Position numbers and translations under genes: made by a program. DNA of 64,000 nt from an uncultured Alphaproteobacteria bacterium (GTDB lineage: Bacteria; Pseudomonadota; Alphaproteobacteria; Rhodobacterales; Rhodobacteraceae), in contig OY969718.1 of the NCBI GenBank assembly GCA_963702145.1, positions 938,247 through 1,002,246 on the forward strand, read 5' to 3'. Of this stretch, positions 1 to 64,000 are shown in pieces. Under the pieces are notes generated by a model. The model had not been told where the DNA came from and did not search any database. It was given only the letters and a program-made list of their open reading frames with translations. How positions within the stretch are numbered: the stretch's first letter is position 1; every line of letters starts with the position of its first letter.

Positions 1-1
1 G

Positions 2-463
2 TCGCGCTATTGTCCGTCCGACGAGTTCCAGGCCTTCGTCGCGGCCGAGTTCGGCAATCTGAGGGGCGGCCCGCTGATCGCGGCGATGCGGCAATGGATC
101 GAGCGGAACTTCAGCTACGTCTCGGGCTCGAGCAACGTGGCCACCACCGCGCGGGAGACGTTCGTGCAGCGGCAGGGCGTATGCCGCGACTACGCCCACG
201 TGATGATCGCCTTCGCGCGCGCCGCGGGCATTCCCGCCCGCATCGCCTCAGTCTATGCGCCGCATGTCGATCCGCCCGACTTCCACGCCGTGGCCGAAGT
301 CTGGCTAGAGGATGCGTGGCACCTCGTCGACGCGACCGGCATGGCGAAGCCCTCGGAGATCGCGATGATCGGTGTCGGCCGCGACGCGGCGGACGTCTCG
401 TTCCTGCAATCCTTCGGGATGGCGACGATGGTGCGCCAGCAGGTGACCGTACGCGAAGCCTGA
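2..463 (+). CDS. Transglutaminase-like family protein (5' truncated by window edge)
   Basis: Frame is open from position 2 (SRYCPSDEF...). GVCRDYAH catalytic Cys motif, DFHAVAEVWL and WHLVDAT are typical of the transglutaminase-like superfamily. Confidence 0.85.
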   Translation, partial: SRYCPSDEFQAFVAAEFGNLRGGPLIAAMRQWIERNFSYVSGSSNVATTARETFVQRQGVCRDYAHVMIAFARAAGIPARIASVYAPHVDPPDFHAVAEVWLEDAWHLVDATGMAKPSEIAMIGVGRDAADVSFLQSFGMATMVRQQVTVREA

Positions 464-468
464 TCGCG

Positions 469-1383
469 TCAGGCCAGATGCCCCACCAGGCCGAGGACGG
501 CCACCACGATCAGGGCCAGCCCCCAAGCACGCCACAGGGCGGCACAGGCCGCGTCGATATCCGCCGAGTTCGTCGTGAGCCGTCCGCCCGCGTTGACCCA
601 AGGGAAGTCCTGCATCCGGCCGTCGTAGCTGCGCGGCCCGGCCAGCGCGAGGCCGAGGATCGGGGCCAGTGCCGCTTCGGGCCAGCCGGCATTCGGCGAC
701 CGGTGGCGGCGCGCGTCGGCGGGAACGCGCGACAGATGGTGCAGCGCGCCGTGGCTCGCGAGCAGGACGAGCGCGGTCAGACGCGCGGGGATCCAGTTCA
801 TCACGTCGTCGAGCCGTGCGGCGGCCCAGCCGAACGCTTCGTGGCGGGGCGTGCGATAGCCGATCATGCTGTCGGCCGTATTGACGACCTTGTAGACCAT
901 CATGCCGGGCAGGCCGGCGATCATGTACCAGAAGATCGGAGCGATCACGCCGTCGGACAGGTTCTCCGCCGCGCTCTCGATCGCCGCGCGGGCGATCTGG
1001 GCCGCGTCCATGTCGCGCGTATCGCGCCCGACGATCCGCGACACCGCCTCCCGCCCGGCTTCCGGCGAGGCGCGCAGGGCCCGTGCCACGGCACGGACGT
1101 GATCCACGAGCGACCGATGGGCCAGGAGGATCGCGGCAAAGGCGATCTCGAGCAGGCCGAGATCGGGGATGGCGGTGATCGTCAGTCCCGCGAGCGCTGC
1201 CCCGGCGACGAGAAGTAGGATCGCTGCCACGCCCCGTGCCCGCCGCATGGCTCCGCGATTCAGACGGGCGTCGAGTGCGGCGACGCCCCGTCCCATCGTC
1301 ACCGCGGGGTGCGGGAACCGCCGCCACAACCAGTCGGGCTCGCCCAGCCAGGCGTCGAGCAGCATGGCCAGCGTCAGGATCAC
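469..1383 (-). CDS. cbiB: Adenosylcobinamide-phosphate synthase CbiB/CobD
   Basis: LLDAWLGEP..HP, IVGRDT, AAIESAAENLSDG, YKVVNTADSMIGY, SPNAGWPEAA. The GTG start overlaps the cobC stop (GTGA). Confidence 0.95.
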   Translation of the reverse strand: MILTLAMLLDAWLGEPDWLWRRFPHPAVTMGRGVAALDARLNRGAMRRARGVAAILLLVAGAALAGLTITAIPDLGLLEIAFAAILLAHRSLVDHVRAVARALRASPEAGREAVSRIVGRDTRDMDAAQIARAAIESAAENLSDGVIAPIFWYMIAGLPGMMVYKVVNTADSMIGYRTPRHEAFGWAAARLDDVMNWIPARLTALVLLASHGALHHLSRVPADARRHRSPNAGWPEAALAPILGLALAGPRSYDGRMQDFPWVNAGGRLTTNSADIDAACAALWRAWGLALIVVAVLGLVGHLA

Positions 1384-2315
1384 GCCAGCACGGCCTCGAG
1401 ACGCGGCCATCCTTCGGCCGGTGGCAGGCCGAGGCGAAGCCAGGTGTCGGAATAGGGAAAGGTCCGGGACCAGATGCGGTGGTGCGCCAGTCGGCTCTGA
1501 AACGCCGACGCATCGGGGAGGGCGTAGAGCCGGAAAAGCGTCGTGCCGCCGAGGCAGGTGCCATGCGGCGCCATCAGCGCGTCGAGCCGTGCCGCATCGC
1601 GTGCCAGCCGCGCGCGGGTCCGATCGGCCCAGTCCGCGTCGCCGAGGGCTTCCGTACCGATGGCCAGCGCCGGCCCCGCGACAGGCCACGGCCCGAGCGC
1701 CTCGGCAAGTCGTGCGATCATCTCGGGCCGGGCGATGGCGAAGCCGAGGCGCAGCCCGGCCAGTCCCCAGAACTTCCCGAAGCTCTTGAGCACGACCGTC
1801 CCCGGACGCTCTGCCAGCCGGATGAGGGAGGCGTCCGGGGTCACGTCGCAGAAGCTCTCGTCGATGATCGCGAGCGGGGCGTCCGCATCGGTCTTTGAAT
1901 GCAGGCGGCCGTCGGGATTGTTGGGATGGACGATCACGATCGCCTCGCCCCCCGCCGCCGTCACCGTCCAGCCCGCCATCCGGAAGGCCGCTTCGTGCTC
2001 GTTGTAGGTCGGTCCGGGAATGGCGACGCGGCCGCGCGGCGCGAGATACGGCAGCCGGGGAATGAGGGCGGAAACGCCCGGCGCGGCGAGGATCTCCGCC
2101 CCGTCCGGCACGGACCAGGCCTGTCGTGCGGCGGCGCGCAGGGCGGCTTGCGCGTTCCGGTCGGGCAGCGTCGTCCAGGCGCGGGCGGACAGGTGCGCGA
2201 TCGGGTAGGGTTGGGGATTGATGCCCGTGGACAGGTCGAGCCAAGCCTCGGCGCCTCCCCCGAACCGGGCGCGCGCGGCGTCGAGACCGCCGCCGTGGTC
2301 GCGGTCCGGATTCAC
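1380..2315 (-). CDS. cobC: Threonine-phosphate decarboxylase (PLP-dependent), CobC/CobD
   Basis: DHGGGL, WLDLSTGINP, VHPNNPDG, IIDESF, LKSFGKFWGLAGLRLGF. GTG start overlaps the DUF1636 stop. Confidence 0.92.
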   Translation of the reverse strand: MNPDRDHGGGLDAARARFGGGAEAWLDLSTGINPQPYPIAHLSARAWTTLPDRNAQAALRAAARQAWSVPDGAEILAAPGVSALIPRLPYLAPRGRVAIPGPTYNEHEAAFRMAGWTVTAAGGEAIVIVHPNNPDGRLHSKTDADAPLAIIDESFCDVTPDASLIRLAERPGTVVLKSFGKFWGLAGLRLGFAIARPEMIARLAEALGPWPVAGPALAIGTEALGDADWADRTRARLARDAARLDALMAPHGTCLGGTTLFRLYALPDASAFQSRLAHHRIWSRTFPYSDTWLRLGLPPAEGWPRLEAVLA

Positions 2316-2677
2316 TCGGGGAGGGGCGGGTGCCGCGTGACGAAGTGCCCCTTGATCGCCGCCGGCCAGTCCCGGTACGGCACGACCCCGGTCGCGCTCG
2401 CGGCGTGCCGCGCGGCGTAGTCGATCAGGCCCGCCGCGACATCTTCGGACGGTTCGAACCCGCCCAGCGTGTATGCCATCTTTCCCGGCGATTGCAGCGC
2501 CACGTTGCAGGCACGAGAGCAGCCCATCAGGCAGGAATGCCGCCGCGTTCGGACTTCCGCTGCGTCCGACGACAGGGCTTCGACCAGCTCGGCCAAAGCC
2601 TCTCCGTCGGTGCGGCCGGACGCGCTCGTCCAGTCGTCGCGTTTGCAGGTATCGCAGATGGTAATCGTCGTAGTCAT
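2312..2677 (-). CDS. DUF1636 family putative metal-binding protein (thioredoxin-like, Cys-rich)
   Basis: ITICDTC, CLMGCSRACNVAL, GKMAY, VPYRDWP..IKGHFVTR. First gene of the cobC-cbiB operon. Confidence 0.85.
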   Translation of the reverse strand: MTTTITICDTCKRDDWTSASGRTDGEALAELVEALSSDAAEVRTRRHSCLMGCSRACNVALQSPGKMAYTLGGFEPSEDVAAGLIDYAARHAASATGVVPYRDWPAAIKGHFVTRHPPLPE

Positions 2678-2852
2678 CCCGCCCCCTGGATCGTCCGGCG
2701 GAGATAGACCGCGCGTTCCGGACATTGCAATGAGCAGGATTCCGCCGAGGCCGCGGCGGATCCGGTTTGTTAACCCCTGTCCTCCGCCGCCGCCCGACAC
2801 TGCGCCGATTGCAAGGCGTTCGCGTAACGGTAACGGGTTGGGAGTGGGTGAG

Positions 2853-3335
2853 ATGACGCAACGGGTACACCGGGCCCTCGTGGTGGGGTCGAGCTACGGC
2901 GATGACGACAGGCGGCAGCAGGCGATCGACACCCTGTCCCGGGAAGGGGTGGAGATGCACTTCGCCGCGAGTCAGCACGAGGCCGGGATCTGGCTTTGCG
3001 AGAACGACCCGTCTGTCGTCCTGATCGACCTGACGCTGGAGGATGGAAGCCCGCTGGCGGTCGCGAATTTCTGCAGCTATCGCCGCCCGGACGCGCGGGT
3101 CGTCCTGCGCGGCTGCGGGCGTCTCTTCACCGACGGCTCGATCTTCGCCCTGATCGACAACGTCCATGCGCTGGTCGCCGACCACACGACGGAAGACGAC
3201 CTCTCCGCGCTGCTCTCCTTCCACGCCTCCGCGCCACGCGACGTGGTGGCGCAAGAGGACGGGGCGGTTTTCGAGCCGCACTTGTCCCCGCGTCCCGCCG
3301 GGCTAGCCCCGCCCGTGGGGCGCGTTCCAGTCTAG
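2853..3335 (+). CDS. Stand-alone atypical response-regulator receiver-like protein
   Basis: PSVVLIDLTLEDGSPLAVA resembles the receiver beta3 phospho-Asp region. No output domain. The 3' end overlaps the GST gene by 33 bp. Confidence 0.6.
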   Translation: MTQRVHRALVVGSSYGDDDRRQQAIDTLSREGVEMHFAASQHEAGIWLCENDPSVVLIDLTLEDGSPLAVANFCSYRRPDARVVLRGCGRLFTDGSIFALIDNVHALVADHTTEDDLSALLSFHASAPRDVVAQEDGAVFEPHLSPRPAGLAPPVGRVPV

Positions 3336-4277
3336 GTCCGGCCCAATGGGCACGATCCGATGCGGGTTAATCGTGTCATGGCTGTAATGGTAGTGCTGCC
3401 GGATATGCTCCATGTCCACCGTCCCGGCCACGCCCGGCACCTGGTAGAGCTCGCGGGCCCAGCCCCATAGGTTCGGGTAATCGACGACCCGTCGGCGGTT
3501 GCACTTGAAGTGGCCGTGATAGACCTGATCGAAGCGGACGATCGTGGTGAAGAGGCGCCAATCCGCCTCGGTCAGCCGGTCACCGGTCAGGTAGCGGTTC
3601 CCGGACAGGATGCCTTCCAGCCAGTCGAGCGCCTCGAACAGGGCATGCACGGGCGCCTCGTAGGCGTCCTGCGTCGTGGCGAAGCCGGCCTTGTAGACCC
3701 CGTTGTTCACGTCGTCGTAGACGCGGTCGTTGATGCGGTCGATCTCCTCGCGCAGGTCCTCGGGGTAGTAATCCGCGTCGTTGCCCGTCAGCCCGTCGAA
3801 GGCCGAGTTGAACATCCGGATGATCTCCGCGCTCTCGTTGGAGACGATCGCGTCGGTTTTCGTGTCCCAGAGCACGGGGACGGTCACCCGGCCGGAGATG
3901 TCGGGCTTCGCCTTCGTGTAGATGTCGCGCATGAAGGGCAGGCCGAACAGCCGATCCCCGGTCGCCCCCTCCATGTCGTCGCGGAAGGTCCAGCCCTCCG
4001 AGAGCATGTGCGCATGGACGACGGAGACGGGGATCAGGTCCTCGAGCCCCTTCAACGCGCGCAGGATGAGCGTCCGGTGCGCCCAGGGACAGGCCAGCGA
4101 GACATAGAGATGGTAGCGTCCGCCCTCGGCCGCGAAATCGCCTTCGCCGCCCGGTCCGGGCGCGCCGTCGGGCGTGATCCAGTTGCGGAACTCGGTCTCG
4201 GAACGGACGAACGCGCCGCCCGTCTCCTCGGTGTCGTACCAGACGTCCTGCCATTTGCCGTCGACCAGCTTGCCCAT
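3303..4277 (-). CDS. yqjG: Glutathionyl-hydroquinone reductase (omega-like GST, YqjG family)
   Basis: MGKLVDGKW, RYHLYVSLACPWAHRTL, VTVPVLWD, IVSNESAEII, VNNGVYKAGFA. Strong GAAGGAG RBS. Confidence 0.95.
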   Translation of the reverse strand: MGKLVDGKWQDVWYDTEETGGAFVRSETEFRNWITPDGAPGPGGEGDFAAEGGRYHLYVSLACPWAHRTLILRALKGLEDLIPVSVVHAHMLSEGWTFRDDMEGATGDRLFGLPFMRDIYTKAKPDISGRVTVPVLWDTKTDAIVSNESAEIIRMFNSAFDGLTGNDADYYPEDLREEIDRINDRVYDDVNNGVYKAGFATTQDAYEAPVHALFEALDWLEGILSGNRYLTGDRLTEADWRLFTTIVRFDQVYHGHFKCNRRRVVDYPNLWGWARELYQVPGVAGTVDMEHIRQHYHYSHDTINPHRIVPIGPDLDWNAPHGRG

Positions 4278-4379
4278 CGTTCCCTCCTTCAACGCGTCAC
4301 ACACACCTAGCGGCTGGCCGCGCCATGAGAAGTGATGGCCCCGCGCAGGCCCTGCGCGGTTGCGAACAGGGGTGCGGGC

Positions 4380-4850
4380 CTACTTGTAGGCGACGGTGGC
4401 GACCTCGTAATCCTTGGTGCCGCCCGGCGTGCGGACCTCGACGCTGTCGCCCTCCTCCTTGCCGATCAGCGCGCGGGCCAGCGGCGAGCGGATGTTGAGG
4501 AGCCCGTTCTCTATATCGGCCTCCTGCTCGCCCACGATCTGGTAGGTCTTCTCCTCCTCCGTGTCTTCGTCGACGAGGGTGACGGTGGCGCCGAACTTGA
4601 TCGGGCCGCTGAGCTTGGCCGGGTCGATGACCTCGGCGCGGGAGATCAGGCCCTCGAGTTCCTTGATGCGCCCCTCCACGAAGGATTGCTTCTCGCGGGC
4701 GGAATGGTACTCGGCGTTCTCCGACAGGTCGCCATGCTCGCGCGCCTCGGAGATGGCGCGGATGATGGCCGGCCGCTCCTCGGACTTCAGCTTCTTCAGT
4801 TCGGATTGCAGCGCGGTCATGCCGCGCGGCGTCATCGGTACTTTGTCCAC
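4380..4850 (-). CDS. greA: Transcription elongation factor GreA
   Basis: [41 protein letters not shown] start gives 156 aa. Confidence 0.97.
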
Positions 4851-4935
4851 GGACTTCTCCCCCAGGGGCCCGATGGCCCCCGTTCCTTGCGTTGTTCCGA
4901 CTGTATCAGCGGCAAGCACAGGCGCAACACGCGCG

Positions 4936-5091
4936 TCAGAAGGTCCGGGCGATCCCCGCGCTGGCCGAGGCGGAGACGGTGATGGCCGGCTCGACGGTAC
5001 GTTCCTCGGGTTCGACCTGCGACGGCGGGACAGGGCGCCCGTCGATCCCGCAGCCGGCGAGCAGGAGGACGAGCGGCAGCAGGCGCATCAT
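4936..5091 (-). CDS. Small lipoprotein (51 aa), absent from the ORF track
   Basis: Hand translation: [51 protein letters not shown]. Lipobox LAGC. The ATG overlaps the argH stop (ATGA). Confidence 0.8.
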
Positions 5092-6488
5092 GCGAGGCGC
5101 TCTTTCCAGCGAGCGACCTGCGCGCGGACGTTCGCGGGCGCGGTGCCGCCGTAGGAGGTGCGCGACGCGACCGAGTTGCGGACGCCCAGCACGTCGAACA
5201 CGCCCTCGGTGATCCGCGGCTCGACCGCGTGCATCTGCTCAATGCTGAGCTCCGGCAGGTCGATTCCCGCCTCCTCGGCCAGCTTCACCAGTGCGCCGGT
5301 GACGTGGTGCGCCTCCCGGAACGGCAGGTCGAGCTCGCGGACGAGCCAGTCGGCGAGGTCGGTCGCCGTCGAGAAGCCGGAGGCCGCCGCCGCCTCCAGC
5401 GCTTCGCGGTTGGCGTTCATGTCGCCCACCATCCCCGTCATCGCGGCGAGCGCGAGCATCAGGCTGTCGGCGGCGTCGAAGACCTGTTCCTTGTCCTCCT
5501 GCATGTCCTTCGAATAGGTCAGCGGCAGCCCCTTCATCACCATCAGGAGCGCGGCCTGCGCGCCGAAGATCCGTCCGATCTTGGCGCGCAGGAGCTCGGC
5601 CGCATCCGGGTTCTTCTTCTGCGGCATGATCGAGGATCCGGTGGTCCAGCGGTCCGACAGGCGGACGAAGCGGAACTGCGCGGAGGACCAGATCACCAGC
5701 TCCTCTGCGAGCCGGCTCAGATGCATCGCGCAGATCGTGGCGGCGGACAGGAACTCGAGGGCGAAATCCCGGTCGGACACCCCGTCGAGCGAATTGGCGC
5801 AGGGCCGGTCGAAGCCGAGCGTGTCCGCCGTCATCTCTCGGTCAATGGGGAAGGACGTGCCGGCCAGCGCCGCGGTGCCGAGCGGGCACTCGTTCATCCG
5901 GCGGCGGGCATCCTCGAAGCGCCCGAGGTCGCGGCCGAACATCTCCGTGTAGGCCAGCATGTGGTGGCCCCAGGTGACCGGCTGCGCGGTCTGGAGATGG
6001 GTGAAGCCCGGCATGACCCAGTCCGCGCCCTGCTCGGCCTGTGCGACCAGCGCGCCGATCAGGCGCGGCAGGGCGTCGATGGCGGCATCGGCCTGATCGC
6101 GGACCCACATCCGGAAATCGAGCGCGACCTGGTCGTTGCGCGACCGCGCGGTATGGAGTCGTCCGGCGGTTGGGCCGACGAGTTCGGTCAGGCGGGCCTC
6201 CACGTTCATGTGGATGTCCTCGAGCGCGGTAGAATATTCGAACCGGCCCTCATCGATCTCCCTGAGCACGTCGAGAAGCCCCGCCCGGATCGCCCCGGCA
6301 TCGGCCTCGGAGACGATGCCCTGCGCGGCGAGCATCGCGGCGTGGGCGCGGCTGCCCTCGATGTCCTGACGGGCCATGCGCCGGTCGAAGCCGATCGAGG
6401 CGTTGATCGCCTCCATGATCGCGTCGGGCCCTTCCGCGAACCGGCCGCCCCACATCTTGTTCGACTTCTTCTCCGACGGCTCGGACAT
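5088..6488 (-). CDS. argH: Argininosuccinate lyase
   Basis: [42 protein letters not shown]. Confidence 0.98.
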
Positions 6489-6900
6489 GGAACGCCTCTC
6501 GCTGTGATCTGCCTCCGCGCTATATGGCCTGCCTCGGTGCATCGCCACCCCCGGCGCCCGCGGCGCGGCTCTCACGCGGGCGGTCGTGTCCCGACCGGCT
6601 TGCGAGTGGCCCGGATCCGGCCCGGCGGCGGCATCGAAATGGGATCGGCGACGTGGATCGGGGCCGCGACGTCCTGTCGGCGCGCAAGATCCTCGCGTCG
6701 ATGGCGGCCGACAGCGCGCCGGGCATGGGTGCGGCGTCCTGCGGGGACAGGCTCGCCATTGTCACCTCAGACGGTCCGAGGTCATCTTTCGGCAATACGA
6801 CATGATCGAGTCAAACTCGTGACATTCGCCGGACGCTGGCTAACCCATCGGTAACGTCTCCCCGGCGATGTCCTGCCTCCAGGGAACCGGAGCAGGATCG

Positions 6901-8070
6901 ATGATGAGCTTTGACCTCTTGATGGATTTCGTCGGGTCCCTCGCGGTCCTCGGCATGCTCGTGCTGGCCTACGGGACGCTGCGCCACCGATTACCGGAGC
7001 ACGGGCCCGTGGGCGTCGTGAAGGGGGCGCTCTTCGGTCTCGTCTCGGTCCTGCAGATGTACTACGCCTTCAGCCCCGCCGAGGGCATCATCATCGACCT
7101 GCGTTGCGTTCCCGTCGTGCTGGCCGGCGCGTTCCTCGGCCTGCGCGCCTGTCTCGTCTGCGTCTTCATCGCCGCCGCCACGCGGCTGCAGCTGGGCGGG
7201 ATCGGCGCGATGACCGGCGTTGCCGGCATTCTGCTGGCCGCTGCGGCGGGCCTGCTGTGGCGCGGGCTCTTCGGACATCGCCGGGGAATCACGGCGATGC
7301 TCTGGCTCGCCGCCATCACGAGCGGCCATCTGTGTGCGATCGTGCTGCTGCCCTACGACAATGCGATCTGGTTCCTGCGGGAAGCCGCCCTCGTCCTCGT
7401 CGCGGCCTACTTCCTCGCCATTCCGCCGATCGGTCTCCTGATGGAGCGCGAGCGCCTCCGCATCCGCGATGAAACGCGGCTCCGCGCCGATGCGATCGCG
7501 GGGCTGGGCGACCGGTTCATGCCACGCCAGGCTTTCGAATGGGCACTGACGCAGGCCGCGACCTCGGGCACGTTGCGCGGCGAGGTCGTCGTGGTCGGTC
7601 TGCACTTGCACCGTCGCAACCGGATGTTGCAGCTCTGGGGTCCGGAGGCGGAGGACATTGCGATGCGGGCCATGCGCGACCGTCTCGACGGGATCGCGCC
7701 GAAGGGCAGCCTGGCCGGTGCGGTGCGCGACGAACTCGTCCTGCTGGCGTTGCCCGGCCTGCCGGAGCAGAGCGTCGACGCGCTGCTTGCGCGGGTCCGT
7801 CGCGAGATCACCGAGATGCCCGTGAAGGTCGCGGGCACGGCGTCCCTGCGACTTTCAATCGACGTGACGGTGCGGCGCTATCCGCAATTGCCGGCCTTCG
7901 CGGAGGTCGTCGAAGATCTGGCGATACGGAAGCCGCTGCTCCCCGTTCCCGCGCGCACGCCTGCCAACGCGGCGCCTGCCGAGGACTTGCGGCGTGGCCC
8001 GGGCACGCTGGCGGGGCCCGACATGCTTTTCGAGACGTTCGACCGCCTGCACGCGCTGCGCTTCGGCTAG
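6901..8070 (+). CDS. LytS/YhcK-type 5TM receptor domain fused to a degenerate GGDEF-like domain
   Basis: N-terminal GIIIDLRCVPVVLAGAFLG...RLQLGGIGA (5TM-5TMR_LYT pattern). The C-terminal domain has GAVRDEL where GGDEF is expected. Confidence 0.7.
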   Translation: MMSFDLLMDFVGSLAVLGMLVLAYGTLRHRLPEHGPVGVVKGALFGLVSVLQMYYAFSPAEGIIIDLRCVPVVLAGAFLGLRACLVCVFIAAATRLQLGGIGAMTGVAGILLAAAAGLLWRGLFGHRRGITAMLWLAAITSGHLCAIVLLPYDNAIWFLREAALVLVAAYFLAIPPIGLLMERERLRIRDETRLRADAIAGLGDRFMPRQAFEWALTQAATSGTLRGEVVVVGLHLHRRNRMLQLWGPEAEDIAMRAMRDRLDGIAPKGSLAGAVRDELVLLALPGLPEQSVDALLARVRREITEMPVKVAGTASLRLSIDVTVRRYPQLPAFAEVVEDLAIRKPLLPVPARTPANAAPAEDLRRGPGTLAGPDMLFETFDRLHALRFG

Positions 8071-8152
8071 GTCTGACCGGCGCGATGTTGCATAGGCCCG
8101 CCGGCCCCGTCATATCGGATCGCATGGTTCGGACGGACGGGACGCAGCGGGC

Positions 8153-9115
8153 ATGACGCAATATCTCGATTTCGAGAAACCCTTGTCGGAGGTCGAGGGC
8201 AAGGCCGAGGAGCTGCGCGCGATGGCGCGGTCGGATTCCAAGGTCGATGTCGAGAAGGAGGCCTCCCAGCTCGATCAGAAGGCGCGCGACATGCTCGCCA
8301 ACCTCTACCGGAACCTCTCGCCCTGGCAGAAGGCGCAGGTCGCCCGCCACGCCGAACGGCCGCATTGCAAGGATTATATCGAGCGCATCTTCACCGAATG
8401 GACGCCGCTCGCCGGCGACCGGAACTTCGCCGACGACCATGCGGTGATGGGCGGGCTCGCCCGGCTCGACGGACGGTCGGTGATGGTGATCGGCCACGAG
8501 AAGGGCCACGACACCCGCACCCGGATCGAGCGGAACTTCGGCATGGCCCGGCCCGAAGGCTATCGCAAGGCGATCCGCCTGATGCAGATGGCCGACCGGT
8601 TCGGCCTGCCCGTGGTCACGCTGATCGATACGCCCGGCGCCTATCCCGGCAAGGGCGCGGAGGAGCGGGGCCAGTCCGAGGCCATCGCGCGGTCGACGCA
8701 GGAATGCCTCCGCCTCGGCGTGCCGCTCGTCAGCGTGGTGATCGGGGAGGGCGGCTCCGGTGGCGCTGTGGCCTTCGCGACGGCGAACCGCGTGGCGATG
8801 CTGGAACACTCGATCTATTCGGTGATCTCGCCCGAGGGCTGCGCCTCGATCCTGTGGAAGGATGCCGAGAAGATGCGCGAGGCGGCGGAAGCGCTGCGGC
8901 TCACCGCGCAGGACCTGCTCAAGCTCGGCGTGATCGACCGGATCGTGGCCGAGCCGCTGGGCGGGGCGCATCGCGACCGTCACGCCGCCATCGCCTCCGT
9001 CGGCACGGCGCTGACCGCCATGCTCGCCGAGTTCGACGGCCAGGACGCCGAGACCCTGCGCGGACAGCGCCGCGCCAAGTATCTCGGCATGGGCTCGAAA
9101 GGCCTCGCGGCCTGA
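8153..9115 (+). CDS. accA: Acetyl-CoA carboxylase carboxyltransferase alpha subunit
   Basis: [52 protein letters not shown]. Confidence 0.98.
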
Positions 9116-9128
9116 CGACCGCGATGGG

Positions 9129-9362
9129 TCAGGTGCGCCGGTACACGCCCTCGGGAAGGTTCAGCGCGGTGACGAGGTCGCGCAGCTGTCCGTTGGTCAG
9201 CGTCACCCGGATCGGCTCCCCGCTGCGGGGGTCGAGTTGCGTCAGGGTCACGCACTCCTCGAAGGCCGAGACGACGACGTCCTCGCCCGGCGGCGTGCCG
9301 GGTTCGCCCTCGTCCACGAGCGTGACCACCGTGGCGTCGAATCCGTGTTCGATCGAGAACAT
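9129..9362 (-). CDS. Small conserved hypothetical protein (77 aa)
   Basis: MFSIEHGFDATVVTLVDEG...LNLPEGVYRRT with a strong GAAGGAGG RBS. It forms the C-terminal part of the 9129..10187 ORF. Confidence 0.75.
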   Translation of the reverse strand: MFSIEHGFDATVVTLVDEGEPGTPPGEDVVVSAFEECVTLTQLDPRSGEPIRVTLTNGQLRDLVTALNLPEGVYRRT

Positions 9363-9467
9363 CCGTCCTCCTTCGCTATCCCATAACCATATCGCGACTT
9401 TGCGCTGACATCGCCAACGTCCATCCTGTAGACAGCCAGAATCTAACGTTTTCCGGGGAGAAGATCC

Positions 9468-10175
9468 ATGCGCCTTCCTTTCTTCGCCGCGCTGGCGGGA
9501 TGCCTTCTTTCGGCCTGCGTCGCGGTCGAGTCCTCCGCGCCGAGGGCCCCGCTGCCGGAAGGGCCGGTTCCCGACCGGGTCTCCAGCGCTACGGCGACGA
9601 CGAACTTCCGCACTGCCGTGAACCGGGTGGAGCCGGCGGCGGAGTCGCTCTGCCGCCAGCGATCGGAGGGCATCAACTGCGACTACCTCATCCGCATCGA
9701 TCCGAACCCCAGCGCGCCGCCGAACGCGTTCCAGTCCCTTGATCCGAACGGCCGGCCGATCATCACCTTCACCCGCAGCCTGATCGCGGAAGCGCGCAAC
9801 GTCGATGAGATCGCCTTCGTCGTCGGCCACGAGAGCGCACACCACATCGAGCAGCACATCGCCCGGCAGCGGCAATCGGCGGCGACCGGCGCGCTGGTCG
9901 GCGGGCTCATCGCCTCGGTCGCGGGCGCGGACGGACGCACCGTCAACGAGATCAGCCGGCTCGGCGCCGGGGTCGGCGCGCGCCGCTTCTCCAAGGATCA
10001 CGAGCTGGAGGCGGATTCGCTCGGCACGATCATCGTCGCGCGGGCGGGCTACGATCCGGTCCGGGGCGCGCAGTTCTTCACCCGCATCCCCGATCCCGGC
10101 GACAGCTTCCTCGGAACGCATCCGCCCAATGCCGCCCGCATCGACGTCGTCCGCCGGACCGCGGCGGGGCTGTGA
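9468..10175 (+). CDS. M48 family Zn metallopeptidase, lipoprotein
   Basis: Lipobox LSAC, PNAF, VGHESAHH (HExxH), ELEADSLG, FLGTHPP. Confidence 0.9.
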   Translation: MRLPFFAALAGCLLSACVAVESSAPRAPLPEGPVPDRVSSATATTNFRTAVNRVEPAAESLCRQRSEGINCDYLIRIDPNPSAPPNAFQSLDPNGRPIITFTRSLIAEARNVDEIAFVVGHESAHHIEQHIARQRQSAATGALVGGLIASVAGADGRTVNEISRLGAGVGARRFSKDHELEADSLGTIIVARAGYDPVRGAQFFTRIPDPGDSFLGTHPPNAARIDVVRRTAAGL

Positions 10176-10259
10176 TCGTCCGATCATAAAAACGTGACTA
10201 CGCGGGCAGGCGTTCTACGCTGCTCCTACGTCTCCGTTGATGACGGAAGGAGGGCCGCC

Positions 10260-10754
10260 ATGATCCATAGACGTAAGGTGCTGTTCGGGGGCGCCGCCGC
10301 TGCGGCCCTGGCGGCGGGGGCCGGCATCTGGCTGACCAACGACACGGTTGCCGGAGGTACATTCCCGCTGGATCTGTCCGAGGAGGAATGGCGCGCGCGG
10401 CTGACGCCCGAGGAATATGCCGTGCTGCGAAAGGGCGCCACGGAGCGGCCCTTCTCGAGTCCGCTGAACGACGAAAGCCGGGACGGCGTCTTCACCTGCG
10501 GCGGATGCGCGGAGGCGCTCTACCGCGCGGAGACGAAGTTCGAGAGCGGCACAGGCTGGCCGTCCTTCACGCAGGCCATCGACGGCGCCGTCGGGACCAA
10601 GCCGGACCGGTCGCTCCTGATGGTGCGGACGGAGGTGCATTGCGCAAATTGCGGCGGCCATCTGGGGCACATCTTCGACGACGGCCCGGAGCCGACCGGC
10701 AAGCGGCACTGCCTGAACGGCGCCGCACTCGACTTCGAGCCGGCCGCGGCCTGA
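10260..10754 (+). CDS. msrB: Peptide-methionine (R)-S-oxide reductase MsrB with Tat-like N-terminus
   Basis: TERPFSSPL, KFESGTGWPSF, RTEVHCANCGGHLGHIFDDGP, RHCLNG. The N-terminus HRRKVLFGG is followed by a hydrophobic stretch. Confidence 0.95.
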   Translation: MIHRRKVLFGGAAAAALAAGAGIWLTNDTVAGGTFPLDLSEEEWRARLTPEEYAVLRKGATERPFSSPLNDESRDGVFTCGGCAEALYRAETKFESGTGWPSFTQAIDGAVGTKPDRSLLMVRTEVHCANCGGHLGHIFDDGPEPTGKRHCLNGAALDFEPAAA

Positions 10755-10758
10755 CCGC

Positions 10759-12123
10759 TCAGATTACGCGACCCCAGAGGTCGTATTCGCTGGCCTCGTC
10801 CACTTCGACGTCGAGGATGTCGCCGGGGGCCAGCGCCTCGAACCCTTCGTCGATGAAGAGGTTGCCGTCGATCTCCGGCGCGTCGGCTTTCGTCCGGCAG
10901 GTCGCGCCCTCCGCATCGACCGTGTCCACGATCACCGATTGCTGCGTGCCGACCTTGGCCGCGAGCTTCGCGGCCGAGATCGCCTGCGCGCGCTCCATGA
11001 AACGGGCGAACCGCTCCTCCTTGACGTCTTCGGGCACGTGGTCGGGCAGGGCGTTCGACCGCGCCCCGGCCACGTTCTCGTAGCGGAAGGCGCCCACCCG
11101 GTCGAGCTGCGCCTCGTCGAGCCAGTCGAGGAGCGTCTCGAACTCGGCCTCGGTCTCGCCGGGATAGCCGACGATGAAGGTGGAGCGCAGCGTGATCCCG
11201 GGACAGATCGCGCGCCATTCGGCGATCCGGTCGAGCGTCCGCTCCGCCGCCGCCGGACGTGCCATGCGGCGCAGCGTGTCGGGATGCGCGTGCTGGAACG
11301 GCACGTCGAGATAGGGCAGCACCGCGCCCTCCGCCATCAACGGCACGAGATCGCGCACGAACGGGTAGGGATAGACGTAGTGCAGCCGAACCCAGGCGCC
11401 GAGGGAGCCCAGATCGCGCGTGAGGTTCACGATATGCGATCCCGCCCCCGCGCGGTCCTTCCAGTCGGTGCCATAGGCGGAGGTGTCCTGACTGATGACC
11501 AGCAGCTCCCGCACGCCGGCCTCGACCAGCTTCTCCGCCTCGCGCATCACCGCCCGGTGCGGGCGCGAGGCGAGCCGGCCCCGCATGTCGGGGATGATGC
11601 AGAACCGGCACTTGTGATTGCAGCCCTCGGAAATCTTCAGATAGCTGAAATGCCGTGGCGTCAGCGTGACGCCGGAGGCCGGCAGCAGGTCCACGAACGG
11701 GTCCGGCGCGGGCGGGACGCTGGCATGGACGGCATCGAGCACCTGCTCGTATTGTTGCGGCCCGGTGACGGCCAGCACCTTCGGATGCGCGCCGGTGATG
11801 TAGTCCGGCTCCGCGCCGAGGCAGCCGGTGACGATCACCCGCCCGTTCTCGCGCAGCGCCTCGCCGATCGCGTCGAGGCTTTCGGCCTTGGCGCTGTCGA
11901 GGAAGCCGCAGGTGTTCACGATCACCGCCTCGGCGCCCGCGTAGTCCGGGCTGATCGCGTAGCCCTCGGCGCGCAGCCGCGTCAGGATGCGCTCGCTGTC
12001 CACCAGCGCCTTGGGGCAGCCGAGGCTGACCATGCCGATCTTCGGTTGGCCGGGCCGGGCATCGCCGGGCAGGACGGCGCGCGGCGCAAGGTCGGGGCGG
12101 AGTTCGGGCGGGTTCTGCGACAT
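10759..12123 (-). CDS. rimO: Ribosomal protein S12 methylthiotransferase RimO
   Basis: [20 protein letters not shown], radical SAM motif [12 protein letters not shown] domain ADAPEIDG. Confidence 0.97.
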
Positions 12124-12212
12124 GGGGCGGCACATAGGCGCGCCGGAGACCGGGCGGAAGGCCTTGCGGCTTTTCGATGCGCGTTTCATCGTCCGCGAAA
12201 AAGGGGCCGGGC

Positions 12213-14201
12213 ATGAAATGGATCGTTCGGGGCGTGATCGCGCTCCTTTTGCTCGCGGTGGTCCTGGTGGGGGGCGTGTGGCTGATCCCGACGGAGCGGA
12301 TCGCCCGGCTCGCCACCGACCGGATCGAGGCCGCGACCGGTCGCGCGTTGACGATCGAAGGACCGGTCTCGGCGACGCTCTGGCCTCGGCTCGGCGTGCG
12401 GGCGGAAGGGATCACGCTGGCCAATGCCGATTGGTCGGAGGCCGGGCCAATGCTCGTGGCGGAAGCGTTCGAGATCGGCATGTCGCCCGGCATCCTGCTC
12501 GGCGGCGACGTCCGGATCGACAGCCTGACGGTCGATGGCGCGCGGCTCGTTCTGGAACGCCGTGCGAACGGGAGCGGAAACTGGATTTTCGATACGGGGC
12601 CGGACGACACCGCGCCGGACGACACCGCGCCGGACGACGATGGGACGGCCGGCCCCGGGACGGAATCGGACGCGTCGATGACGGATCTGGCGGTCGACGA
12701 CGCGGTCCTGATGGACTCGGAAATCGTCTGGATCGATCATGCGACCGACCGGCGGATCGACCTGCGGGACGTGAACCTGCAAACCGCCTTCGCCGGGATC
12801 GACGCGCCGGTCGAACTCTCCGGCAGCGCGACCCTCGGCGAACATCCCGTCCGGTTGGACGCGCGCCTCGAGGCGCCCGCATCGCTTCTCGACGGCGCGC
12901 CGGCCGCCGTGACCGTCTCGCTGGATACCGAAGCGACGGCGCTCGACTTCGACGGGCAGCTCGGTATCGACCCGGTGTCGCTCGAGGGCGCCGCCGCTGT
13001 CGCGTCCTCCGACGGCTTCGCCCCGCTCGAAGCGTTGGGCATGGCGCCGCCAGCGCTGCCGCCGGGTCTCGGCGCCGCGCAGGTCGATGTCGCCGCTTCC
13101 GTCACGCTGACACCGGAAGGCACGCTGCACCTCCGCGACATCGCGGCGGCGCTCGACGGCAACCGCATCACCGGCGATCTGGACCTCAATCCGACCGGCG
13201 AGCGACCGCGTCTCGTCGGTGCGCTCGCGGCGGACGCGCTGACGTTTCCCCGCCCCGAGCGGCCCGGTGGGGCGGGGAACAACGCGGGTAGCGGCAGGGA
13301 AGGATGGTCCGCGGACGCGATCGACGTCTCGGGCCTTTTCGCGCTCGACGCCGAACTGACTGTCGAGACGGGGGCCATCGCCTACGGCGACGCCGGCATC
13401 GACGCGCTCACGGCGGCCCTGACGCTGGAGAACGGCCGCGCCGTCCTCCGGCTCGACCCGCTCCGCGCCTATGGCGGGGCGGTAACGGGCAGGGTGGTGG
13501 TGAACGGGCGCGGCGGGCTGTCGAGCCGGGCCGTGCTGGACGTGACCGGGCTGGAACTGCAGCCGCTCCTGACCGACCTCGCCGGGCAGGACCGGCTCAG
13601 CGCGACCGGCGCGGCATCCCTCGACCTGCTAGGCTCGGGCGAGAGCCTGCGCGCGCTCATGGCCGGGCTTGAGGGCGAGGTGTCCGTGCGGCTCGGCCCT
13701 GGCACCTTCGCCGGCCTCGATATCGCCGGAATGGTGCGGACCCGCGACCTCGGGTATCGCGGCGAAGGGCAGCAAACGGTGTTCGAAGCGATGTCGGCTT
13801 CCTTCGACGTCGCGCAGGGCGTGGCGCGCGGCGACGACCTGACGCTCGAGGCGCCCTACCTCACAGCGACGGGGGCGGGGGCCATCGACCTCGGGCGGCG
13901 GAGTCTCGATTACCGGCTGATTCCAACCCTGCGCCCGGACGACGACGGCGACGGTCTTACCGTCCCTCTCCTGATCGACGGCCCGTGGGACGATCCGCGC
14001 GTGCGTCCCGACCTGGAATACGTCGCGCGTCAGCAGCTCGACGTCGACGGCGTGCAGGACCGGGCCGAGGATCGCGTCCGCGAGAAGCTGGCCGAGGAAC
14101 TGGAGGTCGCGCCCGAACGGCTCGACAGTCGCGAGGCCATCGAGGACGCGATCCGCGAGCGGGTGGGCGATCGGCTCAGGGGCCTGCTCGGCGATCGTTG
14201 A
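12213..14201 (+). CDS. AsmA family protein
   Basis: N-terminal TM helix, [18 protein letters not shown], and a C-terminal AsmA-like region (TGAGAIDL...LDYRL...[12 protein letters not shown]). Confidence 0.85.
12600..12638 (+). repeat. In-frame 15-bp tandem repeat (CCGGACGACACCGCG x2.6) encoding [13 protein letters not shown] in the AsmA linker
   Basis: Read directly from the sequence. Confidence 0.9.
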
Positions 14202-14264
14202 CGCCCGGTCGCTGGACCCGACCCCGTCGGCGCGGTATCAGCGCGACAACCTGAAAGGGATTCC

Positions 14265-14960
14265 ATGAGCGTCAGCCTCACCAGTACCTTCATCAAACCG
14301 GTCCATCGCGAGGGCCCGAAGTTCATCGCCGCCTTCGCGGTCGTCACCGCCATCCTCTGGCTCCTGTGGGAACCCCTGGGTCTCGTCGGGCTCGTGCTGA
14401 CGGTGTGGTGCTACTACTTCTTCCGCGATCCGGAGCGGACGGTTCCGATGGATGAGGGGCTGATCGTCTCGCCCGCCGACGGCATCGTCTCGCTGATCGG
14501 ACCGGCCATCCCGCCGGCGGAGCTCGACCTCGGACCCCAGCCGCTGATGCGCGTCTCGGTCTTCATGTCGGTCTTCGACTGCCACGTGAACCGCGCCCCC
14601 GTCGCGGGCGAGGTGACGGAAGTGGCCTACCGGCCCGGCAAGTTCTTCTCCGCCGAGCTCGACAAGGCGTCGGAGGAGAACGAGCGCAACGGGCTGGTCC
14701 TCACGATGGCCGACGGCACGCGGCTCGGCGTGGTGCAGATCGCGGGCCTCGTGGCGCGGCGCATCCTCTGCGAGGTCGATGCCGGCGCCCAGCTCGAGCG
14801 GGGCGACCGGTTCGGCCTGATCCGCTTCGGCTCCCGCCTCGACGTCTATCTTCCCGAAGGCACCGCGCCGCGCGTCGCGGTGGGGCAGGTGATGACCTCG
14901 GGCGAATCGATCCTCGCCGTGATCGGCCGTGACGACACTGCTACCGCGAGGACGGAATGA
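14265..14960 (+). CDS. psd: Phosphatidylserine decarboxylase
   Basis: [48 protein letters not shown] (GS autocleavage site). Confidence 0.96.
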
Positions 14961-15700
14961 CCGCCCCGCGCGAGCCGCGGGAGACGCCGTTCCCGGTCGT
15001 CCTGCTGCTGCCGAACCTCGTGACGATCCTCGGTCTGTGCTTCGGCCTGACCTCGATCCGCTTCACCTTCGCCGACCAGTACAGCTGGGCCGCGGGCTTC
15101 CTCGTGCTCGCGGCGCTCGTCGACGGGATGGACGGGCTGCTGGCGCGACGCCTGAACGCGGCTTCACCCTTCGGGGCGGAGCTCAACTCGCTGTCGGACT
15201 TCGTCTGCTTCGGCGTGTCTCCCGCGCTTCTGGTCTACAATTTCGGGCTCGAGGGCCTGTCGGGGATGGGGTGGGTCGCCGCGCTGACCTTCGCGATCTG
15301 CTGTTGCCTCCGGCTCGCACGGTTCAACGTCAACGCGAAGGCGGAGACCAACTCGAAGGGATCCTTCACCGGCGTGCCGGCGCCGGCGGGGGCGATGCTG
15401 GGCATCTTTCCCGTCTCGCTGCACCTCGCCGGGTTCCTCGACCTGCGCGACGTGCCGATCCTGATCGCGGTCTGGATGATCTTCGTGGGCGGGCTGATGG
15501 TCGCGCGGTTCAAGACCGTCTCGCTGAAATCGGTCCGCATCAGCCGGGAGAACGCCGTCTACGTCCTCATCGGCGCGACCGTGGCGATCGGCTTCATGCT
15601 GACGCGGCTCTGGTTGTTCCACGTCCTGATGTCGGTGATCTATCTCTGCATGCTGCTGCAGGGGGTGATCGCCCAGCGGCGTCGCCGCCGGGCGGGCTGA
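14957..15700 (+). CDS. pssA: CDP-diacylglycerol--serine O-phosphatidyltransferase
   Basis: [19 protein letters not shown]...[29 protein letters not shown]-coupled to psd. Confidence 0.9.
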
Positions 15701-15710
15701 TCCGCCTGGA

Positions 15711-16316
15711 TCAGCGACGACGGTCCCGACGCGAGGACATCGGCTGGAACGCGACGGAGACATGCGCCTCGCAATAGGGCTTGCCGGCCTGGACCTGCAG
15801 GCCACAGAACCAGAACTTCTCGGTCGCAGGGTCACCGATCGGCCATTTGCAGGTCCGCTCGGTCAGCTCCATCAGCGAGATCTTCTTCGCCGTCTTCTCG
15901 ACCGCGTTCACCTTGGCAAGCGCCTCGGGCGAGATCTCGTTGGCCGAGGGCTGCGGCGGCAGCGGCTGGCCGGCCATCAACGGCTTGCGCAGGGGCGTGA
16001 CGGAGGCGCCGTGCGGCACCGCGGCCATCGTGCGCGGCTCGTCGTCGTCGGGCTCCGGCTCGGGTTCTGCCGCCGCCGCCGGCGCCTCATCGGGCACGAC
16101 CGACGGCTCGGGGTCCGCGGCGACGTCCGCGAGGGGGGCGGTGTCCGCGACCGGCTTTGCTTCCTCGGTGCCGCGGTTCGACAGGCCCAGGCGGTGGACC
16201 TTGCCGATCACGGCATTGCGCGTCACGCCGCCCAGCTCCTTGGCAATCTGCGAGGCCGAGGCGCCCTCGGTCCACATCCGCTTCAGCGTCTCGACACGCT
16301 CGTCCGTCCAGGCCAT
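15711..16316 (-). CDS. gcrA: Cell-cycle regulator GcrA
   Basis: WTDERVETLKRMW, GVTRNAVIGKVHRLGL, ELTERTCKWPIGDP, FCG...PYCEAH. Confidence 0.96.
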   Translation of the reverse strand: MAWTDERVETLKRMWTEGASASQIAKELGGVTRNAVIGKVHRLGLSNRGTEEAKPVADTAPLADVAADPEPSVVPDEAPAAAAEPEPEPDDDEPRTMAAVPHGASVTPLRKPLMAGQPLPPQPSANEISPEALAKVNAVEKTAKKISLMELTERTCKWPIGDPATEKFWFCGLQVQAGKPYCEAHVSVAFQPMSSRRDRRR

Positions 16317-16444
16317 CGATGTCTCCTTGTCTGCCCGCTCCGGCCGCCAGCACGCGCGAGGGGTGGCGATCCCGAAGGAAAGACTATTGTAAGCATCCCG
16401 CGGCGGCGCGACAAGGCGGCCCGCCCGAGATGGAGGCACAGGAC

Positions 16445-17275
16445 ATGACCGACACGACCGCGATGCAACAGGACGCGCAGGCCGCCCGCCACGGGGTACG
16501 CCGGTTCGGGCGGGTCAACTGGCTCGGGCTGCAGACGCTGATCCTGCGCGAGGTGCGGCGTTTCAGCTCGGTCTGGACTCAGACGCTGCTGGCGCCGCTC
16601 GCCACCGCGGCGCTGTTCCTGTTGGTCTTCTCGCTCGCCGTCGGCACGCGCCGGGGGGACGTGATGGGATTGCCCTTCGTGCATTTCCTGGCGCCCGGCA
16701 TCCTGATGATGACGGTGATCCAGAACAGCTTCGCCAATGTCTCCTCCTCGATCGTGATCTCCAAGGTGCAGGGCAACATCGTCGACACGCTGATGCCGCC
16801 GCTCTCGGGGGGCGAACTGGTGGTGGGCTACCTCGCCGGCGGGATCGCGCGGGGCCTCGTCGTCGCGGTCGCGATCGCGGTGCTGATGTTTCCGTTCCTC
16901 GGTCTCGGCATCCACAATCCACTGATGGCGCTCGTCTGGGTCGCGCTCGGCGGCGCGTTCCTCGGCGCGCTCGGGCTCGTCGCGGGGGTGTTCGCCAACA
17001 AGTTCGACCAGATGGCGGCGATCACCAACTTCATCATCACGCCGCTGAGCTTCCTGTCGGGCACGTTCTACTCGATCGACGGCCTGCCGCCGGTGATGCG
17101 GGCATTGAGCCACGTCAATCCGGTGTTCTACCTGATCGACGGTCTGCGCTCCGCCGTGCTCGGCGTGTCGGACAGCTCTCCGGTGTTGGGCTTCTTCGTC
17201 GTATTGGCCGGCACGCTCGCCGTCGCGCTGCTCGGATGGTGGATGTTCCGGACGGGCTACCGCCTGAAGTCCTGA
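16445..17275 (+). CDS. ABC-2 type transporter permease
   Basis: REVRRF...QTLLAP, FLAPGILMM, IVDTLMPPL, ITPLSFLSGTFYS, NPVFYLIDGLR. Confidence 0.92.
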   Translation: MTDTTAMQQDAQAARHGVRRFGRVNWLGLQTLILREVRRFSSVWTQTLLAPLATAALFLLVFSLAVGTRRGDVMGLPFVHFLAPGILMMTVIQNSFANVSSSIVISKVQGNIVDTLMPPLSGGELVVGYLAGGIARGLVVAVAIAVLMFPFLGLGIHNPLMALVWVALGGAFLGALGLVAGVFANKFDQMAAITNFIITPLSFLSGTFYSIDGLPPVMRALSHVNPVFYLIDGLRSAVLGVSDSSPVLGFFVVLAGTLAVALLGWWMFRTGYRLKS

Positions 17276-17288
17276 GAGGCGGGCGGCC

Positions 17289-18215
17289 TCAGACGTCGAG
17301 GCACCAGCGCATGATCGCCTTCTGCGCGTGCAGCCGGTTCTCGGCCTCGTCGAAGACGATGGATTGCGGCCCGTCGAGCACTTCGTCGGTGATCTCCTCG
17401 CCGCGATGGGCGGGCAGGCAATGCATGACCAGCGCGTGCTCCGGCGCGGCCGCCATCAGGCGGGCGTTCACCTGGTAGGGGCGCAGCAGGTTGTGGCGGC
17501 GCTGGCGCGAGGATTCCGCGTCGCCCATCGACACCCAGGTATCGGTCACGACGAGATCGGCGTCCCGCACCGCCGCCTCGGGGTCGCGCTCGATGCGGAC
17601 CTCGCAGCCGGCCTGCCGCGCCGCGCCGACGAGCGCCTCGTTCGGGTCGAGCTGCGCGGGGCCGGCGAAGGTGAAGTCGAAACCGAAGCTCGCCGCCGCG
17701 TGCAGGAAGCTCTGCGCGACGTTGTTGCCGTCGCCCATCCAGGCGACGCGCTTGCCGGCGATCGGGCCGCGATGCTCCTCGAAGGTCATCACGTCGGCCA
17801 TGATCTGGCAGGGATGGGAATTGTCGGTCAGGCCGTTGATGACCGGCACGGTCGCGTGCTCGGCCATCTCGCTCAGGATGTCCTCGCCGAAGGTGCGCAG
17901 CATGATGAGGTCGACATAGCGCGACAGGACGCGCGCGGTGTCGGCGATGGTCTCGCCGTGGCCGAGCTGCATCTCCGCGCCCGAGAGGACCATGCTCGTG
18001 CCGCCCATCTGGCGGACGCCGACGTCGAAGCTGACGCGGGTGCGGGTGGAGGGCTTCTCGAAGATCAGCGCGACGACCCGGCCGGCGAGCGGCAACTCGT
18101 CGTCGGGCGTGCCCTTGGGCCGGTCCCCCCGTGCCGCCTTCATCGCGTTCGCGCGGTCGAGGATGGCGCGCAGCGCGGCCGGGTCGGTGCGGTGGATGTC
18201 GAGGAAATGGGTCAT
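17289..18215 (-). CDS. argF: Ornithine carbamoyltransferase
   Basis: [51 protein letters not shown]. Confidence 0.98.
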
Positions 18216-18235
18216 GGGGATCTCCGGTCGGAAGG

Positions 18236-18289
18236 CGCCGGGGGCTGTCTGCCCCCGGACCCCCGAGGATATTTCGGAAGCAAAGACGG
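18236..18289. repeat. REP-like dispersed palindromic element between argD and argF
   Basis: 8-bp stem CCGGGGGC-TGTCT-GCCCCCGG (18238-18258) followed by ACCCCCGAGGATATTTCGGAAGCAAAG. Recalled as resembling a Rhodobacteraceae intergenic repeat family. Confidence 0.7.
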
Positions 18290-19477
18290 TCAGGCGTCCG
18301 CAGGCTCGGTAATCGCCGCCGCGACCCGGTCGAGCCGCGTCAGCGCCTCCCGCAGGTCCGCGTCCTCGATGTTGAGGGCGGGAAGCAGGCGGACGACGTT
18401 GTCGGCGGCCGGGACGAGGCAGACCTGCTCGCGGTAGGCGCCCTGGATCACGTCCGCGTTCGGAACCTTGCATTTCAGGCCCAGCATCAGGCCCGAGCCG
18501 CGCACCGCATCGAAAACGTCGGGGTAGGAGGCGACGAGGCCTTCCAGTCCCTGCCGGAACATGCCGGCCTTGCGCCGCACATCCGACAGGAAGCCGTCGG
18601 TGGCCACGATCTCCATCACGGCGTTGCCGACGGCGCAGGCCAGCGGGTTGCCCCCGTAGGTCGAGCCGTGCGTGCCCGCCGTAAGCCCGACCGCCGCCGC
18701 TTCGGTCGCCAGCAGGGCGCCGAGGGGGAAGCCACCGCCGATGCCCTTCGCCACCATCATGATGTCGGGCGTGACGCCCGCCCATTCATGCGCGAAGAGC
18801 TTGCCGGTCCGTCCCATGCCGCATTGCACCTCGTCGAAGACGAGAAGCGTGCCGGTCGCGTCGCAGAGTTCGCGCAGGCCGCGCAGGCACTGGTCGGGCA
18901 CCGGGACGATCCCGCCCTCGCCCTGTACCGGCTCGACGATGATGGCGGCCACGTCGTCGGCCTTCATCGCCGCGCGGAGCAGGTCGTGGTCGCCGAACGG
19001 CAGATGGCGGAAGCCGGGCAGGAGGGGGCCGAAGCCGCGGGTCATCTTCTCGGACCCGGCGGCGGCGATGCCGGCGGCGGAGCGGCCGTGGAAGCTGCCG
19101 GTGAAGGCGAGGATGACGTTGCGTTCGGGCGCGCCCTTCTCGAACCAGTACTTGCGCGCCATCTTGACCGCGAGTTCGCAGGCCTCGGTGCCCGAATTGG
19201 TGAAGAAGCAGGTATCGGCGAACGTCGCCGCGACGAGCCGCTCGGCCAGCGCCTCCTGCTGGGGAATGTGGTAGAGGTTCGACGTGTGCCAGAGCGCCTG
19301 CGCCTGCTCGGTCAGCGCACGGGTCAGGCCGGGATGCGCGTGGCCCAGCACGTTGACCGCGATCCCCGCGCCGAGATCGAGAAAGCGTCGCCCGTCCGCT
19401 TCCACCAGCCAGGACCCTTCGCCCGAGACGAAGCTCAGGGGGGCGCGGTTGTAGGTGGGAAGGATGGCGGGGATCAT
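18290..19477 (-). CDS. argD: Acetylornithine aminotransferase
   Basis: [57 protein letters not shown]. Confidence 0.96.
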
Positions 19478-19626
19478 GGCCGGGTCCTGTCGGTTGAAGG
19501 GTCAGGCGTTCGGGGTGGCCGAATTACGTGGGTCTGTCAATTCTGGCGCCGCATCCCTCCGGGGCGACCCGCAATCGCCCGACCCTCCCTCGACATCGCC
19601 CCGCCGACCGGGCAAGGGTTAACGGC

Positions 19627-20322
19627 ATGTGGCCCCGTACCCGCGCTCTTTCCGTTCACCTTCTGACCGCCACCGGCGCGGTCTTCGCGATGCTGTCGCT
19701 TCTCGCGGCGGTGGAGGGGGCGTGGTCCGGCATGTTCCTGTGGCTGCTGATGGCGCTGATCGTCGACGGGGTGGACGGTCCGCTCGCCCGCCGCTGGGAC
19801 GTGACGTTGCACGCCGCGCGGTTCGACGGGGTGCTGCTCGACCTCATCATCGACTACCTGACCTACGTCTTCATCCCGGTCTACGCGCTCTACGCGAGCG
19901 GTCTCGTGCCGGGCTGGCCGGGCTGGGGCATCCTGATCGTGGTGCCGTTCGCCTCCGCGCTGTACTTCTGCGACACGCGGATGAAGACACCGGATGCGAG
20001 CTTCGAGGGGTTCCCCGGCTGCTGGAACATGGTGGCGCTCGTGGTCTTCGTGCTGGAGCCGAATCCGTGGCTGACGCTCGGCGTGTCGATCCTGCTGGCT
20101 GTGGCGATGTTCATGCCGTGGCGGTTCGTCCATCCGGTGCGGACGGAACGCTGGCGGCCGGTCACGCTGGCCATCACCTCGGCCTGGATGGTGCTGGCGC
20201 TGATCGCGGCCTGGGGCGAGTTCGGCCTGGGCGAGGTGCTGGGCTGGGCCTTCGCGATCTGCAGCGTCTACCTGCTCTGCGCCGGTCTGGTGCAGCAGGC
20301 GACGGAAAGCGTGCGCGCCTAG
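19627..20322 (+). CDS. pcs: Phosphatidylcholine synthase
   Basis: VHLLTATGA, VDGVDGPLAR, DGVLLDLIIDYLTYVFIP, FEGFPGCWN, FVHPVR. Confidence 0.9.
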   Translation: MWPRTRALSVHLLTATGAVFAMLSLLAAVEGAWSGMFLWLLMALIVDGVDGPLARRWDVTLHAARFDGVLLDLIIDYLTYVFIPVYALYASGLVPGWPGWGILIVVPFASALYFCDTRMKTPDASFEGFPGCWNMVALVVFVLEPNPWLTLGVSILLAVAMFMPWRFVHPVRTERWRPVTLAITSAWMVLALIAAWGEFGLGEVLGWAFAICSVYLLCAGLVQQATESVRA

Positions 20323-20672
20323 AGGTCCACCGGGCCGTCCGGGTTCGGATCCGTCTCGGCGTCCGGATCGGTCGTCAGCGGCTCTTTCCGGCGGATAATG
20401 ATGTCGCCGTTCTCGAGGATTTCCGGCGCCTCGTAAGCATCGACATCCTCGACCACGTCGCTGAGGTTGCGCTGCAGCTCCTCAAGATAGGGGCGGGCGT
20501 CCTCCGCCAGCCCCTGGAAGCCGCGCAGCGCCGGCTCCACCTCCTCGCGCAGCCCGTCCATGAAGAGCCGCAGGCCGCGTTCCATCGAAGAGGATCCGTC
20601 TTCGGGGGACGGCGCCGTCTCCTGCGCGGCGGCGGGAACGGCGAGGAGCAGGGCGAGCACGACGTACTTCAT
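20319..20672 (-). CDS. Secreted hypothetical protein
   Basis: Sec-type signal MKYVVLALLLAVPAAAQE and C-terminal YEAPEILENGDIIIRRK. Confidence 0.75.
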   Translation of the reverse strand: MKYVVLALLLAVPAAAQETAPSPEDGSSSMERGLRLFMDGLREEVEPALRGFQGLAEDARPYLEELQRNLSDVVEDVDAYEAPEILENGDIIIRRKEPLTTDPDAETDPNPDGPVDL

Positions 20673-20746
20673 AGATTGGCAGATGTAGCGGGAACCGGGC
20701 CGGTCAAGGCCGCTCCCGGTTACGGATGCAGGGCGGCCCGTAGCTA

Positions 20747-21424
20747 TCACGCCGCGCCGGCCTGTATCCGCTCCCAGGCGCGGTTGACCGCGACCAGCCG
20801 CTTCTCGGCGAGTTTCACCGCCTCCTCCGGCAGGCCGCGCGCCATCAGCCGGTCGGGATGCGTCTCGCGCACCGCCTGGCGCCAGGCGGCGCGGATTTGC
20901 GGCAGCGGCGTGTCCGGCGCCACGCCCAGCACCTCATAGCAATCGGGCTCGCCCGCGCCGAAGCGGGCTCGGAGCGAGCGGAACTCCCGGTCGTTCAACC
21001 CGAAGATCGCGGCGACACGGGCGAGGAACGCGTCCTCGCCCTCATGGTAGGCCCCGTCCGCCATCGCGATGTGGAACAGCCCGTCCATCAGGTCGCGCAG
21101 CGTCTCGTGATCGTCGGCGAACATCCGGTGGATCCGACGGGCGTAATCCTCGAATCCGGCCACGTCCGTGCGGGCGAGGTCGAAGACGCGGGCGGCGTTG
21201 TCCTCTTCCTCGGGCGGGATGGTGAAGATCTCCCGGAATGCGGCGACTTCGGCCCGGCTCACATGCCCGTCGGCCTTGGCCATCTTCGCGCCGAGCGCGA
21301 TCACCGCGATGGTGAAGGCGACCGAGCGCTCGGGCGGGGCGCGCAGGCGGTCGAACAGATTCGAGAGCGCTTCGCCCGGCGCGAGGCTGCCGAGGGCCGC
21401 GAGGATGCGGGACCAGAGATTCAT
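20747..21424 (-). CDS. djlA: DjlA-like co-chaperone (TerB + J domain)
   Basis: FTIAVIALGAKMAKADG (TerB-like), then YEVLGV...ETHPDRL (HPD J-domain motif). Confidence 0.88.
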   Translation of the reverse strand: MNLWSRILAALGSLAPGEALSNLFDRLRAPPERSVAFTIAVIALGAKMAKADGHVSRAEVAAFREIFTIPPEEEDNAARVFDLARTDVAGFEDYARRIHRMFADDHETLRDLMDGLFHIAMADGAYHEGEDAFLARVAAIFGLNDREFRSLRARFGAGEPDCYEVLGVAPDTPLPQIRAAWRQAVRETHPDRLMARGLPEEAVKLAEKRLVAVNRAWERIQAGAA

Positions 21425-21434
21425 GGCCGCGACC

Positions 21435-22166
21435 CTAGCCGCTCGTCAGCGCGACGAGAACGGCGATCTCGGAAAGTTGCTGCACCGCGCCCAGGACGTC
21501 CCCCGTCTGGCCGCCGATCCGGGCACGGGCGAGACGGCCGAGCGCCCAGAGAACGCCCAGGACTAGCGCGCCGGCGAGCAGACCGTGCGCGCCGTGCAGG
21601 ACGAGCGCCCCGATCGCCAGCGCCACGGCGATGTAGGCCGCGCGTGCGGGGGGCCGCCCGGTCCCGCGCGACAGCCCGTCCGGGCGGGCCGCCGGCAGCC
21701 AGCGCATCGCCACCGCCATCGGCGCACGGCTGACCAGCGCGGCGGTGAGAACGACCGCGAAGAACTGCCCCTGCATCAGCGCCGTCGCCACCAGCGACCA
21801 GCGCAGCATCAGCGACAGGACGAGCGCGATCGTCCCGTAAGTGCCGATCCGGCTGTCGCGCATGATCTCGAGCCGCCGCGCAGGATCTCCGCCGCCCCAG
21901 AGCCCGTCGGCGGTATCGGCCAGTCCGTCCTCGTGCAGCGCGCCGGTGAGCAGGACGGAGACCGCCACCGTCACCGCCGCCGCCACGGCCTGCGTCGCGC
22001 CGAGCCCCCAGGCGAGCCAGCCGCAGGTGGCCGCGACGATTCCCACGAGGAGACCGATCAACGGCCAGGCCCAGGCGGCCTCGGCGGCGCGCGGGGTCGG
22101 CGTGCCCCGGACGGGCAGGCGGGTGAGAAGCATCGCCGCTGCGGTCAGGTCGGATTTCAGGCTCAT
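21435..22166 (-). CDS. cobS: Adenosylcobinamide-GDP ribazoletransferase (cobalamin synthase)
   Basis: LLTRLPV, TGALHEDGLADTADG, LEIMRDSRIGTYG, GGQTGDVLGA. Confidence 0.96.
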   Translation of the reverse strand: MSLKSDLTAAAMLLTRLPVRGTPTPRAAEAAWAWPLIGLLVGIVAATCGWLAWGLGATQAVAAAVTVAVSVLLTGALHEDGLADTADGLWGGGDPARRLEIMRDSRIGTYGTIALVLSLMLRWSLVATALMQGQFFAVVLTAALVSRAPMAVAMRWLPAARPDGLSRGTGRPPARAAYIAVALAIGALVLHGAHGLLAGALVLGVLWALGRLARARIGGQTGDVLGAVQQLSEIAVLVALTSG

Positions 22167-22259
22167 GTCGCACCCGTCTGGTGAAGTGACGCACCGTCGC
22201 ATATCGCTGCCGCCGAAGCCGGTAAAGCCGGCGACGGACCACGAATGACGGAGCATCCC

Positions 22260-23261
22260 ATGACCGACCCCGCCACCTTCGCGGATCTCCGTGCCGCGCT
22301 GGCCGACATGCCCGACCCCGATGCGACCGCCCGGACCGCGGCCGCGGAACGCAACGGGCAGCTGACCAAGCCTCCCGGTTCGCTCGGACGGCTCGAGGAC
22401 CTGGCGATCTGGTACGCGGGCTGGGTCGGCGAGCCGCGGCCCGCGCTCGACGCGCCGCAGGTGCTGGTCTTCGCCGGCAATCACGGCGTCGCGTCGCGGG
22501 GCGTTAGCGCTTTTCCGACCGAGGTGACGGCGCAGATGGTCGGAAACTTCCGCGCGGGCGGGGCGGCGATCAATCGGCTCTCGAACCTGGCCGGGGCGCG
22601 TATGGACGTGCACGCGCTCGACCTCGACCGCCCGACCGAGGACTTCACCGAAGGCCCTGCCATGTCCGAGGCAGAAATGTGCGACGCTTTCGCGACCGGT
22701 TGGCACGCGGTCGATCCGGCGGCGGACCTCCTCGTCACCGGCGAGATGGGCATCGGCAACACGACTTCGGCCGCCGCCATCGCCTCGGCGCTCCTCGGCG
22801 GGACCGGCTGGGCCGGGCGCGGGACGTGGGTGGACGATTCGGGCCTCGCGCGGAAGGAGGCGGCGATCGCCGCGGGCCTCGCCGCCAATCCGGGACGCAG
22901 CGGGTTCGAGGTCCTGGCCGCGCTCGGCGGGCGGGAGATCGCCGCGATGGCCGGGGCCATCGCCGGAGCCCGGACGCATCGCGTGCCGGTCCTTCTCGAC
23001 GGGTTCATCTGCTCCGCGGCGGCGCTCTGCCTTCACGCGGAGGCACCCGGCGCCCTCGATCACTGCCTCGCCGGGCATCTCTCGGCGGAAGGCGCGCATG
23101 CGCGGATGCTGGAGGCGCTCGGTCTGGTCCCGCTGCTCGATCTCGGCCTGCGGCTGGGCGAAGGGTCGGGCGCGGCGCTGGCCATACACATCCTGCGCGG
23201 CGCGCTGGTCTGCCATTCCGGCATGGCCACCTTCGAGGAGGCGGCTGTCTCCGGCGGCTGA
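22260..23261 (+). CDS. cobT: Nicotinate-nucleotide--dimethylbenzimidazole phosphoribosyltransferase
   Basis: [47 protein letters not shown]. Confidence 0.96.
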
Positions 23262-23317
23262 GACGGCGATGGGACGCGCACTGCGTTCCGTCGGGCGTAA
23301 CACTCACACGACGAGCG

Positions 23318-23815
23318 TCAGAGGCCGTCGGAGCTACCGGTCCGCCTGTCGCGCTCCGCGAGCACCATCGCCAGCGTGTCGGCCATCGCCTTCGCGCCCG
23401 CCCCGCTCGTCACGCCGCCCACCCCGACGCGCCGGCCCGTCCGCCACCACATGCCGGGCGCCCAGGCCAGGCCGATCGGTCGTGTCAGATGCAGGACGAA
23501 CCCGTTCGACGGCTTGAACGCGAAGACCCCCCGGTCGACCGACGCGATCAGATCCATCGGCGCGATGAGATCGCCGTTCTCTTGCCGCAACCCGCTCGCG
23601 TCGAGCACCAGGGCCTGCGCCGATTCGCACCAGCCCTCCCGGGCGAGGATCAGGACGACGATACCGAGGCCCAGCAGCACCGCGCGCCAGCCGAACGGCA
23701 TGGTCGACGACGCGACCGCGATCCAGACGAGCAGCGCTCCGAGCGCCAGATGGACGGCGAGGCTCGTCGCCCGTCGGGCAAGCGAGGCGTGAAGGACGTG
23801 CAGGGGGTCACTCAT
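23318..23815 (-). CDS. Hypothetical membrane protein
   Basis: Two N-terminal hydrophobic helices, then DRGVFAFKPSNGF and WAPGMWWRTGRRVGVGG. Confidence 0.7.
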   Translation of the reverse strand: MSDPLHVLHASLARRATSLAVHLALGALLVWIAVASSTMPFGWRAVLLGLGIVVLILAREGWCESAQALVLDASGLRQENGDLIAPMDLIASVDRGVFAFKPSNGFVLHLTRPIGLAWAPGMWWRTGRRVGVGGVTSGAGAKAMADTLAMVLAERDRRTGSSDGL

Positions 23816-23878
23816 GCTTCCACGTAGACCTGCGGCCGCGGGCTGGCAATCGCGGTGGCCTGCGGCTACGCATCGCGA

Positions 23879-24628
23879 ATGCTGCACACGCTTCGTCACG
23901 GCCAGGCCACCGACGCGCCTCCGCTCCTGATCGTCCACGGCCTGTTTGGCTCAGCACGCAACTGGACCGCGATCGCCCGGCATCTGGCGCGGGAGCGGGA
24001 GGTCGTGGCCGTCGACATGCGCAATCACGGGGCGAGCCCGTGGTTCGACACGAACGGCTACGCCGACATGGCGGCCGATCTGGCCGAGGTGATCGGCGAC
24101 GTGCCGCACGACATGCTCGGCCATTCGATGGGCGGCAAGGCGGCGATGGTGCTCGCCCTGACCGAGCCCGCCCGGCTGCGCCGCCTGATCGTCGCCGACA
24201 TCGCGCCCGTCGCCTACACGCACACGCAGTCGCATCTGATCGAAGCGATGCGGCGGGTCGATCTGTCCACCGTCACCCGCCGCTCCGACGCCGCCGCGCA
24301 ACTCGGCGACGTGCCCGACGACGGCACGCGCGCGTTCCTGCTGCAATCGCTCGACGTGAAGGCGCGGCGGTGGACTCTCAACCTCGACGCGCTCGAGCGG
24401 GAGATGCCCGAAATCGTCGGCTTCCCCGAGATCGACGGCCGGTTCGACGGCCCGGTGCTGTTCCTGTCGGGCGGGGCGAGCAACTATGTCCGCCCCGAGC
24501 ATCGCGACCGGATCAAGGCGCTGTTCCCCGAGGCCCGGTTCGCGAAGATCCCCGGCGCGGGACACTGGCTCCACGCCGAGAAGCCGCGCGAGTTCGTGGC
24601 GACGGTGGCGGCCTATCTCGACGCGTGA
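23879..24628 (+). CDS. Alpha/beta hydrolase (YbfF-like esterase)
   Basis: HGLFGSARNW, VDMRNHG, GHSMGGK nucleophile elbow, GAGHWLHAE. Confidence 0.93.
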   Translation: MLHTLRHGQATDAPPLLIVHGLFGSARNWTAIARHLAREREVVAVDMRNHGASPWFDTNGYADMAADLAEVIGDVPHDMLGHSMGGKAAMVLALTEPARLRRLIVADIAPVAYTHTQSHLIEAMRRVDLSTVTRRSDAAAQLGDVPDDGTRAFLLQSLDVKARRWTLNLDALEREMPEIVGFPEIDGRFDGPVLFLSGGASNYVRPEHRDRIKALFPEARFAKIPGAGHWLHAEKPREFVATVAAYLDA

Positions 24629-24752
24629 CCGCGCATCCGCAAAAGGGGCTGCATTTCACCCCACACGACCGCATCGGCGGGTGTCCGGCGAAGCGGCGCC
24701 CCGTGCCTTTCCCGGTTGAACACTCCGCGAAACCAATTCACGCCGTTGACGC

Positions 24753-25643
24753 CTAGACCGCCAGCCCCTCCGGCTCCGCGAACCCGTTCGCGCGGCAACA
24801 GGCCGTCAGCGTGTTCGCGAGCAGGCAGGCGATCGTCATCGGCCCGACGCCCCCCGGCACCGGCGTGATCGCGCCCGCGACCTCGGCGCAGCTCTCGAAG
24901 TGGCAATCGCCCACCAGCCGCGACTTGCCGGCCTCGCCCGGCACCCGATTGATTCCGACGTCGATCACCGTCGCGCCCGGCTTGATCCAGTCGCCCGGCA
25001 CCATCTCCGGCCGGCCCACGGCGGCCACGACGATGTCGGCGCGGCGCACGACCGCGCCCAGATCGCGGGTTCGCGAATGCGCCACCGTCACCGTCGCCGA
25101 GTCGCCCAGCAGAAGCTGCGCCATCGGCTTGCCGACGATGTTCGACCGGCCGATCACCACGGCCTCCATTCCGGACAGCGAACCCAGCTGGTCGCGCAGC
25201 ATCAGCAGGCAGCCCAGCGGCGTGCAGGGGACGAGCGCCTTCTGGCCCGTGTAGAGCATGCCCACATTGGAGACGTGGAAACCGTCCACGTCCTTCGCCA
25301 CGTCGATCGCCTCCAGCACCTTGGCCGCATCGATATGCGCCGGCACCGGCAACTGGCAGAGGATGCCATGCACCGCCGGATCCGCGTTGAGCCGGCCGAT
25401 CAACTCGAGCAGGTCCGCCTCGGGCGTGTCGGCGGGCAGGCGGTGCTCGACGCTCTCCATGCCGACCTCGACCGTCTGCCGGCCCTTGTTGCGCACGTAG
25501 ACCGCGCTGGCCGGGTCTTCGCCCACCAGTACGACGGCGAGTCCCGGCGTCACGCCGGCCGCCTTCACCCGCGCGACCTCCTCGGCGATGCGTTCGCGCA
25601 GACGCGCGGCGAAGGCCTTTCCGTCGATGATCTTGGCTGTCAT
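24753..25643 (-). CDS. folD: Methylenetetrahydrofolate dehydrogenase/cyclohydrolase
   Basis: [47 protein letters not shown]. Confidence 0.98.
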
Positions 25644-25769
25644 GGGGTCTCCTTCGCTGCGCCGTCGCAGCCATCTATACGCGGCCGCGAGCGGGACGCC
25701 ATCGGGGGGGGGGGCGGGTGCCTGTCCGCGCGTATCCGAAGGCTCTCTACGCGCGGCACGCAGGCGGTC

Positions 25770-26038
25770 CGGCGGAGCCCAGCGGATGGCGGATGCGGCC
25801 TTGCTGCCGATGGCGTCCGGCCCGTCGCCTGGACCCGCGGTCGTCGTCGGTCCCGTGTCGAGGACCAGCTTGCCGTTCGGACGGACCTGTATTCGGTCGG
25901 TCATAGGCTGCGACAGCTTTGCTCGGTCGTGCTCATCGGGGAAAACGCGCACGTCGTCGATGCCGATTGCCGCGCTGGTCAACTCGACCAGTCGCCTCTG
26001 CACAACATGTGCGATCTCGATATCGGTCCTGATGGCAT
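25770..26038 (-). pseudogene. fhs: Relic of formate--tetrahydrofolate ligase N-terminus
   Basis: ATG at 26038 with a missing base, then [10 protein letters not shown]...EHDRAKLSQ...[32 protein letters not shown]. This matches the recalled Fhs N-terminus with the P-loop removed. About 90 codons survive of a ~560-aa gene. Confidence 0.75.
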
Positions 26039-26348
26039 GGCGGTCTCACACGAAGCTGGGCGCGGTCTATGCCTCACGCGTATCCGCGTCCGGATCGCGG
26101 TCATGGCGGAAACCGACATTCCGCCCGCCACCCGCGGCGCGCAACCGGGTCCTGCGGTATCAGCCGCATCGCGGAACCTCGACGATCGATTTGCGATTGG
26201 CTGCCAGCCGTTTCTCCGGAAACCGGCAGAACCGTGTCGAGATGCAGAATGGTCCGACGACGACCGCCATCAGCCTCCTGATCCATCCGGGTTCGCCACC
26301 GGGGTCGTGCTCGCCGCCTGTCAGGCCTTGACCTGACGGGGTGCCGCA

Positions 26349-26930
26349 TCAGGACGCGCGCCACACCCGCTGATCGGGGACATGCAGCCGCACGCCGTCG
26401 CCGATCCGGACGTCACCCACCCGTTCGACCCAGGCCGTCACGCCGCGACGCCCGCGTGCCGCGCGACGGAACGCCTTCGCATCCATGCCGGTCTCCCGCG
26501 CGATGACGGGGCCGGGGAGATGACACGGACGGTTCTGCATGTCGACGGTGATGGTCGCGCCGCTGTCGAATTGCAGACGGGCGGAGGGCAGGAGATGGCT
26601 GAAATCGGGGATCCCGCTCAGCGCCATCGTCGCACCGAGCCAGGCCGGGTCGAGGCGTTCGAGCCCCATGCCCTCGGCAATCTCGGCGAGTTCCTCGGTG
26701 CCGACGAGGGCGAGTTGCCGCGTGTTCCGGATCTCCGTGCCGCGGGGATAGAGGTCGAGCACGCGGCTGCAGGACGGTCGCATCGCGCCACCGTGATCCT
26801 CGCCCGCCGGTCCCGCGAAGTCGAGCCGCAGCTCCGCCGCCGATACGGAAGCGAGACCGGCCGCACGGGAGGGAACCAGTCCGAGCCATTCGACCCGGCC
26901 GACGACATCCGTCCGCGTCAGGGCCGGCAC
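26349..26930 (-). CDS. MOSC domain-containing protein
   Basis: GEDHGG...RPSCSRV, EIRNTRQL, WLGATMALSG, VDMQNRPC, GRRGVTAWVER. GTG start inferred. Confidence 0.9.
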   Translation of the reverse strand: MPALTRTDVVGRVEWLGLVPSRAAGLASVSAAELRLDFAGPAGEDHGGAMRPSCSRVLDLYPRGTEIRNTRQLALVGTEELAEIAEGMGLERLDPAWLGATMALSGIPDFSHLLPSARLQFDSGATITVDMQNRPCHLPGPVIARETGMDAKAFRRAARGRRGVTAWVERVGDVRIGDGVRLHVPDQRVWRAS

Positions 26931-27009
26931 GACGCGACCCGGCGGGAGCCCGACAGCAAACGGCCGGCCCCGCGGGACCGGCCGTCGCCGATACATGGCC
27001 TGATTGCCA

Positions 27010-28923
<1,914 letters not shown>

Positions 28924-28997
28924 GAAGAATACCTCCAAACGGCGCGGGCGATCCCGCGCATGGCTATCCGGGCAAGATAGTCACTTCCCGGTCACGT

Positions 28998-30239
28998 TCA
29001 ACGGCTGATCAGGGTTGCGGTAAAGGCGCGACGCGGCGTCGCGCGCCATCCGGCGGACAGGCCGGCCAGTGGTGCGGCCACGAGCGCGCCGTCCGGATCG
29101 CGGATCGCCGGTGAGGCGAGGAGGGACCGGCGGGGCAGGCCGCTCTCGCGCCACGGCGTCGCCGCCACGTCCGGGCCGAGCGCCCCGATCGCGAGACCCG
29201 GCCCGACGGGCCCGTCGAGGCACCACCGGCCGTCCCAGACCTCCCCGACCGGAACCGGCGGCGCGGTGGCGGCGGCTTCCCGCGCAACCCGCAGGCGACC
29301 CTCCGCCACGGGCCAGAGCACGCAACCACCCAGCGTCCGCACCCCGCCATCGGGCAGCGCGGCCAGCAGACGGTCGATCTCGCCCCTGCGCGGCGGGTAA
29401 CCGTCCCCGCCGATCCAGCGCAGCGCGACGAGAAGGAGGCGCCGGGCCTGCTCGCGCTCGTTCTCGATCAGGTCGACCAGGGCGGGCCGGTCGAACAGCA
29501 GGTCCCCGCGATCCTCGGTAACGATTCCGGCCGCCAGATCGGCCGCGCGTCGCGCGAGGCTTTGACGGGCATCGTCGAGGAAGCCGGCCGTCCGGGCGAG
29601 CGCACTCGAATCGAGATCGAGCGCCGCGATCGCCTGCCGCACCCGAACCCGCTCGAAGGCCGCATCGTCGTTGGACGGGTCCTCGATCGGCGCGATACCG
29701 CATTCCGCCAGATGACGGCGCAGCGTGTCGCGTTCCAGGCCGAGAAACGGACGCCCGAAGGCCGGCGCCGCGCCGAAGCGGTCGGCCATCCGCGCAAGCC
29801 CGTCGATCCCCGCGCCGCGCCGCAGCCGCATCAGCAGCGTCTCGGCGACGTCGTCGGCGGTGTGGCCGAGCAGGATCACGCCCATCTCGTTCCGTCGCCC
29901 CCAAGCCTCCAGCGCGTCGTATCGCGCCGCCCGTGCCCGCGCCTGCAGGTCCGGACCGGGTTCGAGATCGTCGAGGGCCAGCGTCTCGTGCGGGCAGTCG
30001 TGCGACGCGCAGAGCGCCGCGACCCGCCGCGCCTCGTCCGCCGACTCGGCGCGCAACCCGTGATCGACCGTCACGGCGCGCACGACGACGCCCTGTTCCC
30101 GGCCCCAGTCGAGCGACGCCAGCAGCAGCGCCGTCGAATCGCCGCCGCCCGAGACGGCCACGGCCACGGCGCCGGGTGCGCCGTCCGCGAAGAAGTCGTC
30201 GAGAGCCGTCCGCAGGCGGCCCGCGACCGGCGCGGTCAC
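28998..30239 (-). CDS. tilS: tRNA(Ile)-lysidine synthetase
   Basis: VAVSGGGDSTALL, TVDHGLR, ARAARY, GHTADDVAET, DPSNDD...RVRVR. Confidence 0.94.
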   Translation of the reverse strand: MTAPVAGRLRTALDDFFADGAPGAVAVAVSGGGDSTALLLASLDWGREQGVVVRAVTVDHGLRAESADEARRVAALCASHDCPHETLALDDLEPGPDLQARARAARYDALEAWGRRNEMGVILLGHTADDVAETLLMRLRRGAGIDGLARMADRFGAAPAFGRPFLGLERDTLRRHLAECGIAPIEDPSNDDAAFERVRVRQAIAALDLDSSALARTAGFLDDARQSLARRAADLAAGIVTEDRGDLLFDRPALVDLIENEREQARRLLLVALRWIGGDGYPPRRGEIDRLLAALPDGGVRTLGGCVLWPVAEGRLRVAREAAATAPPVPVGEVWDGRWCLDGPVGPGLAIGALGPDVAATPWRESGLPRRSLLASPAIRDPDGALVAAPLAGLSAGWRATPRRAFTATLISR

Positions 30240-31063
30240 GAGCAGCCGAGGCCCGCCTGCGCCGACTGCGCCTGTCCGACCTGCGGCGAATCCGGGAAGC
30301 GGACCGCGACCTCCGACAGTGTGAGGCAGGCCTCGTCCGTCTGCCCCAATGCACCCAGCGCGGTGCCGAGCCCGACCAGCGCCTCCGGCGCGCGCGGGCC
30401 TTCCGGCGTGGCCGAGAACGTCTCGAGATAGGCGCGCGCGGCCTCCGCGTCCTGCCCGGCATTGGCATAGGCCTGTGCCTGGTAGAAGCGGGCATCCTCC
30501 GACAGCGGGCCGGTCGGGTAGGCGGCCAGGAACGTTCCGAACGCCGCGGCCGCGGCGGCATCGTCGCCGGCGTCGAAGGCGGCCTTGGCGGCGTCGAACT
30601 CCGCCTGCTCGCCCGAGGCCAGCGAGGCGCCGCCCGCCGGCGCGTCCTCGACCGGTGCGGGAGCAGACCCGGTCCCGTCGCTCGCGTCTTCCTCCGCGCC
30701 CCCGAGCGGCCCGGGGTTCGGCAAGGTCGCGATGTCGCAGTCCGTCGTCAACTCGCAGAGCTGGAAGCGCAGATCCTCGATCCGGGTGCTGCCGTCCTGC
30801 GCGACGCGTTCGATGCGGAACGACATCCGCTCGGTCGCCTGCGTCAGCCGCTGCAGCTCCGATTCCATCGCGTTCACCCGGTCGAGCACCGTCGAGCCGC
30901 CGACCGAGACGTTGGGTCCGCCGGTCGTGTTCAGCTCGCGCATGAGCCCCTGCATCTCAACGCGGAGCACGGCGAGCTGCTGGCGGATGTCCGCGAGCGT
31001 CTCCTCCTGCTGCGCCGCGGCCGGAAGCGCCAGCACGGAGGCGAGGAGGGCGGCGCGCAGCAT
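30236..31063 (-). CDS. cpoB: Tol-Pal system protein CpoB/YbgF
   Basis: Signal peptide, coiled coil, TPR (FLAAYPTGPL...PRAPEALVGLG). TGATG-coupled to pal. Confidence 0.9.
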   Translation of the reverse strand: MLRAALLASVLALPAAAQQEETLADIRQQLAVLRVEMQGLMRELNTTGGPNVSVGGSTVLDRVNAMESELQRLTQATERMSFRIERVAQDGSTRIEDLRFQLCELTTDCDIATLPNPGPLGGAEEDASDGTGSAPAPVEDAPAGGASLASGEQAEFDAAKAAFDAGDDAAAAAAFGTFLAAYPTGPLSEDARFYQAQAYANAGQDAEAARAYLETFSATPEGPRAPEALVGLGTALGALGQTDEACLTLSEVAVRFPDSPQVGQAQSAQAGLGCS

Positions 31064-31590
31064 CACACGCCCGCCCCGGCGGCGAGCACCGTCACCGCGC
31101 GGCGGTTCTGGCTGTAGCAGGCCTCGGTCGAGCAGATCTGCAGTGGCCGCTCCTTGCCGTAGCTGATCGTGCGCAGCCGGGTCGCGGCGACGCCCTGGCT
31201 GATGAGGTAGTCGCGCGCCGCGTTGGCCCGCCGTCCGCCGAGGGCGAGGTTGTATTCCCGCGTGCCCTGCTCGTCGGCATGGCCTTCGATCAGCGCAGTG
31301 TAGCCCGGATTGGCGTTGAGCCATTGCGCCTGTCCGGCGAGCACGGTCTGCCCCTCGGGCGTCAGGGTGGACTGGTCCACGGCGAAGAGCACGCGGTCGC
31401 CGATGCTCTGCTGGAAGTAGGCGACCGAGGTCGGGTCGCCCGGGCCGCCCGGCACGTAGCCGCCCGCGCCCGCGCCGGTGCCGTAGGGGTCGTAGCCGCC
31501 CGCGCCGGCCCCCGCGCCCGCGCCGCCGAGCCGGTTGCCGCAGCCGCCGAGCGCCAGCGCCGCCATCAGGATGATCGCCGTCGTCTTCAT
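31063..31590 (-). CDS. pal: Peptidoglycan-associated lipoprotein
   Basis: Lipobox LGGC, IEGHADEQGTREYNLALGGRRA, ISYGKERP, QNRRAV. Confidence 0.97.
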   Translation of the reverse strand: MKTTAIILMAALALGGCGNRLGGAGAGAGAGGYDPYGTGAGAGGYVPGGPGDPTSVAYFQQSIGDRVLFAVDQSTLTPEGQTVLAGQAQWLNANPGYTALIEGHADEQGTREYNLALGGRRANAARDYLISQGVAATRLRTISYGKERPLQICSTEACYSQNRRAVTVLAAGAGV

Positions 31591-31600
31591 GTGAAATCCC

Positions 31601-32938
31601 CTATCGAAGTAGCGGACCCCAGGACGGGTCCGAGGCCGCCGCGGGTGTCGCGGCGCGTTGCAGGTTCCGGCCGGTGATGTCGACCGTGTAGAGGGCGGGC
31701 GCGCCGGTCGCGCCAGAGGTCTCGCGGGTGAACATCACGACGCGGCCGTTGGGCGCCCAGGTCGGCCCCTCGTCGAGGAAGGCCCCGGTCAGGAGCCGTT
31801 CCTCCGATCCGTCGGTGCGCATCACGCCGATATGGAAGCGACCCGCATTCTGCTTGGTGAAGGCGATGTAGTCGCCCTTGGGCGACCAGACCGGCGTGCC
31901 GTAGCGCCCCTCGCCGAAGCTGATCCGTTGCCCCTCGCCGCCCCCGGCCGGCATGATGTAGAGTTGCGGCGCGCCGGAGCGGTCGCTCTCGAAGACGATG
32001 CGGGTGCCGTCGGGGGAGAAGCTCGGCGCCGTCTCGATCGAGGGCGCGTCGGTCAGCCGCGACGTCTGCCCGGAGGCGAGGTCGAGGACGTAGAGGTCGG
32101 TATTGCCCGACACCTCCGCCGAATAGACCACACGGCCCCCGTCGGGCGAGAAGCGCGGCGCGAAGCTCATGTTCTGGTCCACGCCGCCGACGGTCGTCTT
32201 CTGCAGCGTCGCCACGTCGATCACGGTCACGCGCGGGAAGCCCGACTCGTAGCCCGTATAGATGATCCGGCTGCCGTCCGGCGAGAAGCGGGGCGCCAGC
32301 ACGATCGCGTCCGACGACGTGAGGTAGGTGACGTTCGCGCCGTCGTAATCCATCACCCCGATGCGCTTCTGCCGCGCGTCCTTCGGGCCCAGCTCCGAGA
32401 CGAAGGTCACGCGGCTGTCGAAATAGGGGTCCTCGCCGGTGATGCGCGAATAGGCGGCGTCGGCCACCTTGTGCGCCATCCGACGCCAGCCCTCGGCCGT
32501 GCCCGCGAATTGCAGCCCGTCGCCCAGCGGCGCCTCGCTGAACACGTCGTAGAGGCGGAACTGCACCACGATCCGCCCGCCGTCCTCCACAAGCACCGAC
32601 CCGGTGATCAGCGCCTGCGCGTTGATCGCCTTCCAGTCCGAGAACTGCACCGGCGCGTCGAAGCTGCCGATCCGGGCGACATGCGCCTCCTGCGGGATCT
32701 CGCGGAAGAGGCCGGTATTGGCGAGGTCGGCGGCGATGACCCGGGTGATGTCCTGCGCCAGCCCTTCCGCCGCCTCGTTGCGCGCCACGAAGGTCGGGAC
32801 GGCGAAGGGCAGGGGCTCGATCACGCCGTCGGTGATCTCGATCCGCAGCGGGCCGGGACTGTCCTGCGCCATTGCGGGCCCGGCGAGGACCAGCAGGGCG
32901 GCGAGGGCCCGGAGGAATGTCGTCAACCGAAGCGTCAT
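31601..32938 (-). CDS. tolB: Tol-Pal beta-propeller protein TolB
   Basis: [28 protein letters not shown], and PD40 repeats ([30 protein letters not shown]). Confidence 0.97.
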
Positions 32939-33021
32939 GGTCTCCCTTTCGGTATCGCTGTCCCGTATCGCCAAAGCGGCGGGGTTACTCAATGGCCCCG
33001 AACGGAATACGCGTCGCGGCA

Positions 33022-34230
33022 TCACCGCGCCCGCATCTCGTCGGGGTTGAAGGTCATCTCGATCTCGCGCCACTGCTCGTACTTCTCCGCCGGCAGGTCG
33101 AAGCCCGCGCGCCCGCATTGCAGGATCGCCCGTCGTCCGGCCTCGTAGGCCTGTTGCGCGGCGGCCTCGGACCCGCCCGAGAAGCCGGTGAGGCGCAGGC
33201 TGTCCGTTTGCGGCAGCCCGTCGCGGGTCATCGACATGAAGATCGTCACCGTCGTCCCCATCGCCTCCGTCGAGAGGCTGCCGAGGTTCCAGCAGCGACT
33301 GACGGCGACGCGCAGCCCGTCCCGCTCGCCCTGCGTGAGCGGCGGCCCGGAGGGCGCGGACGGCGCGGGGGCGGACGGCTCGGCCGCCTCGGCCAACGCA
33401 TCGGCGATGGCGTCGGCCAGCGGGTCCGCCGCGGGCTCGACCGGCTCGGGCTCGGCCGCCGCGACCTCCGGCTCCGGCTCCGGTTCGGGCGGCGGGGCGG
33501 GCGCAGCCTCCGGTTCCGTCGCGGGTTCCGGCGCGGACGGCGCCGTCTCCGCCACGACGGGGACGGGCGGCGCGGGCTTGCGGTTCGGCCGGGGCGAGCG
33601 TTCGGGCGCGCGGGCGGGATTCATGTCCTCGGTCACGATCACGGGCGCCGTCGCCTCGGGCGCGGCGGGGGTCGGCGCCTCCTCCGGCGGGGTCTCGGGC
33701 TCGACGGGCGCGGGCGTGGCCGGCGCTTCCGCGACCGGCGCGGTCTCCGTCAGCGGGGGCGGCGCGGGGGTGGGCACGGCCGTCACGATGTCGGCCTCCC
33801 GCGGCGCGGGCGTGTCGGAGATCGCCGCGTCGGGCGCATCCGCGGGCGAGGCCGGCGCCGGCGGCGTCTCGGACGCGACCTCCGCCTCGGGGGCCGCGAG
33901 CCGGCTCGTGTCGGGCACGTCGTCCCGCACGGCGGAGGCAAGCGCGTCGGGCGGCGGCGCGACCGGCGGCGCCGTCTCCTCCGCCGGTGCGGCCGGGGGC
34001 GGGGTGGCGTCGGCCTCGGGTTCGACCGGGGCGGCGGGCGCCGGCACCTCCGCGAGATCGGGCGCGTCCGACACCAGCGCGTCGAACTCCGCCGAGGACA
34101 CCACCGACACGGCCGCCACGCTCACGCTGTCCTCGTTCGGGGCCGGCGGGAACAGGCCGGCGACCAGCGCCCAGAGCAGCGCGCCCCCATGCGCCGTGGC
34201 CGACAGCGCGACGGCCGTGCGGCGTTCCAC
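33022..34230 (-). CDS. tolA: TolA-like energy transducer (Pro/Ala/Glu-rich)
   Basis: N-terminal TM SATAHG, long P/A/E linker, C-terminal AVSRCWN...AGRRAILQC...EIEMTFNP. Lies between tolR and tolB. Confidence 0.85.
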
Positions 34231-34231
34231 G

Positions 34232-34717
34232 CTACTCCTCCGCCGTGCCGTCGAGCGTCGGACCCCCGGCATCCGTCACCAGGCCGATATTGCGGAAGCC
34301 CCCGGCATTGAGCGCCCCCATCACGACCATCACGTCGGAATAGGGCACCGTCCCGTCGGCGCGCAGGAACACCTTGTCGCCCTGCCGCTCGCCCGCGATC
34401 GCCCGCAGCCGCGGCAGGAGTTCGTCGCGCGGCACCTCCTGGGAGCCGATAAGCACCCGCCCGTCCGCCGCTACGGTCAGCGCCAGCGGCTCCTCCTGCT
34501 CCTGCGGCAGCGGCGCGGCGGCCGTCTCCGGCAACTCGATCGGCACGCCCGCCGTCAGCAGGGGGGCGGCCACCATGAAGATGATGAGCAGTACCAGCAT
34601 CACGTCCACGAAGGGCGTGACGTTGATCTCCGACATCGGCCGGGCGCCACCCGACCCGCGCCGCCGCCGGCGCCCGGTATTGCCGCCGCCGCCCGGCTGG
34701 ATCGTGTGCGCCGCCAT
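34232..34717 (-). CDS. tolR: TolR
   Basis: MSEINVTPFVDVMLVLLIIFMVAAP, VFLRADG..PY. Confidence 0.95.
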   Translation of the reverse strand: MAAHTIQPGGGGNTGRRRRRGSGGARPMSEINVTPFVDVMLVLLIIFMVAAPLLTAGVPIELPETAAAPLPQEQEEPLALTVAADGRVLIGSQEVPRDELLPRLRAIAGERQGDKVFLRADGTVPYSDVMVVMGALNAGGFRNIGLVTDAGGPTLDGTAEE

Positions 34718-35416
34718 TCAGGCGGCGTCCAGCTGGCGCGACAGGATGGTGGCGAACTCGTCGGCGAAGGCCTCGTAATTGCCGGTGATCCGGTCCGCGT
34801 CGCGCGACAGCTTGTTGTAGAACACCACCGCCGGGATCGCGGCGAGCAGGCCCAGCCCCGTCGCCAGCAGCGCCTCGGCGATGCCCGGGGCCACGACGGC
34901 GAGGTTGGTGTTCTGGCTGATCGCGATCTGCTCGAAGGCGTGCTTGATGCCCCAGACCGTGCCGAAGAGGCCGATGAACGGCCCCGTCGAGCCCACGGTG
35001 GCAAGAAAGGTCAGCCCCGAGGTCAGCCGGTCGCGCTCCTTGGCGATGGCCACGTCCATCGTCCGGTCGATCCGCGACTGCGTGCCCGCGATCAGCCCGC
35101 CGTCGTCGCGATGGCTGCGCGACCATTCCTGCATCGCGGCGGCGAAGATGCGCTCGGAGGCCGATTTCGGCCGCTCGCCGATCTTCTCGTAAAGCTCGTC
35201 GAGCGGGTCGCCCGACCAGAACGCCCGGTCGAAGGCCGCGGCGCGGGAGCGGGCGCGGCGGAACTGCATGACCTTCTGGATCAGGATCGCCCAGACCCAG
35301 ATCGACGCCGCGAACAGCAGGATCATCACGATCTTGACGATGAACGTCGCGCGCAGGAACAGCGCCCAGATCGAAAAGTCGATCTCGCCGGCTCGCGCCA
35401 GTACTTCGGTTTCCAT
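34718..35416 (-). CDS. tolQ: TolQ
   Basis: FLATVGSTGPFIGLFGTVWGI, VVAPGIAEALLATGLGLLAAIPAV. Confidence 0.97.
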   Translation of the reverse strand: METEVLARAGEIDFSIWALFLRATFIVKIVMILLFAASIWVWAILIQKVMQFRRARSRAAAFDRAFWSGDPLDELYEKIGERPKSASERIFAAAMQEWSRSHRDDGGLIAGTQSRIDRTMDVAIAKERDRLTSGLTFLATVGSTGPFIGLFGTVWGIKHAFEQIAISQNTNLAVVAPGIAEALLATGLGLLAAIPAVVFYNKLSRDADRITGNYEAFADEFATILSRQLDAA

Positions 35417-35729
35417 CGGACTGCCCGTCCCTTGCCGCCGGACCGTTGCTCGGCCCCTTGTTTCGAGGGCGAAGGCTAGCAGATGCCGACAGCCTTGGCG
35501 AGGCGCGCCGCTCGTCCTACGAAATTGTGAGCTTCGTTAAGGCAACGCGCGAAGTCTGTGCGAACGGCACCGGCTTCCTTCCGGCGTGGCACGGGGGCAG
35601 CACGGGTCTACTGTCAGATGCCGGGAGGATCGAAGCGTTTGCTGTTCCTTCCGTTCGAACAGGCGTCCAGTCGGCCAGACCAGCAATAATCCTGATCTGA
35701 TCCGATCCTAAAAGCCGCCACGCCCGGCG

Positions 35730-35802
35730 CAGGCCGGGCAGCCCCGACCGCCCCCATGGGCGGGGGCTTCACCCCCACCCGCGGCCGGGGGCAGCCCTCT
35801 CC
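35730..35802. repeat. Second REP-like GC-rich element between ybgC and tolQ
   Basis: GCCCCCATGGGCGGGGGC imperfect palindrome followed by TTCACCCCCACCCGCGG. Recalled as resembling a Rhodobacteraceae dispersed repeat. Confidence 0.45.
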
Positions 35803-35810
35803 GCATCCTG

Positions 35811-36209
35811 TCAGGGGTCGTCGGAAGTCTTTATTCCGGCGAGCTCCGCGGGCAGCCGCCTTGGCCTCCCGTCCGTGTCCATGCACACGATCGTCACCCG
35901 CGCCCGGAACAGGTCGGTCCCGTCCCGCCGCACCGTCTGCTCCAGCACGAAGCGCACCCGCGACACCGCTGCGACGCTCGTCTCGATCTCCAGCGTGTCG
36001 TCGTAGCGGGCGGGCCGCAGGTAATCCGCCTCGACCCGCGTCACGGCGAAGACGTGCCCCGCCGCGCGCATCGCGGCCTGATCGATCCCGGCGGCGCGGA
36101 TCATCTCGGACCGGGCGCGCTCGATGAAGCGGAGATAGTTCGCGTAGTAGACGATCCCGGCGAGATCGACGTCCTCGTAATAGACCCGGACCGGCCAGAG
36201 ATGCGTCAT
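35811..36209 (-). CDS. ybgC: Tol-Pal-associated acyl-CoA thioesterase YbgC
   Basis: VRVYYEDVDLAGIVYYANYLRFIERARSE, DYLRPARYDD. Confidence 0.95.
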   Translation of the reverse strand: MTHLWPVRVYYEDVDLAGIVYYANYLRFIERARSEMIRAAGIDQAAMRAAGHVFAVTRVEADYLRPARYDDTLEIETSVAAVSRVRFVLEQTVRRDGTDLFRARVTIVCMDTDGRPRRLPAELAGIKTSDDP

Positions 36210-36277
36210 CGTCCCACCGTGCGCTGCGCGAATTTATTCATGTCCTGCAAACGATTACCCACGGGTAACCCGGCGCC

Positions 36278-36910
36278 TCACTGCCGCCGTCCCGTGCGCG
36301 CCGCGAGGCGAAGCGCGTGGCTCGCATCCTGCGACATCGCCGGCAGGACCGGGTCGTAGGCCGCCCGCAGCACCTCGGCGATCTCGGGCCGCAGCACCGT
36401 CTGCCCCTCGTGGAGGGCGAGCGGCGAGGTCTCGCCGAAGGCCCTGTCGGACCAGAGCAGCATCGCCTGCACCATCTGGTTCAGGGCCAGCGTGTCCGCC
36501 GGCACGTCCGACAGATGCGCGTCCATGCGGATGAAGGCGAAGCAGGCCCGGATCGCGCCGTCCGCGTCGAAGCGGAACAGCCGGTACTGGTTCGCCTCCG
36601 CCGCTTTCAGCCGGCCGAGCAGCGGGCCGAGGTCGGGCACCAGCAGGTCGAGGTCGGGCACGCCGGAAAGCTCCGCCCAGTCGGAGACGAAGAACACCAT
36701 CAGGTTCGCCCCGAGCTCCGGGTCCGTCTCCGCCATCCGGTGGTCGGTCAGCACGCAGAGCGCCTCGATCGCGCCCTTCAGGACCGAAATCGTCTCCTCC
36801 GTCACGCCGAACACGACCGGCACGATCGGCCGGCCCCAGCGGGCGAAGAGGAACGTGCCGTCGGCGCGGGTGAACAGGGCTTCGACGTCGTTAGGATCGA
36901 TCGCATTCAT
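36278..36910 (-). CDS. Conserved hypothetical protein
   Basis: LFTRADGTFLFARWGRPIVPVVFG...ETDPELGANL...YDPVLP, with typical codon usage. Confidence 0.8.
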   Translation of the reverse strand: MNAIDPNDVEALFTRADGTFLFARWGRPIVPVVFGVTEETISVLKGAIEALCVLTDHRMAETDPELGANLMVFFVSDWAELSGVPDLDLLVPDLGPLLGRLKAAEANQYRLFRFDADGAIRACFAFIRMDAHLSDVPADTLALNQMVQAMLLWSDRAFGETSPLALHEGQTVLRPEIAEVLRAAYDPVLPAMSQDASHALRLAARTGRRQ

Positions 36911-37004
36911 GGGGCAGGCGTGCCATGCCCGTTCCGGAGGGTCCACCCGTCTGGACGCCGCGAACGGGGTTGCGTAGGGCGAAGCCTGTCGAATGGAGGC
37001 GCCC

Positions 37005-37889
37005 ATGGCCGAGATCACCCCCGCGAGCTGGACCGCGCTGACGACGCTGGAGGACCAGGCCGCCGCCGAGGGACTGGGCGCGGCGCTCGAGGAGCAGCTG
37101 GAACCGGACGGGGTCGGCGTCTTCGAGATGGAGGACGGCTCGGGCCTCTGGGAGGTCGGCGCCTATTTCGCCGAGGCGCCCGACGAGACCGCGCTCGCGC
37201 TCCTCGCCGCGGCCTACGGCGCCCGGCCCTTCGCCGTCTCCGAGATCCCGCCCACGGACTGGGTCGCGCATGTGCGACGCGAGCTGCGCCCCGTCGAGGC
37301 CGGGCGCTTCTTCGTCTACGGCAGCCACGATTCCGACCGGGTGCCCGAGGGGCGGGTCGCGCTGCTGATCGAGGCGGCGATGGCCTTCGGCACCGGCCAT
37401 CACGGCACGACGCAGGGCTGCCTGGTGGCCTTCGAGGCGCTGCTCGCCGCCGGCCGCGCGCCGGGGCCCGTCGCCGATATCGGCGCCGGGACGGCGGTGC
37501 TGGCGATGGCGGCGGCGAAGGTCTGGGCGGACGTGCCGGTCCTCGCCTCCGACATCGACGCGGTCGCGGTCGAGGTGGCGGCGGCCAACGTCGCGGAGAA
37601 CGGTTTGTCGGGGCGGATCGACTGCGTCGAGGCCGCCGGATTCGATCACCCCGCGCTGGCCCGAACCGCGCCGTTCGACCTGATCTTCGCCAACATCCTG
37701 AAGGGGCCCCTGATCGAGCTCGCCCCCGACCTCGCGGCGCACGCGGCGCAGGGCGGGCACGCGATCCTGTCGGGCCTCCTGAACCCGCAGGCGGACGACG
37801 TGATCGCCGCCTACCAGGCGGCGGGCTTCGCGCTGGCGGACCGTCTGACGCTCGGCGACTGGACGACGCTGACGCTTCAGCGCCGCTGA
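37005..37889 (+). CDS. prmA: 50S ribosomal protein L11 methyltransferase
   Basis: IEAAMAFGTGHHGTT, DIGAGTAVLA, SDID..AV, DLIFANIL, LSGLL. Confidence 0.95.
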   Translation: MAEITPASWTALTTLEDQAAAEGLGAALEEQLEPDGVGVFEMEDGSGLWEVGAYFAEAPDETALALLAAAYGARPFAVSEIPPTDWVAHVRRELRPVEAGRFFVYGSHDSDRVPEGRVALLIEAAMAFGTGHHGTTQGCLVAFEALLAAGRAPGPVADIGAGTAVLAMAAAKVWADVPVLASDIDAVAVEVAAANVAENGLSGRIDCVEAAGFDHPALARTAPFDLIFANILKGPLIELAPDLAAHAAQGGHAILSGLLNPQADDVIAAYQAAGFALADRLTLGDWTTLTLQRR

Positions 37890-37893
37890 CGCG

Positions 37894-37922
37894 AAAAGGG
37901 CCGCCCGGGAGGGGCGGCCCTT
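37894..37922 (-). terminator. Intrinsic terminator between convergent prmA and the DUF1127 gene
   Basis: 11-bp stem AAGGGCCGCCC / GGGCGGCCCTT, followed by TTTT on the minus strand. Confidence 0.8.
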
Positions 37923-37956
37923 CGCGACCGGGGCTTGCGAGTGACGTCCGCCGGAA

Positions 37957-38151
37957 TCAGCGCCGGCGGGCCCAGGAAACGATGTCGCCGCGCTCGAGGC
38001 CGATGTCGTAGAGTTCCCGGTCGGTGAGCCGGTGAAGCATCTTCAGCGTCACCCGGCGGTCGTTCCAGGAAATGATCCGGCCAAGGATCGCGGAGAGGAG
38101 ATTGGTCGCCGGTGCGGGGCGGGCGGTGCGGAAATTGTCGAAGGTGGCCAC
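37957..38151 (-). CDS. DUF1127 small arginine-rich protein
   Basis: WNDRRVTLKMLHRLTDRELYDIGLERGDI is the DUF1127 signature. GTG start inferred (64 aa). Confidence 0.9.
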   Translation of the reverse strand: MATFDNFRTARPAPATNLLSAILGRIISWNDRRVTLKMLHRLTDRELYDIGLERGDIVSWARRR

Positions 38152-38237
38152 GGGGGTAATCCTGTCAGGCGGTGCGAACGGGGGGATGGCGGCCATACCG
38201 ACCGCCGCTGTTACAGGCAGGTAAGCGGCGTTCGCAA

Positions 38238-38258
38238 CTTGCACAATAATAATGCAAG
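38238..38258. promoter_or_regulatory. Inverted repeat CTTGCA-N9-TGCAAG in the AT-rich divergent DUF1127/ruvC promoter region
   Basis: Perfect 6-bp arms read from the sequence. Candidate transcription-factor operator. Confidence 0.45.
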
Positions 38259-38418
38259 CATGGCCGATATGCGCGCATCACATGACCGGTTTGCGAATCC
38301 TTACCGTGGCCTGCGGGCCGACACGTCCCAGCTGGCACCGGCGGTTCGCCCGCGCGGGTGGCCTGCCGCCGACGGCTATGCTACGCCATGACCAAATCAA
38401 GAACATCGGGCAGGTCGG

Positions 38419-38916
38419 ATGCGCGTGATAGGGATCGATCCGGGGCTTCGCGCCTGTGGCTGGGGCGTCATCGAGGTCGACGGCTCGCATGTCCGGCACG
38501 TCGCGAGCGGCACTTGCCGGCCCGAGGGCGACGCGCTGTGCGACCGCCTCCTGTCGCTGCACACGCTCCTGCGCGCGGTGGTCGCGGCGCAGGCGCCCGA
38601 TGCCGCGGCGATCGAGCAGACCTTCGTGAACAAGAACGGGCAGGGCACGCTGAAGCTCGGCCAGGCCCGGGGCGTGGCGATGCTCGTCCCCGCCCAGGCC
38701 GGGCTCCGGGTCGGGGAATACGCGCCGAACGCGATCAAGAAGGCGGTCGTGGGCGCCGGCCATGCCGACAAGGCGCAGGTCCTGCACATGGTACGGCTGC
38801 AGCTTCCGGGCTGCGACCCGGATTCGGCCGACGCGACCGACGCGCTCGCCATCGCGCTCTGCCACGCCTTCCACCTGCGATCGTCGAGCCGTCTCGCGGC
38901 CGCGCTCCGGGCGTGA
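38419..38916 (+). CDS. ruvC: Holliday junction resolvase RuvC
   Basis: [38 protein letters not shown]. Confidence 0.97.
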
Positions 38917-38920
38917 CGGC

Positions 38921-39570
38921 ATGATCGGGCGGCTGACCGGACGGCTCGACCACAAGGGGGAGGATCACGTCCTGCTCGACGTGAACGGCGTGGGCTACAT
39001 CGTGCATTGCTCGGACCGCACCATCGCCGCGCTGCCGCCCGTGCGCTCGCCGGTCGCGCTCTGGACCGAGCTTCTGGTGCGCGAGGACCTCCTGCAGCTC
39101 TTCGGGTTCCTCACCCTGCAGGAGCGGGAATGGCACCGGCTCCTGACTTCGGTGCAGGGGATCGGCGCGAAGGGCTCGCTCGCCATCCTCGGCGTGCTGG
39201 GCGCGGACGGGGTGGCGCGGGCCATCGCGCTGGGCGACGCGAACGCGGTGAAGGCCGCACCGGGGGTCGGCCCGAAGATCGCGCTGCGCGTGGTCAACGA
39301 GCTGCGCGGCAAGGCGCCGGCGATGATGCTGAAGGAGACGGGCGCGGACCCCCTGATCGAGACCTCCGGCCCGGCGCCCTCCGCCGAGCCCGTCCCGACG
39401 GGGAACAGGCCGGGCTCGCCGGCGCGCAGGCCGAGGCGCTGTCGGCGCTGTCGAACCTCGGCTACGCGCCGGTGGACGCCGCGCGCGCGGTGGCGCAGGC
39501 CGCGGACGGGGCCACCGACACGGCAGGCGTGATCCGGGCCGCGCTCAAGCTGCTGGCGCCGAAGGAGTAG
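38921..39570 (+). CDS. ruvA: Holliday junction branch-migration protein RuvA, frameshifted near 39400
   Basis: MIGRLTGRL...VQGIGAK...[15 protein letters not shown] lies in one frame. Domain III ([12 protein letters not shown]...IRAALKLL) lies in another frame. Confidence 0.92.
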
Positions 39571-39573
39571 GTG

Positions 39574-40593
39574 ATGGACCGCGAGCCCCTTCTCGACGCC
39601 GACGCGCCCGACGAGATCTCCGACGACCGGGCGTTGCGGCCGCAGCGGCTCGACGAGTTCATCGGGCAGAAGGAGGCGCGGGCGAACCTGCGCGTCTTCA
39701 TCGAGAGCGCGCGGCGGCGGGGGGAGGCGATGGACCATGTGCTGTTCCACGGCCCGCCCGGCCTCGGCAAGACGACGCTGGCGCAGATCATGGCGCGCGA
39801 GCTGGGTGTGGGGTTCCGGATGACCTCCGGGCCGGTATTGGCCAAGGCCGGTGACCTGGCCGCGATCCTGACCAATCTCGAGCCGCGCGACGTGCTCTTC
39901 ATCGACGAGATCCACCGGCTGAACCCGGCGGTGGAGGAGGTGCTCTATCCCGCGCTGGAGGATTTCGCGCTCGACCTCGTGATCGGGGAGGGGCCGTCGG
40001 CGCGGACGGTGCGGATCGACCTGCAGCCCTTCACGCTGGTGGGGGCGACGACGCGGTTGGGGTTGCTCACGACGCCGCTGCGCGACCGGTTCGGCATCCC
40101 CACGCGGCTCGAGTTCTACACGGTGCCGGAACTGCACCAGATCGTCACGCGGGGCGCGCGGCTGCTCGGTGCGCCGGCGACGGAGGACGGCGCGCAGGAG
40201 ATCGCGGAGCGCGCGCGGGGCACGCCGCGGATCGCCGGGCGGTTGCTGCGCCGGGTGGTGGATTTCGCCGTGGTGGAGGGGGACGGGACCGTCACGCGGG
40301 AGATTGCGGACAGCTCGCTTACCCGGCTGGGTGTCGACCGGCTGGGCCTCGACGGGGCGGACCGGCGCTACCTGCGGCTCATCGCGGAGAATTACGGCGG
40401 CGGGCCGGTGGGGGTGGAGACGATCTCGGCCGCGCTGTCGGAGAGCCGCGACGCGGTGGAGGAGGTGATCGAGCCCTTCCTGCTGCAGCAGGGCCTGATC
40501 GCGCGGACGCCGCGGGGCCGCGCGCTCGGGCACAAGGGTTGGACGCATCTGGGGCTGGCGGCGCCGACGCGTGCGCCGGACCTGTTCTCCTGA
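39574..40593 (+). CDS. ruvB: Holliday junction helicase RuvB
   Basis: [42 protein letters not shown]. Confidence 0.98.
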
Positions 40594-40707
40594 GGCCGCA
40601 CCGGGTCCGCCCGTTCGGTGCGGCTGCGCGCAGGTACGTCGCAGACCCTGACCTTTCCTCCTCCGGGCGGGGGGCGTAGGGGAGGCCGGAGACTCGCGAG
40701 GCTCTCC

Positions 40708-41355
40708 ATGATCAAGCTCGACATCCTGTCAGACCCGATCTGCCCCTGGTGCTATATCGGCAAGACCCACCTGTTCCGGACCCTGAGCCGGCGGCCGGAC
40801 CATCCGTTCGTGCTGGAATGGCACCCGTATCAGCTGAACTACGACATGCCCGCGGGCGGCATGGACCGGCGTGCCTATCTCGAGGCGAAGTTCGGCGGGC
40901 GCGAGGGGGCGGCGAAGGCCTACGCGCCGGTGCTCGACGCGGCCGAGGCGGCGGGACTGACCATCGATTTCGGGGCCATCGCGCGCACGCCGAACACGCT
41001 CGACGCGCATCGCCTGATCCACTGGGCGGGGCTGGAGGCGAAGCAGACGCCGGTCGTGCAGGCCCTGTTCGAGGGGTATTTCGAGCGGGGCCAGGATCTC
41101 GGCGACACGACGGTGCTGAGCGGGATCGGCGTCGCATGCGGATTGGACGAAGACATGCTGGAACGATTGTTCGCCTCCGACGCGGATCGCGAGGACATCC
41201 GGGCGCGGGACGCTCATGCGCGGGAGCGGGGCGTGACCGGCGTGCCGACCTTCGTCATCGGCGGGCAGCACGTGGTCACGGGCGCGCAGCCGCCGGAGCT
41301 CTGGGCGCAGGTCATCGACGAACTAGTCGCGGCCCCCGGGGAGGACCGGGCGTGA
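40708..41355 (+). CDS. DsbA/FrnE family oxidoreductase
   Basis: SDPICPWCYIG, PNTLDAHRL, GVTGVPTFVI, GAQP. Confidence 0.92.
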   Translation: MIKLDILSDPICPWCYIGKTHLFRTLSRRPDHPFVLEWHPYQLNYDMPAGGMDRRAYLEAKFGGREGAAKAYAPVLDAAEAAGLTIDFGAIARTPNTLDAHRLIHWAGLEAKQTPVVQALFEGYFERGQDLGDTTVLSGIGVACGLDEDMLERLFASDADREDIRARDAHARERGVTGVPTFVIGGQHVVTGAQPPELWAQVIDELVAAPGEDRA

Positions 41356-42626
41356 GCGCGCCGGCGGACGTCCCGGCACAGGCCATCGCGCCCGAGCGGG
41401 CGCGGGCGCTTTCGGAGGTCGAGTTCATCGCGCTGATGGCGATGCTGGTGGCGACGATCGCCTTTTCCATCGACTCGATGCTGCCGGCGCTGCCCCAGAT
41501 CGGGCAGGAGCTTTCGCCCGGCAACGCCAATGCGGCGCAGCTGGTGATCGTGGCCTTCGTCTTCGGCATGGGGCTCGGCACGTTGTTCACGGGGCCGCTG
41601 TCGGACGCGCTCGGGCGCAAGAACGTGATGCTGGGCGGGGCGATCCTGTACTGCGTGGGCGCGCTCGCCGCCGCCGCCGCGCCGAGCCTCGAGATGGTGT
41701 TGCTCGCGCGGATCGTGCAGGGGCTGGGCGCCAGCGGGCCGCGCGTGGCGGCGCAGGCGATGATCCGCGACCTCTATGCCGGGCGCGGGATGGCGCGGAT
41801 CTCGAGCTTCGTGATGATGACCTTCACGCTCGTCCCCGCCTTCGCGCCGCTGATCGGGTCGCTCATCATCGACGTGGCGGGCTGGCGCGGGCTGTTCGCG
41901 GCCTTCGTGCTGTTCTCGGCGGTGACCTCGGCCTGGCTGGCGCTCCGGCAGCCGGAGACGCTGCCCCGCGCGCTGCGGCGTCCGATGCGGCTGACGCCGC
42001 TGCGCCTGGCCTGTGGCGAGGTGCTGGCGCATGCGAACGTGCGGCGCTCGATCCTGATGCAGACGCTGGTCTTCGGCGTGCTCTTCGGCACGATCACTTC
42101 GGTGCAGCAGGTCTACGACGTCTCCTTCGGTCGGGCGGAGAGCTTCCCGGTCTGGTTCTGCATCGTCGCGCTGATCTCGGGGACGGCCTCCTTCGTGAAC
42201 GCGCGGCTGGTGATGCGGCTGGGGATGCTGTGGCTTCTGCGACGGGCGCTGATGGTGCATTTCGTCCTGTCGATCGCGCTGCTCGCGGCCTGGTCCTCGG
42301 GAATGTTTCCGCGAGACGCCCTGTTCGCGCTGTTCCTGCTCTGGCAGATCGGCACCTTCGCGATGGCGGGGTTCACCATCGGCAACCTGAACGCCGTGGC
42401 GATGCAGCCAATGGGGCATATCGCGGGGATGGCGTCCTCGGTGATCGCCGCGGTGAGCACGGTCCTCGCCGTCGTCGTCGCCGCCGCGATCGGGCTCTCC
42501 TTCGACGGCACGCCGGTCCCGCTCGCCTTCGGGGCGGCGATCTGCATCGCGCTCGCGCTGCTGATCTCGCGCCGGCTGGAGGAGGAACCGATGGACCTGC
42601 CCGCGATGGGGCAAGCGGCGCATTGA
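41352..42626 (+). CDS. Bcr/CflA family MFS efflux transporter
   Basis: IDSMLPALP, GPLSDALGRK, ARIVQGLGA, AMIRDLY, PETLP. GTGA-coupled to dsbA. Confidence 0.92.
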   Translation: MSAPADVPAQAIAPERARALSEVEFIALMAMLVATIAFSIDSMLPALPQIGQELSPGNANAAQLVIVAFVFGMGLGTLFTGPLSDALGRKNVMLGGAILYCVGALAAAAAPSLEMVLLARIVQGLGASGPRVAAQAMIRDLYAGRGMARISSFVMMTFTLVPAFAPLIGSLIIDVAGWRGLFAAFVLFSAVTSAWLALRQPETLPRALRRPMRLTPLRLACGEVLAHANVRRSILMQTLVFGVLFGTITSVQQVYDVSFGRAESFPVWFCIVALISGTASFVNARLVMRLGMLWLLRRALMVHFVLSIALLAAWSSGMFPRDALFALFLLWQIGTFAMAGFTIGNLNAVAMQPMGHIAGMASSVIAAVSTVLAVVVAAAIGLSFDGTPVPLAFGAAICIALALLISRRLEEEPMDLPAMGQAAH

Positions 42627-42835
42627 GGGCGGCGGACCCGGTTCGGGGCCGTTCCGGTCCATGAAGCGCTCGGGCCCCGTGATGTGACGGGCCATGGGGG
42701 CACCTCACGCCAGGGCAATGATCCGCCGGTCTGCCGGGCCGTGCCTGACCGCATCCCGGGGGCTCGGCCCCGCCTGCAAACGGGACCTGCCATCGCCATA
42801 GCGACCTCGCGGTCCCATCCCGTCGTCCCGCGGCG

Positions 42836-44116
42836 CTAGGGGCGGTCCTTCTCGGGATGGGCGTCGATCAGATCCTCGCCCTGCAGCAGGACGTTCGCGG
42901 CGTAGCCATGCACGACGATCGAGACGAGGATCGTCACGCCCACGATCCGCCACAGCGTCTCGATGTCGGTGAACTCCGCATGGGTCTGCGCGTAGGCGAT
43001 GTAGAAGATCGACCCCATCCCGCGAATGCCGAAGAAGGCGACGTTGCGCCGCTCCCTCGGGCTGCAATGATGGCCGATCAGCGCGACGTAGCCTGCGAGC
43101 GGGCGCAGGACGAAGACGAGGGCGAGCGCGAAGCCCACGTCGCGCCACGTCACGTCGAAGAGCGTGCCGGCGCCGATGAAGGTGCCGAGCCAGAGCAGAA
43201 GGATGGCGAGGAGGATCGCCTCGAGCTGCTCGGCGCCATGGTGGACGTACTTCTCGTAGCCGTCGTGGTCGGGATGACGCGGGGCCGAGCGTCCGGCCCG
43301 CGCCGCGAAGAACACCGCGAGGAAGCCGTAGCCGTCCACCGCCTCGGCCATGCCGTAGCTCAGGAGCGTCGAGGCGAGGATGACGACCACCGCGTTCCAG
43401 GCCCCCTTCGCGCCGTCGCCGATCGGCGAGAAGGTCACGGTGCTGAGCAGCCAGCCGACGGCGTAGCCCACGACGATCCCCGCCGTCACGCGATACAGCA
43501 CGTCGAAGCCGAGCCAGCTCCACAGCCACGCCTCGCCCTCGACCATCGAAGCCGCGCCCAGCGTCGCCGCGTGGATCGCGAAGTAGACGAAGGGAAAGGC
43601 CAGCCCGTCGTTGAGCCCCGCCTCCGCCGTCAGCGCGACCTCCATCGACGTCTCGTCCTGGCCGGGCGGCGAGACCTGGACCGAGCGGGCGAGAACCGGA
43701 TCGGTCGGCGCGAGGACGGCGGCGAGGAGCAGCGCGCCGGGCAGGGTGAGGCCGAGCCAGGACACGCCGAGCGTCGCGACCCCGAGCAGCGTAAGCGGCA
43801 TGCAGATCGCGAGCAGGCGCCAGGTCGGGTTCCAGCTGCGCCAGCCGGCCCGGGTGTCGATCGCGAGGCCGGCCACGGCCAGCGAGATGATGACGATGAG
43901 CTCCGACGCCCGCTCGATCACCCCGGCCTGCCAGCCGCCGGCGAGCGGATTGACGATCGGCATGCCGAGCCCGGCGAGGAATGCGCCGGCCAGCACGTAG
44001 AAGAACGGCAGGTTGAAGATGCGGAAGCGCTGCAGCGCCGGTTGCAGCGACAGGCCGAACAGGGCGAGCCCGGTGATGATGTAGATGACGTCGCGGCCGT
44101 CGATGGTCTCAAGCAT
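42836..44116 (-). CDS. CPA1/NhaP family cation:proton antiporter
   Basis: LAPTDPVLA, EAGLNDGLAFPF, GFLAVF, FFGIRGMGS, multiple TM helices. Confidence 0.92.
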   Translation of the reverse strand: MLETIDGRDVIYIITGLALFGLSLQPALQRFRIFNLPFFYVLAGAFLAGLGMPIVNPLAGGWQAGVIERASELIVIISLAVAGLAIDTRAGWRSWNPTWRLLAICMPLTLLGVATLGVSWLGLTLPGALLLAAVLAPTDPVLARSVQVSPPGQDETSMEVALTAEAGLNDGLAFPFVYFAIHAATLGAASMVEGEAWLWSWLGFDVLYRVTAGIVVGYAVGWLLSTVTFSPIGDGAKGAWNAVVVILASTLLSYGMAEAVDGYGFLAVFFAARAGRSAPRHPDHDGYEKYVHHGAEQLEAILLAILLLWLGTFIGAGTLFDVTWRDVGFALALVFVLRPLAGYVALIGHHCSPRERRNVAFFGIRGMGSIFYIAYAQTHAEFTDIETLWRIVGVTILVSIVVHGYAANVLLQGEDLIDAHPEKDRP

Positions 44117-44163
44117 CCGTCGAAGCTAGTGCGCGGGCACCCGACGTCGCGCGAAATCGTCCG

Positions 44164-47100
44164 TCAGCTTTCGCCGCCCCCGCGCCGGGCCGCGCCGGCC
44201 TGCACGGCGAGGTCGCGGGCCATCGCGAAGGCGCCCTTGATCCGGTCGGCCTCGGTCGGGAAGTCGCGCTTGAGGACGAGCTTGTCGCCCTTGATCGTGG
44301 CCGCGCCGCGCTCGGACTTGATGAAGTCCACCAGCCCCTCGGGCCGGGCGAAGCGGTTGCCGTGGAACTCCACCGTCGCGCCCTTCTCGCCCACGTTCAG
44401 CTTCTCGATGCCGGCGGCCTTGCACATCGCCTTGATGCGTACGATCCGCATCAGGACGTTGACCTCCCGCGGGAGCGGGCCGAACCGGTCGATGAGCTCG
44501 GCGGCGAAGCCTTCGAGCTCCACCTTCTTCTCGAGCCCCGACAGGCGGCGGTAGAGACCGAGCCTGAGGTCGAGATCGGCGACGTAATCCTCGGGGATCA
44601 GCACCGGCACGCCGAGATTGATCTGCGGCGACCAGTCGTCCGAGAGCGCGTCGGGCAGGTCCATCGTCCCGGCCTTGAGCTTGCCGATCGTCTCCTCCAG
44701 CATCGACTGGTAGAGTTCCGGACCGACCTCGCGCATCTGGCCGGATTGCTCCTCGCCGATGATGTTGCCGCCGCCGCGCAGGTCGAGGTCCTGGCTGGCG
44801 ATGTTGAACCCCGCGCCGAGCGCGTCGATCGCGCCGAGCGCCTTCAGCCGCCGCTCCGCGCTGATGGTGAGCTTGGCGCGGGGCTTCGTCGTCAGGAAGG
44901 CGTAGGCGCGGGTCTTGGAGCGGCCGACGCGACCGCGGATCTGGTAGAGCTGGCTCAGCCCGAACATGTCGGCGCGCCAGATGACCATCGTGTTGGCGGT
45001 GGGAATGTCGATGCCGGACTCGATGATCGTCGTGGACAGCAGCACGTCGTACTTGCCGTCGTAGAAGGCGTTCATCCGGGCGTCGAGATCGCCCGCGGCG
45101 AGCTGACCGTGGGCGATGACGTAGCTCAGCTCCGGCAGCTGCTCGCGCAGGAACGCCTCCATGTCGGGCAGGTCGGTGATGCGGGGCACGACGACGAAGG
45201 ACTGGCCGCCGCGGTAATGCTCCCGCAGCAGCGCCTCGCGGACCTGCACGTCGTCGAACTCGGAGACGTAGGTGCGGATGGCGAGGCGGTCGACGGGCGG
45301 GGTGCCGATGATCGACAGGTCGCGCACGCCGGTGAGCGACATCTGCAACGTCCGCGGGATCGGCGTGGCCGAAAGGGTGAGGACGTGGACGTCGGAGCGC
45401 ATCTCCTTCAGGCGTTCCTTGTGGGTGACGCCGAAATGCTGCTCCTCGTCGATGACGAGCAGGCCGAGTTCGGCGAAGCGCACCCCCTTGGCGAGAAGCG
45501 CGTGGGTGCCGATGGCGATGTCCACGGTGCCGTCGGCGATGCCGGCGCGGGTCTCGGCGGCCTGCTTGGCGGGCACGAAGCGGGAGAGCTGCCGCACCCG
45601 GATCGGCAGACCCCGGAAGCGGTCGGCGAAGGACTTGGCGTGCTGGCGGGCGAGCAGGGTGGTGGGCGCGATGACGGCCACCTGCTTGCCGGAGGTCGCG
45701 GCGATGAAGACGGCGCGCATCGCCACCTCGGTCTTGCCGAAGCCCACGTCGCCGACGATCAGCCGGTCCATCGGATTGCCGGAGGCGAGGTCGGTCGCGA
45801 CGTCCTCGATCGCCTGCAGCTGGTCGTCCGTCTCCTCGTAGGGGAAGCGGGCGGCGAAGGCCTCCCACATGTCGCGGGGCGGCTCGAGGATGGGCGCGCG
45901 GCGCAGCGCGCGCTCGGCCGCGATCCGCATGAGCCGTTCGGCGACCTGACGGATGCGCTCCTTCAGGCGGGCCTTGCGGGCCTGCCAGGCGCCGCCGCCG
46001 AGCTTGTCGAGGAGGCCTTCCTCCTGGCCGTAACGGCTGAGGAGTTCGACGTTCTCGACCGGCAGGAACAGCCGGTCGCCGCCCGCGTATTCGAGCGCCA
46101 GGCATTCGTGCGGCGCGCCGGCGGCGGTCACCGTCTCGAACCCGGTGAAGCGGCCGACGCCGTGATCCACGTGGACGACGAGGTCGCCCACCGACAGCGC
46201 CTGCGCCTCGGTCAGGAAGTTCTCCGCGCGGCGCTTCTTCTTCCGGCCGCGGATCAGGCGCTCGCCCAGCACGTCCTGTTCGGAGATGACGGTGAGGCGG
46301 GTCTTGCCGACCGGTCCCTCCCAGCCGCGGTCGAGCGCCCAGACGGCCAGCCCGACCTCGCCCTTCGCGATTTCGGTCAGGCGGCGAACGGCTTTCAGCC
46401 CGGCGACGCCCTGATCCTCGAGCAGGCCCTGCAGGCGCTCGCGCGCGCCGCCGGAATAGCTGGCGATCACCACGCCGCCGTCGCCGCGCTTCTCGGCGAT
46501 ATGCGCGGCCAGCGTCTCGAACAGGTTGACGTCCTCCAGCTGCCGCTCGGGCGCGAAGCTGCGGCCGATCCGCCCGCCGGCATCGGTGACGCCCGGGCCC
46601 GGCGCGGTGGGCAGCGGCGAGAGGTGCAGCACGCGGCGACCCGCGAGCGCGGTGTCGAGCGCCTCCGGATCGAGATAGAGCGTTTCCGGGCGGGCGGGCT
46701 TGTAGACGCTGTCCACGCGGCCCTTGGCCAGCATCGCCTCGCGCCGGTTGTCGAACATGTCGGTGATCTGCGTCCAGCGCTCGGCATGGTGCGCGGGGGA
46801 GGCCTCGTCGAAGACGAAGGAGGCGCGGGGCAGGTAGTCGGACAGCGTCTCCAGCGTCTCGTGGAAGAAGGGCAGCCAGTGCTCCATTCCCTGCGCCTTC
46901 CGACCGGCCGAGACCGCCTCGTAGAGCGGATCGTCGGTGCCGGCCGCGCCGAACTCGATGCGGTACGTTTGCCGGAAGCGGGTGATGGCCGGGCCGTCGA
47001 GGATGACCTCGGAGACGGGGGCGAGCTCGATCAGCTGCAGCTGGTCCGTGGTCCGCTGGGTCGCCGGGTCGAAGCGTCGCAGCCCGTCGAGCGTGTCGCC

Positions 47101-47649
47101 GAAGAGGTCGAGCCGGATCGGCTGCGGCTGGCCCGGCGGCCAGATGTCGATGATGCCGCCGCGCGGCGACCAGTCGCCGGGCTCCGTCACGGTGGGCGTC
47201 TGGGTGAAGCCCATGCGGACGAGGAAGTCGCGGAGCGCGTCCTCGTCGATGCGCTGGTTCAGGCGGGCGGCGAAGCCCGCGCCCCGGAGCGTCGCACGGG
47301 AGGGAATGCGCTGGGTGACGGAGGCGAGCGTGGTCAGGATCACGAAAGCGCCGTCGAGCCCGTGCGCCAGCGCGGTCAGCGTCGCCATCCGGGTCGCGGC
47401 GATCTCGGGGGCGGGCGAGAGCCGGTCGTAGGGCAGGCAGTCCCAGGCGGGCAGGCGCAGGACGGTGACGCCGGCCTGATGCGTGCGGAGCGCGGCGGCC
47501 ATCGCCTCGGCCCGCTTGTCGTCGCGCGCGACATGGACGACCGGCTGGCCCTTCTCGAGTTCCTTCAGGACGACATGCGCGTCGTAGCCCTCGGGGGCAC
47601 CACCGACACGGAGGTGACCCTTCGGCAGGGGGGAGGTGGCGTCCAGCAT
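44164..47649 (-). CDS. mfd: Transcription-repair coupling factor
   Basis: WDCLPYDR, VVHVDHGVGRF, GDVGFGKTEVA, IDEEQHFGV, SATPIPRTL, QLYQIRGRVGRS. Confidence 0.98.
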   Translation of the reverse strand: MLDATSPLPKGHLRVGGAPEGYDAHVVLKELEKGQPVVHVARDDKRAEAMAAALRTHQAGVTVLRLPAWDCLPYDRLSPAPEIAATRMATLTALAHGLDGAFVILTTLASVTQRIPSRATLRGAGFAARLNQRIDEDALRDFLVRMGFTQTPTVTEPGDWSPRGGIIDIWPPGQPQPIRLDLFGDTLDGLRRFDPATQRTTDQLQLIELAPVSEVILDGPAITRFRQTYRIEFGAAGTDDPLYEAVSAGRKAQGMEHWLPFFHETLETLSDYLPRASFVFDEASPAHHAERWTQITDMFDNRREAMLAKGRVDSVYKPARPETLYLDPEALDTALAGRRVLHLSPLPTAPGPGVTDAGGRIGRSFAPERQLEDVNLFETLAAHIAEKRGDGGVVIASYSGGARERLQGLLEDQGVAGLKAVRRLTEIAKGEVGLAVWALDRGWEGPVGKTRLTVISEQDVLGERLIRGRKKKRRAENFLTEAQALSVGDLVVHVDHGVGRFTGFETVTAAGAPHECLALEYAGGDRLFLPVENVELLSRYGQEEGLLDKLGGGAWQARKARLKERIRQVAERLMRIAAERALRRAPILEPPRDMWEAFAARFPYEETDDQLQAIEDVATDLASGNPMDRLIVGDVGFGKTEVAMRAVFIAATSGKQVAVIAPTTLLARQHAKSFADRFRGLPIRVRQLSRFVPAKQAAETRAGIADGTVDIAIGTHALLAKGVRFAELGLLVIDEEQHFGVTHKERLKEMRSDVHVLTLSATPIPRTLQMSLTGVRDLSIIGTPPVDRLAIRTYVSEFDDVQVREALLREHYRGGQSFVVVPRITDLPDMEAFLREQLPELSYVIAHGQLAAGDLDARMNAFYDGKYDVLLSTTIIESGIDIPTANTMVIWRADMFGLSQLYQIRGRVGRSKTRAYAFLTTKPRAKLTISAERRLKALGAIDALGAGFNIASQDLDLRGGGNIIGEEQSGQMREVGPELYQSMLEETIGKLKAGTMDLPDALSDDWSPQINLGVPVLIPEDYVADLDLRLGLYRRLSGLEKKVELEGFAAELIDRFGPLPREVNVLMRIVRIKAMCKAAGIEKLNVGEKGATVEFHGNRFARPEGLVDFIKSERGAATIKGDKLVLKRDFPTEADRIKGAFAMARDLAVQAGAARRGGGES

Positions 47650-47701
47650 GGGGAGTGCAGGTAACGACCGGCGCCGCGGTGTCAATGCCGCCGGCGGTCC
47701 G

Positions 47702-48229
47702 TCAGGGGTGCAGGACGCTCATGTTCAGGTTCACCCACATTCCCCACATCGAGGTCACGAAGATCGACATGATCCCGACGAACTGGATCGTCCGGCGCGT
47801 GCGGTACAGGAGGTTGCCCAGATCGGCCACGTCGAGCCCCGGCACGCGCCGTGCCGCGCGCAGCATGATCGCGCCCACCAGCGTCATCGGGATCAGGAGG
47901 AGCAGCACGGCCTGGGCGAACTCGAAACCGTAGAGGAATCCGGCCAGCGCGAACGAGGTGATCGCGAAGCAGAGCAGCGCGACGATGACGAGCCCGGCAC
48001 GGTCGGCGATCTCGGTCAGGCGGCGGGCATGGATCCGGGCGAGCGCCTCCATGTCGGCGAGTGCCTGCCCGTCGCCCGAGGCGGCGCGACGGACGAGATC
48101 GAAGGGCACGCCGACGATCCAGTGCGACGCGGTCGACCACAGCGCCGCCAGCGCGATCCAGAACCACAGGTTCGAGAAGGACCGCAGGTCGATGGCCTCG
48201 AAGGCCAGTTCCAGAAAACGGAAATCCAA
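47702..48229 (-). CDS. Conserved membrane protein of unknown function
   Basis: IDLRSFSNLWFW...SHWIVGVPFD...YGFEFAQA, four hydrophobic segments. TTG start. Confidence 0.75.
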   Translation of the reverse strand: MDFRFLELAFEAIDLRSFSNLWFWIALAALWSTASHWIVGVPFDLVRRAASGDGQALADMEALARIHARRLTEIADRAGLVIVALLCFAITSFALAGFLYGFEFAQAVLLLLIPMTLVGAIMLRAARRVPGLDVADLGNLLYRTRRTIQFVGIMSIFVTSMWGMWVNLNMSVLHP

Positions 48230-48334
48230 TTTTCCCCGTCCCTATCTATCGGCCCGTGCATGTCGCCCGGGCGGAGGCGGGTTGGCAAGCGCGGGCGGCT
48301 TGCGGGGGGCGGGCATCTGTCGCAAAGCTGCATC

Positions 48335-49333
48335 ATGTCCGCCGCCTATCCCGCTTCCCGCCCGCGCCGCCTGCGCCGAACGCCCGCGCTGCGCGCCCTG
48401 ACCCGCGAGCACCGCCTCTCGACCGACGACCTGATCTGGCCGGTCTTCGTCTGCGAGGGCGACGGCGTGACGCAGGAGGTGCCGTCGATGCCCGGCGTGA
48501 TCCGCCGCTCGGTCGACCTGACGGCGGAGGCGGCGTCCGAGGCGCACGGCATGGGCATCCGGGCGATCTGCCTGTTCCCCTATACCGACCCGTCCCTCAA
48601 GAGCGACGATTGCGCCGAGGCGTGGAACCCCGACAACCTGTCGAACCGGGCGACGCGGGCGATCAAGCGGGCGGTGCCGGAGATCGCGGTGATGACCGAC
48701 ATCGCGCTCGACCCCTACAACGCGCAAGGTCACGACGGGATCGTGCGCGACGGGGTGATCGTCAACGACGAGAGCGTCGTGGCGCTGGTGAAGATGGCGA
48801 TGGCGCAGGCCGAGGCGGGGGCCGACATCCTCGGGCCGTCGGACATGATGGACGGGCGGATCGGCGCGATCCGCAGCGCGCTGGAGGCGGCGGGGCGGAG
48901 CGACGTGACGATCATGTCCTACGCCGCCAAGTACGCCTCGGCCTTCTACGGCCCGTTCCGGGACGCGGTGGGCGCGTCGGGTGCGCTCCGCGGCGACAAG
49001 AAGACCTACCAGCTCGACTTCGCCAATTCCGACGAGGGGCTGCGTTGCGTGGCGCGCGACCTCGACGAGGGGGCGGACATGGTGATGGTCAAGCCCGGCC
49101 TGCCGTATCTCGACCTCTGCCGGCGGGTGAAGGACACTTTCGCCGTGCCCACCTACGCCTATCAGGTCTCGGGCGAATACGCGATGATCCGCGCGGCGGC
49201 GGGCAACGGCTGGATCGACGGCGAGCGGGCGATGATGGAGAGCCTGATGGCCTTCCGCCGGGCAGGCTGCGACGGCGTGCTGACGTATTTCGCGCCCGAG
49301 GCGGCGACGCTCATCCGGGCGGGGTGGGAGTAG
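48335..49333 (+). CDS. hemB: Porphobilinogen synthase
   Basis: RPRRLRR, DIALDPY, PSDMMDGRI, SAFYGPFRDA, MVKPG, YQVSGEYAM. Confidence 0.98.
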   Translation: MSAAYPASRPRRLRRTPALRALTREHRLSTDDLIWPVFVCEGDGVTQEVPSMPGVIRRSVDLTAEAASEAHGMGIRAICLFPYTDPSLKSDDCAEAWNPDNLSNRATRAIKRAVPEIAVMTDIALDPYNAQGHDGIVRDGVIVNDESVVALVKMAMAQAEAGADILGPSDMMDGRIGAIRSALEAAGRSDVTIMSYAAKYASAFYGPFRDAVGASGALRGDKKTYQLDFANSDEGLRCVARDLDEGADMVMVKPGLPYLDLCRRVKDTFAVPTYAYQVSGEYAMIRAAAGNGWIDGERAMMESLMAFRRAGCDGVLTYFAPEAATLIRAGWE

Positions 49334-49391
49334 CGGCCTCCCCCGGGGGGTCGCCGTTGCGCCGTCCGTCGCGGCGCGGCAGGGAGAGGAC

Positions 49392-49760
49392 GTGAAACCG
49401 CGATCCGATACCGCCCGCCTCGCCGCGCTGACGCTCGTGCTCTGCGTGGTGGCGGGCCTGCTGCTGCCGCGCATGGGGGCCGCGCTGGCGGAGGTCGCCG
49501 GGTTCAAGGCGGCCGTGATCTGCCGCGGCGACAGCCTGGCGGTCCTGCATCTGGGATCGGACGGGACGCCGGTCGAGGTCGACCTTCCCGACCACGGACC
49601 CTGCGCGGTACCCGATCTCTTGCGCGAAGTCGTGCCCGCCACGCCGGTCTGGCACCGTCTGGTTCCCGTCGCGCGCCCCGCCGTCGCCACACGCGTCCTG
49701 CCGCCGCTCGCGCGTTGGCACGGTCCGCCGCCGAAGCGGGGCCCGCCCCGGCCCGCCTGA
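49392..49760 (+). CDS. DUF2946-like secreted leader with C-terminal RGPP motif (putative ribosome-arrest peptide)
   Basis: GTG start after GGAGAGG. N-terminal hydrophobic signal, VICRGD...DHGPC, Pro-rich tail ending PPPKRGPPRPA*. Confidence 0.72.
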   Translation: MKPRSDTARLAALTLVLCVVAGLLLPRMGAALAEVAGFKAAVICRGDSLAVLHLGSDGTPVEVDLPDHGPCAVPDLLREVVPATPVWHRLVPVARPAVATRVLPPLARWHGPPPKRGPPRPA

Positions 49761-49805
49761 TCCCCGCCCCGGCGATGCCGGGACCGCCTTCACGACAGAT
49801 CAGGA
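49756..49805 (+). promoter_or_regulatory. Stem-loop able to sequester the PCu(A)C Shine-Dalgarno
   Basis: CCTGATC (49756-49762, contains the leader stop) is the reverse complement of GATCAGG (49798-49804, overlaps the AGGA SD). Inner hairpin CCCGGC-GAT-GCCGGG (49768-49782). Confidence 0.65.
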
Positions 49806-49812
49806 CAAGACC

Positions 49813-50277
49813 ATGAAACGCATCCTATTCCTCGCCGCCCTTCTGGGCGCCCCCGCGCATGCGCATGACTACGCGACCGGCGCGCTCGCCATTGCGCATC
49901 CCTATGCCATCGAGACCGTGGCCAACGCGCCCGTCGGCGGCGGCTACATGACGATCTCCAACACCGGTCCGACCGACGACCGGCTCATCGCGGTCGAGGT
50001 CGCGCCCGACCTGGCCGGGCTCGTGCAACTGCACGAGATGTCGATGGATAACGGGGTGATGCGAATGGGTACTCTGGAGGGGGGCGTCCCGCTTCCGGCA
50101 GGCGAGACGGTCACGCTGGAGCCCGGCGGGCGGCACGTCATGTTCATGCAGCTCGGCACGGGGCTCGCGGCGGGAACCGAGATCCCCGCCACCCTGATCT
50201 TCGAGAAGGCCGGCCCGGTGGACGTCGTCTTCAAGGTCGAGCCACGCGGCGGCGAGGACGGCCATTCCGGGCATTAG
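49813..50277 (+). CDS. Periplasmic copper chaperone PCu(A)C
   Basis: Signal peptide, [40 protein letters not shown], His-rich tail GHSGH. Confidence 0.93.
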
Positions 50278-50312
50278 GTCGTCCGGGCCAGCCTGTCGCC
50301 GGCCCGCATCCG

Positions 50313-50963
50313 TCAGGCGCCGACGCCGATCGGGCAGGTGACGCCGGTGCCGCCGATGCCGCAATAGCCCGCCGGGTTCTTGGACAGGTATTGCTGGTGG
50401 TAGTCCTCGGCGGGGTAGAAGGCCGGGGCGTCGACGATCTCGGTGGTGATCTCGCCGTAGCCGGCGCCCTTCAGGCACGGCTGGAAGGCCTCGCGGCTGG
50501 CCTCGGCGGCGGCCTTCTGCTCGGGCGTGTAGGTGTAGATGCCGGAGCGGTATTGCGTGCCCATGTCGTTGCCCTGGCGCATGCCCTGGGTCGGGTTGTG
50601 GCCTTCCCAGAACGTCCGCAGCAGGTCCTCGTAGGTGATCCGCTCGGGGTCGTAGATCACGCGGACGATCTCGTTGTGCCCGGTTCGGCCGGAGCAGACC
50701 TCCTCGTAGGTCGCGTTCGGCGTGTAGCCGCCGGCATAGCCCACGAGGGTCATGTGCACGCCGGGCAGCTTCCAGAACATGCGCTCCACGCCCCAGAAGC
50801 AGCCCATGCCGAACATCGCTTCCTCCATGCCCGCGGGCAAGTCGTTCGAGAGAGGCGTGCCGTAGACGTGATGCGTTCCGGTCAACGGGATCGGGGTGTC
50901 GCGGCCGGGCAGGGCGTCGTCCTTCGACACCATTTCGGACTTCTTGCGCAGCAGGTTGAACAT
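50313..50963 (-). CDS. msrA: Peptide-methionine (S)-S-oxide reductase MsrA
   Basis: [46 protein letters not shown]. Confidence 0.97.
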
Positions 50964-51116
50964 CGTGTCTCTCCTTGTTGCAGACGAATATAGTCGTCGG
51001 ACAGCCGCCTTACAGGGGTCAGCCGGGGACAGGGCGGCCGATCCGACGTTGAAATCGTCGTGCCCATGGGGGCGCCCGGGGCCGCCCAACTGGAGGCCGG
51101 ACATCGCGCCGTCGAC

Positions 51117-52532
51117 CTAGCTCGCGAGCACGTTGCGGAACTGCCAGGGGTCGCTTTCGTCGATATCCTCGGGAAAGTGCTGCCAGCGGTCCTGCAGGGG
51201 CGTCCAGTCGGTGTAATGCGCCTCGACGGGGCCGAGATAGGGCGTCTGGATCTCGAGGCAGCGGGCATGATCCATCTCGTCGGTCTCGACGATGCCGGCA
51301 TCCGGGTTCTCGAGCGCCCAGACCATGCCGGCGAGCACAGCGGAGGTGACCTGGAGCCCGGTCGCGTTCTGGTCGGGGGCGAGGCGCTTCGTCTCTTCGT
51401 TCGACAGGCGCGAGCCGTACCAGAGCGCGTTCTTTTCGTGACCGAAGAGCAGCACGCCGAGCTCGTCCACGCCCTCCACGATCTCGTCCTCGGTCAGGAT
51501 GTGGTGATCGGCCTGCGTCACGCCGGCGCCGAACATCTCGTGCAGCGACAGGACCGCGTCGTCGCAGGGATGGTAGGCGTAGTGGCAGGTCGGGCGGAAC
51601 TCCGGGCCCGGGCCTTCGCCCACCGTGTAGTAGTCGGCGATGGAGATCGCCTCGTTATGGGTGACGAGGTAGCCGAATTGCGGCCCCGGCGTCGGGCACC
51701 AGGTATGGACGCGGGTGATCGCGCCGGGCCGGTTCAGCCAGATCGCCGATTGGCAGCCGGAGCCATGGCGGCGGGCGTTCTCGGGGAACCAGGTCTCGTG
51801 CGTGCCCCAGCCGAGCTCGGCGGGTTGGAACCCCTCGGCGATGAAGCCCTCGACCGACCAGGTGTTGACGAACACGTCGCGGGGGCGGGGCTTGTGGCGG
51901 GCCTGTGTGTCGCGCTCGGCGATGTGGACGCCCTTCACGCCGAGCGACTGCATGAGCGACGCCCAGCCGGCACGGGTGTCGGGCGCGGTCGCGTCCGCGC
52001 CGGTATCCGCCGCCAGCCGCAGGAGCGCGGCCTTCACGAACCACGACACCATGCCGGGATTGGCGCCGCAGCAGGACACGGCGGTGGTCCCGCCCGGGTT
52101 CGCCGCCTTCTCGTCGCGGACGGCCTGGCGCAGGGCGTAGTTCGTGCGGGCGGCGTTGTCGTCGGTGTCGAAGTAGAAGCCAGCCCAGGGTTCGACCACG
52201 GTGTCGATATAGGGCACGCCCTGCTCGCGGCAGAAGCGCATGAGGTCGAGCGAGGACGTGTCGACCGAGAGGTTGACGCAGAAGCCGCGGCCGGGGGTCA
52301 GCAGCTCGCCCAGCACCTCCCGGTAATTGCCGGGCGTCAGTGCAACCTGCCGGTGGGCGATGCCGCGGTCGTCGAGATGGGCGGAGGCGCGGTCGGAGGG
52401 GTCGATCACGGTGAGCTGCGCCGGATCGTACTCGAAATGCCGCTCGATGAGCGGCAACGTGCCGCGGCCGATCGAGCCGAACCCGATCATGACGATGGCG
52501 CCGTCGATCCGGGCGTGAATGGGGTGGGTCAT
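51117..52532 (-). CDS. hss: Homospermidine synthase
   Basis: IGFGSIGRG, YIDTVVEPW, SCCGANPGMVSWF, IHIAERD-like motif, NTWSVEGF, QNATGLQV. Confidence 0.96.
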   Translation of the reverse strand: MTHPIHARIDGAIVMIGFGSIGRGTLPLIERHFEYDPAQLTVIDPSDRASAHLDDRGIAHRQVALTPGNYREVLGELLTPGRGFCVNLSVDTSSLDLMRFCREQGVPYIDTVVEPWAGFYFDTDDNAARTNYALRQAVRDEKAANPGGTTAVSCCGANPGMVSWFVKAALLRLAADTGADATAPDTRAGWASLMQSLGVKGVHIAERDTQARHKPRPRDVFVNTWSVEGFIAEGFQPAELGWGTHETWFPENARRHGSGCQSAIWLNRPGAITRVHTWCPTPGPQFGYLVTHNEAISIADYYTVGEGPGPEFRPTCHYAYHPCDDAVLSLHEMFGAGVTQADHHILTEDEIVEGVDELGVLLFGHEKNALWYGSRLSNEETKRLAPDQNATGLQVTSAVLAGMVWALENPDAGIVETDEMDHARCLEIQTPYLGPVEAHYTDWTPLQDRWQHFPEDIDESDPWQFRNVLAS

Positions 52533-52755
52533 CGGCGGGTCCTTTCCGTTCGGGCGCGTTCTAGTAGCGCGGGCGGCTCGTCTCCAGTACCCTCTGGTTC
52601 AAATCGGGGGTGGATCGTCACGTCAGGATGTCGTTCCGCCGGGCGCCGCGCGCGTCTGGGGATCGACGGGGGATGCCGGCGGTCACCCCCGGGGGCATCG
52701 GATCGACCGCATACGATCGCGGTGGCGGCGGATGTCGGCAGATCGAGGGAGCAGG

Positions 52756-53952
52756 ATGGGCAAGCCGGTCGAAGATCGAGTCCCGCAGGAGGACGGGTCG
52801 CATGCGTCCGGCCTGCCCTACGATCCCGAGCAATGGGAGCGGCGGCTCGAGCGGGCGCGGGCCGAGCGCGCCGAGGTGCTTCGCCGCCGGCGTGACGGGG
52901 AGGTTGCGGCCACCGACACGGCGCCGGAGGCCGCCGTGGCCGCGAGTTCCGCGACCGGGGCGCGTATCCTCCGGGCTCCGGCGGAAGGGCGCGCGCCGCA
53001 GGCCGCGAAGCCGCCGATCGTCGATTCGGCCGACCGGCCGATCCGTCCGCCCGAGACGCCCTGGAAGCTCCTCGCATTCACATGCCTCGGCGTGTCGCTC
53101 CTGTGCATCGGCATCGCGATCGGCGCGACGATGGCGGGCCGGTGGCGGCCCCTCGCGGAGGATGCCGGGGCGCCCGCGACGATCACGGTCGAAGCCGGTC
53201 CGATGCCGTCGGCCGCCGCCGCGCCGGAGGTCGACAGGCCGGCCGAGGCGGCACGGCCCGCGCCGGCCATTGCGGACGCTTTGGCGGACTCCGATGTGGC
53301 ACAACGCGGCGATCCGGACCTTCGGGAGCTTGCCGGGGATCCGACGCCACCCGCGGCGGAGACGTCGGAGACCGAGGCAGTGGAGCCGTCCGGACCGGTT
53401 TCGGAACCCGCACGGACCGATGCTCCGAGGGTCGAGATCGTGCTGCCGTCGGAGGCGGGACGGGCCGACCCGACGGCTTCGCCCGGCGACGCGAAGGCGG
53501 ACACCGACGCGGCCGAGGACGTCCTCGGTGCGAACGACGCTCCCCCGGAGGACACGTCCGTGTTGCCCGCGGCGCTGACGAACGGCGTCGATCTCGTCGT
53601 CCACGCGCCGCGGAGCGTGAACGCGGCAGCGCGCGAGGCACTGTCGGAGGCGCTCCGCTCGGCCGACTTCGCGGTGAACGCGCCGCTCACCGTCAACCTG
53701 ACGATCAGCGAGACGCATCTGCGGTACTATCACGCGGCGGACGAGGCGGCGGCCACCGCGATCGCGTCCGTCCTGGGCGTCCCGGCGCGCGACTTCACTT
53801 CGTTCCGGCCCTCCCCGCGCGACGGTCTCGTGGAGGTCTGGATGGCCGGGCACGGGACGACGCGCCGGGAGAGCCCGCGAGAGGCCGGACCGGGGGATCT
53901 ACCCGCCTTGATCTCGCGTATCCGGAACGCGATTCAGCGGAACCGGCCGTAG
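52756..53952 (+). CDS. Membrane-anchored hypothetical protein with acidic linker and LytR_C-like C-terminal domain
   Basis: Single TM (LLAFTCLGVSLLCIGIAIG), long low-complexity linker, then ISETHLRYYHAADEAAATAIASVLG...GLVEVWMAG. Confidence 0.6.
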   Translation: MGKPVEDRVPQEDGSHASGLPYDPEQWERRLERARAERAEVLRRRRDGEVAATDTAPEAAVAASSATGARILRAPAEGRAPQAAKPPIVDSADRPIRPPETPWKLLAFTCLGVSLLCIGIAIGATMAGRWRPLAEDAGAPATITVEAGPMPSAAAAPEVDRPAEAARPAPAIADALADSDVAQRGDPDLRELAGDPTPPAAETSETEAVEPSGPVSEPARTDAPRVEIVLPSEAGRADPTASPGDAKADTDAAEDVLGANDAPPEDTSVLPAALTNGVDLVVHAPRSVNAAAREALSEALRSADFAVNAPLTVNLTISETHLRYYHAADEAAATAIASVLGVPARDFTSFRPSPRDGLVEVWMAGHGTTRRESPREAGPGDLPALISRIRNAIQRNRP

Positions 53953-54367
53953 CCAAAGGCCGTCGCGAAATCTGTGATCATGGCGATCTGTATCGTGAGC
54001 CAGCACTTGGCCGAGGCGACTTCGAGCCGCGTGCTTCGTATGCCCTGACAGTCAGAAATCCGTGCCGGCCATGAAGCTTGTCCGGGGGCATCCTCGGTCA
54101 CATTCGACGCGCTGCGCTAGCTGATGCGGGGGTAGCCCCCGAAGCGCCGCAACGCTGCCGAACAGTGTGACGGCGAGCCAGACCTTGTTCATGCCCCCGT
54201 CTTCTTCGCATGGCGGGCCATGTCGAGAGCATCGAACTGGGCACATATGACGGCGGGGACCCGCGAGAGGTCCGACAGCCAGTGCATTCAGCGCGGGATC
54301 GCTCTCGTCGTTTAACGCCGCTTAGGCGGGCGACGCGGCAATTCCGAAGCTGTTGCGTCGGAATGCG

Positions 54368-54393
54368 AAAAGGCCGCCCCGGCGGGACGGCCT
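54368..54393 (-). terminator. Putative intrinsic terminator of rpsD
   Basis: AGGCCG...CGGCCT stem followed by TTTT on the minus strand, about 25 bp past the rpsD stop. Confidence 0.6.
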
Positions 54394-54417
54394 CTCGATC
54401 CGAGCGGGATGCGCCGA

Positions 54418-55038
54418 TCAGTTCTGCGCGTAGTATTCGATGACGAGATTCGGTTCCATCACCACCGCGTAGGGCACGTCGGACAGGCCGGGCGTGCGCA
54501 CGAAGGACGCAGTCATCTTGGAATGGTCGGCCTCGAGGTAGTCCGGCACGTCACGCTCGGCCATGCCGACGGATTCGAGCACGATGGCGAGCTGCTTGGA
54601 CTTGTCACGGACGGCGATCACGTCGCCTTCCTTGACGCGGTAGGAGGGGATGTTCACCCGCTGACCGTTCACGGTGACGTGGCCGTGGTTCACGAACTGG
54701 CGCGCGGCAAAAACGGTCGGCACGAACTTGGCACGGTAGACCACGGTGTCGAGCCGGCGTTCCAGCAGACCGATGAGCAACTCGCCGGTATCACCGCGCT
54801 GACGCTCGGCCTCGGCGTAGATGCGACGGAACTGCTTCTCGGTCAGGTCGCCGTAATGACCTTTCAGCTTCTGCTTGGCACGCAGCTGCAGGCCGAAATC
54901 GGACATCTTGCCCTTGCGCCGCTGGCCGTGCTGGCCGGGGCCGTATTCGCGGCGGTTGACCGGGCTCTTCGCGCGGCCCCAGATGTTCTCGCCCATGCGG
55001 CGGTCGAGCTTGTACTTGGCAGAGGTGCGTTTGGTCAC
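54418..55038 (-). CDS. rpsD: 30S ribosomal protein S4
   Basis: [43 protein letters not shown]. Confidence 0.99.
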
Positions 55039-55154
55039 CGTCTGATCTCCTTCGTCTGGGCCCCTAGCGGGGCATGAAGGGCGTTGTCCTCTGACGCGCA
55101 GGCACGTCTGACAGGCATCCCCTCGCGGGGGCCACCAACACCAATGGAAGCCGC

Positions 55155-55183
55155 CCTGTAGGCGGCGTTCTGGACAGTGTCAA
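55155..55183 (-). promoter_or_regulatory. Sigma70-type promoter of rpsD (TTGACA-N17-TACAGG)
   Basis: Perfect -35 at 55183-55178, 17-bp spacer, -10 TACAGG at 55160-55155. Confidence 0.6.
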
Positions 55184-55410
55184 CCGGACCCCCGGGCGAT
55201 CGAGCATGCCAACGGGCGGACAAGCTGCTGCCGTCCGCCCGTGCCTGTGAAAAGAGGATGCGCCCGCACTTACCCCCGCGCGCCAAGACATCCCTGCCTC
55301 AGGGTTACCGTTTGTTATTCTTCGTATTTCCGGCCACTGCCCGACCGCTGATCGTTCATAACCCATGGTAGAATCGCGCGTCAAACATTGATTCGGACCC
55401 GGATCGGATA

Positions 55411-55902
55411 TTATCCGATGCGACCGGCTGTCGCGGGCAAGCCTATGAGCGCTTCCGTACGAAAACCGTTGAATTCGAGGACGTCGAGGGCAGCCCGCCA
55501 ACGGTCTTCCGCTACGTCAGTTCCACGGTCGAGAATGCGCGCAATTCCGCCGTCGGGGCTCGCCACGATGGCGGTACGGTTATCGGCGTCGATCCAGAGT
55601 ATCCAGAGCGCGGTTCCGTCCGACAGGGCCAGCCGACCGGGCCCGGCGAGTGTCGCGCCGCGGCGTCGGCGCCCGTCGGCGCAGAGTTCTTCCAGAAAGA
55701 GACCCGCGCCAGTGACGGTCACATCGAGCACGGGGCACGGGGCCGTATCCGGCAGATGCGCGATCTCGTACCAGCGACCGGAAAACCCTGCGGGGTCGAA
55801 GTCGGCCTTGGACGCGATGGTGATATCGGGGTCGCGGAACGTCTGCGTCGGCGTGGCCGGCGCGCAGGCAACGAGAAGTCCGAGGAGGAGCAGGCCGCGC
55901 AT
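55411..55902 (-). CDS. Lipocalin (Blc-like) lipoprotein
   Basis: Lipobox LVAC, FSGRWYEIA (GxW lipocalin motif), LWILWIDADNRTAIV, ILDRG. Confidence 0.85.
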   Translation of the reverse strand: MRGLLLLGLLVACAPATPTQTFRDPDITIASKADFDPAGFSGRWYEIAHLPDTAPCPVLDVTVTGAGLFLEELCADGRRRRGATLAGPGRLALSDGTALWILWIDADNRTAIVASPDGGIARILDRGTDVAEDRWRAALDVLEFNGFRTEALIGLPATAGRIG

Positions 55903-55905
55903 GTC

Positions 55906-56571
55906 TCAGCGCGGCATCGGGATCTCGACCATCGGCAGGCCGGCGAGGATGGCGCGGGCGCCGCTGCCCATCAGTTCGGTCAGCGCCCGGTCGCGCGAGC
56001 GCAGCCCGCCGGTATAGGTTCCGTAGGCGGGAAGGATCAGCCGCCGGTCGTCGCGCAGGAAGCAGGGACGGGAGATCGCGCGGCCCCGGACCGAGAGGGA
56101 AGCCTTCGGATGGTAGTGCCCGGAGACCTCAAACGTCCCGTCGTCGGTCGCGATGTGCCGGAAGGTCATCGGCCCGCAGGTCACTCCCTCCGCGGCGTGT
56201 CCGCCGAGCCCCGTCGGCGCGGGATCGTGGTTGCCGGTCACCCAGGTCCAGTCGCGCCCCGCGACGAGGCGTTCGAGCCAGTCGCGGAAAGCGGGGGCCA
56301 GGCCCTCGGCCGCGGCCATGTCGTCGAAGCTGTCGCCGAGCGAGATCACGGCGGCGGGGTCGGTCTCGTGGATGTCGGCCTCGAGCCGGGTCAGCGTGTC
56401 CACCACTTCGTAGGGCGGCAGGAGCGCGCCGCCGCGGCGCGCGATCCGCTCGGACTTGCCCAGATGCAGGTCGCTGACGACGAGGAGGTGCGCGGCCGGC
56501 CAGTGCAGCGCGCCCGAGGGCCGCGCGATCAGCCTTTCGCCGGCGAAGGTGAAGGTATGGCCGTTCCCCAT
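55906..56571 (-). CDS. pdeM: Ligase-associated DNA damage response metallophosphoesterase PdeM
   Basis: VSDLHLGKS, LPPYE, LGDSFDD, TGNHDP, GHYHPK, LPAYGTYTGGL. Confidence 0.93.
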   Translation of the reverse strand: MGNGHTFTFAGERLIARPSGALHWPAAHLLVVSDLHLGKSERIARRGGALLPPYEVVDTLTRLEADIHETDPAAVISLGDSFDDMAAAEGLAPAFRDWLERLVAGRDWTWVTGNHDPAPTGLGGHAAEGVTCGPMTFRHIATDDGTFEVSGHYHPKASLSVRGRAISRPCFLRDDRRLILPAYGTYTGGLRSRDRALTELMGSGARAILAGLPMVEIPMPR

Positions 56572-56619
56572 GCGTTCGGGTGAATCACGGGGGCGGGGCG
56601 GACGCAAGAGGGCGGAGGC

Positions 56620-59043
56620 TCAGTCGGGCGCCAGCCCCGCCTCCGCGAGCAGCTTCGCGGCCTCCTCCTCGATCAGACGGGACTCGGCGCGGCCCTTGAT
56701 CGGGACGATGCCGCGCTCGAGGAAGAGGGGCGCGGCAAGGGGTGTGACCCGCTCGAGGTCGATCTGGTCGATGCGGTCGCCCACCGTCTCGAGCAGGAGT
56801 TCCACCCGGCCGAAGTCGATATGGCCGCGCATCGCCTCCTCCTCGGTGATCTTCAGCATCAGGTGTTCGGGATCGTAACGATGGAGCGTGTCGTAGAGGA
56901 TATCCGAAGAGAAGGTCGCCTGCTTGCCGGAAGACCGCTTGCCCGGGAAGTTGCGGTCGATCAGCCCGGCGACGATGGCGGCGTTGCGGAAGGTGCGCTT
57001 CATCACCGCGTTGCCGCGGAGCCAGGATTCGAGCGCGTCCCGCACCCCCTCGTGATGCATGAAGCGGGCGACATCAGCGACCGGCTTCAGTCCGGAGATG
57101 AGGGCTGCGTAGTCCGAGCAGACGAAGGAAAGCGGTTCCAGGCCCGCCTCCTCCATCCCCTTGGTGATGAGGAGCGCGAGCGTCTGGTGGGCGTTGCGCC
57201 CCGCGAAGCCGTAGAGGCAGACGTGGTTGCGGCCGTCGCGTGGGAAGGTCTCGATCAGCAGGCGGCCGGGCTCCGGCATGCGCGAGTACCGGCGCTGCAG
57301 GTCGAGCCAGTCGCGGGTGTGGCCGGGGAAGGCCGTGTAGTCGCCGGCATGCAGAATGCGCTGGATTCGCTCGGCGAGCTGCACCGAGGTCGTCCACTTG
57401 TAGCCGATATAGGTGGCGATCCGCGGCTCCTTCTCGGGGCGGGGGGAGACCTCGACCGTCATCTCGCGCATGTTCTCGAAGCGCACGACCTGCCCACCCA
57501 TCAGGAAGGTGTCGCCGGCGGAGAGCGTGTTCGCGAACCCCTCCTCGATCTCGCCCAACGGCATGCCGCCCCGGCCCTTCATGCGGACCTTCAGGTTGTC
57601 GGTATCGATGATGGTGCCGATGTTCATGCGGATCTGGCGCGCGGCGCGCGGGTCGCGCAGGCCCCACAGGCCGGGCGCGCGTTCCTTGAGCCGCTGGTAG
57701 CGGTCGTAGGCGCGCAACGCGTAGCCACCGGTGGCGACGAACTCGAGGCATTCGTCGAAGGCGGCGCGGGTGAGCGTGGCGAAGGGCCCGACGGAGCGCA
57801 CTTCCGCGAAGAGTGTGTCGTCCTCGAAATCGCCCGCGCAGGCGACGATGGCGATATGTTGGCAGAGCACGTCGCGTGGCCCGTCGAGCCGCAGGTCGCC
57901 GTCGAGGTCGCCCTCGCGCACCGCGTCCAGCGCGGCCACGCATTCCACGACCTCGAACCGGTTCGCGGGAACGAGGCGGGCCTTGGAGGGCGCATTGTAA
58001 CGGTGGTTGGCCCGCCCGATCCGCTGGACGAGGTTCTTCACCTTCTTCGGTGCGCCGATCTGGATCACGAGGTCGACGTCGCCCCAGTCGATCCCCAGAT
58101 CGAGGCTGCCCGTCGCGACGATGGCCTTGAGCTCGCCCTTGACCATCGCCGCCTCCACCCGCTGCCGCGCCTCCTTGGAGAGGGCGCCGTGATGGATGCC
58201 GATGGGCAGGTCGCCCTCGTTGGCGAGCCAAAGGTTGTGGAAGAAGATCTCCGCCTGCGCGCGGGTGTTGTGGAAGACGAGCGTGGTGTTGTGCCGCTCG
58301 ATCTCGCGCAGCACGTCCGGGATGGCGTAGCGCCCGCCCGAACCGGCCCAGGGGGGCGCGTCGGTGGTGGGCAGGATGTCGATGTCCGGAGCCGGACCGG
58401 GATCGGCGTCGAGGATCGGGCAGGGATCGGGATGGCGCGCGAGGTAGTGCGCGATCACGCCCGGGTCGTCCACGGTGGCTGACAGGCCGACGCGCCGCAG
58501 GCCGGGGGCGATCGTCTGCAGCCGCGACAGCGCGAGCATGAGCTGATCGCCGCGCTTGTTCTCCGCGAGCGCGTGAATCTCGTCGACGACAATGCGCTTC
58601 AGCCCGGCAAAGGTGCGGTGCGCGTCCGGATAGCTGATCATCAGCGCGAGCGATTCCGGGGTCGTCAGCAGGATATGCGGCGGGTCGGCGCGCTGGCGCT
58701 TGCGTACGGTCTGCGAGGTGTCGCCGGTCCGGTCCTCGACCCGGATCGGCAGGCCGGCCTCCTCGATGGGGGTGCGTAGGTTGCGCTTGATGTCGTTGGC
58801 GAGCGCCTTGAGCGGGCTCACATAGAGCGTGTGCAGCCCCTCGTGGCCGCCCTCCGCGAGTTCCGCCAGCGTCGGCAGGAACCCGGCCAGCGTCTTGCCG
58901 CCGCCCGTGGGCGCGATGAGCAGGAGCGAGGGCGCGGCGGCGCGCGCCAGCATCTCCCGCTGGTGCGGATGCAGGACCCAGTGGCGGCGCGCGAAGAAGT
59001 CGGCGAGCGGGGCTGGCAGGTCCGGGGGGGCGGGTGCGTCCAT
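56620..59043 (-). CDS. Ligase-associated DNA damage response DEXH-box helicase (Lhr-core)
   Basis: APTGGGKT, SPLKAL, DEIH, GLSAT, ATGSLDLGIDWG, QRIGRANH. Confidence 0.95.
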   Translation of the reverse strand: MDAPAPPDLPAPLADFFARRHWVLHPHQREMLARAAAPSLLLIAPTGGGKTLAGFLPTLAELAEGGHEGLHTLYVSPLKALANDIKRNLRTPIEEAGLPIRVEDRTGDTSQTVRKRQRADPPHILLTTPESLALMISYPDAHRTFAGLKRIVVDEIHALAENKRGDQLMLALSRLQTIAPGLRRVGLSATVDDPGVIAHYLARHPDPCPILDADPGPAPDIDILPTTDAPPWAGSGGRYAIPDVLREIERHNTTLVFHNTRAQAEIFFHNLWLANEGDLPIGIHHGALSKEARQRVEAAMVKGELKAIVATGSLDLGIDWGDVDLVIQIGAPKKVKNLVQRIGRANHRYNAPSKARLVPANRFEVVECVAALDAVREGDLDGDLRLDGPRDVLCQHIAIVACAGDFEDDTLFAEVRSVGPFATLTRAAFDECLEFVATGGYALRAYDRYQRLKERAPGLWGLRDPRAARQIRMNIGTIIDTDNLKVRMKGRGGMPLGEIEEGFANTLSAGDTFLMGGQVVRFENMREMTVEVSPRPEKEPRIATYIGYKWTTSVQLAERIQRILHAGDYTAFPGHTRDWLDLQRRYSRMPEPGRLLIETFPRDGRNHVCLYGFAGRNAHQTLALLITKGMEEAGLEPLSFVCSDYAALISGLKPVADVARFMHHEGVRDALESWLRGNAVMKRTFRNAAIVAGLIDRNFPGKRSSGKQATFSSDILYDTLHRYDPEHLMLKITEEEAMRGHIDFGRVELLLETVGDRIDQIDLERVTPLAAPLFLERGIVPIKGRAESRLIEEEAAKLLAEAGLAPD

Positions 59044-59082
59044 CCCGTCTAGCCTAGCGCCGCCGCCGGGCGGGGGAAGCCC

Positions 59083-59481
59083 TCAGCGGCGGGCGCGTTC
59101 CGCGCGGTAGAACTCCGCGAGGCGCGCGGCGGTGAGCGCGTCGGGGCCGCCGGTCCCGGCGATGCGTTCCTGCGCCCGGATCTCCTCGGCGAGCTCGTGC
59201 GTCGCCATCGCGGCGGCGCCGGCGGCGATGACATGGTGCAGATCGGCCGGGTCGCAGCCCGTCGTCGCGCAGGCGTCCGCAAGCGCCATGTCGAGCGTGG
59301 CGCCGGCGGCCACGGAGGCGACTTGCGCGAGGCTGTCGGCGACCATCGTCTCGACGGTCGCGGCCTTGGCCTGCAAGCCGCCCCACACGCCGAGCCCGGC
59401 CACGAGCGACGCGATCAGCAGCAGGATATAAAGGACGAGGCGCCGGAAGAGGCCGGGGCCGTCCGCATCGTGCCTGATCAT
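59083..59481 (-). CDS. Hypothetical single-TM protein
   Basis: ATG after a GGAAGGAG RBS. TM LVLYILLLIASLVAGLGVWG, then an Ala-rich region with CATTGC. Confidence 0.55.
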   Translation of the reverse strand: MIRHDADGPGLFRRLVLYILLLIASLVAGLGVWGGLQAKAATVETMVADSLAQVASVAAGATLDMALADACATTGCDPADLHHVIAAGAAAMATHELAEEIRAQERIAGTGGPDALTAARLAEFYRAERARR

Positions 59482-59588
59482 CGCGCGCTCCTTCCCGGTC
59501 TTGTTGGCGCAGGACAGGATCGACGCCGAATCGGGCTGAAAGAGGGCGAAGTGCGGCAGGTCGGTCACGGCCGCGCCGATTTGCGTGC

Positions 59589-59798
59589 TCATGTGCCATC
59601 CACCGGGTCGTGCGCGCTTCGAGAAACGCCTTCGGGATCGCAGGATCGGCCGCCGACGTCCGATACCATGCCGGGAATGCCTTTCGGGACAGCCACGCCG
59701 GGCCGGATTGCGGGAAGAGCGGATTCGTGAGGCAGGATCATCGGACGGCGCTCCGGCGGGACGCCTTTTTGGTTGGCATCGAAAGGTTGCGATTCCAT
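59589..59798 (-). pseudogene. Possible relic of the Tad-locus-associated ATPase N-terminus
   Basis: MVSDVGGRSCDPEGVSR resembles the recalled VSEIARAICLPVPVTQ of the ATPase that usually follows cpaA. The start is 6 bp after the cpaA stop. Confidence 0.3.
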
Positions 59799-59804
59799 GA
59801 AGGC

Positions 59805-60329
59805 TCAGCCCGCCGCCGCCAGACCGAGATAGGTGAGTTGCGTCGCGGCGAGCGTGACGCCCATCGGGAAGTCCTTGGGTTCAGACCAACTCGTCCAATG
59901 CGGCGTGCGGCTACGGATCGCGGGAAAGCGACGGGCGAGGCGATGCAGGGCGAAGGTGACGAGCAGCAGCGCGGCGAAGAGGAACAGGAATTCCGCGAGA
60001 TCGGGATGCGCCACGAAGGGTGCGATCGCGACCGCGAACTTGGCGTCGCCCGATCCGACGGCACGCAGGGTCGAGAGCAGGAACCCGGCGATCAGGACCA
60101 CGACCACATGCACGTATCGCCAGAAGTATTCCCCCATCGGAAGGAGGAAGGGCCCCGCGACAACGAAGATCGCGAAGAGCGCCAGAACCGCTTCGTTGCG
60201 GATCGGCATCGTGCTCAGATCCGTGTAGGCAACCCAGAGGCAGATCGGCAGCGAGAGCAGGCCGAAAACCGCCCCTTGCAGCGGCGTGGTCGCGAGGGAC
60301 GTTAGCAGCCCGATCAACGGCTCAGGCAT
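59805..60329 (-). CDS. cpaA: Prepilin peptidase, A24 family (CpaA/TadV)
   Basis: WVAYTDL..M.IRN and GSGDAKF carry both catalytic Asp residues. C-terminal DFPMGVTL. Confidence 0.9.
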   Translation of the reverse strand: MPEPLIGLLTSLATTPLQGAVFGLLSLPICLWVAYTDLSTMPIRNEAVLALFAIFVVAGPFLLPMGEYFWRYVHVVVVLIAGFLLSTLRAVGSGDAKFAVAIAPFVAHPDLAEFLFLFAALLLVTFALHRLARRFPAIRSRTPHWTSWSEPKDFPMGVTLAATQLTYLGLAAAG

Positions 60330-60700
60330 CTAGCGGTCGGGGTCGAAAGGTTGCGGCGGAATAAAGGGGATACGCGGCGGTCACATCGACGAGCGGCCCG
60401 GGCCCGGCCCAGGTTGCGCTTCGCCGAGGCGTCGGGGACGCTGCGGCCTGGGGAAACTGCGCCATCACTTCCTGCGTCATCGGCAGGATTGGCAAAGCGT
60501 GGTCCTGCCGTACACTACGGGTCCAGCTAAGGGCGCTGGGGACGGCCATCGCTTTTATCGGGGTGATGTCGCGCGTAGAACGAATGCTTTCCGATACGGC
60601 CTCGGCGCCACCGCTCCGGGAGGGGCATTGTACTGCCTGATGGCCCATGGACGTCCTTCCCCCTTTTTGCCTCGTTTCTCGCAGAGGCTGATCGAACGGG
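60322..60700 (-). pseudogene. Eroded TadD-like TPR protein gene upstream of cpaA
   Basis: QDHALPILPMTQEVMAQF and LVDVTAAYPLY resemble the recalled NYSLPVIPMTQTERAQL and LREAIETHPQH of Rhodobacteraceae Tad TPR proteins. The stop overlaps the cpaA start. No intact N-terminus. Confidence 0.5.
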
Positions 60701-60935
60701 GACGGGGTGTAGCGCCCGTCCCGTCCCGTCGTGGCGTCAGGCGGAACGTGTCTTTCCGCGACGATCGAGGGGCGGCATGAGCCGCATTTCCGGGCGAAGC
60801 GCCCCGCCGAGCCTTTCTATACCTCACCGTGCGAACGCGGCGGGGACAGGGCTGCCGAGGAATCTGGAAGGGCGGTTCATCGGCCTTAGGAAAAGACGAT
60901 ACGATTACACCTAACGCGACGCGACCCGTTGGTCG

Positions 60936-61163
60936 CTAAGGCGTCAGGGGGCGCGATCCCGTGGCCGGACCGGTTTCGGTCGCGACGACGCGCTCCTGGC
61001 TCGGGCGCGCCTCCATGCGTGCCTTGAAGTTCTCGTCGAGCCCCTTCGAGATCACCCCCGTGACCGCGAGGCCGAGGCCGACGAGCGCGGCGGAAAGGAT
61101 CACCCAGTCGATCGTCACGCTGCCGCGCTCGGCGGTCAGGAAGGCACGGATGGCGTCGGGCAT
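60936..61163 (-). CDS. Flp/Fap-like pilin 1
   Basis: AFLTAERG|SVTIDWVILSAALVGLGLAV: prepilin cleavage Gly followed by a hydrophobic helix. Confidence 0.8.
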   Translation of the reverse strand: MPDAIRAFLTAERGSVTIDWVILSAALVGLGLAVTGVISKGLDENFKARMEARPSQERVVATETGPATGSRPLTP

Positions 61164-61222
61164 GGCTCGGGTCCCCTGTCGAAGCTGGCGTGCCGGTCCG
61201 ACTCGACCGGCTCCGAACAGGG

Positions 61223-62011
61223 TGGCGGGGAAAGGCGGCAGGAATGCGTCGGATTTAGGAAAATGCGATGCAGTTGCGGCAGGATGGCCACAGATGGACG
61301 CGGAAACGCCGGGGAACGGAGACTGCCGGGTGCTGGAGACGATCCGGCCAACAGGGCTCTGAAGCTGGGATGTCTCCCTTACTGGCGGAGGCCGGCCTCG
61401 ACGTCGGGCTGCGAGGCGGCACCGTGCCCCGCTTCCGGTTTCGGCTCGATACGCGTCGAGAACTCATCCGCGCGTGAGGACACGACGCCCATCGCGGCAA
61501 GCCCCAGACCCACGAGGGCGGCGGCCAGTACAACCCAGTCGACGGTAACGGCGCCACTTTCGGCGTATAGGAAGGTCTTGATCGATTTCATCATGGGAAT
61601 GGGTCTTCGTTGCTGTTGTCCTGAACGGATTGTCGGGCGGCGCCCGGTCGATGGGACCAATCTGCCGGGCGAATGCGGCGCAATCTGGATCGGGGTCGGA
61701 CGGACGGATGGCCGATGTCGCGGCTTCATCGCGAATTGTCGGGATCGTCGTGCGGCCGCGATGCAATTCAGGCTTGGAAACGGTGCAGGGGCCGCGCCTG
61801 CCAGCGCGACCCCCTGTCCCTCGGTGCCAGACCCGTGGATGCGGTGACGTTTCCCGTTCGGTTCGCCACGCCCGAAAGCGTCGCAAGGGCTGCTCGATCG
61901 CCACATGTGATGCCCGGATGATCCGGTGCTTGTTGATCCTCGGCCTCGGGACTGTCTGCCGTCGTCCCGTGCCGGGGATGTAGACAAGTGTGCCGGGCAA
62001 ATGCGGCAGGA
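61223..62011 (-). repeat. Three dispersed copies of a 17-21 bp motif (plus strand TG(C/G)CGGG(C/G)(A/G)AA(T/G)GCGGC)
   Basis: Copies at 61223-61243, 61663-61679 and 61991-62011. Copies 2 and 3 share 16/17 bases; copies 1 and 3 share 18/21. Confidence 0.75.
61379..61594 (-). CDS. Flp/Fap-like pilin 2
   Basis: TFLYAESG|AVTVDWVVLAAALVGLGLAAM. Confidence 0.85.
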   Translation of the reverse strand: MMKSIKTFLYAESGAVTVDWVVLAAALVGLGLAAMGVVSSRADEFSTRIEPKPEAGHGAASQPDVEAGLRQ

Positions 62012-62478
62012 TCGTGTCAAATTCGGCAAAAAATTGCGGTGACGTTCAAGAGCCGGATATCATGCAGTGTTGTTGCGATTTTGCCTCCGATCCGGGGCGC
62101 CGCGCCGGAGGGCAGGATGTCGAACATGTCACACCGGGCTGCCTGTGTGAGTCTCGGCGACTTACGCGCGGACTTTCGTGACGTGTGACTAGAAAACCGG
62201 CAGGGCGGGTCCCAGTCCCATGCACACGGCCCCGAGCGCATCGCAACAGGCGCCATCGCGGTGGCAAAACCCGCCGGTGCCAACCGTCGCGCATGTCTTG
62301 CCGACAAAATGTCGGTGCCGGCGAGCTTCGGTGCGCCGCACACGGTATGCGTCCGAGGCGGGGGCGCGGACCTACATGTCGTTGATACGCGCCGACGAGT
62401 ACGCGGCTGGTTTGGTTTGGGCATATACTCGCTGGTGCCGCGAGACAGCCGGGTCTTCGGCGTCTCGCCCGGCAGAAT

Positions 62479-63108
62479 CTAGACGACCAGTGTCGCCTCG
62501 GTCAGATCGCGCAGCTCCTGCTCGGTCACGCCGTCCGCGAGCTCGACGATGCGCAGGCCGCCTTCCACCACGTCGAGCACGCCGAGATTGGTGATGATCC
62601 GGTCGACCACGCCCGTCCCGGTGAGCGGCAGGGTGCATTCGCGCAGCACCTTCGACTCCCCCGCCTTGTTGGCATGGTCCATGACCACGATCACGCGGCC
62701 GACGCCCGCGACGAGGTCCATCGCGCCGCCCATGCCCTTCACCAGCTTGCCGGGGATCATCCAGTTCGCCAGATCGCCGTTCTCGGCCACCTCCATCGCG
62801 CCCAGGATCGCCATCGCGATCTTGCCGCCGCGGATCATGCCGAAGCTCGTGGCGCTGTCGAAATAGGCCGTCTTCGGCAGCTCGGTGATCGTCTGCTTGC
62901 CGGCGTTGATGAGGTCGGCATCCTCCTCCCCCTCGTAGGGGAAGGGGCCCATGCCGAGCATGCCGTTCTCCGATTGCAGCGTGACCTCGATGCCCTCGGG
63001 GACATGGTTCGACACCATCGTCGGGATGCCGATGCCCAGATTGACGTACATGCCGTCCTCGAGCTCTTGCGCGGCACGGGCGGCCATCTGATCGCGGGTC
63101 CAGGGCAT
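62479..63108 (-). CDS. scoB: 3-oxoacid CoA-transferase subunit B
   Basis: [41 protein letters not shown]. Confidence 0.95.
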
Positions 63109-63181
63109 GGGGGCTCCGTTCGATTGTCCTCGCGCCGATATGACGCGCAAAGGGGTGTGGGCGCAAGCGAGCGGCGTCGGG

Positions 63182-63967
63182 TCAGGCTTCGCCCCGCAGC
63201 CGGGGCAGGAGCGCGGTCAGGCAGGCGATGCCGTAATCCGCGTTCATGTGGCGCACGTCGAGTTGCGTCCGCTCGCCCTGACCGATCATCACGTCGGCGA
63301 AGCGTGCGTCGGTGAATCCCGAGGGCAGGATCGTCTCCGCCGGCTGTTCGGTGAAGGACAGGCCCGCCGTGGCCAGTCGTGCAGCATAGCGCCCGGCCAG
63401 ATCGTCGAGCGCAGCGGCGACGCCGTCGCTGCGCTCGCTGAGGGGGATGCCGCATTCGCGCTCGAAAATGCGGTCGGGTGCGGCGCGCGCGATGTTGGCG
63501 GGCATGCGCGGCTTGGCGTGGAACGTGACCTGCACGCCGTCGAGCCCCGACCAGGGATCGACCGGCAGGTAGGCGTCGACGATGTCGTCGAGGAAGGCAT
63601 CGTAGGCCGCCCGTGACATCGCCCGGCGAGCGCCGGCCGAGCGGACCCCGTCGATATCGTTCTCGGCGAGCAGGCGCACGAGTTCGATCGTGCCATGCTC
63701 GTTGCCGACGATCACGATATGGTCGAACGCCCCCGTGCGGATCGAAGCCCGACCGTTCATGGCGGTGATCTGCTCGACGAGGTTCGGGGGCTGCCGGACG
63801 CCCTCGATCGCACCGAACTCGGTCGAGACGGGATCGAGCCGCATGCGGTAGTAATTCTCACCGGCCAGCAGGAAGAATTCGACGTCCAGACCGGTCAGGT
63901 TCACCGCGTTGAAACCCTTGCGGAACGCGGCGAGATGCGAGTTTCCGACCAGCAGGATGCGCGTCAT
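63182..63967 (-). CDS. SGNH/GDSL-like hydrolase or acyltransferase-fold protein
   Basis: LLVGNSH (block I) and DVRHMN (block V DxxH). Confidence 0.6.
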
Positions 63968-64000
63968 CGCGCGAAGGCCTCGAGCAGGACGTCCTCGCAG
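63964..64000 (-). CDS. C-terminus of an upstream gene ([11 protein letters not shown]), truncated by the window edge
   Basis: Its stop overlaps the ATG of the SGNH-like gene (ATGA). Confidence 0.45.
   Translation of the reverse strand, partial: CEDVLLEAFAR

Follow-up and report, generated by a model that had tools for sequence, protein, structure and literature searches.

A divergent DUF2946-type leader and a Shine-Dalgarno-masking helix precede the PCuAC copper chaperone gene of an uncultured alphaproteobacterium

Results

A leader of the CruR/CutF family precedes the sole PCuAC gene

The small open reading frame (ORF) that precedes the PCuAC copper chaperone gene in the window (the whole stretch of DNA analysed, 64,000 nucleotides from an uncultured Alphaproteobacteria bacterium) is, judged by its sequence, a conserved leader of the published copper-sensing CruR/CutF (DUF2946) family and not a new type of switch, and it probably serves as an arrest-type regulatory leader for PCuAC. 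[quoted passage not shown] All sequence features listed in the original prediction were found where it had placed them (Table 1).

Table 1. Coordinates of the leader, the intergenic RNA elements and the PCuAC gene in the window
Feature	Position	Strand	Basis or remark
Leader ribosome-binding site, GGGAGAGG	49382..49389	+	Read from sequence; GTG start 2 nt further on
Leader ORF, 122 aa, GTG start	49392..49760	+	Divergent DUF2946 (CruR/CutF-like) arrest-peptide leader, by sequence
Predicted Sec signal peptide, aa 1-33, ending GAALA before E	49392..49490	+	Read from sequence
Cys44 codon, VIC motif (VICRGD, 49515-49532)	49521..49523	+	Invariant column in subfamily
His68-Gly-Pro-Cys71 (DHGPC, 49590-49604), in place of family CxxC	49593..49604	+	Subfamily alignment
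Pro112-Pro113-Pro114, second polyproline stretch, just 5' of K-RGPP	49725..49733	+	Sequence
Arg116-Gly-Pro118-Pro119, predicted arrest motif	49737..49748	+	Terminal R[AG]PP in 81/94 related leaders
Outer helix, 5' arm CCUGAUC (DNA CCTGATC), across leader stop	49756..49762	+	Folding and relatives
Leader stop codon	49758-49760	+	Sequence
Inner 6-bp GC hairpin, CCCGGC (49768-49773)/GCCGGG (49777-49782), loop GAU	49768..49782	+	Folding and relatives
Outer helix, 3' arm GAUCAGG (DNA GATCAGG), over AGG of PCuAC SD	49798..49804	+	Folding and relatives
PCuAC SD, AGGA, about 7-8 nt before ATG 49813	49802..49805	+	Sequence
PCuAC copper chaperone gene, 154 aa	49813..50277	+	PF04314, E = 8e-33

Placement of the leader with the CruR/CutF arrest leaders, as originally predicted, was upheld by homology, by the spacing of its motifs and by its position before a copper gene. 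The comparison with the DUF2946 profile agreed with this placement in one respect and not in the other: the match to PF11162 scores 16.8 bits (E = 0.012), below the Pfam gathering cut-off of 23.7, but the alignment is full-length, with leader residues 10-119 on positions 3-117 of the 117 in the profile. An HMM of 32 canonical CxxC leaders from the same bacterial family as the window matches the leader over residues 8-118 with E = 1.1e-12, and 25 of the 56 subfamily representatives match DUF2946 at E < 0.1 (best, 1.1e-8). The spacing from Cys71 to Arg116 is 44 residues in the window and 43-46 residues in 89 of 94 related loci; the published distance from Cys to the arrest motif in DUF2946 leaders is 45 +/- 2 (PMC9426467).

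The N-terminus of the leader, read from the sequence without a dedicated signal-peptide predictor, contains K2, R4 and R9, a hydrophobic stretch at residues 10-25 and ALA followed by E at 31-34. The motif LLP(R/K)xxAxLAE in the signal region is kept across the leader family, and a relative with 74% identity (L002) has ATG at the position homologous to the GTG start of the window leader. Outside the signal region, the two cysteines and the PP, the leader is poorly conserved (mean column identity of 29% in the subfamily alignment). Its AF2 model comprises a helix (residues 6-36), a moderately confident beta-hairpin (40-54) and coil (62-122), with a pTM of 0.36 that is too weak for judging any Cys44-Cys71 site. 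The hemB gene is located upstream of the leader. Scans for sigma-70 promoters and intrinsic terminators returned none, but such scans carry no information in an alphaproteobacterium of high GC content.

PCuAC supplies cytochrome oxidases with Cu(I). The window gene, which starts 52 nt past the leader on the same strand and is single-copy (one match in its own genome), encodes a product with a Sec signal ending in AHA before HDY, the motif H74-X10-M85-X22-H108-X-M110 and a His-rich C-terminal tail. Leaders of this kind were found in 183 of 401 sampled genera of the window's bacterial family (about 46%) and, class-wide, in 22 of 301 genomes. The gene downstream is PCuAC at 53 and PepSY_TM at 35 of 97 loci, which makes PCuAC the commonest target in this bacterial family. 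The novelty originally claimed for a PCuAC target did not survive, as PCuAC is already listed among the commonest genes downstream of DUF2946/CutF-like leaders in two surveys (PMC9426467; 10.1101/2022.11.11.516240).

Conserved cysteines and the C-terminal arrest motif

The invariant residues of the leader are Cys44 and Cys71. The CxxC copper-binding motif of the DUF2946 family is absent from the window leader, which has H68-G-P-C71 instead; Cys71 aligns with the second Cys of CxxC in the profile of 32 CxxC leaders, and in another HGPC leader (L003) the profile alignment places His on the first Cys. The replacement of Cys by His had been singled out as notable, but His68 is not conserved: at position -3 of the Cys, the 94 related loci have C in 31 cases, H in 12, T in 12 and other residues in 39.

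The leader tail reads GPPPK-R116GP118P119-RPA, with RGPP three residues before the stop, and GPPPxR(G/A)PP recurs within the HGPC subclade. Among the 94 related loci, the C-terminal motif is RAPP in 42, RGPP in 39, RDPP in 4 and HGPP in 3; in 81, R[AG]PP holds a fixed place 2-3 residues ahead of the stop, and exactly three residues separate PP from the stop in 64. The reading of RGPP as a stalling motif is borne out by published work, in which it is the strongest, EF-P-resistant arrest motif and the most avoided tetrapeptide of bacterial proteomes, and in which small secreted ORFs with RAPP/RGPP are enriched upstream of Cu genes (PMC12992588). The arrest of CruR occurs with Pro-Pro occupying the P and A sites (PMC12992588). 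Borrowing the site assignment from this CruR toeprint, we expect Pro118 of the window leader to occupy the P-site, and Pro119 the A-site, at the arrest.

A helix across the leader stop codon masks the PCuAC SD

The sequences CCTGATC and GATCAGG are exact reverse complements and form a 7-bp helix. In the predicted free mRNA, the AGG of the SD is paired as proposed (probability of being unpaired, about 0-0.02), and SD pairing to the 3' end of the leader reaches 0.57, compared with 0.02 in shuffles (p = 0.016). The rest of the folding check was less clear-cut: the MFE z-score of the region against shuffles is only -1.15, and dinucleotide shuffling of the intergenic region (IGR) gives p = 0.063 for the stop-spanning helix of the window, which is not significant alone. 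When the 5' arm was masked in the folding model, the SD re-paired weakly with PCuAC codons. An Rfam search at E <= 1 gave no match. The inner hairpin was also considered as an intrinsic terminator and rejected, as it has no U-tract.

Conservation of both the motif and the pairing at orthologous loci, on which the original prediction had staked itself, was found: beside the R[AG]PP counts given above, 13 of 13 helix pairs are kept in five distinct near relatives, and the differences comprise a single C-G to U-G change and a single compensatory exchange of C-G for G-C. In the inner hairpin of these relatives the stem is kept, with one compensatory pair, and the loop varies (GAU/GAA/CGC). The IGR is 88-90% identical in close relatives, compared with 79-81% for the leader and 82-85% for PCuAC. 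The covariation score of the close relatives was reached by 106 of 500 shuffles; there is little covariation among them because the outer helix is almost invariant.

Across the bacterial family, the helix was assessed by searches for stop-anchored helices with shuffle and permutation controls. Such helices of at least 7 bp are present at 33 of 76 loci, as against 5.1 +/- 2.0 in shuffles, and the reverse complement of the last codon plus stop occurs in the cognate IGR at 29 of 76 loci, as against 9.5 +/- 2.3 in permuted IGRs (p <= 2e-4). The covariation anticipated for the stem is seen in stop-anchored helices family-wide, with little of it in the near-invariant outer helix of close relatives. 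The median start of the 5' arm in the family is +12 from the P-site. Among leaders ending in GCC-TGA, the class to which the window belongs, an exact complementary 6-mer is present in the IGR in 0 of 13 cases, and the helix is absent from many PCuAC-linked loci with strong SDs. MAFFT alignment and RNAalifold on 41 PCuAC-linked IGRs yielded no consensus structure because the 3' arms were unaligned.

Position of the arrested ribosome relative to the helix

With Pro118 in the P-site, the 5' arm occupies +14 to +20, counted from the first nucleotide of the P-site codon, so that an arrested ribosome would reach at most the outer 2-3 pairs, those covering the AGG of the SD. The predicted energy of SD opening is 4.3-6.0 kcal/mol in the free mRNA and 2.0-3.6 kcal/mol with a ribosome footprint to +15. 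With a footprint to +12 it does not fall and is unchanged or higher, a footprint-dependent outcome of thermodynamic masking, so arrest at RGPP may leave the helix closed. The proposal that a stalled ribosome melts the 5' arm is thereby narrowed: the outer 2-3 pairs at most would lie inside the ribosome, the arm is mostly beyond it, and the predicted energy of SD opening is lowered only if the footprint reaches +15.

This geometry gives some room to a coupling of opposite sign, in which only ribosomes that finish the leader at its stop codon open the helix and RGPP arrest holds back PCuAC translation; if sensing were CutF-like, with Cu strengthening the arrest, copper would still lower PCuAC. 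Apart from the unchanged or higher opening energy with the +12 footprint, such a scheme is favoured by the CutF-like PPP that the leader tail also contains and by the position of the 5' arm: a terminating ribosome covers all of it, at +2 to +8, whereas relative to the arrested P-site it lies at +14 to +20. However, the 5' arm starts at +8 to +13 at most related loci, and at least 3 bp lie inside +15 in 30 of 33 helices, which fits opening by the arrested ribosome; the precedents SecM and CutF likewise expose the SD through arrest. We consider the opposite-sign coupling unlikely.

Proposed mechanism and its alternatives

The explanation that we favour, and hold to be probably correct, is that a Sec-exported arrest leader of the DUF2946 type gates the sole PCuAC gene post-transcriptionally. 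What the analysis shows is the layout of the locus, its homology and motif spacing, the conserved helix and the family-wide covariation; that the ribosome arrests, that this affects PCuAC translation, which ligand acts and with which sign are the parts that we infer. In the free mRNA, the 7-bp helix formed by the last codon of the leader, the stop and the two next bases would hide the AGG of the PCuAC SD, and the inner GC hairpin would brace this outer helix. A translating ribosome would arrest at Arg116-Gly-Pro118-Pro119, with Pro118 in the P-site, so placed that its leading edge meets the helix and reaches into the outer 2-3 pairs over the AGG; once advanced to the leader stop codon, it would cover the entire 5' arm. 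A longer dwell of the ribosome would leave the SD free for longer for a second ribosome. At the arrest, Cys71 (with His68) and Cys44 would be 47 and 74 residues, respectively, from the peptidyl-transferase centre and therefore both outside the exit tunnel; there, metal binding, thiol chemistry or a pull by Sec could alter the duration of the arrest. The logic that we favour is CruR-like: at low copper, a long arrest would allow PCuAC to be made, and copper or export force would free the ribosome, whereupon the SD would be masked again. The chances that SD unmasking is the main output are about even, and the same balance applies to the proposition that copper turns PCuAC expression off rather than on.

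As a bolder and rather improbable extension, we hypothesize that this single-Cys subfamily, with Cys44 and Cys71 invariant and CxxC missing, does not use a classical dithiolate site to sense copper, and that the sensed event is the formation of a Cys44/Cys71 disulfide or Cu-bridged pair outside the ribosome and translocon. Folding would then pull the RGPP arrest free, the thiol-redox or Cu(I)/Cu(II) state of the periplasm would be reported to the sole PCuAC gene, and the covarying stop-codon helix, beginning at about +12 from the arrest site, would represent an undescribed RNA element in hundreds of marine Rhodobacterales.

A further alternative to SD unmasking is transcriptional attenuation of the CruR type, with the arrested ribosome shielding a C-rich loading site from Rho, release leading to Rho termination before or within PCuAC, and the helix in a secondary role, for example as a pause element. 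CruR, the sole DUF2946 leader with a demonstrated RAPP arrest, acts through Rho (PMC9426467; PMC12992588), and the RGPP tail and 44-residue spacing of the window leader resemble CruR more than CutF. Between 49574 and about 49960, the transcript is rich in C and poor in G (78-nt windows have a C/G of 1.3-1.9), but a C-rich coding strand is poor evidence of a Rho loading site when the genome is high in GC. Moreover, the window IGR is 52 nt and largely folded, compared with 162 nt in CruR, and a pure Rho model offers no obvious role for the SD-proximal helix or for its covariation across the family. We consider attenuation through Rho unlikely.

Least probable, in our view, is that the small protein is a working periplasmic copper/thiol partner of PCuAC, simply co-expressed with it, and that the RGPP tail and helix are non-regulatory. 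Two invariant cysteines, a signal peptide, the predicted beta-hairpin and the constant linkage to copper genes would suit such a protein. It is hard to reconcile with the low conservation outside the signal region, the two Cys and the PP, with the predicted coil at residues 62-122, and with IGR conservation that exceeds that of both genes. In addition, RGPP is the most avoided tetrapeptide (PMC12992588), yet R[AG]PP is fixed near the stop in 81 of 94 loci, and the CutF and CruR proteins are degraded or undetectable in the published work on both. A role of the leader as a Sec-monitoring substrate was rejected, as the downstream gene, PCuAC, does not belong to the protein-localisation machinery.

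Discussion

The findings in the window leave the known picture of how DUF2946-type leaders act unchanged. To our knowledge, only two DUF2946 leaders, CruR and CutF, have been studied experimentally, and they are opposite in direction: in CruR, copper releases the stall and the output passes through Rho, whereas CutF stalls more strongly with copper and acts by unmasking the SD. The window locus joins a CruR-like tail and spacing with CutF-like RNA and falls within the class most often met in a large marine bacterial family; the PCuAC-linked leader is therefore a useful third test case, for which the natural covariation of the stop-spanning helix offers ready-made compensatory mutants. If the proposed switch is real, it would make the assembly of respiratory enzymes directly dependent, through translation, on the supply of copper.

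CruR (Bp2923 of Bordetella pertussis) is the DUF2946 prototype (PMC9426467), and its arrest has been demonstrated (PMC12992588). Like the window leader, it is an exported small ORF at the head of a copper operon, with R-x-P-P three residues before the stop, 44-45 residues from the metal-site Cys to Arg and, further upstream, a Cys that is semi-conserved; the last gene of its operon is of the PepSY_TM type, which ranks second among the targets of the window's subfamily (35 of 97 loci). CruR differs in having CxxC where the window has HGPC, RAPP in place of RGPP with a preceding PPP, a TonB-dependent transporter rather than PCuAC as the next gene, and a Rho-dependent IGR of 162 nt instead of 52 nt with an SD-masking helix over the stop codon. 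Set against CruR, the window leader also falls under the Pfam cut-off for DUF2946.

The RNA arrangement is closer to that of CutF (cutFOG of Rhodobacter capsulatus, a related alphaproteobacterial lineage), in which stalling opens an IGR stem-loop that shields the SD of cutO (10.1101/2022.11.11.516240 = PMC9973294; 10.1101/2025.02.05.636593). Both are Sec-exported leaders of the DUF2946 type with a proline-rich tail containing PPP, and both are followed by a short IGR with a stem-loop over the SD of the gene downstream, the anti-SD being located at the extreme end of the leader. CutF, however, senses through CxxxC and two further Cys, whereas the window leader has a single Cys at the place of CxxC, and CutF stalls at an EF-P-sensitive PPP, in contrast to the EF-P-resistant RGPP of the window. 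In CutF, copper strengthens the stall and turns on a detoxifying multicopper oxidase; the target in the window is a copper-delivery chaperone, which argues for a regulatory sign opposite to that of CutF.

Finally, the window leader shares with SecM, ApdA/ApdP and further RAPP-like monitoring substrates a C-terminal arrest of the R-A/G-P-P type at the peptidyl-transferase centre (PMC10951233, PMC10951299, PMC7897499), here predicted, as well as an N-terminal export signal able to pull and an arrangement in which arrest would expose the ribosome-binding site of the next gene. SecM and ApdA/ApdP sense export activity and control the Sec or YidC machinery, whereas the target here is a copper chaperone and the leader, unlike theirs, has conserved cysteines spaced at a fixed distance from the arrest site.

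Anatomy of the leader–PCuAC locus

Comparative analysis indicates that the locus upstream of the PCuAC gene is probably an arrest-peptide regulatory leader of the CruR/CutF kind. The ORF, signal, Cys motifs, RGPP tail, helix, hairpin and PCuAC gene of the original prediction were all found as described.

Features of the leader–PCuAC locus (window coordinates; SD, Shine-Dalgarno)
Feature	Position	Strand	Details
Leader ORF, 122 codons	49392-49760	+	GTG start preceded by GGGAGAGG
Sec-type N-terminus of leader			K2/R4/R9, hydrophobic core 10-25, ALA/E; read from sequence
Cys44 of leader			within VICRGD
His68-Gly-Pro-Cys71 of leader	residues 68-71
Leader tail GPPPK-RGPP-RPA-stop	RGPP codons 49737-49748; stop 49758-49760
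Outer helix (7 bp), 5' arm CCTGATC	49756-49762	+	exact complement of 3' arm
Inner 6-bp GC hairpin	49768-49773 / 49777-49782	+	inside outer helix loop
Outer helix, 3' arm GATCAGG	49798-49804	+	covers AGG of SD
PCuAC SD AGGA	8 nt ahead of ATG 49813	+
PCuAC copper chaperone gene	49813-50277	+	PF04314, E = 8e-33

PCuAC is single-copy in its own genome, and the pair is flanked by hemB upstream and convergent msrA downstream. Relatives retain the pair, plus convergent msrA where the contig extends that far. Upstream lies hemB in both the window and the related locus L103, but an APH-family gene in another locus, L100 (ENA k141_247036; compared with window 48300-51100); this difference suggests that leader and PCuAC together form an autonomous unit with a promoter of their own. 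A GC palindrome without a U-tract, CCCCCGGGGG, lies at 49340-49349, between the hemB stop (49333) and the leader ribosome-binding site. The PCuAC C-terminus bears a His-rich tail, GGEDGHSGH, past the H-X10-M-X22-H-X-M Cu(I) site; the tail may be a second metal site.

The leader is a divergent member of the DUF2946 family

The Pfam model of DUF2946 (PF11162) aligns full-length to the leader, yet its score, 16.8 bits, does not reach the cut-off of 23.7. An exhaustive phmmer search yielded relatives in 82 cluster representatives. In an alignment of 56 of these, Pro26, Cys44, Cys71, Pro118 and Pro119 are invariant, and DUF2946 matches 25 of the 56 (best 1e-8). A profile built from 32 canonical-CxxC leaders of the window's own bacterial family matches the leader (E = 1e-12), Cys71 aligning to the second Cys; in L003, a related leader with the same HGPC motif, His aligns to the first Cys. 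The Cys-to-Arg spacing is 44 in the window's leader, and 89 of 94 loci have 43-46; the arrest motif stands three residues ahead of the stop in the leader and in 64 of the 94. Such spacing and motif position near the stop are published DUF2946 hallmarks (PMC9426467), and the window's leader has both. As judged by these comparisons, the leader, which departs from DUF2946 in two formal respects (Pfam cut-off and CxxC), is nevertheless demonstrably homologous to canonical members. The His proposed to replace one CxxC Cys is not a conserved ligand: at position -3 relative to the Cys, the 94 loci have C in 31 cases, H in 12, T in 12 and another residue in 39.

The terminal motifs of related loci (RAPP 42, RGPP 39, RDPP 4, HGPP 3, few others) agree with published motif tolerance; of these, RGPP causes the strongest arrest, one that resists EF-P, and no tetrapeptide is more avoided in bacterial proteomes, while in the CruR arrest Pro-Pro occupies the P and A sites (PMC12992588). 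The tail at 49725-49748 contains two stall-prone stretches in tandem, PPP, of the CutF-type, EF-P-sensitive kind, then K-RGPP, of the CruR-type, EF-P-resistant kind, and GPPPxR(G/A)PP recurs within the HGPC subclade. A ribosome that pauses at PPP would not contact the helix, which lies too far downstream of it.

Within the window's bacterial family, leaders of this kind are present in 183 of 401 genera (one genome searched per genus) and, class-wide, in 22 of 301 evenly drawn genomes; close relatives carry the label Jannaschia. The next gene in 97 fetched loci encodes PCuAC in 53, a PepSY_TM protein, like the third gene of the CruR operon, in 35 and something else in 9, and PCuAC follows 27 of 31 canonical CxxC leaders of the window's bacterial family. 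The pairing is therefore the rule in this family and no oddity. Nor is the PCuAC target new: in two surveys PCuAC already figures as one of the most frequent genes next to DUF2946/CutF-like ones (PMC9426467; 10.1101/2022.11.11.516240), the latter also describing clusters with mixed Cys/His sites. None of the papers we found tests a PCuAC-linked leader experimentally. In the related locus L007 (G009:C311), the downstream PepSY_TM gene has an in-frame TGA within the conserved YRLIWKWHFLASL motif, which marks either a pseudogene or a misassembly.

A helix across the leader stop codon recurs in the family

Matches between leader ends and leader-to-next-gene intergenic regions (IGRs) are visible by eye: GTC-TGA with TCAGAC in many leaders, and also ATC-TGA/TCAGAT, GTT-TGA/TCAAAC and GTT-TAA/TTAAAC. 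Three tests confirm this last-codon/stop complementarity. In 29 of 76 loci the cognate IGR contains the last codon and stop in reverse complement, compared with 9.5 ± 2.3 expected when IGRs are permuted among loci (maximum 19 in 5000 permutations); the complement of ATCTGA is found in 5/7 cognate vs 2/69 non-cognate IGRs, and that of GTTTGA in 6/7 vs 4/69. Stop-anchored helices of at least 7 bp occur in 33 of the 76 loci (5.1 ± 2.0 in shuffles) and of at least 9 bp in 13 (0.9 in shuffles), with several pair types per position. Mean SD pairing to the leader 3' end is 0.34 vs 0.13 in shuffles, with p ≤ 0.05 in 20/76 loci. The element is not universal, since many PCuAC loci with strong SDs have no helix, and an exact complementary 6-mer is present in the IGR of 0/13 leaders ending in GCC-TGA, the window's class; the window's helix pairs through CC-UGA-UC. 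No Rfam family matching the RNA element was found.

Some loci have a two-part helix, in which the second Pro codon and the next codon (CCU-GU) pair with the SD ACAGGA. CCU-GU pairs with the next gene's ACAGGA SD in many loci, where the arrest codon would double as an anti-SD. In the terminal R(A/G)PP, the later of the two Pro codons is CCT in 33 of 94 leaders (tails of related loci L020-L099 and L001-L018), compared with a 15% share among their other Pro codons (Fisher p = 1e-5); the window's Pro119 codon is CCC, not CCT. L009, L011 and L012, PepSY_TM-linked paralogues of the same genus, have another helix, 11 positions long (CCUGUCUGAAG / CUUCUGACAGG) and interrupted by a single conserved U-U mismatch; it too spans the stop codon, and it covers the CAGGA SD.

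In the window itself, folding of 49730-49820 recovered the proposed structure in the MFE, but with z = -1.15. Dinucleotide shuffling of the window IGR produces a stop-spanning helix this strong 6% of the time, so that this helix alone is marginal against chance; SD pairing with the leader 3' end is 0.57 vs 0.02 in shuffles (p = 0.016). Close relatives (six sequences, five distinct; leaders 72-97% identical in protein) retain 13/13 pairs. Their paired bases differ by a single C-G to U-G substitution in the outer helix and, in the hairpin, a single compensatory one from C-G to G-C; the hairpin loop varies at 3/3 bases. The CCTGATC/GATCAGG pairs are thus kept, but their covariation is not significant in this set, which varies too little (observed score reached by 106/500 shuffles). 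Identity to close relatives is higher in the IGR (88-90%) than in PCuAC (82-85%) or the leader (79-81%), which argues that the IGR is under constraint.

Geometry of the arrested ribosome and a model of regulation

Distances were counted from the first base of the P-site codon, with Pro-Pro taken as P/A. Among the 33 helix-bearing loci the median start of the 5' arm is +12, which places it at the arrested ribosome's leading edge; in 30 of them, 3 bp or more fall inside +15. The window's arm, at +14 to +20, lies at the far end of the family range. The modelled SD opening energy, 4.3-6.0 kcal/mol on free mRNA, stays the same when a +12 footprint is assumed and drops to 2.0-3.6 kcal/mol at +15. 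Given this position and footprint dependence, the claim that an RGPP-stalled ribosome melts the 5' arm is borne out in part: only the outer 2-3 pairs, those over AGG, could lie within the arrested ribosome, with opening eased at +15, but the rest of the arm is out of reach and a +12 footprint gives no gain. The unchanged energy at +12, together with the covering of the entire arm by a ribosome on the stop codon, would also fit a coupling of opposite sign, in which arrest delays helix opening; we consider this improbable.

In the model we prefer, ribosomes would arrest at RGP/P, and their dwell at and just past this site would prevent the stop-spanning helix from closing and so leave the PCuAC SD accessible. 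Whether such unmasking is the main output we regard as evenly balanced. The arrest lifetime would be set by Sec pulling together with Cys71 (with His68) and Cys44 of the nascent chain; the peptidyl-transferase centre is 47 and 74 residues away from these, which should put them outside the tunnel. Copper would release the arrest and switch PCuAC off; we favour this sign because the targets are copper-acquisition or -delivery genes (PCuAC and, as found in the CruR operon that copper represses, PepSY_TM), while giving it about an equal chance of being right or wrong. Rho-dependent attenuation, as in CruR, would be consistent with the C-rich RNA from 49574 to 49960 and seems to us a doubtful alternative. 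A leader product working as a periplasmic protein is unlikely, because conservation is limited to the signal region, two Cys and PP, and residues 62-122 are predicted coil.

Comparison with CruR and CutF

The additions to the known picture are modest: the family scale in marine Rhodobacterales, PCuAC as the main target of the leader family there, and statistical evidence for a covarying helix across the leader stop codon. The window's leader resembles CruR in its tail and spacing, and the RNA arrangement at its locus resembles that of CutF; to these the locus joins a variant metal site and a PCuAC target.
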